From Octopus vulgaris (lineage: Eukaryota), in the NCBI GenBank assembly GCA_951406725.2, contig OX597820.1, forward strand, positions 93,992,001 to 94,056,000: a DNA stretch of 64,000 nt. Direction: 5' to 3'. The notes below the pieces were generated by a model. The model made no database searches, was not told the DNA's origin, and saw only the letters and a list, made by a program, of their open reading frames with translations. The translations under genes and the position numbers were made by a program. This document shows positions 1 through 64,000 of this stretch, one piece after another; within the stretch, counting starts at the first letter, position 1, and the number at the start of each line of letters is the position of its first letter.

Positions 1-1050
1 CCCAATCTTTCCATACCATACATCATCCACACACAAGCGAGACATTAAGTTGATAAGCAAAGACCTTGAGAGAATCTTCGAGGAGAGATGTAGAGCATGC
101 CAACCTTGCCTTTTTAACATTAAAAAACTTCAAGCCCTATTCATATCAGGAAAGATCACAGCACCACACGCTCTCTTACCATGAGCTAGAGTTCTCACAA
201 TGGCTCCAAATACTGGGCCTCATTCTCACAGAATATTTCTTCAGGCCAAAACACATCTCTAGCCTAGTTAAGACTACATTCCAACAAACTGGCCCTTCTC
301 TTTAAAGCCAGAAAATATTTTATCCCGCAGAATCAGTAGCTGACATTCTAAACGGTTCAAATGAGATTCCACAACAAATTACTACGCTCATATCGAGGGC
401 AAGGCTACTATGTACATTGATATCATGGAACGAATCCAGAGAAGGGCCACTCGGTTCATTGGTAACGACTAACAGAAACGCTTGAGCCATTCCCATGTTC
501 TTTCTTTGTCCTTTTTATGGTTATTGTGATGAACCCTGCTCTTCGAAACTGTCTAACCTCACCCTCAGTAGTCCCCGAACCACTTATCTTTCGACCCCAC
601 GTCATCCTTGTTGCATCCAAACAGTCTTTTCTTCAAACCATTATACTCAATTTTTTGTTTCCAAAATAGGGTCTCTCCGACTCTTTTCCTTGCTTAGGTA
701 TTTCCAGCTAGAGTCCCAGAAGGCTTGCAAGAGGCACAATGGGTTCTGTCCCTTTATCCAGACTCAGTAACTCTCCCCACCCCTTCACACGTGACCAACG
801 GCCATCCATCTTTCTTTGTTCCACTGCCTTCCTAAAGACAAGATGTGCTTTTACCTGTCTCTTCTCAAAGCTCGTTTTTCCAACGTTCACCGCTTCACAT
901 CATCTTGACTTAACAACCCTCACCGTTTGCTTTTACTGTTTTATTCTCACTGTCCTGTTTTTGTTACCACTTTCACACTTCGCAAAAAATCCCAAATTTT
1001 ATTTAATTTGCTTTGCGGGAAGGACAGTTTTTAAGAAGTCGTGTCTTGTC
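1..1050 (+). mobile_element. Decayed CR1/L2/Jockey-group LINE, 3' end of RT ORF
   Basis: 425-460 translates MERIQRRATRFI, followed by YGY..CSSKL..RHP..SNHYTQFF. This resembles the post-RT C-terminus of CR1-group LINEs (LERVQRRATR...). Stops and frameshifts are present. Confidence 0.65.
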
Positions 1051-1052
1051 CC

Positions 1053-1245
1053 TACCTTCGAAATGCGGACTAGATAAAACAGGGGACAACTGATGAAGGG
1101 AATGTTCTTTATGTTGCCTGTCTCATTTCTCTGTTTCTTTCGATGTTCGAAAAAAAGTTTCTGTTTTTGTTTTTATGTTCTCGTTTCTCAGTATCTCAGT
1201 TTGTTTACATTTTGTTTTTGATGTCCTGTACCTATATATGCATGT
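1053..1245 (+). repeat. Dispersed repeat (possibly Penelope-derived) ending in TA/CA microsatellite
   Basis: CCTTCGAAATGCGG...TAAAACAGGGGACAACTGATGAAGGGAATGTTCTTT... recurs at 57821-58015. Confidence 0.7.
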
Positions 1246-1560
1246 ATATATACATACATATGTAGGTATGTACATATATATATATATATATAGTAGAAAT
1301 ATGTTACGAAAAGTAAATATAAAATACACGTGGAAATGTAAGGGTAAAAAATAAAAAATCAACGAAAATGCATATTGCAGATAGAAAAAGGCTATTTATG
1401 ACAGGTAGTGATAAATATATACATATACATTTAGATTGACTGAGGTAGTAATACGAGTCATAAAGGTCATTATTATGAGATAATTATAAGATGATAATAA
1501 TAATAAAGTAAGAGAACAAAACGAACCAATTGGTTTACGCAAAGGCTATTCATCGTTTGA

Positions 1561-1626
<66 letters not shown>

Positions 1627-1632
1627 TAACTA

Positions 1633-1925
1633 GCAACCCGTCGGTTACGACGACGGGGATGCCAGTTGATCTTATCAACAGAAAGCCTGCCAGTGAAATT
1701 AACATGCAAGTGGCTGAGCACTGCACAGATACGAGAACCCTTATCGTAGTTCTCAGTGGGATTCGACGCGACGCAGAATGTGACAAGCTGCCCTTTGAAA
1801 TACATTTTCGCCAGCTGAGCAGACGGGAGCAACGTGAAATAAAGAGTTTCGCTCAAGAATACAACACGCTGCCAGGAATCGAACTCCCGACCTTGCGATC
1901 GTGAGCTGAATACTCTAGCCACTAA
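1633..1925 (-). mobile_element. tRNA-derived SINE (Nin-like core, tail X)
   Basis: Pol III B box GAGTTCGATTC (1886-1876). Core is shared with the 53350 copy; tail is shared with the 9490 and 28621 copies. Confidence 0.8.
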
Positions 1926-2613
1926 ATAATCACAACATATGTATGCACATATACCGAAGCCAGTGTAATCATATCTCTCTACATATCTTCTTTATACAAT
2001 ATTGTGTGTCAGGCATTTTATATAATACTCAACCAACTAACGAGTGTGTGTGCGTTTGTGTGTTAGCGTGTGTATGTGTGTGTGTGGAGAAAGAGAGAGA
2101 GAGAGGGAGATAAGATAGCGTTGTAATTGTGTCTGACAAAGTGTGAAGTGTGTAAATGCGTCAAATCTAATTTGCATAAGTTTGTCACTTAATGTCAGCC
2201 TGACGTAAAAATAAATGTAATTTTCGCTTGTAAACAACTTATTTTGTTTTAATTCATCAATTTGCCTCTAAATAGAGTATAGAAGACAAAAAATACATCA
2301 AACTCGTTTTGCCGAAGAAAATACGTTTTGTAATTTTTATATAACTTTTATATTAAAGAGACTTAGTAATTTTAATATTTCTATTATTTTATATTAATGT
2401 ATTTTAAGAAGAATCAAATAATTTTATCTTGTTTTCTGCCTCTTTTAAATTACTGATTTTGTTTTTAATAGCTTAGTTGTGTAAACTAACAATCGATCAC
2501 AGACAGAAAAACCTCCAAGCATCCTAGTAGTTACATGCAGCTTAAAAATATTGACACTGTTTTCTTTTTCTTTTCTTTTTATTTTTGTTTCAGTTAACTG
2601 CAAAGTCAGTCAT

Positions 2614-2880
2614 AGTGAAGTGCATGGCCAAGTGGTTAGAGCGTTCGATTCACAATCGTTGGGTGGCGAGTTCTGTTCTGGAACTAGGCAGCACTTTTTT
2701 TATTTCACGTTCCTGCAGTATACTCAGCTGACAATGAGTACATGTGGTACCAGCAGTTTAACTCTGCTACAGACCTTCGCTCCATTCAGGGTGGGAGTCA
2801 TGTATTTTTAGTAGATAACTTTGCCCTGGGAAAGATATTAAAATGCATCCGGTGGTGGTTACCGTTCGAGATTTCATGAG
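2614..2880 (+). mobile_element. Decayed tRNA-derived SINE (Nin-like core)
   Basis: A box TGGCCAAGTGG, then core TACTCAGCTGACAATGAGTA. Confidence 0.6.
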
Positions 2881-3290
2881 TCTGAGAGTGAGTGGAGATA
2901 CTCCTTCGTCACTACTACTACTACCAGGTTCGCTCAGGTTCCGAGGTGATAATACTGATCGACAGACCTAGTAATGGGTTAAGTAGCTCAAGATGGCCCT
3001 GTGAATTAGGAATACAGGATCAAAAGAAGGGCTGGCCACTGGACATGTGCTGTGCAGGCCTACTGGTGTGTGGACATGCCTTACTGTTACGTGAATCAGT
3101 CTCTCGGCCCAAAGGTTAAGTAAGCTCTATGCTTTAAGAGTAAGTTCGAAAGAGCAGGAAACTAGCATAGGGAGCTGTAAATAAACGGGTAAAAAGCAAT
3201 GGGAAGCTATAGCTGTATCTTTCTCAAGAAAAGTGACGAATCTTCAGGTTCTGAACGCCCATTATTGCCGACGCCTATAGACACGGTACC

Positions 3291-3328
<38 letters not shown>

Positions 3329-4039
3329 CCACACACAATTTCTGTTCTAGTTAGCCACATACAATACATTTTCCTATTTGTTTTGTCTAGTAACACAATG
3401 AAACCATCGCAGTAGATTTGAACTGACGACTCTATTAGTTCGTATTATAGTACATTATTCCCTATTCCATTTGTCTCCAACAGTACTATTTTTACCACCA
3501 TTTGTCTCTTTTACCATTTGTCTCTTTCACTGTTTGTCTCCTATGGCTATTTTTATCTCGTTCGTAATATGTTTTCCACGTCTCAGCAAACAATAAACTT
3601 TGAGTTGTGTTATTTTTGCGTAATTCTTCTGAATATTTGTTTGTTTGCTACAGACATGAAAACTGTTGGGTTCCCACACCCCAAGTGGAGGTTAGGGGGT
3701 GAAAGCAACGCATAAAGAACCATTACTGCCATCCCAAACACAAATGATTATAACATTCAATTAGGAGCAAGAGTTCAAGTTTATTTTCCTTGTAAACAAA
3801 GCTTCCACACCCAATACTGTTACAGCTAACACCAGCACCGGCATCGCCACCACCATTGAGCCATTAGCATTTAAAATATCACCCTTTATAATAGGGAGTT
3901 CAGTCTAACCTTCAACTACACCAGTACAATAAATTTGATGGTTACTAAGTTGGCACAGGGTCATGAATATTTTGGGAGTATAGTCGATTAAATCGGCTCC
4001 AGGTTTTCACATGTCTTTATAAAGGATGTAGACACTTTT

Positions 4040-4391
4040 GAAGTGTAGTGCGAGAAGAGTTGTCTGAAAAAATGAGAGGGATGGTCATAGTTGGAATGTT
4101 GTTTTTTCTAATAGAACAGCTCATCAGAGCTGAGTTGGACTGAAATGACGATGACGACGACGACGACGACATCACCAAGGGTATCTATGCGATCGTTTGA
4201 TGTGTTGGACAAAGTAAGCAAAATTTTTTCAAATCATAATTTACCGTCTTACAGAAAGGAAGAATGCATTGCTGAAGATATTCAGAGATACACAAAAAAA
4301 GGCAGGTAGGTCGCGGCCGGAGCGCCTTTGTCATAGCTCTGCTCGAACAGGGCTGGTTTGGATGAAAGAACAAAAACAACAATAGCGACTT

Positions 4392-4434
<43 letters not shown>

Positions 4435-4620
4435 GCTTTGGCTGAACCGATAAATTTGCGTCTACGCGGTTGTTTGATCCATCAAAAATAAAAACGAAAT
4501 TCTTTCATATTACACCTACTGTCATATATAAAAGAACGACCCATTGGCCAAAACATGTATGCTTTGGGCTCATGAGTTTTCTTGAATAGGGCTAATCTGG
4601 GGCTAAAACTACGTCAATAA
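4040..4620 (+). repeat. Three tandem decayed copies of unclassified ~200-bp family D
   Basis: Recurring ...GGTCATRGCTGGAATG..GATCATAG..TGCTCGA.CAGGGCTGACCTGGGGCTAAA 3' block, separated by trinucleotide runs. Confidence 0.6.
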
Positions 4621-5005
4621 CCTCAAGAAAAATTGCCGCTATTCTAAGAAAAGAACTAAGGTTATGATAAAAAGAGTCTGGAACAAAAGTGTAGCATAGT
4701 GCAAGACAATATTCATTACGGTTGCCAAGGTTGAGACGAAGTTTACAGTATGTATTACATTGTCAAGAGTGATTCCTCGTTAAAACTGATATTTAAACCC
4801 TTTGTAAAGTATTTCACACAAGAACAAAGTGAAAAATAAAACCATGGGAAAATTAAAGCGTTCAGTGATGCCAATGTATTTTTGGATGTGTCATAGCAGA
4901 AGGGGGAAAAGGGGTTAATATTCCCATCATTTCAAAAATGTTGTTCTGTCTTTTATGTAATGTGCTGAAGAATTTCAATATCTATAGACATTCTCTCTGT
5001 CTCTC

Positions 5006-5067
<62 letters not shown>

Positions 5068-5487
5068 GGTGCGCTCGCACGTGTGCGTCTGTGTGTGTAT
5101 GTGTGTGTGCAAAACCAAAATATGGGTATGTGAGAAAACAAAATATACAAAGTTTTCTAAGGCATTTATTATCAAACCCCAGATATTTTCAACCGATATG
5201 AAACTCTAGAAATATGTATACTGTGTTGAAAATTGTTCGTCCTAACCAGCCTAACACAGTTATCTTCCCTTTGTTTTTAATCTCAACTGTAGAGGCGTTA
5301 ATCTCCAACGACATGTTCGTCATTTCCTTCATATTGCATAACACACTAGAAATTATTCTATGAATTTACGTAAATAACACACGCATGCGCAAACATATAA
5401 CAAACGCACGCACGCATATACAGAAAAAACAAACACAAATACGTACACGCGCACGCGCACATAGAAATGCAAAACAAACGAACCGAC

Positions 5488-5680
5488 AGGGAATCCCCTA
5501 CACTGTTGTTCTACCTATTAGAAATAGCAGCCTACAGTTTTAGAAAATGAAGGACACATCAATAAATGCAGTCCAGTGTACACTGTGCTTGAAAAAATAC
5601 AGGGTGGTCGTAGCTGAAATGCACTTGATCATAAATCTGCTCGAACAGACTCGACCTGGGGCTAAAAACAACAATAACAC
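5488..5680 (+). repeat. Family D copy
   Basis: TTAGAAATAGCAGCC...GACCTGGGGCTAAAAACAACAA. Confidence 0.7.
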
Positions 5681-5900
5681 AACGATATGAAACACATAAA
5701 TAACTCGTTAATACACACACGAATGTCAAAATGGTTCAATTAACCGAGAGATAATTAAAAATACATCTATTTAGGGATGTCTATTTGAAGAATTATCAAT
5801 AATGACGTGACATTATGAATGAATTTGCTGATATGCTAAACGCAAGACCGAAATCTCCCTCAAATCTCACCGAAAAACGTAAATGGCTTACATATATATA

Positions 5901-6124
5901 TGTTTCTTTATTACCCACAAGGAATTAAACATAGAGGGGACAAACAAGGACAAACAAACGAATTAAGTCAATTACATCGACCCCGGTGCGTAACTGGTAC
6001 TTAATTTATCAACTCCGAAAAGATGAAAGGTAAAGTCGACCTCGGCGGAATTTGAACTCAGAAAGTAACGGCAGACGAAATACGGCTACGCATTTCGCCC
6101 GGCGTGCTAACGGTTCTGCCAGCT
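5901..6124 (-). mobile_element. Meta-domain SINE (octopus OK-like), tail A
   Basis: B box GAGTTCAAATT and Meta-like core CCTTTCATC.TTTCGG.GT.GATAAATTAAGTACCAG; more than 10 copies in the window. Confidence 0.85.
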
Positions 6125-6398
6125 ATTCGATGAAATACAGACGGAATGGCCAATAAAATTGTCAGTGAGCATTGACCCGGAGTGAGCCAGCAATAGGAAC
6201 GAAATATAGGGGAAGAAGCATTTACAATGTCTCTCGACTTTGTAGTAATAGAAGTTAAAGGTATTTTCAATTGTTTGTACCTGACAGCCTTAAAAAGAGG
6301 TCACACGATTCCAACCAGATTTATCAAAACTTTTCAATTACTGGACGATACAAATAAATAAAGATCGTGCTTGCCTACGACAATAATTGATCTTAAAA

Positions 6399-6791
6399 CT
6401 AGCAGTATCGCCCGGCGTTGCTCGGGTTTGTAAGGGAAATAACTATAAAGCATTTTTAGAGAGTTATAGCCAAAAAATAGCAAAAAAATGCATTGAAAAT
6501 GGAAAAAATATGATGGTAAATTTTTTTTTAAATCGTTGACTAATCGTAGACATTTTTAGAGAGTTACTTCCCTTATATTAAAAAATATGCATTAAAATGG
6601 AAAAATATTATGGTAAATTATTTTTAAAATCGTAGACTCATCGTAGACGCGCGCTAATACCCAGAAGGGCTCGATATGAATCACGACTATAAGATACCCG
6701 ATTTTGGTTAAACTGCACCGCAAAATGTGGGAGTAGTTAGGAATCTAAATCGGAGTAGACAGACACACAACCTTACTTTTATATATAAAGA
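6399..6791 (-). mobile_element. Complete non-autonomous Helitron
   Basis: Minus strand starts A|TC (TCTTTATATATAAAAG) and ends CTAG|T. Subterminal hairpin CCCGAGC-AAC-GCCGGG at 6426-6411; no TSD. Confidence 0.85.
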
Positions 6792-6893
6792 TTTGTAGTT
6801 ATCAATCTTATTTTGTCACAGAACCACTGTGCGATTTTCCAAAAGGCGCAGAACCCATTATATATATGTTGCGAGAGAAATAGAGAGAGAGAT

Positions 6894-6947
<54 letters not shown>

Positions 6948-7391
6948 AACTTATGAAATAGTAAATATGATTTTTTGAAAAATAAATTTCTATTAAATCT
7001 TACTAAAAGGCACCTAATCTCGTGGTACCCTAGAAAATTTTCACGGAATCCGAGGACAAACCTTCGGGAAACACTGCTATAGATTATATACAATTATAAA
7101 GGGATCGTACATAAATCACTTTACCACCACCACCGCTGCACCCCAACTACCTCCACCAATATCATCATCACCACCACCATAATCATAATCTACACTATAC
7201 CTGGAGTTAATTAACAGTAGCAACAAGCGCTGGTATTTCTATGTATTCCAACAGGAAACTGATAAATGTTATGGAAAATGAAAGCTATACTGAATGTAGC
7301 GCCCGATGCAGGTCTAACATGGCGAAACAAAGACTAGCACCAGAAGTAGATGTTGTTAGGTAGAGTCAAGAGTAGAGGGACTTGTGCCATG

Positions 7392-7726
7392 GTGAATGGA
7401 TATAAAAAACCCTTTTCGATCACGAATGACCATGGGATTGTACTTTCCAGGCACAAGTCCCGGCACGGTTTCTGGAAGACCAGCAGTTAGCCATGCATAC
7501 CAACTTCCCCTCTCCACACCACCGATTTATGCAAGGGAAAGGTAGAGGCAGATAAAGCTTCGCACCAGTGACATCACAACTCATTTCTACAACTGAGTGA
7601 AGTGAAGCAGCGTAAAATAAAGGGTCTTACTCAAGGACATAACACACAACCCGGTCCAGGAATCAAACTGAACAACTTCACAATTGTACGCCTGAAGCTC
7701 TGACCACTAAGCCATGCTTCTTCACT
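7392..7726 (-). mobile_element. tRNA-derived SINE (Nin-like core, tail Z)
   Basis: A box TGGCTTAGTGG, B-box remnant TTTGATTCCTGG, and a core homologous to the 53350 copy. Confidence 0.7.
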
Positions 7727-8338
7727 GAATGACTATGTATGCATGCATGTATGTATGTATATTCATTGTCCTACTTTATCGCAACTGTACGACTGAACCG
7801 ATGAACATAGTGTCTTGCTTGTATTCTCCAATTTACTTCTTTCCGCAGTCAACATTGTACACACTTGAATATATCATTAGCGAAGTGGTATAACAATCAC
7901 GGTAAATAGACATGGATTTAGAGGGTTCGCTTCGTATGGAGGTTATGTACAATTAACATTTTCTACCTGTAAATGTACAGAGATTGCTCATGTACGTACA
8001 GTATAGGATTATAAAAAAAGGAAGTTTTTATCTTTACTATGCATGTGCAGTATTCTTGGTAAGAAAAATAAATCTACGTTAATTTCTCCATATGCCTTCC
8101 TTATTGCAATGCAGTGGGAGACTGGTAGGGTAATAGGTAAGTTTTCGTTTTGCTAAAAGATAAAAAAGATATCGCGAATGAGAGATAGCAAAAGTAAATT
8201 AAAGGGAAGAGAAGATATTCAAAGATAAAACTGGATAGACTAGACATATATATATATATATAAAGAGAGACAGACAGACAAGCTAATAGGCAGACCGACA
8301 GATAAAGTGACAGACAGAGAGACAGTCAAAGTTAAACT

Positions 8339-8381
<43 letters not shown>

Positions 8382-9264
8382 GGGTTGTTAGTGTTAAGTG
8401 ATGATGTACAGAGATCCTTATATTCCGGAAGAAGATACATTAATTTGCTTGCGAGGAGGGTTGATATATAAATCTTTATCACAGCGCCACCAACACCAAC
8501 AAACGTAAGACAAATAAACTAAAGCAAACCGAAAACAAAAACAAAAAAGAAAGAACGAAAGAGAGAGGTTTAAGCAATTCAATTACATAAAAATGAAGAG
8601 ATAGTGTCAGGGTGAAGGTGATGGTAGTGACGGAGATGATGGGAATAATTGTGGTGGTGGTGGTGGTGGCGACGGGTGGTGGTAACGGCGGCGGCGATGG
8701 TAGAGGCCCTAGTGATGATGTTGGTAATGGTGGTGGTGGTGGTAGCTGTTTGTTTGCTGTAGGTATTAAAAGATCTACTTTAGATAGATCAAGCTGAGTG
8801 TTAGCAGACTTAAGCTGTCATCAGCAAGATTTAGATAGAAGTCAATGTTTGGCAAATATTTACATAGAGTAAATAAATATGCAATTTTGTATTTTTTTTG
8901 TTTGTTTTTATTTTGGTTTTGCTTTAGAACGCAAAAGAAGAATGAAAGGAAAAAGTGATAAGGGCCTCCAGACGATCCAAGCTAATAATTCGCAGTCAGG
9001 TCTTGCAGCGGACTTCCAAATCCTGATCGATGTGGTCATTTTACTTATATTACCTTCACACCGCTACTATTTATACAAAGAACAGCAACAACAACAACAA
9101 AAGAAATAAAAAGAAAAGTGCTGCTACACTCTCATATTTTTCCCCACACCATCCCCAATAAATACATAATTAAGAGGTGGTGGCCACATAGCCGAATGTA
9201 TGAGGTGTTTGTCATCGAATCAGAAGTAAACAGAGAATTCAATGTTAGACAGATGAAAGAAAGT

Positions 9265-9900
9265 GTTGCTGTTATTTAGCTCCAGGTCAGTCTTGATCGA
9301 GTAGACTTACGATCAAAGCCCTTCCTATCATGACCATCCATCGTTTTCAAACAACGTGAACTCTGGATGTACAGAGTATAATTTGCACGAAATTTGGTTA
9401 CTATTTATTTGTTGTTGCGCCCGAGATCAAACAAATCAAAGGACTACGATTAAAATTATTCTTGCCGTGACCACCTCCTTATTCAAGATGATAGTTAGGG
9501 CAGCGGACTCGCGGTCGGAGGATCGCGGTTTCGATTCCCAGACCGGGCGTTGTGTGTGTTTATTGAGCGAAAACACCTAAAGCTCCACGAGGCTCCGGCA
9601 GGGGGTGGTGGCGACCCCTGTTGTACTCTTTCGCCTCAACTTTCTCTCACTCCACTCATACTTCCTGTTTCTGATGTACCTGTATTTCAAGGGGCCGGCC
9701 TTGTCACTCTCTGTGTCACGCTGAATATCCCTGAGAACTACGTTAAGGGTGCACGTGTCTGTGGAGTGCTCAGCCACTTACACGTTAATTTCACGAGCAG
9801 GCTGTTCCAATGATTCGGATCAACAGGAACCCTCATCGTCGTAACCGACGGAGTGCTTCCATTCAAGATCATAGAGTATAATTTGAGATAGTTTTGGTCA
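9265..9900 (-). repeat. Two tandem family D copies, the second interrupted by a SINE
   Basis: TTTAGCTCCAGGTCAG...GATCAAAG; host sequence resumes after the TSD at 9870. Confidence 0.65.
9490..9860 (+). mobile_element. tRNA-derived SINE (head C, tail X), slightly 5'-truncated
   Basis: B box GTTTCGATTCC; TSD ATTCAAGAT at 9481-9489 and 9861-9869; close relative at 28621-29003. Confidence 0.9.
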
Positions 9901-10258
9901 AGATAATAAAAGTCTCATGGTATTGAACTAACGACATTCTCGATTAAAAAACATTCTAATAACAATAATATAAATCTTGCAGGTGCCTAACCTCATCTTT
10001 ACTGTCTAGATTTAACTATATTTACATTACAATTACCTCCAATTGTCATCTTGTTCTGATATTCTGAAATGCGTGCATAATCCCAGGCTGATTTTGATGA
10101 ACTATAGATAATAGCAATTTTTGGGGTTTTTTTTTTTGTATCCACTATACCACTGAAGTACTGGAGAATAAAAACGTTATGAGCTTAGTTTAGAAATAAT
10201 AGTTTTTACACAAAATATTTTGACAATTCTTTTGTTTTATACAATTCCTAATAATATT

Positions 10259-10447
10259 CAAGAATCTTTTCTACTAAAGGCCTGAAATTTGGTGGGAGGA
10301 GACCAGTCGATTGCATCAACCTCAGTGTTTCACTGGTACTTAATTTGTCGACCCCGAAAGTACGAAAGGCAAAGTGGACCTCGGCGGAATTTGAACTCAG
10401 AACGTAAAGCATTTTGCCGGCATGCTAACGATTCTGCCAGCTCGCCA
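10259..10447 (-). mobile_element. Meta-domain SINE, tail B
   Basis: Same core; TSD CCTAATAATATT at 10247-10258 and 10448-10459. Confidence 0.85.
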
Positions 10448-10839
10448 CCTAATAATATTTAATCAAATTATAATGGGATTTTTTTTCAAATATCGAAAGG
10501 CTATGAGGGTCCCTCTGAATAAAATAGGGATCAAAGAGGTTCACAGGTTAAAATGGTTGAGGGCCACTGCACTAATCATTTTATTTCTTTAATTTAAATC
10601 TTCCTTTCAGTAATTCCCCCCCAACACCTTTCTCTTTCCTCAACCCTCACTTCACTGCTCTATTTGCTTTTACTTCCATATATCTCCTTTATTCTCTTTT
10701 CACTAATCTCCCCTTCTTCTACTTAGCTTTCACCGCTCCTTTTTTTTACTCCGTTTCTTTCTTTCGTCTTATCTTTTTTTTACTTTCTCTTCAACCTTCC
10801 ACCCCGTTTCTTTTACTGTCGGTCCATCTTCATGAAACA

Positions 10840-11140
10840 TCAGCACCACATACACTACCACTACCACTACCGATACCGATACCATCACTACCACTGCAAC
10901 AACCACAACAGGCATCAATACCACCGTCACCACCAACAGTAGCTATTTCTAACACCGCAGCTACCACCACCACCACCACCACCAACGCTAACACTACAAC
11001 GTCTACCACAACAACTACACAAATAACAACACATATATATCCCCCACACACCATCACCATCAACAACAACTACGCCTCCAACAAAAACTGCTACCGTAAC
11101 TCCCATCGATGCCAACATGACCAACACCACCACCATCTAA
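10840..11140. repeat. Degenerate (ACC/AAC)n low-complexity tract
   Basis: Direct reading; explains the poly-V/G ORFs. Confidence 0.8.
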
Positions 11141-11574
11141 TTGATACTATACTAATGAACTATAAACGCAAAATAAATAACAGTTTGATGAATGAATGAA
11201 GGAGGTGGTTCTCAGTGCCCCCAACACTTCACAAACTGGATAGATTCCAGTATTGATTTAGGGCGGGGAGTATCATACGTTGGCCATCGACATTTCATTC
11301 TCCACTGGAACCTATTAATTACACCGACTATCCCCTATACATACATACATACATACATACATACAAACATACATACATACGTACATACATACACGCACAC
11401 ATATTCATACATATGACTTCCCCCTCTCTCCCTCTCTTTCTCCAGTACCTTCTTTCTACACGCTCTTCTAATTGTAACTCCCTTCACGAATGTAACGTTT
11501 GCAGCAATCAGAACCTCAGTTATCACCACCACCACCAAAAGCAACATTCACTACATCCTAATCGAGCCAACGAG

Positions 11575-12100
11575 AGATCTACTAGATATAGCAGCCAAAT
11601 ATTCTTCATATCGAACCCTACTGTCTTTAAAAAATGAACACATTGGATAATATAATCCTAAACGCTTTTCCTAAGACACTGTGGCCATGGCTGGAATGTC
11701 TTTGACCGTAAATCCACTTGAGCCAGATTGACCTAGGGCTAAGCAATAACAATAACAACACTCCAAGTGAATGATAGAGCTTCTGCATAGATAACCTGCG
11801 AGAAATAGATCTCAAATTTCTTTTAAATTAATCCCCCTTGGCTTCAAAGGGTGACATGTTACATAATGTATTTCTAAGTATTTGATACTCGGGAATAGAG
11901 AGGAAATGGACATGACAGGAATGCCTTTGATCATACAGCTGTTCAATCAAGGCTGACCTGTGACTAAACAACCACACCATCAATAATACTAACGCCAACT
12001 ACAGCACCACTATTTCCAACAACACGACCAGCATAGCTAAATCTCCCTCAAATCATACTGTCATTTATAAACAAGGAAAAACGCTGTGTAATAGCTATAT
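11575..12100 (+). repeat. Tandem family D copies
   Basis: TGACCTAGGGCTAAGCAATAAC near 11730, TGACCTGTGACTAAACAAC near 11955, and a third 5' fragment near 12035. Confidence 0.65.
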
Positions 12101-13215
12101 AGTACTAGTTATACAGTTTTAGTCACACCGAGAATTGGTGCAAAATCATTACAACCACTGCTACTTACACACCTCTACGATTATTTTAGAATCAACATTG
12201 CTATATCTACACCTCAAAACCAACGCTACAGCCTCTACACCCCTAAATAACTTGACTAGGCTTCAACAACACCGCCTCTACACTTCTATCCCTACTATTA
12301 TCCTCATCATCATCTTCGACATCATCACTACAGTCATACTTCATCAGTTTTAACTTCACCTTTTTTCCGTCATCACTGCCAATTCTCATTCATTAGAGCC
12401 TCATCTCTCAACACCCCTACCACTACAACAGACAACATCCATAACCAACACCGTTGCCACCACTACAGAAAGTACATTTAGCCAATACTACAGCCATGAC
12501 AAACGCCATACGTTGCCAACACAACTACCGCTACTACAGACAACACGTAGCCGATACATCACAACAGTCACCACAATTACTACCAGATAGCACACACATA
12601 TAACACACATAGCTACCACTATAGTTATGCTTATGTACAACCCCTTAAATCCTCCCATACAGCCCCTGACTAGATAGAAGCCAATGGAAATGCTTATCCC
12701 GACAATCTCTGCCAATAGGTCAACCAAATTATCTATAACTAGTCTGAATGTGTATGTTCTTGACCTTCGATTGTAATATTTCGCTCAAACCATCGTTCAC
12801 TCTATCCAGACACTTTCATTCAGTCTGTCTGTCTGTCTCTCACTTTCTTTCCTACACACATAGATTGCATATATGTAAGTACACACATACACATAACAAT
12901 TGCATGAACAACTGCATATAGAGAGAAATTCAACAGCGTTAGAGTTAGTCGTCAATTAATCCCCAATAATTATAAATTCTGAGTATTTTTTATTTTGTAT
13001 TTAATTACTTCAATTAGTTCAAGGTTAGCCTGGGAAATTGCCTGGTGTCTTGCAAGCCATGAAACCTGCATATGCAAGAATTTCATGAATAATTCAACAT
13101 CGAACAAGACACATGTACGAATTTTATTTTCTAAAAAAACAATAATGGGATAAGATTGCAATAGAACTGGAAAAAAAGTTAGAAATAATCTAGTAGTTTT
13201 GAAACATGTAAATAT

Positions 13216-13578
13216 TGCTTTCGAACTTTAGCATGAGGGCAGCAATTTCGGGGGAGAGGTAAGTCTATTACACCGACCCTGGTGATCAACTAGTACCTAT
13301 TTTATCGACCGCGAAAGGATGAAGGACAAAGTCGACCTGACGGAATTTGAACTCAGAACGTAAAGACGGACGAAATACAGAGAGGACAAACAAGGACAGA
13401 CAAACGGATTACGTCGATTATATCGACCCCAGCGCGTAACTAGTGCTTAATTTATTGACCCCGAAAGGATGAAAGGCAAAGTCGACCTCGGCGGAATTTG
13501 AACTCAGAACGTAGCGGCAGACGAAATGCCGTTAAGCTTTTCGCTCGGCGTGCTAACAATTCTGCCAACTCGCCACCA
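13216..13578 (-). mobile_element. Dimeric Meta-domain SINE (tail A unit + headless tail B unit)
   Basis: Two cores in tandem; flanked by imperfect TSD ACAYGTAAATATT. Confidence 0.8.
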
Positions 13579-14181
13579 TAAATACACGTAAATATTTATC
13601 GCTCTGGGAGAAAAATTAGTACGAATAACATCATGGGGAAACTATCACCCCAATGGACAAATCTCAAACTTGAAGTAAAGCAACAATAGCAATGAAATAT
13701 TCTTCAAAGAACTCTTACCAACTTTAAAATTTAGAATCACATCTTAGAACGGTATCGCTAAATTAATCCTTTCTAGAAAATCAGATCATATAGGCAAAAT
13801 GCCATGTTGGTTAGTCAAGTGATAAAGCGACGAAAGAAAACATGTCTTCCTTGATAGAACGCCAAACTATCGAATATTGTTCTCCAGAAGTTCTAAATGT
13901 CTTCTAATGCATTAGATAAACTGGACCGCATAAAATTAACTACCTTACTCAGAGACGTAACGACACTCTTGCGGTGGATCAGAACACTAAAACCACGATT
14001 TAGTAGAGTAACATAAAGAATAATACAAACGTCGCTTCAACATAATAATAAGTGAAATTAATGATATGTTATAAATTTACCGTTTTGTTTTTATAATTTT
14101 CAATGTTGTCTTTACTGTCTCTATATGAATTTCTTTTGATACATACATATATACCATATATACACCAATATATGCGTGCGC

Positions 14182-14212
<31 letters not shown>

Positions 14213-14215
<3 letters not shown>

Positions 14216-14250
14216 GGTGGCCCAAAAGTAGGTTTACAGTTATTCAACTA
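14213..14250 (+). mobile_element. Tc1/mariner-like terminal fragment
   Basis: TA followed by CAGGGTGGCCCAAAAGTAGGTTTACAG, a typical Tc1/mariner terminus; no partner TIR found. Confidence 0.45.
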
Positions 14251-14288
14251 TCTCTTTCGTATTCATATATTAACACATTAGATCATAA

Positions 14289-14517
14289 GATAGACAGGCA
14301 GATAGATAGATAGACAGACGGATAGATGGATAGACAGACAGACAGATGGATAGACAGACAGACAGACAGGCAGACAGATAGATAGATAGACAGACAGACA
14401 GATGGATAGACAGACAGATAGATGGATAGACAGACAGACAGACAGACAGACAGATGGATAGACAGACAGACAGACAGATGGATAGACAGACAGACAGACA
14501 GATAGATAGATAGATAA

Positions 14518-14582
<65 letters not shown>

Positions 14583-14643
14583 TAGATAGATAGATAGATA
14601 GATAGACAGATAGACAGACAGACAGATAGATATACAGATAGAT
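14289..14643. repeat. (GATA)n/(GACA)n compound microsatellite
   Basis: Direct reading; similar arrays at 14941-15138, 15940-16025 and 47107-47180. Confidence 0.95.
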
Positions 14644-14659
14644 GTTGGAGTAGGTCATT

Positions 14660-14940
14660 CAACCCTATTATCTCCCCTAATTTCGCTCTCGCGTCTCATG
14701 TTTGATCTTTGACTTCTGACCGAAATCAGATCGCCATGTTGATTCGTTAGTTACTGCACGCATATTTTTTCTCTCCTTCTTTCTGTGTTTTTTTTTCTCT
14801 GTGTATCTTTCTGTTGAAGAGCGTAGGCTCGAAACGTTAAAGACTTGTTTTATTTATATTTCCTGAGCGCCATACTAATACAATTGTTTGTTTGTTTTCC
14901 ACCTGCCTTCGTCTTTTATCTATTTTCATAAAGCTTCCCT
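14660..14940 (+). mobile_element. Penelope-like terminal-repeat fragment
   Basis: Contains a minimal hammerhead-like motif and sits between microsatellites. Confidence 0.5.
14806..14843 (+). ncRNA. Minimal type I hammerhead ribozyme-like motif (variant core)
   Basis: TCTTT CTGTTGA A GAGC-GTAG-GCTC GAAA CGTT AAAGA. Stem I is TCTTT/AAAGA, stem II is GAGC/GCTC, stem III is palindromic ACGT; core has A6>U. Confidence 0.55.
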
Positions 14941-15050
14941 ATAGATAGATAGACAGACAGGCAGACAGACAGACAGATAGATATACAGATAGACAGACAG
15001 ACAGATAGACAGACAGACAGACAGATAGATACACAGACAGACAGACAGAC

Positions 15051-15139
<89 letters not shown>

Positions 15140-15149
15140 CGTATTTCAC

Positions 15150-15273
15150 AAACTCCGATAATGATGAAAGGCAAAGTCGACCTCGATGGAATTTGAACTC
15201 TGAATATAAAGACAGACGAAAGGCCACTAAACATTTTATCCAACTCGCTAACATTCATGTCAGCTCGTCGCCT
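15150..15273 (-). mobile_element. Meta-domain SINE fragment
   Basis: GATGAAAGGCAAAGTCGACCTCG..GGAATTTGAACTC. Confidence 0.75.
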
Positions 15274-15938
15274 TAAAAAAAACCCCTCTTGATGAAGAAT
15301 GGAAACCGAAGCAAAGGGTTCACTTCACAAAGAATTAAATCACTCCTAACGCATAAAATAACACGCAAATTAAATTCATCAAGGATTATTATCTCAGTAT
15401 TTTAAATATAACTTTTGATTACTCAACCAGAAGTATTGTTCATTATAATCTCTAACTTAACGACCTTAATTGGCATTAATTACTAGCAGTTTAAGCTAAA
15501 GTAATATTGTTAATATTTAACAAGTGTCATGCACCATGCTATTAATAATAATATTGCATTCTAAATTCTATAAATAATGTAATTGGCAGAAAATAATAAA
15601 ATCAGCAAAACCATCTGTTTAACATGGTAAACTACTCTATGCCTTAGCTAGTTATTATTTACTTTATACAATTTTTAAATTCCTTTGCCATATATGAGAA
15701 AAAGAGATGACAAAGGGCTACAAATTATCTTATTAACTTCATTGGCTTACTACCGTTTCTGCTATAAGATGCAGTGGACTTATAGCTGAGTGCCTAAGTA
15801 ACACTTTATAGCTTCATCGGAACCCCAGACATGAAATACTCGACTAACATTACGTTCTGAAGCATATCTATATTGAGTTCTACACCATGTTATTAGTATT
15901 GCTATGTCTAAGCGAACGATCGATCGATTGATTGTTAG

Positions 15939-16016
<78 letters not shown>

Positions 16017-16627
16017 TTAGATAGATATGCATATATTCACAAACGTAAGTCTACTTTAAAACAGTTGCAAGCACCAGACAAATATAGATTACTTTTTGGT
16101 GGGTTATCTGGCCAGTAAAACCACACGTACCAGTTGAAATTTACTTCTTTAAAAATTTTTCATTAACTAATTAACTAATGAATCAGTTCTTTGATCAATC
16201 GTTTGATCAATGAACCTGTTGGTTTGTCAGTGTCCTTCTGCCACACTCCTGTGACTTTATCAATAACTTGACCTCATCTGTTCTCTGTGATAATGTACTC
16301 AATCTCTTCATTTCACAAACTGTTTTTCGCTTCTTAATACTGCATTTCTAATTTGTATTTGAACTCTGTGTGCTTGTGAATATGCTAGTGGGTGTGGGCG
16401 TCGTTTCAATTGGGGTATGTAGGTTTGTGTTTCGTGTGTGTGTGTGGGGGGTGCATTTATGTGCAAGCAAGCTTTTTTTGTTATTTATTTATGTATGCCA
16501 GCAGTCAGTGTTTAGTTAGTAACGGTCAACCTAGCGGCGGACTGGCGTCCCGTCCACGCAAGAGAGAATCTACTATTCTTAGCAGCTTAACGCCTCAGAA
16601 ACCGATACGGTGTGTGTGTGTGTGTGT

Positions 16628-16982
16628 GTGGTGTAACAAGTTTGCTTCCCAACCACATTGTTCTTAGTTCAATCACACTGCGGGACACCTTGCACTAGTG
16701 TCTTTTACAATAGCTCCAGACCGAGCAAATTCTTGTGAGTGGATTAGATAGATGGAGACTGAAAGAAGCCCGTCGTATATGTACGTGTGCGCGCGCGTCT
16801 TTGTGTTTGCCTCCCGTCACCACTTTACAAACAATGTTGGTTTATTTACGTCCCTTTTAATTAGCAGTTCGGTAAAAGAGACCAATAGAGTAAGTCTTTG
16901 GGTCAATTTGTTTGATTAAAACCTTTCTAAGCGGTGCCCCAGCATGGCTTCAGTCCAATGACGGAAACAAGTAAAAGATGAA
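16628..16982 (+). mobile_element. CORE-type SINE (octopus OR-like), decayed
   Basis: Collinear with 53861-54265; ends GAAACAAGTAAAAGA. Confidence 0.8.
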
Positions 16983-17467
16983 ATATATTACCTACATCAG
17001 CAGTATACTTCTATTCATTTTAGGCTAATGCTCTAAGTCATTTATTAGCTACAACTTCACCTCTAATCACTCACATTGATAAGGTTTCAATCGGTAATTC
17101 GATAAACTAATCGTCAATTTCCACATCCTTCGAGTTGTGCAAACCGCATTCTCGCTTCTCTCAGTTATTCAGTGCATGAGCAATTATGTGAATTCAATAT
17201 TCACACTATATAGGAACATTAAATCGACAAGTACTTTATGTTATGGTTCACAAAAGTGTGAAAAGGAAACCTAGCCAGAACTTGGACTCAAAACAAATAA
17301 GGCCATAACTAAATATCACAAGCGTTTTGTCCGACGCTAACCGAACTCGATTTAAGCAATGAAAAAACAAAAAATTAGTTTACACAACATATGTAGTAAT
17401 CACCACTACACCCATCCTTTATGAACATCTCCGCTATAAACAAGAATTAATATTCATAAAGGGTTAA

Positions 17468-17672
17468 GACGGCGAGGTGGCAGAATCGTTAGCACGCCAG
17501 GCAAAATGCTTAACGGCATTTCATCCGTCTTTACGTCCTGAGTTCAAATTTCGCCGAGGTCGACTTTGCCTTTCATTCTTTCCGAATCGATGAAATAAGT
17601 ACACTGGTGTCAGTGTAATCGGCTTACGCTCTCCCCGCGAACTTACTGGCCTTGTGCCAAAATTTGAAACCA
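17468..17672 (+). mobile_element. Meta-domain SINE, tail B
   Basis: Full head and core; TSD AATATTYATAAAG at 17449-17461 and 17673-17685. Confidence 0.85.
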
Positions 17673-18893
17673 ATATTTATAAAGAGTGAATTGTTTGTAG
17701 AAGCAAGCATAATGGGTTGATCAGTCAGCATCTCCGATGAACAAATGATATATGTAAGGTGTAATTGACACGACTTAGAATCGAAGCTTAATCAATGGTG
17801 GTTGTCACACTGTACAAAATGCATCCACAAATAAATGAAGCCAAATGCAATTAAGTATCAAATAGGAGATATGAATACAAAGTTACAAATGTGTCAAGTG
17901 CTCACGGGCAAGCGGGTACCCCAAGCACACACAACATTCTTTACGATTTGCAAATTAAATCTTGAAATTTCATTAAATTGATCCCCCTCTGTCCCTCTCT
18001 ACGTCTGCTTCTTCCAACCGACCAACTTCAATGCATGCTAACCACGTAGTCGTTCTTAGTATGTCGATCTGACATTCTGAAATGTACCATATATAGAACG
18101 AGAAGACAACATGTAAAGTTTTATTCTAAATTAAGTTTTCTCCGTAATGCCTCTCCGTATAGCTAGCACGGAAATTATCTAATTAGTTTAATTTAGTCTT
18201 CAGTTTATCAATATCCAAATGCCATAAATATTATTCAAAGATTCAAGGCGGAGAAACCTTAACTGTTTGAAACGACTTTTCTCTGATAGTTAATTATCAT
18301 TTCTTTTCTAAGTATAAGGCCAAATTCTGGAGAAGAGAGAGAGCATAATTAATAGAATCAACTTCAATTACTTACTAGTAATTATGTGAGCCAGGGAGAG
18401 AACCTCTATGTGGTTGCTGAGCCAGCTAGAAATAGCAACCAAACACGCCTTAAATCAAATACTACTGTAAATAAGGGAAATAAGACATGAACATGCAGAT
18501 TAGTCACAATAACGTAAAAAGAGATTTCTTAGGTTCTTTTAATGTTTCTTTCCCAATTGAACAGGCATGGCAAGGCAGAGGAAATTTTCTGCTCCTTAGC
18601 ATGTGCCTGCGCATAACTGCCATTTCTTGCGCCTCCTCTTGCTACGCCTAAAGCTAGTCAAAATTGGAAGGACTTTGATCATAGGTCTGTTCAGAGTTGA
18701 TCTGGGGCTAAACAACAACAGCGACCAGTAATTTCGACATCTAACAGTTATGAAAACCAAAATACATTTTCTCACTAGTTAACAAAATGAAACGAAATGC
18801 TCCGCGTCATTTAGTCCGGCGCTCTCCCATTTCGGTCAAATAATCACCTAATTATCATTTACATTAACTAACAGTTAATTTATAATTATTCAT

Positions 18894-18999
<106 letters not shown>

Positions 19000-19052
19000 C
19001 ATTCTTGAATAATATTGAAGTTAAACTAAACAATTCAGGAATCAAATAGATA

Positions 19053-19213
19053 CGTAGAGAAAGAAGTCAAAAGTTGAGCTGTTTTCAAAATGATGGCTAG
19101 ATATGAAACCAAGCAGCATTTGATCAAGACTCCAGTCTATGGCAGGCAATTTCCACAGGTAACTGTAATAACTATTCTCGAGAAAAAATTCAACAATGAC
19201 AGGATTAAATGTC
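19053..19213 (-). CDS. Candidate downstream exon of the HTH gene
   Basis: Acceptor TTATTACTTTTCTGTACAG| at 19214 and non-repetitive sequence; reading frame uncertain. Confidence 0.3.
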
Positions 19214-19510
19214 CTGTACAGAAAAGTAATAAGAGACCTGCATAAGATTCGACCATTGGTCTTGTGACCAGGATTAGTCACTAAGATAATGTGTTCTCAT
19301 CAGTAATATCGTGTAATTTCCATTAATTAAAATGTGGTGGGATTAGTCTATCGAGTATGTTGATGTCTTTCCTCTCTCTCTCTCTCTCTCTCTTCCTCAT
19401 ACATACTCACTATACCCCATACACTCACACACACATGTACTCACTCACTTCACACGCAGACACACAGTCACTTCATACACATACACTCACATCACATACA
19501 CACGCACATC

Positions 19511-19705
19511 GAGGGATTTTCTACGTTGTCATTCGACTTTTAGAAATAGCAGAAAAATGTCATTCGAATCGCACTCTACCGTTCTTAGAAAAGGAGGATA
19601 CACTAGACAACAAATTCTTTGAAATGCAAAATTACATGAGAGCCACGGCTGGAATGCTTTTTATCATATATCTACTAATAAGAACTAACCTGGGAATAAA
19701 GAACA
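19511..19705 (+). repeat. Family D copy (in the putative intron)
   Basis: TTAGAAATAGCAG...CACGGCTGGAATGC...AACCTGGGAATAAA. Confidence 0.65.
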
Positions 19706-19764
19706 GCGTACACATATACCTAAAATATATAGTATTACATTAAACTAATATCATAGATAATTGA

Positions 19765-20256
19765 TCAAAATGGACAACTAAAAACTAGCTTACCGGGATA
19801 ATTCGAAGATAGATCAAGCGCTTCTTTGTAAGACTTCAAAAGAACTGAATTATCATTTGATTTAAAACACAACATATTCGACCAAGTCGTGAATTTTAAG
19901 TTGTGCTTCCTTCGTCTGCGATATGAATGAAATTCCCTCCTGCTCCCTTGCACAGCGGTTTGTGAAGTGTTCGGGTCTTCCCCATCGCTCGGTTCATTTT
20001 CAGCCTTCATCATTTCCTGGTCGACTCCTTTCATACACTGTTCTACTTCCTCCGCTGTTTCTTCTGTTACTGTTTCTTTTCTATATAAATTTCTCATTTC
20101 TACAAACCTATTATACCAGTCATACACAGTAGATTTCTTCAATGAACTTGTACTATAGGCTGCTTGTAGTAGCTGAAAAGTTTCATCCACAGATTTACCG
20201 AGTCTGACGCAAAAGTTTATAACACACCACTGTTCCTTTAGGAGAGCGTTACTCAT
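19765..20256 (-). CDS. Mariner/Mos1 transposase HTH-domain protein (HTH_48, GVQW3-like), probably the first coding exon of a spliced gene
   Basis: EQWCVINFCVRLGKSVDETFQLLQAAYSTSSLKKSTVYDWYNRF matches the mariner N-terminal HTH pattern EQR..IKFC.KLGKSA.ET..ML..AY....L....V..W..RF. It is followed by an acidic linker and RRRRK. There are in-frame stops upstream of the ATG and a donor G|GTAAGC at 19794/19793. Confidence 0.8.
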   Translation of the reverse strand: MSNALLKEQWCVINFCVRLGKSVDETFQLLQAAYSTSSLKKSTVYDWYNRFVEMRNLYRKETVTEETAEEVEQCMKGVDQEMMKAENEPSDGEDPNTSQTAVQGSRREFHSYRRRRKHNLKFTTWSNMLCFKSNDNSVLLKSYKEALDLSSNYPGKLVFSCPF

Positions 20257-20830
20257 TTCGGAGATGGAGCAGGTGGGGATTTATGTTTTTCAGTTCTTCT
20301 ATACACTCTGCATTAGTTGATACAACATATGTACATACAGACGGATGAATATAAATAATATATACGTTATTAGATGATGCTAAATAATGTAGTTAAGATT
20401 GGCCACGTCTTTGCAACATTAATTTACAGACTTCGTTGATGAAAGTATTCAGAAGAATGGAAAAGCTATGAATGCAATTAAAAATTAATAAGAAAAACCC
20501 ATTTTAAGAATAATTAACATCCAAACCAACCAATTATAATGTTTCACTTATAAGTAATTAACCAAAATACTTAAACTCCAGCTTCTCTCCATCTACAAGC
20601 CACCTTCATAATTTTGTATCTGAAGAGGAATGTTCAAGATTTATGTCAATGTCAAATGCTAGAAAGATGAGTCAATATGTTGCCGGGTTACCGATTGAAA
20701 GGTTTGCAGTTCGTGTGTTGTTAGCTGTTGTGCATTGTGTCTTAGAAAAAGACATACTTAAATGTCAACGGCTCAATTCATCAGGGTATATAACTATATT
20801 TCACACAGGAGGCTCATAGCCTATAACATT

Positions 20831-21060
20831 TATTTCTTTATTGCCCGCAGGGAGTTAAACATAGAGGGAACAAACAAGGACAGACAAAGGGATTAAGTCG
20901 ATTACATCGACTCAAGTGCGCAACTGGTAATTACTTAATCGACCCCGAAAGGATGAAAGGCAAGGTCGACCTCGGCGGAATTTGAACTCAGAACGTAGCG
21001 GCAGACGAAATACCGCTAAGCACTTCGCCCGGCGTCCTAACGTTTCTGCCAGCTCGCCGC
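20831..21060 (-). mobile_element. Meta-domain SINE, tail A, full length
   Basis: Perfect TSD CCTATAACATT at 20820-20830 and 21061-21071. Confidence 0.92.
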
Positions 21061-21249
21061 CCTATAACATTAAAGTATAGTACGTTGAAATGTTACTGGT
21101 GAAGTCAAATTCTCAAATTATTCAACATACTGAGGTACATACAATTAGTGAGAGATATCCTTGAGCAGTCGATAGTCCACTTATGTAGGTTTCAGTCTAA
21201 GGGCACCTGTGACTCATGCTTACTCTTCTTAGTCGTATATAGTTCATAC

Positions 21250-22585
21250 CTTTTGAGGACCAGTAGTTAAAGTAAGTGAGGGTCTTATTTAACTTCAGGA
21301 AATCCGTACAGAGTGGAAAAAATTCCATCTTTTTGCTTATCTTTCTTCTGATCTCAATCTTTCTATTGTCCCTTTTACATTACTGAGAGTTTCCGATATT
21401 CTTCTAATCTCTTCAGGCTTTTTCTTTTTCCACAACCATAAAGGGTTTCCTACCCTCGTAACTCCTGGCCAATCATGTGCTGAAGGTTTCTTGGTCATCA
21501 TCGATTCCTAGCGCTCGCAGCGCCGAAGATGAGATAATTTCGTTTGCTTCTGATCTAGATATGATCAGATTAGAGACCAAGTGTGCTCTAGAAACAGTCA
21601 CTGTCTTAATCTCTGGTGCCTACTCTTATTAGTACAGCTACTTCTGTTGCTGTTTTTTCTTTTGTTCTTCTGCACGTGGCCTTTTATGCCACGCGCGGAG
21701 CAACTAGGGCTTCTGTCCTGCACTGCCATTCCCATTGAAAGCTTCTCCACTCCCTAAATGTGGTGTAGCTCCAGAGTAACCTTGTAATCATCAAAAGTTT
21801 AACAGAACTTGGAGATGCAAACCGACCTGACCACATATTATTGCTGGTCACGTTTGTGCCCACGTCATGTGTGTCCTGTGAGCACAAGTAACTACAATGA
21901 CAAACTAATGATTAACGATAATGCCATTATGTGAGGCCATGCCAAATATTGTGGCAATAGCCTTTTAGAGTTAGAGTGCATCAGCGCTACTTTACTCCTT
22001 GCCTGAATACCGGTCTTAAAGACCACTCCTATCAACCACTGAGAACGCATCTTGCCGTACATTGGCTATGGTTTCCTTCAATTTTTCTTTCGAGAGTATA
22101 CAGAAACATACCAATTTTTTTCTTTTTTGTAAAAATAAGAGGTATTTCACCTTCTTCCATGACCTTTTTTCAATAAATTCGTCGGGTAAAGAGGCAATAC
22201 CTTTTGTAACGAACTTCTTCCTTTGCCTCTTTTTTCTTGAATTTGCTGAAGATGAGTCGCTTCTTTTGACTCATGAGATTTGCAAAGGTGGAACCTGGTA
22301 GTTGTTGTAGTTGATGTTCGTACAGTTTTTTCATTCAAATAAACATTTTCAACATTAGTATCGTTTGTGTCTCCCATTGTAAACAGTAGGCGTTTAAATC
22401 TGAACATTTTCCTGCACGTTTGATTCTTTCCCATTATCTGATTATTCTAAATTCTGCTTTTTTTGTTTTTGTTTTGGGTTTTTGTGTTTCAAAATAATTT
22501 GAGGGTGTGTGTATTTACATTACTGAGGCTATTGCTATTACACTGTGCTGACTTCCATGTTATTCGTGAAGCGGCCATTTTGCAA
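21250..22585 (-). pseudogene. Decayed LINE ORF1 (gag-like, zinc knuckle) with 5' UTR
   Basis: 21723-21661 reads VQDRSPSCSARGIKGHVQKNK, a damaged GR.P.CX2CX4HX4C knuckle. Frameshifted coding-like sequence extends upstream to ATG 22434. Confidence 0.55.
22571..22582 (-). promoter_or_regulatory. YY1-like site
   Basis: CAAAATGGCCGC, about 140 bp upstream of the ORF1-like ATG. Confidence 0.35.
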
Positions 22586-22708
22586 CACGTGTAAGCATTC
22601 CAAATGGCTCATCGCCAGTAAATATAAAACTTAGTTTGAAACATTAAGAAACCTTTCCTCGCAGAGCTCTCAGACGGAAACATCCCTTCACTTCTACATG
22701 GAATGATG

Positions 22709-22775
<67 letters not shown>

Positions 22776-23212
22776 TAATGACAATGAAATGTGTGTCCTA
22801 CAAAAACAAACTGTTGCAATTTCAAGTCTAACTGAAAAGTGAAAGTTTTTATAACGTTAGTTTGAATTCCAGATAGTAAAAAGAAGCTCTGGCAAGGAGA
22901 ACAAAATGACTATACCAGTATAAATATATGCGGTGTGAAACAAAAAACTTTTAAAGAAACCAAATATCACACACACACTCAAGAGATGTTGGAGGCTCTG
23001 CCAAAGATTCTGTAAATGCCTGATTTTATATGAGCCAAAGTAGTTTTATAACTGTTTTATGGCTGTAATTAGGTAAAAAGTAACATCGGAAACAATGAAC
23101 CACAGATTATAATGAAACCTAGCGTTTAGTCCCGCAGTTAAAACACACTACTGGTCTTTATCATTTTCACATTTAACCAGCGGCTGACAAGAAGGAATTT
23201 AACAAAATCCGT

Positions 23213-23266
<54 letters not shown>

Positions 23267-23291
23267 CGTGTGTGTGTGTGTATGTACAAAG

Positions 23292-23327
<36 letters not shown>

Positions 23328-23417
23328 CGTGTCCTTAAATATTGCATGTTCACCATAGCGCTATCACCGATCTGACAATGGTGCTCTACTATTTAAGTAC
23401 CTGATTCTTCTGAATCC

Positions 23418-23459
<42 letters not shown>

Positions 23460-25342
23460 ATTCATATATCCGAAAAAGAAGCACATGTATGCATGTAGGT
23501 AGGTAGTTATGCGAGCTTAAAATATATTAAAGTGTATTAACTGACGCACGCACGCGTGTGTATAGGTGAATTGTGGAACATAAAGATAAAGTCGTGAAAT
23601 ATGATTCAGTGATAGTTCTTTTCACTGTATTCGTTCCGGGTCTCTGCGCTCGAATCCCGCATGGATTAACTTTACCTTTTCTTTCAGAGTCGATATGTAT
23701 AATACTAGTCAAGAGATGGATTAGAGTAATTTTCAGAGTCAGACGAGATGTCAGCTCTTTGTGTTCTGAGATTAAATGGTGCTTATAGATTCAAATTCCC
23801 CCAGAGGTCATGTCATTTCCTTTAGATCACTGAAAGAGTGTTTCTATGCAGACGCTGACAGCGTGTGGCACATGCATCCGTCTGCAGTTAGGTAAGTCCC
23901 TAATCGTCTCAACATGAGTGTGTGACAGAGATAGGGCTTTGAAGACCAAATACTGCGTGGAACGAATTCGATACACTTTCTCCACATTAGCCACACTCAT
24001 TAGAGAACTACCCTAAGAATTCAGAAATATTGGAAGTCTCCTTGATAATGAGGAGTCACCCGCCTCTCTCTCCCCCTTCCTCTATGTGTGTATGTGTGTG
24101 TCTGATTGGTTAAGAAGATCGCTTCGCAATCACGAGTTCTCGAGTTTGATTCCCACTGTCAGGCATCCCAAGAAAGCGTCTTTTATCATAGGTGAGTTGA
24201 CAAATGACTCTTATAAATGAGCCCTGTGAGCTTCTACACGAAAACAATGTAAGACCCCCATTTGGATTGATTATACCACCAGCACTTATTCTACCTAATG
24301 ATAACGTTAAAAATACAAATGTTTGTGGAGCAGAAAGAGTAAATCACTCGTTAACTAGTTCATTTGATTGATCGCTTGGCATACACCCCGCCGAAGCTGA
24401 CGGAGATCCACTTACATAATATTATATCTGCATAAAAGTTTAGTGCTGCTTGTTTATATGCTACATTTCCCACCGCCATTCCAGCTGTACCACAACGCAG
24501 TCTCTTCACGCATCTTTCTTATATCTATCGTCTTTACTCTCTTCAAGTCTCTATTGGAACATCTTTTCCCTTTCCTTTAACAATTCTCTTCCTCCTGCTC
24601 TCTCACTTTCTTTCTTTCCCTGCCCACCTCTCTCTCTCTCCAGTTATCTTTCTATATTGCCTGATCTCCAAGACGATCTGCTGAAGCCATTATTTATGCT
24701 GTAGACCAAGAAAAATGTCTTCTTTTGCTTTTTCTTATAGCATTACCTCATCATAACGTTCTTATCCCCTTCTTCTCATAGTACATACACTTACGTTCAA
24801 AAACACACACATGTACATGCACACACATACTCATATATATGCATGAACATACAAATAAATTCACACACACACATATATATGTATGTACATACAAATTTGT
24901 ATGCGTATATGCATTCACACGCACGCATACATATAAGCACATTTGTTTGTGATCGAGAGAGAGGGAAGAGGAGGACAGAGGCAGACTGCGAGATACAGAG
25001 AGGCAATATTCATCTTCATAACGCAAGACTAGACAAGGTTTTTAATACGAATCTCGTATTAACCAGAATGCCAGCCTCTCTGAAAGCGTCACACCACCCT
25101 CACAACCACAAGCCAAAACAGCGTGATCCTACAATCGCCATGAATGTGACCAACACTACATCCCACATCGCCACCACCACCAGGCACAGCCGCTACTTCA
25201 TATTTTAGTTCTTCAGTGCAATTATGTATCCGGCACCATAATACTAGAACCGGATACGTACGACAATTGGCTAAGTGGGTCCATACGAAAGGGTGCTGGC
25301 ATTAATATTTCCTACGGAAACTTCAGGTAAATTTCACACGAT

Positions 25343-25385
<43 letters not shown>

Positions 25386-25553
25386 CACACGCACACACAT
25401 ATATACGATGGGCTTATTTCAGTTTTCGTCTACCAAATCCTCTCACAAGTCTTTGGTGAGCTCGAGTCTACAGTAGAAGGCACATGCATAGGGACTGAAC
25501 CCGTAACCATATGGTTGCGAAGAAAGCTTCTTACCACACTGTCACACTAGCGC

Positions 25554-25586
<33 letters not shown>

Positions 25587-25592
25587 CGATAA

Positions 25593-25883
25593 AACTTCGC
25601 CCTTTTCAAGCCTAGACAGGCTCATGGGCCCGGTTTCCCGGTTTCTGTGGCGTATGTGTTCCCCCCAGCTGGACGGGACGCCAGTCCATCGCAGCGTTAC
25701 TCAAGAAACAGGAAGAGAGAGTGAGAGAAAGTTGTGACGAAAGAGTACAACATGGGTCGCCCCACCCCACCCCCTGCCGGAGCCACGTGGAACTTTTAGG
25801 TTTTTTCGTTCAATAAACTCACACAACGCCCGGTCTGAGAATCGAAACCGCAAGTCCGCTGCCCTAACCACTGGGTCATTGAG

Positions 25884-25886
<3 letters not shown>
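25593..25886 (-). mobile_element. tRNA-derived SINE (head C, tail Y)
   Basis: Head as in 9490/28621; tail GCGATGGACTGGCGTCCCGTCCAGC...GAAACCGGG as in 53350. Confidence 0.85.
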
Positions 25887-25940
<54 letters not shown>

Positions 25941-25988
25941 TACATACATACATACATACATACATACATACATACATACATACATACA

Positions 25989-26052
<64 letters not shown>

Positions 26053-26100
26053 CAGAGAGAGAAAAATATATGCCTACATTACACACACACACACACATTT
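25887..26100. repeat. (CA)n(CATA)n(TA)n compound microsatellite
   Basis: Direct reading. Confidence 0.95.
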
Positions 26101-26421
26101 TAAACTGAAACTCCACAAATTGGGAGTACATCCATTTTGGCGAGTTATCAAATTGTAAATAGGATTTATTCTAGCAACTAACTTACGGGGTGGGTCATCA
26201 ATAACCAGATCGCAGCTGAAACTTTACGCTACTTTACATTACACAGGTCAGAGATTCTTTTGCAGGTTTGTTTAAACACATCGATTTAATTTATGAATAT
26301 TCATGATATCGTAACTGAACCAGTGTTTGCTTGTTATCCTCATAGTATCGAGAATGTAGATACTGGTAACAGACGGTTAATAATCCAACCAGTGGTGTCC
26401 TTGCTTGTTTATAAAATACGT

Positions 26422-26800
26422 TAAGAAGTTTGCTTCCCAACCACATGGTTCTGGGTTCAGTCCAACTGCGCGGAACCTTGGGCAAATGTCCTCTATTATA
26501 GGCTCAGGCTAACCAAAGCCCTGTGAGTGGATCTAGTAGGCGAAAACTGAAAGAAGCCCGTTGTGTATGTTTATTCGTGCGCGTGTGTGTGTATCTTTGT
26601 TTGTCCCCACCACCGCTTGACAACCGGTGTTGGTGTGTTCACGTCCCCGTAACTTAGCGGTTCGGCAAAAGATTTCAATCGAATGAGTACCAAGCTTCAA
26701 AAAGGTACTAGGGTCTATTCATTCGACGAGAAATTCTTCAAGGCGGTGCCCCAGAATGGCCGCAGTTAAATGATTGAAGCAAGTAAAAGATAAAGAATAA
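26422..26800 (+). mobile_element. CORE-type SINE (OR-like)
   Basis: GGGTTCAGTCC B box, CCTTGGGCAA core, collinear with 53861. Confidence 0.85.
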
Positions 26801-28049
26801 ACGAAAAAATGCTGAAAGGAATTTGTTCTTGATAGAAGCTTCTGTTGTTTTCCTCTTTTTCATTTTTTTTTTTTTTTACTTTTGAGTCCTACTTCAAGTC
26901 AATACATCGATTCATAATTAACAATCAAGCGAAGTTGAAAATAATAAGCTTAAAACTATGTCTGGTGATAAACACAGAACTGCAATGATACGAAATTGAA
27001 ACAGTAAAGAAGAAAACTAGAAGCAGGAAAAAAAGAAAAACAAATGTAAAAAAAAAAGAAGCAAAATACACAAGATCTAAAATCGAATCATCAGTCTTTT
27101 CATAGCTACAGAATGACCTAATTTTGCTTAAGTACAAATGAAAAGGAAGCAAAATCTAAAACTATCTCGAAGCAAACTAACTCAAATCGATCAGGGTTAT
27201 GTATCGTCTCGAATTTATGTTGGATTAAGAGGCTGAATTACTCAGTGGATCATAATAATACTATGTTCATTTATCATAAGATTTATCTAGTGTAATACAT
27301 TCTGGGTAGTCCTTCGTGTTCCCTTAGCGACAAGTCAATGAAAGAATTGTTTGATAATTCAGCCAGTATTCTCTAATATAACTACCTACTTTTCATAGAG
27401 TTTAGTGACATAAAGATCTTTTGGTCATAAATACGCCTTGGTCATAAATACGCTTTTTCGTAATTATGTGAGCGGATGCCTCCTTTTTAGAAATGTTTAT
27501 CCTTAATTTTCACAGCATTATAGAAAATTATATTTGAATTACTTCTGAAAATACACAGCCATTTTAAAAATTAGATCTTTTTTTCAAAAAGAGCAAAAAC
27601 ACCATCTGAATACTGACACGATTCAATTTGTCAATAAGCATAACAAATTATGTTTGATTTTCAATAAGGCTTAATGAAGCAAACATTTTCTGGGCAAATA
27701 TCCCAAGTTTTCAAAGGTTTCGGTGTAGGTGCTTGACATGTTAGTTCTGCTTAATAAGATAGCGTTGATGATGTCAGAGATTATGAAGCTGACGGAAACG
27801 ACGACGATGACGACGTTAGCCACAATGATGAAAATGAGCAAAGTACTAATATGCTAACACCGTTTCCAATGATTTTATCAATGTACGAGCAAAAGCCTCA
27901 CCCCGCGTCCAATGGACGGTGCTGAGTTGTCAAACATTTAAACCAAATTTTCTCAAAACAACTTGTCCGACCGTCTCATAGGCCTCCCGTTTGACAAACA
28001 CTGATTTAACCTAAATTTGAGACCCCAGTAAAAGAAGAAATAAAGATAA

Positions 28050-28242
28050 ACTTTTTTCTATTCCAAAGAATGCTTTATCGATCGCATTCTCACCTGGAAT
28101 CGATTTTTGTAATTTTTTCAAGACTTATACATGCCCTGATACCGTCGGTATCTACATATCAAATTTGAGTGCAATGGGATGGAGGATGCCCGAGATCCTA
28201 CAAGACACACACACACAGACAGAACGGATTTTATATAATAGA
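28050..28242 (-). mobile_element. Helitron 5' fragment
   Basis: Minus strand A|TCTATTATATAAAATCCGTTCTGTCTGTG; same architecture as the 6791 end. Confidence 0.55.
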
Positions 28243-28620
28243 TGTGTATTAGCAGTCTATTATAGATATACAATCTTTAAAAGGGATAAAGTAAACAATG
28301 TAATCTTTATTCTAACATTACCAGTTATTCCTATTTCAGATACACTGAACAAACTTCTGCCTACACGGACTATATCTTGACACTTGGACATCATGTAGTA
28401 GATGATTAGCCACAACTCAGTCCTGTTTAGACAGATCTGACATCAAAGGCTTTCCTGTCATAACCACCTCTCCCTTTTTCGTGGACAATGTTCCCCGAAC
28501 TACATTTTCTGATGAGACCTTTAATTTTGTTAAAGACGGCTGAGTATAATTTGAGGTAGATTTTATTATCATATCTGTAAGGATTCCCTCTTTGTTGCAT
28601 ACTTGCGTTTTGACCTTGTA

Positions 28621-29003
28621 GTAGGAGCACTCCGTCGGTTGCGACGATGAGGGTCCCAGCTGATACGATCAACGGAACAGCTTGCTCGTGATATTAACGT
28701 GCAAGTGGCTGAGCACTCCACAGACACGTGTACCCTTAACGTAGTTCTCGGGGAGAATCAGCGTGACACAGAGTGTAACAAGGCTGGCCCTTTGAAATAC
28801 AGGTACAAGAAAAACAAGAAGAAAGAGCGGGAGAAAGTTGTGGTGAAAGAGTACAGCAGGGTTCACCACCACCCCCTGCCGGAGCCTCGTGGAGCTTTAG
28901 GTGTTTTCGCTCAATAAACACTCAATGCCCGGTCTGGGAATCGAAACCGCGATCCTCCGACCGTGAGTCCGCTGCCCTAACCACTGGGCCATTGCGCCTC
29001 CAC
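28621..29003 (-). mobile_element. tRNA-derived SINE (head C, tail X), full length
   Basis: A box TGGCCCAGTGG, B box GTTTCGATTCC; TSD TTTGACYTTGTA at 28609-28620 and 29004-29015. Confidence 0.92.
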
Positions 29004-29246
29004 TTTGACTTTGTATGCTGAATACAGATATTACAAATGATCCTGATATGTGGGGTAATAGAAATCTGCAACAATTTCTTAAGATATATTTAAAGGAGCA
29101 ACAAGAGGCTTTCCTTCAACCACGCAACTAAGCAAATGGCCAGTCAAAATTAAATTTAAAAGAAAATAAAACATATATATACACATACACACACACATGC
29201 ATACAAACATACATATCCATACATGTATGTGTATGTATGTGTGTAT

Positions 29247-29401
29247 ACGTCCCCGTCACTTAGCGGTTCGGCAAAAAGAGACCGATAGAATAAGTACTGG
29301 GCTTACAAAGAATAAGTCCCGGGGTCGATTTGCTCGGCTAAAGGTGGTGCTCCAGCATGGCCGCAGTCAAATGACTGAAACAAGTAAAAGAGTTAAAAGA
29401 G

Positions 29402-29402
<1 letters not shown>
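29247..29402 (+). mobile_element. CORE-type SINE 3' fragment
   Basis: Near identical to 54117-54262. Confidence 0.85.
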
Positions 29403-29456
<54 letters not shown>

Positions 29457-30302
29457 TATACTTACATAGCTACCTACCTACCTACCTACCTACCTACCTA
29501 CCTACCTACCAACCTACATACATACATACATACATACATACAAACAAACAAAATGATAATCTGTATTATGGCCAACGGGTCATCTTGGTTTTATGTTTTC
29601 AGAAGCCTTTGTTTATTTCAATACTTTCAATCATTTTTATTCGACATATATTCATTTTATAATCCAATTCCTTTCCGGTGATGAAGAGCACTTTTAATGC
29701 TATAATTGTACATTATATACAGCAGCGGAAACTCCATACAGTAATCCAATCAAATACTCTTCGACGTCCAGCATTGTCCTATGCGCAAATGCTACTTATT
29801 TAATGATATTTATTTAATATTGATGCATTTTTGACAACTCACATTAAAAATAACCATGACGTATCTAAAATTATTGCAGCCTGTGAAACGCACAACGACA
29901 TTATATATTTCCTAATTAGTTACAAAAGAATATACTATTAGATGATATATGCCAAGTTGTTCAATGCCATTCTAATACTTTAATTCTTTGAGTGGCCTTG
30001 TGCCAATAGAAGGAATCATTATTTAAGATTTCTCTTTCTGCAAACAACACGAACATTTTTAAAAAAATGGAAGAAACCAGACAATAACGAAAATGTCAGT
30101 AAGAAAGATGTGTGTACATGTGTGTGTGCGTGTGTAGAACGGATGTTTGGGAAAGGGAGATAACAGAAAAGAGACAGAAAAGGAGGCCATATAAAAGAGA
30201 GAAACAAGAAAAGAAGCCATATTACAAAACAAAAGTGAGGGACATGTTATCTCTTATGTCTAGATTATGATAAACATTCTTGTACATGCAAGCATATATA
30301 TA

Positions 30303-30343
<41 letters not shown>

Positions 30344-30559
30344 CTATATGTACACATATATATATATATTAAATATATATATATATATATATATGTGTCT
30401 GCCAAGCTTAATTCTATTTATCAACGTCTATATGTGCATACATGTACTTAGTTTTATATACATTTATATACACATACAAGCATCAATATGAGTAAATATA
30501 TATTTACGCATACATGTATATGCATATGTATTATATACATGCATACACAAACGTGTACC

Positions 30560-30750
30560 TTCTTTTATTCTCTTACTGGCTTCAATCATTTTACTGCAGA
30601 AATGTTGGAGCACCGCCTTTACTCGAAGAGATCGACCGCAGGACTTATTCTTTGTAAGCTTAGTACTTATTCTATCGGTCACATTTGCTGAAGTGGGCAA
30701 GAACCCGGAACCATGTAGTTGGGAAGCAAGCTTCTTACCACACAGCCACT
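30560..30750 (-). mobile_element. CORE-type SINE with internal deletion
   Basis: Head GTGGCTGTGTGGTAAGAAGCTTGC joined directly to the 3' block. Confidence 0.75.
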
Positions 30751-30784
30751 CAAGACTGCCATATTAGTATGGCGATAACTATTA

Positions 30785-30785
<1 letters not shown>

Positions 30786-30816
<31 letters not shown>

Positions 30817-31135
30817 ACACATATACATATATACATATACATATATACACTTATACATATATACACATATACATATATACATATACATATATATATTGAC
30901 ATATATATGTATACACACACATATATATACACGTATATACACAGGTATATATATACACGTATACATATACGTATATATATACGTATATATATATGTTACA
31001 TATATATGTATATGTATATATGTATACGTACATATGTATATACGTATACGTATATATATATGTATACGCATGTATATATACGTATATATATACGTATACG
31101 TGTATATATATGTATACGTGTATATATATGTATAC

Positions 31136-31179
<44 letters not shown>

Positions 31180-31410
31180 GTATATATATACATATATATA
31201 TACGTAGATGTATGTATATATATATATATATACGTATATGTATACATATATATATATACGTATATGTATACATATATGTATATACACGTATGTATGTGTG
31301 TGTGTATATTTGTGTGTATTTTATATATATACACACACTTATGTGTGTTTATGTAAATATATAGATATATTTATGTATATGTGTACTCATACACATTTAT
31401 ACATATATAT
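30786..31410. repeat. Degenerate (TA)n/(TATACG)n array
   Basis: Direct reading. Confidence 0.95.
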
Positions 31411-32169
31411 ATGACTACTTGTATGTCTGTAAATATGTGAATGCATAATACAGCGATTGTGTTCATGTTCATAATACATTGCGTAGAGATTATGTATGAA
31501 TTCATAGATTCTAAGTGTATGTGTATTCCAGCGAGTGCGCATACACTCAGTGAGTTCGCGCTTGTAATACCCTGTACCTCTCTTTGTGCGTGTATGTTAT
31601 TCTTGTGAGAGTGAAACAGTGTAAAAGAAGCAGCTGCCAAACAAGTAGACAGTAGTAGATAGTAAAACATTAATATGTCAAGATAATACATACATACATA
31701 TATATATATATATAATAGAAGACAGACAGATAGATAGATATAGATAGATAGATAGATAGATAGATAGACAGAGGTGTGTGTGTTAAAATTATATATATAT
31801 ATAAGGTGGGAGACTATACCAAATATAGTTAGGGGAAATGGAGCAACCCTGCTTGCGTCTGTAAACTGAAGAACAAAAAGTTATGCGACGGTTTTCGTTC
31901 TTAGGGTCAGTTTGAATTTGAATCAATGAGGTTCTTTTATTGACGTATGTTGGAGGCTTTCCTATATCAGGTGCACTTTGTTATCTTTATATTTACATGC
32001 TTTTTATGCTGTGTTTTATTTTATCTCATTTCTCCCGCCTGCTCCCTTTTATTTTTTTATTTTTCTGACCCTATTTTATGGAAGCCCCATCCCTCAACAC
32101 AAAATGTAAATCTGTCTTTGTAATGTCCCCTTGTTTGACAACCTTATGACAAATATTCTTTCATTATTA

Positions 32170-32350
32170 TTTGTTTCAGTTATTTGACTGCGTCCACGCT
32201 GGAGCACCGCGTCGAAGGGTTTTAGTGAAGTAAATTGACCCCAGGACTCATTTTAACCAAGAACTTACTCTGTCGGTCTCTTTTGCGGAACTAATAAGTT
32301 ACTGGGATGTAAACACAACGCCATCGGTTGTCAAGCAATGATGGACTAAC
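32170..32350 (-). mobile_element. CORE-type SINE 3' fragment
   Basis: TTGTTTCAGT.ATTTGACTGCG.CCA.GCTGGAGCACCGC. Confidence 0.75.
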
Positions 32351-32371
32351 ACACACACACACATACAGAGA

Positions 32372-32430
<59 letters not shown>

Positions 32431-32670
32431 GAGAGAGACAGCGAGCGAGGCAATTTTGTGGATAAACAAATAAGATACATTAAATATACTAAATATATTA
32501 TCCTCATAATTGTCTCTGCATCCTCTCAACTTGATCCTTCTTACAGCCATTCTTTACTTTGCAGAATCGATCCCCTGTAAAGATATCGGAGTCTAAATTT
32601 GAATCTTTTGAGCAATACTAAGTGTCTTCTATACTGAAAATCTCTGGATCTCATCTGTGGACTATTTATA

Positions 32671-32900
32671 TCTTATACATAAATGGCAATTTCTGTCTGT
32701 CGATCTGTCTGTTGCCAACTTGCTGCGTATACCAGTGAAGTAATCTTGACGAAACTTTTCATGCATGTTAAACTAACATCCAGTTCAATTATAGGTTAAC
32801 TGGATTTGCAATATAAATCTGTAATGGGCGCCCTAGCGGGTGGGGATAATATCTGAGAAAATTAAAAGGGTGCAAAGAGTGTTTACTCTTGGATAACAAG
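32671..32900 (+). mobile_element. Helitron 5' fragment
   Basis: A|TCTTATACATAAA..CTGTCTGT..ATCTTGACGAAACTTT. Confidence 0.5.
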
Positions 32901-33130
32901 TCACCACTTGTGACCTGAGCTATCGAAGGTCTTTCGAATGATCTTTGCCGTTCTTAACATGCAGCCAGTTGCATATATTCTATGTGCTTCTGCAAGCCAA
33001 CCTTCTCTGTTCACTTATTGAACCTCTTCCTCGTTGTTCTAAGGCTCCAATTCCACGACCTCACTTTTTCTGTGGCCCTACAACCTGCTTATCTTTCTCT
33101 TATCTACCTCGCTGAAATTATTATTACTAA

Positions 33131-33600
33131 GGCGGCAAGCTGGCAGAATTGTTAGCTCGCCGAACGAAATACTTAGCCGTATTTCGCTGGTCGCTACGTT
33201 CTGAATTCATATTTAGCCGGGGTCGACCTTACCTTCCATCCTTTTGGGGTCGATAAAATGAGTACCCCTTGAACACTGGAGTCGATATAATAGACTCGTC
33301 CCCTCTCCCAAAATGGCTGCCCTTGTGGAAAAGTTTGAAACCATTATTATTATTATTAAGGTCGACTTTGCCTTATTATTGTTATTAAGGCAGCGAGTCG
33401 GCAGACTCATCAGCGCGCTGGGCGAAATGCTTAGCGGTATTTCGTCTGGCACTATGTTCTGAGTTCAATTTCCGCCGAAGTCGACTTTGCCTTTCATCCT
33501 TTCGGGGTCGACAAATTAAGTACCAGTCACTTACTGGGGTCGATGTAATTGACTATCTCCTTCCCCACAAATTCCAGGCTTTTTGCCTATAATAGAGATG

Positions 33601-33632
<32 letters not shown>

Positions 33633-33762
33633 AATTCTGCCGAGGTTGACTTTGGTTTTCATCCTTTCGCGGTCGATGGAATAAGTACCAGTGGTGTATT
33701 GAGGTCGGTGTAATCGACCCCCTCTCCCCTAAAATTACTGGCCTTGTGCCTATAATAAAAGA
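33131..33762 (+). mobile_element. Three tandem Meta-domain SINEs separated by (ATT)n tails
   Basis: Cores near 33220, 33480 and 33645. Confidence 0.85.
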
Positions 33763-35051
33763 ATTATTGTTGTTATTAATATTAGGATGCGCACATGCGT
33801 GTTTATTCCCGCATTGGCTGATTCATTAGAGTGTCGGACAAAATGCTTTGTGACAGTAGTTTCGGTTCTGAAATCAAATCGTCGAAATCAAAGAGATCAA
33901 CTTTACCTTTAATCCTTCTGAGATCGAAAAATAAAGTACCATTCAAATACGGGCTTCTATTGTTGATAGCAATCCTATCGAAATTTCTGTCCTTGTACTT
34001 ATGTTAGAAATTCTTATCTTACATCGACGTAAGGCCAACAATTTTTCTTTAGTGGTGTAAAAGAGAACGGTCGATTATAGCGACTTCAGTAACTAAAACT
34101 ACGGAAGGATGAAAGTTAATGTCGATCTGAACAGGGTTTGAACTCAGAGATGGCTAAATCATTCCACAACACCAACAAGGATTATTATAAATGTATTAGA
34201 TTTATATTTCGAAACGCAGAGTTATTATCCTCGTTTTGGTAGTTTATCATGATTTGATGAAAATGAGAAAACATTTACAGCCTTAGCTCCAAAAGACCTC
34301 GATACCAACTTGATTCTATATAAACATTTATTTATGATAATGTTGCAGGATGTGAGAGGAACAAACACACACACACACACACGCACACACGCATACACGC
34401 ACACACACACACACATCCTAATCCTAATCCTCAAAGGAACCCAATTATGACCTCTAATTCTCACATATTTCAATTCACGATAATGGGGTAATATGTTCCA
34501 GAATGTCATTCCGATAAATTTCGCTCAACTGGTGAAAATGTCAAAGTGATAAATCTTTCATTATTATTTTATAATAATAACTAGTGAAGTGCGGCAAGTT
34601 GGTAGAAAGAGAAGGACATAAAATAAAATAATCAAATAAGTGCGAGATAAATAAACCAACGTACTCACTCTCCTCTGTGCTCTGAGTTGAAATCCAGTCA
34701 GAGTCGTCTTCGCTTTGTATAACACAGAGGTCGATAAAGAAAATACGAGTTACCTGACTTGATCAACTGACAAGAAAATCAAAACTAAGACCAAACCATT
34801 ATAACTTACTTGACTGTAGAGTAAGCATCTAACTCAATAATATGATGAGCACAATAAACAATTAAGGCCACCTGATGGGTCTTTCACTGGGTTCGACGAT
34901 GACCATATAATTGTTCGTTCGTCTGAATTGCTCGTTAATTAACGTGTGACTGAGCGACTCCACAGACAAACGAGAGGTTTTTTTTTTCAAAATTTGACCT
35001 TTGTATTACAAATACCATCCTCCCGACGGGGTATCACACAGATATTGTATA

Positions 35052-35283
35052 TATTTCTTTACTGCCCTCAAGGGGCTAAACATAGAGGGGACAAACAAGG
35101 GCAAACAAAGGGATTAAGTCGATTACATCGACCCAGTGCAAAACTGGTACTTTATTTATCGACCCCGAGAGGATGAAAGGCAAAGTCGACCTCGGCGGAA
35201 TTTGAACTCAGAACGTAACGGCAGACGAAATACGGCTACGCATTTCGCCCGGCGTGCTAACGATTCTGCCAGCTCGCCGCCTT
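35052..35283 (-). mobile_element. Meta-domain SINE, tail A, full length
   Basis: Near-consensus copy; imperfect TSD ACACAKATATTGTATA. Confidence 0.9.
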
Positions 35284-35790
35284 GATTATACACATATATT
35301 GTATAATTAAGTCTAACTCACAAGGCTTGGATAGACCCGGGTTTATGCTAAAAGACACTTTTGTCCAAGATATCACGAGGTGAGGTCAAACGCGACACCT
35401 CATAATTGCTACACAAACTTAACGACTGCGTCCATAACGAAGACTATACCACTACTATAAAAAGGTAAATTTGAAACAATACTTGTATCAACCAAACAAC
35501 TGTAGAGGTGTTAATTCAGAATCGAAATTTAGTTAATGGGTCGGCGCACAAAAATTTGAATGAAGTAAAATAGGAAAGCGGTAATGCGGTGAGCGGAGTA
35601 CAACGCGATAATGTACCAGGGTAGATGTGTGTAACAACATTTAGCAGTTTCTAAGTACTCTGCTGAAATAGCTATGTGGTGGAATGTAGTTGGTCGTTTT
35701 GGGATATAACGGGAAGGATATGGAGAAATAATGAAGAATAAAAGATGATAAGAAGAGAGAACAATTGAAAGATAGAGATATTTAGCACAA

Positions 35791-35837
<47 letters not shown>

Positions 35838-35945
35838 TGGATGGATAGAAAGAAGAGAAATGAACAGGAATTGAAATGTTAAGAGAAGGGGAAGAAATAA
35901 GCGAGAGAGAGCTAGAGAAAGTAAGAGAAAACGGCAGAAGGAAGT

Positions 35946-36006
<61 letters not shown>

Positions 36007-36603
36007 GAGAGAGAGAGAGAATAAGAAGAGAAAGACGATGGGAGATGTATTGGAAGGACGGTGTCATGGTTATTTCGACAATTAAAGCCAAAACCTTTTA
36101 GAGAAAAGGTTAAAGTTTATAAAGAACTTTGCTTTTATTTGCAGCGAAAGCAAATATTTGCAATATAAACCGGAAGTAAGAGGAGACCATTAAAGAATAT
36201 GCAGACCCCTTTCTCTTCCTTTATTATCAACGGTGGTGTATGGAGGGGAAGAATTACACTGGAAGCATTCTGTACAAAGAGGAAGAATATGGTTAACGTA
36301 CAGTTGTGTACTTTCGTTATTCCGGCCAGATGCTGAACTACCAGCCGAAAATCTGTATCCTTGACATTTAGTTTTTATTACTGAACTCATATCCCAAACT
36401 CAGAATTATCGCTGACCAAATCTACCTCGCCGCAAATATGTATCAACCATCAGTATATCCACAGCTTACAAGTTAAACTGACGAATTTCATTAACTTGGA
36501 GCGACGTATTTCAAATACAACTTGAGCATGGTCACAAAACTACACATTTATTACATCGATAAATATAATATTGTTAATCGATAAAATGTAATTTTGTAAT
36601 ATT

Positions 36604-36664
36604 GAAAGTATTGGTAAAGCACTAGGTTCGATTTAATCGAACTTAGTGCTTTACCAATACTTTC
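36604..36664. repeat. 61-bp near-perfect palindrome
   Basis: 30-bp arms (36604-36633 and 36635-36664), 1-nt spacer, one mismatch that is G:U in plus-strand RNA. Confidence 0.95.
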
Positions 36665-37124
36665 TTTATCGACCATCGTAAGGATGAAAAGTGCAAGTTA
36701 ATATCGGCGGGAGGTTCACAAGATAGCGTAAAATGTATAAATCATTTCACTTTCTCTGAAACTGGGATGCGAAAGGAAGGTTTCCTCTGATAGGTGAATG
36801 CTTGTAACAATTAACACTCAGCTAAAACAGTCTAATGGCCAGATGCTGATGTTAAGCCAGGTGACAATTTAAGTCAATGACGTAAGAACAGCATTAGCCA
36901 TTCCTCGGAGTTTCCCCACCGTGTCCATTTACCGAAGCATACACAAGTTTCCGTCGACCCAAAGGCTTTTTGTCACTGTACTAGCAGTGGTATGTATGTT
37001 TTTAGTATATGTGCTTCCTTGAGTAGGAGGGTGATTTTTGGACACCCTACAAGGTGATGATAAAATCCAGCAAAACGGCTCAAAACCTATAGAAACTCAT
37101 GAGGAGGAGGAAAATATATTAATA

Positions 37125-37312
37125 AGTCGGACAAAATGCTTAGCGGCATTTCTTCTGGGTTTTTTTTAACGTTCTGGGTTCAAATTCCGCCGACATCAGT
37201 GCTTTTCATCCTTTCGAGTACAAGTTAAGCAATGTAATCTATTAACTTACCTGTGTGATCTATTAACTCACCTGGCTTTAAAATTACTGGTCTTGTGCCA
37301 AAATTAAAAGCC
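37125..37312 (+). mobile_element. Decayed Meta-domain SINE
   Basis: AAATGCTTAGCGGCATTTC...GGGTTCAAATTCCGCCGA. Confidence 0.7.
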
Positions 37313-37680
37313 ATTATTTTGTAGTTGTGAATTCAAATCCTATATGAAAATTACTTGGAGTTAGTATAAAACTTTAATACAGTTAACCTTCATTCGCGCG
37401 CGTATATGGCTTGGTAATGAACACGAGGCTTTCGCTAATTGTTTTAGGCGCCTGTGTAGTCGCGAGCAGACACAGATACTTTATCGGCCGCCTCTCCTTA
37501 GTGCGGCGTAATATCCAGCTTGAGGAAGAAGGGGGCTGTATCAGCACCTGGCTGTTCAAGGACAACAAATCACCCAGACATGGAAGTGTGCCCAAAACAA
37601 CTCGGAACCATCAGGTTGAGAAGCTAGCTTCTTACCACACAGCCATTTATGTGTGTGTGTGTAAGGGAGAGAGAGAGAGA

Positions 37681-37727
<47 letters not shown>

Positions 37728-37834
37728 GGGGATAGATAGATAAGCTTGTAAAGAAGCATTCGGTAACTATGAGCAGCAATTGATCGCTAGTAACTTGTAG
37801 TAGTCGACGGCTACGATCCCACTGCGTGACCAGA

Positions 37835-38546
37835 AGCGGCCAATGAGAAAGAGCACTACTCGTTCAATAACAAGGAGCTGTTGAAGTTTTGTCGCTGAGT
37901 ACAAGGCGTCTGTGTGATCAAGAGTGATTTTCCTCCCGTCTGCGAAACTTAAAGTAATGCGATTGTAGTCAGCTAGATAATGCAGATCATTTCTGGCTTC
38001 AATGCTACACTGTACTATAGGAAATATCTATTGATTGTAACCAAAATTGCATATTAATAGATACACTTAAACATGGACAGAACAGGCGGTATCAGTCAAA
38101 CAAGTTTCAATCCCGAGTTGGCATTTCATTAGTGAATGAGTTTCATCTTTAACTGCTCACGGAGAAACTGGTTATAAATGTACAAATATTGAGAGCTTCA
38201 GTAAAACCGAAATACCGATTTGCATATTCAACGCATTCTTCACACGTAACGCGAATAATATATTATGAGCTCGTTAACATATACATACATGCATTCAAGC
38301 ACACACATCTTCGACAAAACCTTAAGTTGCCTTCCTGCGTAACCATGTTCGTCACGTGACATACCACGGATCTACATCACGTGAGCACAAGTCACCACGC
38401 CTCCTTACCCCCTCTCTTTCCATACTGGCCTTCCTCTCAGTTGCTCTCACCACCACCAGCACCGCTGTACAAGTTACTTTACGCGAAAGAAGCGGTCATA
38501 AGCAATAGTGTACAGGGGAACACGTTACCCACTACGCGCATGCGCA
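37835..38546. promoter_or_regulatory. Candidate promoter motif cluster
   Basis: GCCAATGAG near 37838, GTCACGTGAC 38351-38360, TCACGTGA 38377-38384, GCGCATGCGC 38536-38545; locally CpG-rich. Confidence 0.4.
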
Positions 38547-38715
38547 CAAAACACATTCCCCTCCACACATACACTACACATATTGAAATTTACTTCAAGA
38601 CACTATGTTGCTATGCACAGCAATAAAAATATGTAGTGTGGCACATTTACCATTTCTATATTTCTTAAGCTATGAACCATACCTAACACACACATCTGCA
38701 GTTTACACATACACA

Positions 38716-38774
<59 letters not shown>

Positions 38775-38805
38775 GAATACATACACATATATAAATATAC
38801 ATGCA

Positions 38806-38854
<49 letters not shown>

Positions 38855-39049
38855 GCATATATGTATGGTTGTGTGTATATATGTGTGTGTGTGTACGTAT
38901 ATATATGCTAATATTAGATGTGTATATTGCATATATATAATGTTCACGTATATTTAAGCGCATATTATATTTATATGTACATTATATATATATATATATA
39001 TCTGTAAATATGCATACACAGAAACACACACACACACACAAGAGAGAGA

Positions 39050-39089
<40 letters not shown>

Positions 39090-39148
39090 TATGTACACAC
39101 AAATATATGCATACATCCATGCAGTTGTCATGCATAATGCATCCATGC

Positions 39149-39203
<55 letters not shown>

Positions 39204-39862
39204 CATATATATATATACATATATATATACATATATATACATATATATACACATATATACACATATATATACATATATACACAGAAGTTCATATAACCAT
39301 ATTTATTTATCTATCGGTAGAAGCAAAAAACGCACAGGTTCTTGTATTTATGCATTAATTTTATACACCAGTTGCAACTACAAACATAGACACCTGTATG
39401 CATGTGTGTAAATATGCGTGTATGTGTGTTCATGTCTGTATACATATATGTGTGTGTATTTGTGCGAGACTTTATATACTAAGCTTTGATGTGACTGCAT
39501 ACATAAGCACGCGTGCGCGTGCATAGCACTGTGCTACAGGACATGCACGTGCTATCCATTCACGTTTATTCGCATACAATATTTTGCACTCAATTCTTGC
39601 AGACTCACTTACAAGAATAGTAATATGCAAACACACCACACAAGTTGTTAGTAAATGAAATGAAATTTCAAAAAAAATATATAGAAATGTATACACGCAA
39701 AGACAATGGGTGGTGTAAGGACACACAAACACAGAATCACATATACGCACAGAGAAAATTATTCATGTATACGCACACACACACACACAAACACACACGC
39801 ATAAAACAGTTGTAATCATATAAATGTTCAGAAACTGCGCTCGCTAACACACACATGTGCGT

Positions 39863-39915
<53 letters not shown>

Positions 39916-40462
39916 TTGTTTGAAAGTGTACATTATAAACAGCCATTGTGTTCACGTACACAATGGCCGTGAGGTATATAAATACACACACACACACATA
40001 CACACACACACACACACACGCACACACTAGGTAAGACAGTCATATGCGCGTACATCGGTTGCGAGTATGCATATACACACTCACTGCTTACTTACCTAGA
40101 CGAACACACAAACACAATATTTGCCTGCCTAGATTAGCACACACACACACACATATACATGCATATATGAATCGTACACAAACTCTCTTACGCGCGCTTT
40201 CAGAAACCGTACACGAATCTACTATTCTTTCTTACACCAATACTCAAATTTATGCACCGGATGCACACGCACTACTCGTACACGTATACACACAAGGAAA
40301 ACACATACCTACCAACATCCGCTTCCTCCATACACTCGTTCCAACTTTCACTCGCATAAATAGCGTACATACACACAAACAGACTAAAATAAGCACCCTT
40401 CATGCACCAAGCTTACTTCCTACTACACACTCAAACAACATCCATTCAAACACACGCACACA

Positions 40463-40507
<45 letters not shown>

Positions 40508-40659
40508 CTAATCCGCTGCATGTCCATCCCCAAACAGAAGCACTACTGTACAGATATTGAAGTACCCTTCCATAAAACTGCATGTACTTACACTGAAGTA
40601 CAGTGGCAATTCTTTCCCTTAATTATGTATAAGCTGAACGTTTATATAGCAACCGCCTA

Positions 40660-41080
40660 ATTATTCGGATAAAGTGAAATAGCAATGTAGCAGCCATTCA
40701 GAAAAGGCAAAGCATCTATGCAACAGTCACTCGGATAAGACTACGATAAGACTACGAGGTGCAGGAATCATTTAGATAAGGCGAAGTGTTAGCCTAGCAC
40801 ACTCCCAGATAAGTCGAGGCAGATATACAGCAATTGTCTAAAACTTCGAGGCATATTAAGCAGTAATCATGTTTATAAGGCAAGGGTTCTATGTTGCAAG
40901 CGGAATGTACATGTAACGATTGACTAGTAAAGTGAGTTACTTATGGAGCAATCACTAGTACAAGGTGAGACGTACACGCGCCAGTCACCTAGATAGGATA
41001 TGACATCAATGTAGCGGTGACCTACATGAGACATGACGTCTGTGTAGCAGTTACTTAGATAAGAAGAGATAGTAATCAAC
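40660..41080. repeat. Decayed 33-bp tandem repeat (about 11-12 units)
   Basis: Unit starts at 40686 and 40719, and at 40944, 40977, 41010 and 41043; consensus ~TGTAGCAGTCACCTAGATAAGGCGAGACATCTA. Confidence 0.8.
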
Positions 41081-41475
41081 TAAAGTTGTCTCTTTGGGAT
41101 TGACTTAAGGCTTGACACTAATATAGGAATCATACAAGCATGGCAGTCAATTTATCAACGTTTTATTCATCCTAGGACTCGAAGAAGGTAGTCATTCAAA
41201 GGCTCAATAACTTGCAGTAGCTCGTAGAACCTAACTGTCGATCAACCAGACAAGATATGGTCTACACATTAGTTCCTCAGAGAAATAGGATAACGATATT
41301 GATCACCCAAGGGAAATGAAGACACTTGGCATCAATTACATAAATGTTTGTATCATATAAAGATACACATCACGAAAGGTTAATCGAAGATGGCGGCATT
41401 CACCATAAAATGATTGAAATTGAGCTTGGGTATAAAAGACTGGGTTTGAGAATAACAAACCAGAAATATTCTAAA

Positions 41476-41537
41476 ATGGAAGAGCAACCGGAGAAAGAGA
41501 TGGTTATTACTAGAGAGAGGAATGAGGAGTTTGCTGG
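41476..41537 (+). CDS. Candidate short coding exon (MEEQPEKEMVITRERNEEFAG)
   Basis: AAAATGG start context, donor GG|GTGAGT, upstream TATAAAA 41431 and AAGATGGCGGC 41387; no recognisable homology. Confidence 0.3.
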
Positions 41538-44021
41538 GTGAGTATATAAGTGGAATCTAAACGTTACACCATATTTGGTTCAGCTCGATTTTGATTGGCT
41601 GACAAGAGAAATGTGTAAGGAACACGGAACAGTAATTTATATATCAAATGGATATCAAAGACACACAATATTTATAAAATATATATAAAACTATATCAAA
41701 CGCAGAAAACTCTGCATGAAATACACACACAATATCTAAGAGACATATGCAAATGTTATGAAACATACACACTATATACATCCAAATATATACAGACTAC
41801 AACTGTGATGATAATCAGTTGAACCAGACGTCATTGTTGGATCGTGTATATATTTAAATTATGACTCAAGTTCTGTCGTGGTCGATAAAATAAGTGGCAG
41901 TTGATTATACAAAAAGAAATCATTAGATCGTATCTAAATGTTATGAAATATTTAACCTTACATTCATCATACTTTACTGTCATAACTAGCCGTGGCTGAT
42001 GTTGCGTAGACATTTGCTGTTGCCTAGGCATACGGTATCAACTAGTCGGTGTAACTGTTGTTTGTCATTCACAGCTTTCCACAGCTCATCTCTTTGAAGG
42101 AACTGCAATGCTGACTCAAGTGGAGATCAAAACTAGGCGTTTGCTATCAGAAATACTATCAGGCGCTTACCGCTCTTTACTACTAAGGGAATGTGATCTA
42201 CAGCACTTCTTTAGTAGCATTTTGTAGAGGACTACTAGTAGCGAAGAGTGAAAAAATTCTCCAGAAAACTCTGGACATCGACAAGAATCAACAAGCTGGT
42301 CTCATCTAAAGTACTGGGCCCGACAGAATCGACTGTTCCTTCGCTTCAAATCTGCGGACTTGTTAAAAACCATTTGAGATAATGGTGGATCGTTGATCGA
42401 AGTACCATCCTCTAATTAGTATCGTCTGCCTCATCCCCACCAATCCAACACTTCAGGAATTGACTTTGTGTTAAATTCCTTTCGACTGTTGATGAAAATA
42501 AATACCGGTAATACAAGGGATCCTATACATTATACAAATTCCTTTCGCTTCAGTTATTGGCCATGTGCATTGTAGAAACAGATCATTATTTTAAATAGAT
42601 AAATTTCAGAAGTAGGTATACATCATTCGAATATTTTATTTATTTATTCACTTATTTATTACATTCCACCGAATAATTCACCATTTATTCTTTATAGCAG
42701 AACAAATACGAGATCAGCAACGTTCATGGAATATTTCGAAACTTCAGTCTCAGATTTAAAGGTCGATATCATGATTCTTCTTTACAGTTGCCTTCAAGAA
42801 TAATAACATTAATGGCCGATACTAACGTGAGAATGCATGCTTTGAATCAGACTACAATTTTTTTCCTTCGGTGCATGTTAAAATATAACTTAATTATCTT
42901 ACATGTTCCGAAGACTTATAACAAAACTACAAATTGCTCCGCTAAAATGATCCCTAGGTCATGTAGTGGTGATAGAGATGATGATAAAGCAGACAAGAGT
43001 GTTAATTCAACCACCCACCAAACAAGAATATATTTTCTAACACGCTTTCACAGTTTTGTCTACCAACTTTTATTCAGAAAACTTTAGTTCAGCCTATGGT
43101 AGACCTTCAGGTGGGCTAAAGTTGAGGCTAAAGGCTTAACCAAATGGTTACGTGATTAAGACGTTCGTTTCGTAGATATGTTACTTCAAGTTCATTTCCA
43201 CTGCACGCATTTTGATCTGCTTCTGCTAGCAGCTCTCTGAATTTTTAACTGGATTTTGTCTCTCTTCTTCCATGTACGACCAATATAGGAATGGATCAAA
43301 TGATAGTTGTAAAAGCGAAGTTGTTGTTACTCTTCCTGACCGCCTTGCTTTGAAATATCTAAGCAGCTTCAATGATGTTAAAGTTACTCCTAGTATAACA
43401 TAATCACAAATTATGTTTGCTTTTTCAACATCTTTACTGCAGCGCCATCAAACAAGCTTGCTTTATATTATTATGGTAAAAGAGAACTAGTTTCGTTTGA
43501 AAAGCCAAGAATCAATCAAAGTGGAAACAATATTAGTGGGGATGGTGATGTTGATGTTGGTGTTGGTGGTGGTGGTGGTGGTGGTGGTGTTGAAGGTGAT
43601 GATGATTGTCTGGAAGATGGTTATAATAAAGAAAGAGAAGGAGAAAGAGAGAAAGAAAAAGGATAAAAGAAAATTGCAAGAAAAAAAAATCGAACGAAAA
43701 GAGAGAGAAAAAAAACGAAAAGCCGAAGATAAAAAAATAATTCTTTTTTTTTTATCTAGAGAGAAAAAGAAAGAGTGAAGAGAAATACAACAAAACAAAA
43801 CAAAATGAAAGAATGAATGAATGAATGAATGAATGAAAGAAGGAAGGATGGAGAAAAAAGGCTAGAAAAATGAATGTGGTTTGAAAAGAATGGAGAATGT
43901 GTTGTAACAATATATAGAGGTCAGATGGTGAAAAGACAATAATACATTGAGGTCAACAACTGATGATAATATATATATTGTGAAGTCAGTTTGATATAGA
44001 CTTTAGTATAGTATATTATAT

Positions 44022-44067
<46 letters not shown>

Positions 44068-44159
44068 TTTAATATCTAACTACTGGCTGGCTGGATGGTT
44101 GGTGGCTGAGTATTGTAGTAGTGATAGGTGGTGAAATGGTTAATAATACTAGCTACCGT

Positions 44160-45250
44160 GCTAGTTGGGTGGTGGTGGTGGTAATAGGGGCGATGGTGGT
44201 GGTGGTGGTGGTAATAATGGTTGTACTGTCGGTGGTGGTGATGAACTAGTTATTATTACAAGCTATTGTGCTGGTGGTGGTGGTGGTGGTGGTGGTTCAG
44301 TGGTGGTTGTTACGGAATTGGTGTTATTGGTGTTTATAATTGTGACGATGATGGTAGTAAAATATTACTAGCTACTGTAGAGGTAGTGGTGGCGGCGGCG
44401 GCGATGGTATTGGTCGTTGTCGTGATGGTGGTAGTAGCCATCGTCATGGTGATGATAGTGGTGGTGGTACTGAGGTGGGTGTATTTGCATTGGTGGCAAA
44501 CCGGTGGTTATATTTGTGTTGATAGCGATGACGATGGTGGTGGTGGTGGTGGTGGTGGTGGTGGTAGTGAAATGGTTAGTAATACTAGCAACCATATTAA
44601 TGGTGGTGGTTGTGGTGGTGGTGGTGATGGTGTTGTATTAGTGATACTCGAGACGGTGGTGGTGGTGGTGGTATTGTTACTGCTGTTGAATGGGGGTTAT
44701 AATAGAGATATTGGTATGGCGGTGGTGATGGTAGTGGTGGTAGTAATGATAATGATGGTTGTGATATTGGTGATGGTGGTGATGGATGTGATGGTGACAG
44801 TTGTGTTGATGGTAGTGGTTGTGATGGTGGAGGTGGTGCATGCAAGAGAGGGTGGTGTGCCTTGTCCATGGCATAGTAGTGGTGCCATCGGGGCTGAGGC
44901 ACATTGTGGTGATGCCAATGCTGATGGGTTGTGTAAGTGGTATGGTGAGTGTATGTGTGAGTGGGGGAATTAATAATGCTGCTGATATTCTTGGTGGTAG
45001 TGGTGGTAGTGGTGGTAGTGGTATGGTTTGGGGTTGATTATGTAGTTGGTGTTGTGGTGGCGGTAAAAATGGTTTTGTTGATATTCGGCGGTGATGTGGC
45101 TTTGATGCAGTAATGGGGATGTTTGCTTTGTTGTGTTATGATGCAGGTGATGGTGACGATAGTGCAGGTGACGATGATGATGATGATGATGATGCAGGTG
45201 GCGGTGGGTGGTGGTAATTGTTGTGCTTGTCAGTAGCACTGGTGACTGCA
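44160..45250. repeat. Degenerate (GGT/GAT)n tract
   Basis: Direct reading. Confidence 0.85.
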
Positions 45251-45599
45251 TTAATAAAAGCTATCGATAATTCCTTCAGAATTCTTGGAACAAATTCTAT
45301 AGAAAAGAAAAGATAAGATTGGGTTTAGTTAATCAGGATTACATGTAGTAGGGTGGGTCCATTCATTTGTCTATCTATCTATCTATCTATCTATATATCT
45401 ATCTATATATCTGTCTGTCTGTCTGTCTGTCTGTCTGCCTGCCCATCCATCTGTCTGTCTATCTATCTACCTATCTATCCACAAATCTCTCTCTCTAGCT
45501 CTCTCTTTCTCTAGCTCTATCTTTCTCTAGCTCTATCTTAGTACACACACACACGCACGTATACACACCCATACATTTATAAGGAGAGAAACAGGCACA

Positions 45600-46469
45600 C
45601 AGACAGGCAGAAAGAAAGAAGATGATACTGACAGAAAAAAAGAAACAAGGAAAAGAATGAGAAAAATTAAAAGAAACAAGGAAAACAAATAAGGAAAAGA
45701 AAACGAAATAGGTAGAAGAAAGAGAAAGGAAGGAAATAGAAACAGGAAAGAAGGGGAGAGAGAGAATACAAGAGAGAAGAGAGGATCCACATAAGCAAGA
45801 GAGGTGAGAAAGGAAAAGAATCAATTATGAGTGGAAACCGGTAGAGAATGAGAAAAAATAAGATGTATTAAAATGATAAAACGCTGCAAATAAGAAAATG
45901 AGAAAGATATGGGGAAAAAAGAAAAAATCAGATGAAATAATGAAGGGTGTGAAGGAAAAAGAGAGGAAAGGTATATAATGAAGAAGAAACGAAAAAATGA
46001 ATGAAGAGAAAAAGCCGGAAGAATGAAAAAAATAAGGAATGAATCGATAGGAAATAATGAAGAACAGAGACGAAAGAATGAAAGCAACAGAGATGAAAGA
46101 ATGAAAGCAACTGAAACGAAAGAATGAAGGAATACTTGTAGTAGGGTGGGTCCATCTATCCATCTGTCTATCTACCTATCTGTCTGTCAGTCTGTCTGTC
46201 TATCCATCTTTCTATCTACCTATCTATCCATAAATCTCGCTCTCTCTTTCTCTAAGGAAAAAAAACGAAGGTAAGGAAGAAAATTTAAAAAAGGAAAACA
46301 ATACAAGTACGACAAAAAAAAAATCGATAGCTAATCGAAGAATCGCTCCGTTAATATTTCCAGCGCTACAAAAGACATTTGGAACGGGACAGACTGGTGA
46401 AGGAAAACTGGAGGTATGGCAAGGCACGTGACTGACGATAGCAGACGATAGATGGATCCAGACAAGAGA

Positions 46470-46539
<70 letters not shown>

Positions 46540-47106
46540 TGAGTGTAGTGTGAGAAGAAATATAAAAAGAGGAAGAGTTTGGCGGAGAAAAATATGTACA
46601 CAGTAAAGGGAGTTAGAGAAAAGAAAAATGGTGGCAAATGTGTGAGGTGGAAGAGAAATATCGTCTGAGAAAGAGGACAGAAAATGCTTATAGAAGAATG
46701 AGTGAGTTTGGGAGAAAGAAGAAGAGAGGGAACGAATAACCAGGGTATGATAGAGCCATGAAGGAGAGAGAGAGAGGGAGAGAGAGAGAGACAGAGAGAG
46801 AGAGGGGGAGGGAGAGAGAGCAATGTGAATGACTAAAAACTGGAGGAATGGCAGGAAGAGAGAGAAGGAAATAGTGGAAGAGAGATGAGTACGGCAAGGA
46901 ATACGAAGAGAGAAGAGGAAGGCGAAAAGGATTTGGATGAAAATGGGAGAAAGAGAAGATGTGACTATGGCTAGAAGTAGAAGGAATAGAGTGAAATAGA
47001 GAAAAAGAAGAAAATGGCTACATGTCGGAGGAAGGAAGGAAAATGTGAAGGAGGGAAAACGGAGAATGACGGAAGGAAGAAGTAGGAGAAAGCAAGAGTG
47101 TTGGAT

Positions 47107-47182
<76 letters not shown>

Positions 47183-47183
47183 G

Positions 47184-47224
<41 letters not shown>

Positions 47225-47520
47225 AAAATAGCAAGAATAGGTAACAGACAATAAAAAAAATTAAAAACCAACAAACCAGGCACAAAGTAGCAGAAAGAGG
47301 AAAACGGGAAGATGTCGGTAGAGAGAGAAGAATGTGGGAAATGTAGTAGTTGCAATAGAAAGGGGGAAAAGAAAAAGGGTTAGAGTTATAAAAGAAAATA
47401 TTAAAACGAAGCGAGAGAGGTGAAAGAAGAATGAGGAAAAGAAAAAAGACAAAATATAGAGGAAGTGGGAGATAGGTATCATTGTTGGTGTGAGATGATG
47501 TGGAGAATGGAGGGGGAAAA
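45600..47520. repeat. Purine-rich low-complexity region with (GA)n and (GATA)n
   Basis: Strong A/G bias on the + strand. Confidence 0.85.
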
Positions 47521-47692
47521 GCAGACGACACAGTACAAGTTCAATTTATGATTTATAAGTGAGCCGTAATATATATATATATATATATATGTAGGTCCCG
47601 GGTTGATTCGGGGTTAACCACAGTAAGTAAGGTACTCAATACATAGCAGAGTAAAATTAATTTGAAGATTATATAGAAGGAGCTCCTTCATA

Positions 47693-47760
<68 letters not shown>

Positions 47761-48000
47761 TTGGATTAACAGACGAAACGTGTGTGGACAAAACGTTTTC
47801 CAATGGAAAGAAGACAGAGGGAACATATAGTTAGAAAAAGAAAGTAAAGTGAAAAATAAAAAAATAAAAATTTCGAAGGAAAGAATAAAAGAAAAATAAG
47901 TAGGAAGGAAACGAAATGAAAGCAAGGCACCAGAGGTGAGGTGGTGGGGAGGAAGGAGAAAGAGAGGAAAGCGAATAAGACGAATAGGAAGAGGAAAAAA

Positions 48001-48016
48001 AATAATAATAATAATG

Positions 48017-48096
<80 letters not shown>

Positions 48097-48160
48097 AAGA
48101 AGAAGAAGAAGAAGAAGAAAAGGAAAAAGAGAAGAAAGACGAGGAGGAGGAGGAGGAGGA
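48001..48160. repeat. (AAT)n(AAG)n(GAG)n compound microsatellite
   Basis: Direct reading. Confidence 0.95.
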
Positions 48161-51100
48161 AAAGGTGGAGACCAATCGGATGCAGATTCGAATATTAACA
48201 CCAGTTACAGGTTGACTAATGACGAGATGGATACGTAACCCAGAAGACATATCTACCTCCTGAAATGACCTGTTCATTGAGTTTCTGGTGCATGGCTGTT
48301 TGCTTATGTGTTAACAACAACAGGTTTGACAGCACTGGTGCATAAACATTTATTACAATACAACAGCACACGCTTCAGTGAAAACTGATAGGTTCAATAG
48401 ATGAACAAGGGGAAAGAAAAAAGAAAGAGAATAAGAAGTTTTACAAAATACGAAGAACAAAGACTAGAAAAAAGAAAGAAATATATATATAAAGAAAGCA
48501 AAATAAAAGAACTTTGCATGTATTTGAACACGGTTTCTGAGCGATCGAAATGTATTGACAGAAAGAATTAAGCCAAACTAGAAACAACTAACTGATGCAT
48601 GTTCCACCTCGCTTGCATATCCGAACGTGCATAAATAATGCTGATGTGCAAGTCAGTAAAATATATAAGATGCACGAACATTCGATTTGTGTTGGATCGA
48701 AGGGAGGTGTACAGTGATTGTAGAAGCAAACCATCTTCATAGTACACTTCACATAATACTTAATGGTCTTAGTGTGCGTTGGGTGTGAAATAAGTTCATG
48801 TAAAACCACTTTTCCGAAGGGTTAAATTAAACATTTGTATATTTTCCTGCCATATTTATAATCCAAAGCACCACTAAATTTCCAGGTGGATTGAAGCAGA
48901 ATTATGATAATCTATCTCTTTTTAATTTACGTAGTTTTAGCATCAGTGAGTAACTCCTCGCTTCTCACATTAGAAAACTTAGTTGTTGTTACCTACTCCA
49001 GTTAAGTCTATGTAAAAATAAATGAATAATTAATGAATTAAAATTAACTAACTAATCAATTAAGCGCTACTCTTCCATCTGTTTTATTCTTGTCCTTGTA
49101 ACAGCTCTGTGGTCAAAGTGACCTGTAACGAGGTTTAACCGGTTATAGCACGCTACATACAAGAGTATTTAAGGTTTAACTTTTCACTCAGCCGTACGGC
49201 AATTGCCATCAGCCAGCAAAGTCACTCGGCATATTAGAGGGAAAAAAAGTAGCTAAATTTCCCTCAAATTACATTTTACTATCATCAATTTGAGTTTTCG
49301 TGTCTATCACCTACAGATATGCATGTGGAACAATGACCGAAATTGTTGGGAAAATAAAACTTTCGAAAACTTAAGTAAAATTGTTACCCATATAACAACA
49401 AATAAACCATATTCTGCAAAACTAATGAGTCTGATACATAAACCATACATATACCACTCTTTCTCACCGACAAACTATGCATTTAAAACAAAAGACCAGA
49501 ATAATATCACAAGACACGATTATTCATATTTTTAAAGAATCTTTCTATTTGATGGCATAACTAACGTATATAGGTTTTCAAATGATTAGAATAGTCGAGG
49601 AAATTGTGGTAATTATTTCTACAAGTCAAGTTTAACCACGCAGCTGAACATAAATGAGCAGACTAGGGAAATGCTTTTCTTGTGGAAGCCTGGCAGTTAC
49701 TCATACATATAAGTTTCCTCTTTCCACGCTACCAATGTGAATCCAAGAAAAAGACCACTGACTCAGCTTGGCACTAATGTCGCCGCAGACTTGCTATCAG
49801 AATGCAAAGAGCCTAATTACATACCACAAAACATCTAGTCCGGACTTCAAAAAGTTCTCCTAAACCATTGCGCTAGCACGCACCACACATTGTAGAGAAA
49901 GCATATTTGCTGTAGAGATATTTTCTTTAAACTGTGGAATATTTCCTCAGGAAAAAATATCAAATGTTAATTTTATTAAATTTTTGGAAAATTGTTTGTT
50001 TTTTTGTGCTATTGAAATATTTAAATAGAGAGGTAGGGGCTCATGGAGGAATATTGATTTATAAAAATGGGTCACAATGAAGAATTGTTCGGAACTGATG
50101 GCGGAGAGAGAGGCTTTTGAGTATTTGGTTTTTATAGTAGGTGAGAAGTATGTAAATGATGATGATGTTTGTTGTTTCATTTGTTTTCACATCACTGAAA
50201 TTTAATTTTAAAAAAAATGCTATTGACGTTATGTATTTACTTTATTTTACAACAGTTAGGTCAAGTTTTAGTTTACTATTAGGGTGCATAGCTAAGATGT
50301 TTCATTTTTTAAATTTTGCGTCATAGTTCGACATCATTATAGTTACCTTGAGATTAGTGCATTGACAGAGTCGGTGGAACGTCGGACAAATTGCTCTACA
50401 ATATTCAGTTACACTTTTTTAGTTAGGATTCGAATCCCGCTGAGGTCATCGTTATGGGTTCGCTAATGAAAAGAACTAGTTAAGCACAGTAGCCCAAATA
50501 CTGATGATAATGATAATAAATCTCTATTAACGTTTGATATGTGCCAATGTTAAAAACCCTTATACAACTACTGTAATCTTTTGAGAGCATTTCTACATAC
50601 GTTAGTTATGCTATCAACTAGCAATTTACAATCTAATTTTGGGGTGTGTAGTGTGATGATATAACAGCACTTTGTTGTAAATGCATAGTCTGTCAATGAG
50701 AAAGTGTGCTACACGTATGGCTAATGTATCGGAACCATTAATTTTGTAACTTTCATCTTAATATTTGAATTTGGAAATTACATAGTCGTTTGAAGTTAAT
50801 TCAGTGGATAAAAGTCTGACGTAACGAAAGTAAAACAGACGCAACAGCACTCTCATGATTCTCACCTAGAACGTAAAAGATCAATAACAATCGTCTGTAA
50901 AATCATTAAATCCAAAAGATAGGACACGGAAGATCATGAAATGTCGATTACCTTAGGAAATTTAGTGTTCGAAACGGAAATGTGTGCATTCCTTAGTAAG
51001 ATAAAGTTAAAACTATGATAAGTCGTATTTTCAATTAAACTTGTCGAAGCCTATTTTATTAACATACGTATATACAAAGACGAGCTGTGATCGATTACAT

Positions 51101-51416
51101 ATTTCACATGCTTGTAATGTGCTCTCGCGCAAACCAAAAATTACATACTTGCAGCTTTGAAGGGTATATGAGAGACAAAGGTTCATATGGAAAAAAAAAA
51201 GGTACTAATATTGAGTGAGAAAGACATGAATATTTTTGTTGGTCTCCAGATCAAATATTATCACAGGACACAAGTTATATTTTTAAATACACCTTTCTAT
51301 TTGATAACATAACGGACATGTATAGAATACTTTCAAAAGATTATAGTCGAGGAAGTTGTAAGGATTTCTACAACGGCCGTCATCAGTCAAGTTTGAACAT
51401 GCATCTCGACATACAC

Positions 51417-51625
51417 TCTTTTACTCTTTTACTTGTTTCAGTAATTTGACTGCGGCCATGCTGGAGCACCACCTTTAGTTGAACAAATCGACCCCAGAGC
51501 CTATTCTTTGTAAGCCTAGTACTTATTCTATCGGTCACTTTTGCCGAACTTTTAGGTTACAGGGACGTCAACACACTAGCATCAATTTCAGGCGATGTTG
51601 GGGGAACAAACACAGACGCACAGAC
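51417..51625 (-). mobile_element. CORE-type SINE 3' half
   Basis: Reverse complement of the 54060-54262 block, with a (CTCTTTTA)2 tail. Confidence 0.85.
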
Positions 51626-52182
51626 ATATACACACACATACATATACACATATATACATGAACAGAATAGGGAATAATTTTTAATACCACCTATACACCG
51701 TGGTAAGGGATTTTGCGCCTACACAGCTAGTTTGTAGATATAAGGAAACGAAAGACTGTCAGAAGAACAATATGAATCATACAGGTACCATATATAGTTA
51801 TATGGCTGTTTTAATTTTACCCTGACAGAACTTGAACCAAGAAAAGACACACACACAATAAATATTGGCGAATTTGATGCCAAGGTGAGACCAAAAGCTG
51901 GTAATCAAGAAAAAAAAGTCAATGGGAAATTTTAGAATGACAACAGGAAAAACAAGGGTGTAATACTATTTATATTTGGAGATTACAGATACTTAAAAAT
52001 CATGAACACATTCTTTAAGACAAAACTGAATCGATTGTGGAAATGAAAATTTGAAATGGAGAAACAAACATGGAATAGACTTTATACTAACAAAGGAATA
52101 GAGCATAGTGAAAGATGTGAAAATTCCTTTATAGTTTAGCACGAGAATGACCATTCTCTCATATTAATATTAATTCTGTCTT

Positions 52183-52392
52183 AGGCGGCGAGCAGAAACG
52201 TTAGCACGCCGGGCGAAATGCATAGCGGTATTTCGTCTGTCTTTATGTTCTCAGTTCAAATTCCGCCTAGGTCGACTTTGACTTTCAACCTTTCGAGGCT
52301 TATAAATTAAATACCAGTTTGGTACTGAGGTCGATCTAATCGACTGGTCTCCCTCCTCAAAATTTCGGATCTTGTACCTAGAGTAGAAAAGA
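52183..52392 (+). mobile_element. Meta-domain SINE, tail B
   Basis: Full head and core; TSD AATATTAATYCTGTCT. Confidence 0.85.
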
Positions 52393-52404
52393 ATATTAAT
52401 CCTG

Positions 52405-52790
52405 TCTACTCCACGCAAAAGGCCTGCAATTTTAGGGAGAGGATAATTACATCGACTCCAGTACTTGACTGGTACTTGTTTTATCGATTCTGAATGGATG
52501 AAAGACAAAGTCGACCGCGGTGGAATTTGAACTCGGAACGTAAAGACTGACGAAATACCTATTTCTTTACTACCCACAAGGGGCTAAACTCAGAATGGAC
52601 AAACAAGAACAGACAAATGCATTAAGTCGATTACATCGACCCCAGTGCGTAACTGGTACTTATTTAATCGACCCCGAAAGGATGAAAGGCGAAGTCGACC
52701 TCGGCGGAATTTGAACTCACAACGTAACGACAGACGAAATACCGCTAAGCATTTCTCCCGGCGTGCTAACGATTCTGCCAGGTCGTCGAC
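52405..52790 (-). mobile_element. Dimeric Meta-domain SINE
   Basis: Tail A unit followed by a headless tail B unit starting at GTATTTCGTC. Confidence 0.85.
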
Positions 52791-53349
52791 TTAAATATTT
52801 AAATATTATGCGTTAAATTAAGAAACAGCGACGAGTTAAAATTCTGTAAATAGTAATTATAAGCTTTAAGCTTAATAATACTAGAAAGAGTTAAATTAGT
52901 AACAAAAAGAAAAGCCCACAAGTGTATAAAGTCTTCCAAATGAATATAACAAAAACAAAAAAAAATAGAACTGAAACGTCAAGATTTAAGATATGAACTA
53001 GAAAAACCAAAATGTGGAACACATTGTGACAAGATGATCGACATTATTACAGACACAGGACTCAAGAGATTTGGAAGGAAGAAACATGCTGAAAAAGAGA
53101 ACATGTTTCAGAAAATAGTCGAGTTATCGAAGTGAAGGAGTAAAATGAAAAGAAGGCAGTATTCAGAAGATGGAATATGCAGACATTTGTAAAACAGTTA
53201 GGAAAGGCAAAAAGTGGAAATACAGAAATTTAATTTGCACAAAACTGAACAAGAGGTACATAGGTATAAATGCTTTGAAAGAGCATTATTTATGCTTCAG
53301 TGAACTTGTAAATTATATTACTCATAGAAGAATTCTATGAGGATTTATA

Positions 53350-53603
53350 AATAAATGCACCCTTTTAAAGCCTAGCCAGGTTCATGAGCCCGGCTTCCCG
53401 GTTTCAATGCCGTATGTGTTCCCCAGCTGGACGGAACGCCAGACCATCGCAGCGTTACTCATTTTTGCCAGCTGAGTGGACTGGAGCAACGTGAAATGAA
53501 GTGTTTTTCTCTAGAACACAACGCGTCGCCCGGTCCAGGAATCGAAGCCACAATATTACGATCATGATGCTGACACCCTAACCACTAAGCCACGCGCCTC
53601 CAC
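53350..53603 (-). mobile_element. tRNA-derived SINE (Nin-like core, tail Y), full length
   Basis: A box TGGCTTAGTGG, B box GCTTCGATTCC, core GTTGCTCCAGTCCACTCAGCTG; perfect TSD ATGAGGATTTATA at 53337-53349 and 53604-53616. Confidence 0.92.
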
Positions 53604-53860
53604 ATGAGGATTTATACATTGGAAATAAGCTTTTAAAGGTCCTAGAAATTCAAGTAGTTTATGAAGATGAAGTAGCAGACATTATACGAAGTGATCAGGA
53701 ATGCATGAAAAGTTACGAAAGTCGGGATATATCAGGGGAAGAGGTAATGCTATTTAGATTCCTCGAAAGAGAAAAGGGCTTCTTCACTGACTATATCAAA
53801 CTGAATGAAACACCCAGCGGGTAGGACGGGATTACATTAATTTATACAAGGAAGCTAACA

Positions 53861-54265
53861 GGCGCAGGAGTGGCTGTGTGGTAAGTAGCTTGCTAACCAA
53901 CCACATGGTTCCGGGTTCAGTCCCACTGCGTGGCATCTTGGGCAAGTGTCTTCTGCTATAGCCCCGGGCCGACCAATGCCTTGTGAGTGGATTTGGTAGA
54001 CGGAAACTGAAAGAAGCCTGTCGTATATATGTATATATATATATGTATGTGTGTGTGTGTTTGTGTGTCTGTGTTTGTCCCCCTAGCATTGCTTGACAAC
54101 CGATGCTGGTGTGTTTACGTCCCCGTCACCTAGCGGTTCGGCAAAAGAAACCGATAGATTAAGTACTGGGCTTACAAAAAAATAAGTCCCGGGGTCGATT
54201 TGCTCGACTAAAGGCGGTGCTCCAGCATGGCCGCAGTCAAATGACTGAAACAAGTAAAAGAGAGA
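53861..54265 (+). mobile_element. CORE-type SINE (OR-like), full length
   Basis: A box TGGCTGTGTGG, B box GGGTTCAGTCC, CTTGGGCAAGT core, internal TA/TG tract. Confidence 0.9.
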
Positions 54266-54709
54266 AAGAGATTATAGATCTTAAATATTTCAGAGTCACC
54301 AATCTACTTCTTAACTTGCATAAACTATTTTCCAACATCTTCACTGTCTTTATCACGTGTTCATTAATACTGTCTTTGACTACAGTTAAGCAAAATAACA
54401 ACCAGGATTGAAAAGGGTTTTAACAAGCGATAAAAATTAATGGCCATGAAATAAGTTATTCACCAACATCGAAAATATAGACAACTTTTTGTGCTTAGGT
54501 CTTAATGGTTACGAGAATTCCTTCCTAAGAATGAATACCTGTGTGCTGTGTTGTGTGTGTTTTGCTTAAATCTACTAGGTTAATTTAAATCTGTTGAATA
54601 TTTATCATGGAAATCTTGTCAGTCTTCTTTAATTCTAATGTATTTGGTGAATGCGTATGTGATTTTGCAAAAAAGATAAGGCAAAATCTGTTAAATACAC
54701 GTGAGTGTA

Positions 54710-57620
<2,911 letters not shown>

Positions 57621-57820
57621 CTGAGATGGTAAACGTTTTTAATTTTCATTCCATTTCATGAATTTATCCCCCCCTTGTGTATCTAGCACTTGCTTCTTTA
57701 ATTGGAAGCCTTTTAATGAATATATAGATATAGATATATATGCATGTGTGTGTGTATATATAGATATATATATATGTGTGTGTGTACATATTTTGTATAT
57801 GTATATATATGTATGTATTA

Positions 57821-58015
57821 CCTTCAAAACGCGGAGTATATAAAACAGAGGGCAACTGATGAAGGGAATGTTCTTTTTGTTGCATGTCTCGTTTGTCTGT
57901 TTGTTTGTTCTTTTTCGTTGCTCGAAAAAAGTTCGTTTTCTATGTTTTTGCTTTTTATGTACTCGTTTCTTATTCTGTCCACGTTTTTTTTTATGTCCTA
58001 TACCCATATATGCAT
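57821..58015 (+). repeat. Second copy of the 1053-1245 family
   Basis: CCTTCAAAACGCGGAG..TAAAACAGAGGGCAACTGATGAAGGGAATGTTCTTT. Confidence 0.75.
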
Positions 58016-58058
58016 GTATATATACATATATATGTAGATATGTATACATGCATGTATT

Positions 58059-58095
<37 letters not shown>

Positions 58096-58218
58096 TATAC
58101 ACATATATATATATATACATATATACATATATATATATACACATATATATATATATACATATATACATATATATATATACACATATATATATATACATAT
58201 ATACATATATATATACAC

Positions 58219-58254
<36 letters not shown>

Positions 58255-58255
58255 G

Positions 58256-58300
<45 letters not shown>

Positions 58301-58667
58301 ATATATGTATGTATATCTATATATATATAGGTATATATATATATATGTATATCTATATATATAGGTATATATATATGTATATCTATATATATAGGTATAT
58401 ATATATATGTGTGTGAGTAATCATATATATATATATACGTCTATATATATACGTATATATATACGTATATATATGTATACATATGTGTATATATATGTAT
58501 ACATATGTGTATATATAAACATGTATACATATGTGTATATATATATACATGTATACATATGTGTATATATATACATGTATACATATGTGTATATATATAT
58601 ATATGTATACATATGTGTATACATATATATGTATACATGTGTATATATATATATTATATATATATAT

Positions 58668-58700
<33 letters not shown>

Positions 58701-58765
58701 GTATATATATATATGTGTATGTATATATATATGTATATATATATATGCATATATGTATGTATACA
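58016..58765. repeat. Degenerate TA/CA/TG array
   Basis: Direct reading. Confidence 0.95.
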
Positions 58766-58859
58766 CGTACTTAAATGTGTGCGAATGAGCGTACGCGCGC
58801 ATAAGTATGCGGAAATTTGTGTGAATGTGTGTAATACATATTATTGCAAGGAGATAACT

Positions 58860-59800
58860 AATGTCCATACAGATACGAAATATCAGCGATAAAAATCTCT
58901 CTATAAAAGAGCACTTAGATTCTGGTCCACAACCGAAGCGCATGATCAACATTTTTCACAGAGCTGAGTAACAACAGCTATTCTGCCAAACTAACAGACG
59001 AAGCCATAGAAAACTTGAAACACTAATACAATGTAAAAATAAACATCAGACATCAAACGTATTAAAATTCACGAGCCAAACATAAAGTGTGTTTAATAAG
59101 ACAACTACATATTAACTACAGGATAAATGAACACATCAAAAACCTCATAAAACAGAACACCAACTTCATTATATCAAAGCATAAAGTAACACTAATACTA
59201 TATTATGAAATCACTTAAATTTATAAAAAGCATTTTTCGTTAAAAAAAAGTCTAGACATCTACACACACGAACAGGTTATCAGTACCAAAGTGATTAATT
59301 CGATTGCAAAACGTCAACGTTGCAAACTTCATGACTCCAACTATTATATTGGTCATACAACTTCGACACCATTTCGCTGGTTACGCACACATTACAAGAA
59401 GTCATTGTAAAGTGCTACACCTTATAGTACAAAACACTACACTAGTACAAAAAGAAATTTATACAGGAAAACATGAATAGATAACACATCAAAATTTTTC
59501 AAATACGTGACAAATATATAATACCAATGAGGAGGCCATACATGAAGTACAGAACTGAAAACAAAAGCAAGATACAGATAATCAGAAATAAAAATGTAAC
59601 ACTTGTGGATGACGTATAAATCTAATGGTCAAAAGTAAAATTTTGCTGATCAATCACCAGCAACATACGCCATTCACACCCTTATCCTGAAGATGGGACT
59701 AAGAAGTTCTAGAAACACAGATGTGAGATTTAGGAACTTCAAGTTTTAAGTAAACTGCAACGAACTCGTACAAATAAATAATACTAGTATGTCGTATCTT
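58860..59800 (+). mobile_element. Decayed Penelope-like element (RT C-terminus, GIY-YIG endonuclease, 3' hammerhead)
   Basis: [12 protein letters not shown] from 58893, LSNNSY near 58964 (cf. L..NGY), LHYIK 59164 (cf. LPYI) and YYIGHT 59342-59359, in the expected PLE order, followed by a hammerhead core. Confidence 0.75.
59680..59734 (+). ncRNA. Decayed type I hammerhead ribozyme
   Basis: CTGAAGA (59687) TGGGACT-AAGA-AGTTCTA GAAA; the 7-bp stem II is intact, while the cleavage triplet and stem I are damaged. Confidence 0.6.
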
Positions 59801-59934
59801 CGAATCAACACACACATGAAAACACACAAATCAATGTGTGTGTGTGTGTGTGTGTGTTTCTATGTGTCCATATATATATATATATAAACATGTATATTCT
59901 AATACAAAATGCAAACATACATTTACGTTTGTCG

Positions 59935-60006
<72 letters not shown>

Positions 60007-60249
60007 GATAGCTAGATATAAACACGCACATGCAATGTATGTGTATGTATGCAATTTGTATTTGAACACACACATGTATATATGCATATGTTAATATATG
60101 CTTGTGTTTACAAGTGTATCTATGTGCACATAAGAGTGTGTGTACAATGAAAGAAGAGAACTGATGAAAAATCTTATCCAACGGAAACTTTGTGAGCAGT
60201 AATATTAAACTGACTGAAAAATAATATGAAGATATAAAATAGCATGGTT

Positions 60250-60374
60250 TTATATATATATATACACATACATATATACATACACCGACATACATATATA
60301 CGCATGCATACATATGTGCATACATCCAATATACACACACACATATATATATATATATATACATACACATATAT

Positions 60375-60405
<31 letters not shown>

Positions 60406-60408
60406 CAT

Positions 60409-60439
<31 letters not shown>

Positions 60440-60616
60440 CATACACCCACACACACACATATATATATATATATACATACACCCACACACACACACACAT
60501 ATATATATATATACATACACCCACACACACACATATATATATATATATACATACACACACACACATATATATATATACATACACCCACACACACACATAT
60601 ATATATATATATACAT

Positions 60617-60661
<45 letters not shown>

Positions 60662-60706
60662 TATATATATATATATACATACACACACACATATATATAT
60701 ATACAT

Positions 60707-60748
<42 letters not shown>

Positions 60749-60750
60749 TA
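60250..60750. repeat. Alternating (CA)n/(TA)n higher-order microsatellite
   Basis: Repeating ~30-bp blocks CATACAC(C)CACACAC(AT)n. Confidence 0.9.
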
Positions 60751-61350
60751 TACGTGTGTATGAACGTGTGTATTGTGCATATACCTTTGTGTATGCGTAT
60801 ATATATAAGTGTGTGCATGTGTGTGCGTGTGTGATTCGTGAATCTCCAGTTACAAATTTTGGTCTGATTTCTCAAAAGCAGAGATAGATCGATAATTATA
60901 CTTCCAGAAGTCTGCAACAGTTTTCCTTCTTCCATAAGGAATATCAATTAAAAAGGAATACGTGTGTGTGCGCGCATGTGTGTGTTTGTGCATGGGAAGG
61001 GAGAGGTGCAGGGAGAGGCGGAGACAAAGTGACAGAGATTTAGATATAAATATACAGAGACAGACAGAGACAGAGAGTAAAAGAGAAGATCAAGTTTATT
61101 CAAAATGAATTACAGAAGTTTTAACTTTTAATTGATGCTTCCGAATCCCTACCCATTTCATTTCCTTTACATGGGACTATTTGCCGTTTCTCTCATTATG
61201 AAAGCTTATTAATTAATCAGCCTAATTAAAACAGGTTTTAATCAGTTGTTGAGATTCTGAAATCATTTAGTATTAAGCTACGTCAATCTACTTTTTTGTT
61301 TCAATTGAGACCCTCGGATATCTACGTATTAAGATTTGAGAAACCTATGT

Positions 61351-61547
61351 CGGCGGGCTGGCAGAATAGTTACCGTGCCGGGCAAAATGCTTAGTGGCAC
61401 TTTGTCCGTGTGTAGGTTCGGAGTTCAAATGCCGCCCTGGTCGACTTTGCGTTTTATCCTCCGGGATCGATAAAATAAGTACCAACTGAACTCTCCTTAC
61501 CTATTCCTCCGAAATTGCTGGCTTCGTGGCAAAATTTTAAATCAATA
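61351..61547 (+). mobile_element. Meta-domain SINE, tail B
   Basis: Head and core; imperfect TSD TGAGAAACSTA. Confidence 0.8.
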
Positions 61548-64000
61548 TCTGAGAAACGTAGATTTGTATGTACTTTGTGTATGTGCGTGTATGTTTAAGT
61601 GTGTATATACGTATATTTACAAATGTATGTGTGTGTGTGTATGCGTGCGCGCACGTGTGTTTGAGCTTCTATAAATTTTATTTATTATTCTCGAAAGAAT
61701 TTCACGAAGACTACATATTTAAAAAAGACACAACATGCACATACTTAGAATTTATATTTATTAATAATTGAATAGCTTACAATTTTACGAGTGTCTCCAT
61801 GTGCTGTATCTTTGAAAAATGATGTATTGAAGCACTCTTACATATCTAGAATCCTTAATTAGATATATCTTCATCACCTTAATGAACAAACCCAAGGAGG
61901 TAACTAGGAGGGCAGAACAGAACGAACCATCACCTTTCATGTCAAAATATCCTCTACTAACTATGTTGTATACCTTTTCTTTCGTTTGTACACTCAGAGA
62001 GTGTGAGTGTGTGTGTATAAAAACAAGGTAGTATCAACACCTTGTCTTTATACGTGATGTGAGAACTCAGTACGTGATATGAAGTATTGTAAACTTTATT
62101 GTCAATGAATATCGCAGCGTGCTATTTAAGTTTCCTCGTTTCCTAAAGCAAACAACGATAAGAAATGGTATTCCATAAGCGAATATACATGGAAAAAACG
62201 CGTTGGCAGTAAACAAAGCTTGGGGATGTAATTTCTCCTTCGATTGGTTAAGAACGATGGATGTTTTTTTTTGTTTAAATCTACCGAATGGAAGTTTTTT
62301 AATGACTACTTGACTTCTGACAAACTCTGACGGCTTTATCTAATCAAATCCTTAAAACAAAATGTAGACTTAGTGGAACTTGAAATCAAATGTGAAGAAC
62401 CAATAAATACGTATGTTGCAAATCTAGTTATATTAAGTGATACGAGATTTGTTTTTGGTACTACTGAACATTGCTAAATTAGATACACATTCTTACCCGT
62501 AACTTCGAATACAGACGACTGCAACTAGCCTTTATCAATTTACTACTAACTTTCATGAATTGGCTCGTAGCAGAGCTGTATATTTTTAGGGAATTTTGCA
62601 AAACAAGTTAACATAAATCACAGCACAGTAATAAGAAATCAGAAAGGCAAAATCGCAAAACAGCTTATTCTGAATAGTCGAGACAGCTTCATCTAGAACA
62701 CTGGAATAAGATTATTTCGTAATCGATCACTTCTCTAGATGTGGCCATGTTTCTAATGTATGATCGAATAGAGCTAATGTAGGTTATTCAACCCGAGATA
62801 AGCATTTATGATCCATGAATCAAGAGGTCGGTATTTTATCGATTTGGTTAACGATTTAGTATGATATAAGGAAACCACGAATTAAGAAACCCCGCCCATT
62901 GTTATATGGTAGTTACGCAAAATCTGTATCGCAATAAATCAAGTCTGAGTTATGCTTATGGATTCTTTTGAAAAACTATTTAACTTTACATCTATTGTTA
63001 ATGCCCTTCGGAATATCATGAATAGCATGAACAACATACAACTCCATGTCTCTAACTCAAATAAACGTTGTGAATAACACACATTCTCATATGTCTAATT
63101 CAAATAAACATAGTGCCGTCAAGAAGAAAAAGCTCAAAGTAAATCGAAACTTTTCGCTCGGTCGTCAATTCCTTTTTAAGCTCCTTAGCTTCAATTACGT
63201 CGCAACATATTACTTGAAAAAATTATTTGGAAAGGCATTTTTGTTACAATACCCAATTTGCTTCCGTGCCGATGTACCAATATTATCTAAAACAGCTGAA
63301 CTATCGATCATGATAGGAAAGTTCAAAGGTAATTTTAAATAGTTTAATTACCATGAGCAAGTGTAGTAGCTGATATTTCGGGTTTTTGCCCTTCGTCTGA
63401 GCATGAGAAGCAGAGATAACTGGTGCCCTCATTCTGTCTTTTTTTGTGTGTATGTCTTTTGCCGATGTCAATCGGTGAAGGCCACCACCAGCGACAAGAA
63501 AACCAGTAAAATCCTGTGCTTTTCGAACCAAGTTCTTTGTGATATTTGTTCTGCAGGGAGCCACAGATGCTCCTTTGTCATTCTTTCTGTCAAAGATGCA
63601 ATGTATCAATGATTAGTTCATTTGAAACCTGCAGCTTACGACGGCACTATTATTCAAGAAGTAAGACATAAAATGAATAGAAAATTAAATAAACACACAC
63701 ACAACTTCTAATCAATCAGATTCTGTTCTATGATTTTGTTAACCGATAACCTTGTGCAGTTTGCTACCATATGTCAGCCACATTTGCTATATACATATAT
63801 ATATATATATCACCAACACAAAAGAAGCCAACCAACGTTTATTTGCTGAAATTATAATCAACTCCACAGAGTATTATCTACTTACAGGAACTGTAAAGCT
63901 ACCATTCTTTATTAATCACCGACATTTGAAAGTTTGCCAAAATGGACAACGTACATTGGTTCCAATGTATAAGTTAAATCTTGGCTTACATGTATGTTAC

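Follow-up and report, generated by a model that had tools for sequence, protein, structure and literature searches.

A probable single-copy coding exon that begins with the first helix-turn-helix domain (HTH1) of a mariner transposase was identified in a 64,000-nucleotide stretch of the Octopus vulgaris genome (contig OX597820.1, G000:C7 in the coordinates below, positions 93,992,001–94,056,000; hereafter the window), and this transposase-derived exon has in all probability been domesticated by the host. The exon lies on the minus strand, in an open reading frame (ORF) of 163 amino acids (P0001; ATG at 20256, stop at 19765–19767). We lean modestly toward the reading that the captured exon gives rise to an HTH-M6 isoform of a neighboring proteolipid gene, which would act by pairing or by binding proteins.

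A previous reading of the sequence alone (the sequence-only reading) had described a stop-free gene of 163 codons and gave no strand. The open frame was confirmed, but the coding exon most likely comprises 154 codons plus one base and ends in phase 1, and a 163-residue gene is less likely (Table 1). The last nine codons are probably intron read-through because the tails of homologous proteins diverge there. The splice donor after base 19794 ranks sixth among the 4154 GT sites on the minus strand of the window; this donor, the acidic linker and the RRRRK motif (residues 113–117) are all present as that reading had listed them. Pfam analysis of 150 of the 254 longer ORFs in the window between 1 and 36 kb found only the P0001 ORF above the cut-off. 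Its length is unremarkable, as 11 of the 76 other HTH matches in the genome are also open for at least 150 amino acids. Several short upstream ORFs are visible in the likely 5′ region of the exon and suggest that its output may be low. All 20 other genomic matches of the searched stretch fall within the SINE-like repeat.

Table 1. Features of the mariner-derived exon and its surroundings (positions in the window)
Feature	Position	Strand	Basis or remark
Mariner-derived exon, coding part	19794..20256	-	154 codons plus one base; homologue tails diverge beyond
HTH1 three-helix domain, residues 1–55	20092..20256	-	Pfam HTH_48 at 12–51; pLDDT 92–98
Acidic, fast-evolving linker, approximately residues 59–100	19957..20082	-	Likely eroded transposase linker/HTH2
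Basic cluster RRRRK, residues 113–117	19906..19920	-	RRRKR in P0002; absent from the P0004 group
23-residue block, residues 124–146	19819..19887	-	Identical in P0001 and P0002
5′ splice donor GTAAGC, phase 1	19788..19793	-	GT-site ranking
Read-through tail to stop, likely intron	19765..19793	-	Frameshifted or unalignable between homologues
Likely 5′ untranslated exon part	20257..20465	-	Guessed-RNA contigs reach 20335–20468, none beyond
Candidate acceptor AG	20467-20466	-	Moderate, rank 242 of 3107
SINE-like dispersed repeat just past the exon, unrelated	19507..19730	.	20 other genomic matches, 69–84% identity

Residues 12–51 of P0001 matched the Pfam profile HTH_48 (PF17906; E value, 4e-7; score, 30.4 bits; cut-off, 24.1), which bears out the earlier assignment of residues ∼8–52 to the mariner/Mos1 N-terminal HTH. 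The absence of terminal inverted repeats (TIRs) and of a DD34D core was also borne out: the longest inverted match between the exon flanks is 11 bp, and no DDE/DD34D core was found in the window by tblastn with resident mariner ORFs or in the ORF by Pfam. At the DNA level, the ORF has no copy elsewhere in the 2.8-Gb genome by a search that leaves out very common words, and the other HTH matches in the genome are only 32–46% identical to it. High-copy, near-identical matches with TIRs were not found. The TIRs, core, and similar copies of an active or non-autonomous mariner transposon are therefore lacking. Mariner relics are numerous in the genome, which also has at least one mariner open frame of 358 amino acids.

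Two proteins, P0002 and P0003, shared 75% identity with P0001 over 97% of its length; their frame is kept through a five-residue indel, and divergence starts just after YPGKL. When 1.84 billion representatives were searched with a profile, P0004 came next (approximately 39% identical to P0001; 84 bits); of the lower matches down to 50 bits, P0005–P0013 look like ordinary mariners, several of them with repeated domains. When P0004 was searched back against the genome, this locus was the best match (79 bits; runner-up, 48). P0001, P0002, and P0004 formed one clade (support 100/97) in an HTH1 tree, for which the 50 closest sequences out of 170 were taken and only 54 columns were available. Among the 170 HTHs, the HTH1 of P0001 was 69% identical to that of P0004 vs. 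at most 49% to those of other mariners. No longer protein containing the exon was found among 184 candidates retrieved with P0001, and no further orthologue among 804 candidates of 89–349 amino acids retrieved with alignment A3. A metagenome scan yielded three loci at 47%, all of them ordinary mariners. An Atlas search with P0001 returned HTH_48 leads only, all below 0.8. In each of the eight exon-type proteins, a terminal PG precedes residues compatible with a GTAAG or GTGAG (GTRAG) donor, and the tails vary beyond it. Proteins P0153, P0155, and P0156 have the same first 166 residues and then differing tails, each fitting a GTRAGT start; P0004 and P0154 differ by three to five residues, yet carry the tail of P0153.

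The pattern of substitution was assessed by protein-level simulation on P0001 and P0002, whose identity is 47/52 within HTH1 vs. 41/66 over residues 53–118. Their 35 differences had a mean BLOSUM score of +0.49 compared to −0.4 in neutral simulations (p = 0.0002–0.0008), and five differences fell within HTH1 where 11.5 were expected under neutral simulation (p about 0.005). A windowed test for clustering of the differences did not reach significance (p = 0.13; longest run, p = 0.03). The amino-acid changes thus look selected, with constraint centered on HTH1. Together with the single copy and the grouping of the orthologues in one clade, this supports the host gene status that the sequence-only reading had proposed.

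The tail of P0004 matched the linker, HTH2, and WVP-equivalent region of mariners (0/500 shuffles as high with two profiles), whereas for the tails of P0001 and P0002 67–222 of 500 shuffles scored as high with two mariner profiles (132 and 222 for P0001). The AT-hook linker and HTH2 were not recognizable in P0001 or P0002 in this shuffle-tested comparison. Capture therefore probably took in the entire N-terminal region of the transposase, which has eroded further in the P0001 lineage. A novel C-terminus, as had been suggested, is accordingly doubtful: P0004 keeps the linker and HTH2, although the tail of P0001 itself has no significant homology, and 326 of 2000 shuffles scored as high as its in-frame comparison with the P0004 tail. 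Read in a shifted frame, window positions ∼19870–19940 of the minus strand resemble the HTH2 start of resident mariners (5/600 shuffles as high, post hoc); with a general mariner profile, 302/600 shuffles scored as high as the same match. Part of the tail may, as a hint, have arisen by frameshift.

AlphaFold prediction from an 89-sequence alignment gave three helices for residues 1–55 (pLDDT 92–98); the prediction from an eight-sequence alignment (pLDDT 42) was unusable. The best Foldseek matches were SETMAR (7s03) and Mos1, with rmsd of 1.1–1.4 Å over 44–47 residues and E values above 0.001; superposition on Mos1 HTH1 covers 44–47 residues at 1.1–1.2 Å. HTH1 is net basic and keeps Lys41. Dimerization of Mos1 requires its first 55 residues (PMC3561948), and the SETMAR dimer residues F344 and F363 correspond, in our own mapping, to F15 and Y34, which are conserved in all three lineages. 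A two-copy complex prediction for residues 1–62 scored 0.12. The AT-hook linker and HTH2 of SETMAR supply 12 of its 14 base-specific hydrogen bonds (PMC9062482). We read HTH1 here as a putative pairing or recruiting module because the dimerizing part is kept, the part that makes the base contacts in SETMAR is lost, and parallels exist in Caenorhabditis F-box A2 proteins and in M6 itself.

A region of 1.264 Mb (93.392–94.656 Mb) was scanned with a simple splice-site and composition exon finder, which is blind to terminal exons and at first missed M6 exons 2 and 3. Of 206 candidates in the first 464 kb, the HTH exon and an ATG-to-phase-1-donor exon at 93.9124 Mb ranked highest. Downstream of the HTH exon, the first minus-strand chain belongs to a PLP/M6 gene with exons 2–7 phase-continuous to the stop, and the exon finder returned no other exon chains between 93.65 and 94.39 Mb. 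Exon 2 (G000:C7:93,652,894–93,653,034) matched PF01275 (E value, 6e-5) at 23.4 bits, just below the whole-protein cut-off of 23.8, and its first match in Atlas scored 0.90. The paralogue's exon 3 finds its best match in exon 3 here. The later exons, which have no Pfam match, were placed by position, phase, and likeness and are presumably those of M6. Exon 2 has a phase-1 acceptor and lacks a start codon of its own and thus needs a phase-1 first exon. The donor of the HTH exon (G000:C7:94,011,794) is in frame with this acceptor (93,653,048) over 358,746 bases (359 kb); the prior for being in frame is 1 in 3, and seven ATG-to-phase-1-donor candidates were observed on each strand, a chance-level number. 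A second PLP-family gene, at G000:C13:74.12–74.13 Mb (L134, L135), also has a phase-1 exon 2.

On the minus strand, T exceeded A by 3–8% between 93.59 and 94.196 Mb; the segments that begin at the M6 body and reach 94.19 Mb gave 3.3, 7.6, and 4.4% (56/62 bins positive). The excess fell to 0.5% farther on (12/19 bins positive; change point 94.196 Mb, p = 0.003) and reversed sign in the first six bins at a plus-strand CUB gene. This skew probably reflects a minus-strand transcription unit of approximately 600 kb that includes the HTH exon. Three strict polypyrimidine-YAG/GTAAGT sites were found when both strands of the 1.264 Mb were scanned, all three on the minus strand between the HTH-exon donor and M6 exon 2; at the loosest threshold, three of five such ratchet-like sites lie there. 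The thresholds for both skew and sites were picked after the data had been seen. The sites (G000:C7:93,929,260, 93,803,075, and 93,709,586; L060, L072, and L102) are ∼90–125 kb apart in the giant first intron of the M6 gene. Recursive splice sites are defined as an acceptor with a donor directly behind it, on the sense strand of a long intron (PMC4829307), and the three sites fit this definition as candidates for such use. Given the strand skew and the ratchet-like sites, the HTH exon probably sits in sense orientation in the M6 pre-mRNA, which does not in itself demonstrate joining to exon 2, and both features may serve a distal M6 promoter only.

Other candidate first exons were observed on the minus strand. 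The exon at 93.9124 Mb (L061:372–473), single copy with 26 codons from its ATG and a perfect phase-1 donor, likely serves M6 as an ordinary alternative first exon; an Atlas search with it returned nothing. At the edge of the skew, an ATG exon of two codons at 94.2023 Mb (L088, ∼6287) has a perfect phase-1 donor; together with a 54-nt exon, single copy and of phase 1-1, at 94.0776 Mb (L076:1620–1674), it likely forms a distal M6 start. Neighboring genes (L119–L131 and L153–L177) on the minus strand include a class-III aminotransferase gene (Pfam; exon finder) and a gene recovered by the exon finder that we take to be ZRSR2-like. On the plus strand, CUB-domain exons begin at ∼94.42 Mb, and inverted duplicated segments occupy 94.46–94.63 Mb. 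An Ion_trans_N match at window positions 43394–43663 (plus strand; E value, 0.0016) was under the cut-off and was taken as chance.

At least 10 sequencing contigs from eight runs of five studies cover the exon, all within 19794–20468 and at a depth of 2–12; seven runs were guessed to be RNA, every such label being a guess, and the kind of one is unstated. The end of one guessed-RNA contig of run X4 coincides with 19794 (chance about 0.012), which is a weak hint of splicing at the donor. In the eight runs, no contig links the exon with M6 or with any other exon. Run X12 also has exact contigs farther upstream, in DNA that is single copy (21414–21793 and 22163–22381), which may be pre-mRNA, DNA, or further exons, so contig cover alone does not prove an exon. 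A p value of 0.005 for no contig crossing the exon boundaries was set aside since the runs had been chosen for holding this stretch.

In the proposed mechanism, the mariner exon would be an alternative first coding exon of the giant M6/proteolipid gene. Its donor at 19794 would be joined to M6 exon 2 over 359 kb, stepwise via the recursive splice sites, and the HTH-M6 isoform would be translated from the transposase ATG. A membrane protein with four passes would thereby carry the HTH1 pairing module at its cytoplasmic N-terminus, where the module could dimerize or bind partners and so cluster or target M6, with TIR DNA not being read. In Drosophila, M6 occurs as six isoforms distinguished by their cytoplasmic N-terminus, and the protein interacts with itself (PMC11698045).

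The same selection and clade evidence (the P0004 back-search, the BLOSUM scores, and the tree) would be expected of a gene nested in an M6 intron and spliced to a short terminal exon of its own, which would encode a small soluble, probably nuclear HTH1 protein acting as a regulator or dominant-negative partner of mariner transposases. We consider this unlikely, while noting that the basic cluster is retained in P0001 and P0002, that the genome has numerous mariner relics besides at least one open frame of 358 amino acids, and that the tails of P0155 and P0156 stop after 11 and 33 residues and bear no likeness to M6 exon 2. These tails may be ratchet intermediates, belong to other species, or result from splicing to non-M6 exons; the sequences behind the ratchet-like sites agree with them over no more than two residues. 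However, no partner exon was identified for a nested gene, the basic cluster is missing in the P0004 group, and the HTH exon has the orientation of M6 and a frame that suits M6 exon 2, acceptor-like sites lying between the two.

Two further readings concern what the domain does, if anything. The sequence-only reading had suggested that the product binds mariner TIRs as a regulator. A sequence-specific binder of TIR-derived sites, like SETMAR, would agree with the net basic HTH1, its Mos1/SETMAR-like fold, and Lys41, as well as with the HTH2-like segment still present in P0004. Nevertheless, this suggestion is poorly supported and very unlikely: the AT-hook linker and HTH2, source of most SETMAR base contacts (PMC9062482), are undetectable in P0001 and P0002; R371 of SETMAR is replaced by Ser in P0001 and P0002 and by Pro in P0004, with the limit that contacts do not carry over between families (PMC9062482); and the captured HTH1 domains of F-box A2 proteins are reported without TIR DNA binding (PMC12062965). 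Also very unlikely is a neutrally decaying mariner relic whose frame is open by luck. Open frames of this length are found among the other HTH matches (11/76), the probability of remaining stop-free by chance at the P0001–P0002 divergence is 0.08–0.12 (weak evidence alone), protein databases contain open frames only, and the RNA cover could come from M6 pre-mRNA. Neutral decay is opposed by the conservative substitutions and HTH1-centered constraint, by an HTH1 69% identical to that of P0004 next to tails that cannot be significantly aligned, and by the divergence of homologues right past the donor.

Several known systems resemble the proposed HTH-M6 isoform in part. The Caenorhabditis F-box A2 proteins likewise carry a Mos1-type HTH in one N-terminal exon whose transposon flanks are gone (PMC12062965). 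The accessible text of that report describes purifying selection on the HTH, roles in localization and protein binding, and no detected TIR binding (PMC12062965). F-box A2 is a multi-copy soluble family with a demonstrated fusion (PMC12062965), whereas here a single-copy exon would be fused to a four-pass proteolipid. In SETMAR and other vertebrate fusions, a mariner DNA-binding region was spliced in (PMC9062482; bioRxiv 10.1101/2020.05.07.082677), and the HTH1 fold and dimer-interface aromatics are found here too. Of nine traced vertebrate host-transposase fusions, eight used a transposon-supplied acceptor after host exons, and the products are nuclear DNA-binding proteins (bioRxiv 10.1101/2020.05.07.082677; PMC9062482). 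Unlike SETMAR-type fusions, the transposase part comes first here and ends in a donor, and the recognizable linker and HTH2 are lost. Compared to Mos1, the exon is without TIRs, catalytic core, and copies. Drosophila M6 and vertebrate GPM6A (PMC11698045) have in common with the gene here the PF01275 family, two juxtamembrane cysteines where exon 2 begins and, apparently, a choice among several N-terminal exons. The accessible text mentions no transposon-derived N-terminus for them (PMC11698045). The gene here apparently spans ∼600 kb. No account of the exon was found in the literature within reach, including the accessible text of PMC10027918, most subscription papers lying outside it.

Capture of transposase domains is known, and HTH1 on an M6 membrane protein would be a new variant of it if the fusion is true. 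Captured transposase domains have so far mostly been DNA-targeting modules of nuclear proteins; an HTH-M6 isoform would extend such capture to membrane proteins and would use self-pairing instead of DNA reading. Neurite growth and cell junctions are the processes with which the M6 family is associated. The locus also supplies candidate recursive splice sites in a mollusc. It is possible, though a little short of probable, that cephalopods possess an ancient M6 isoform with a mariner dimerization domain at its N-terminus, whose first exon is recursively spliced over 359 kb and which organizes the membrane protein or, if cleaved, may carry a signal from the membrane to the nucleus.
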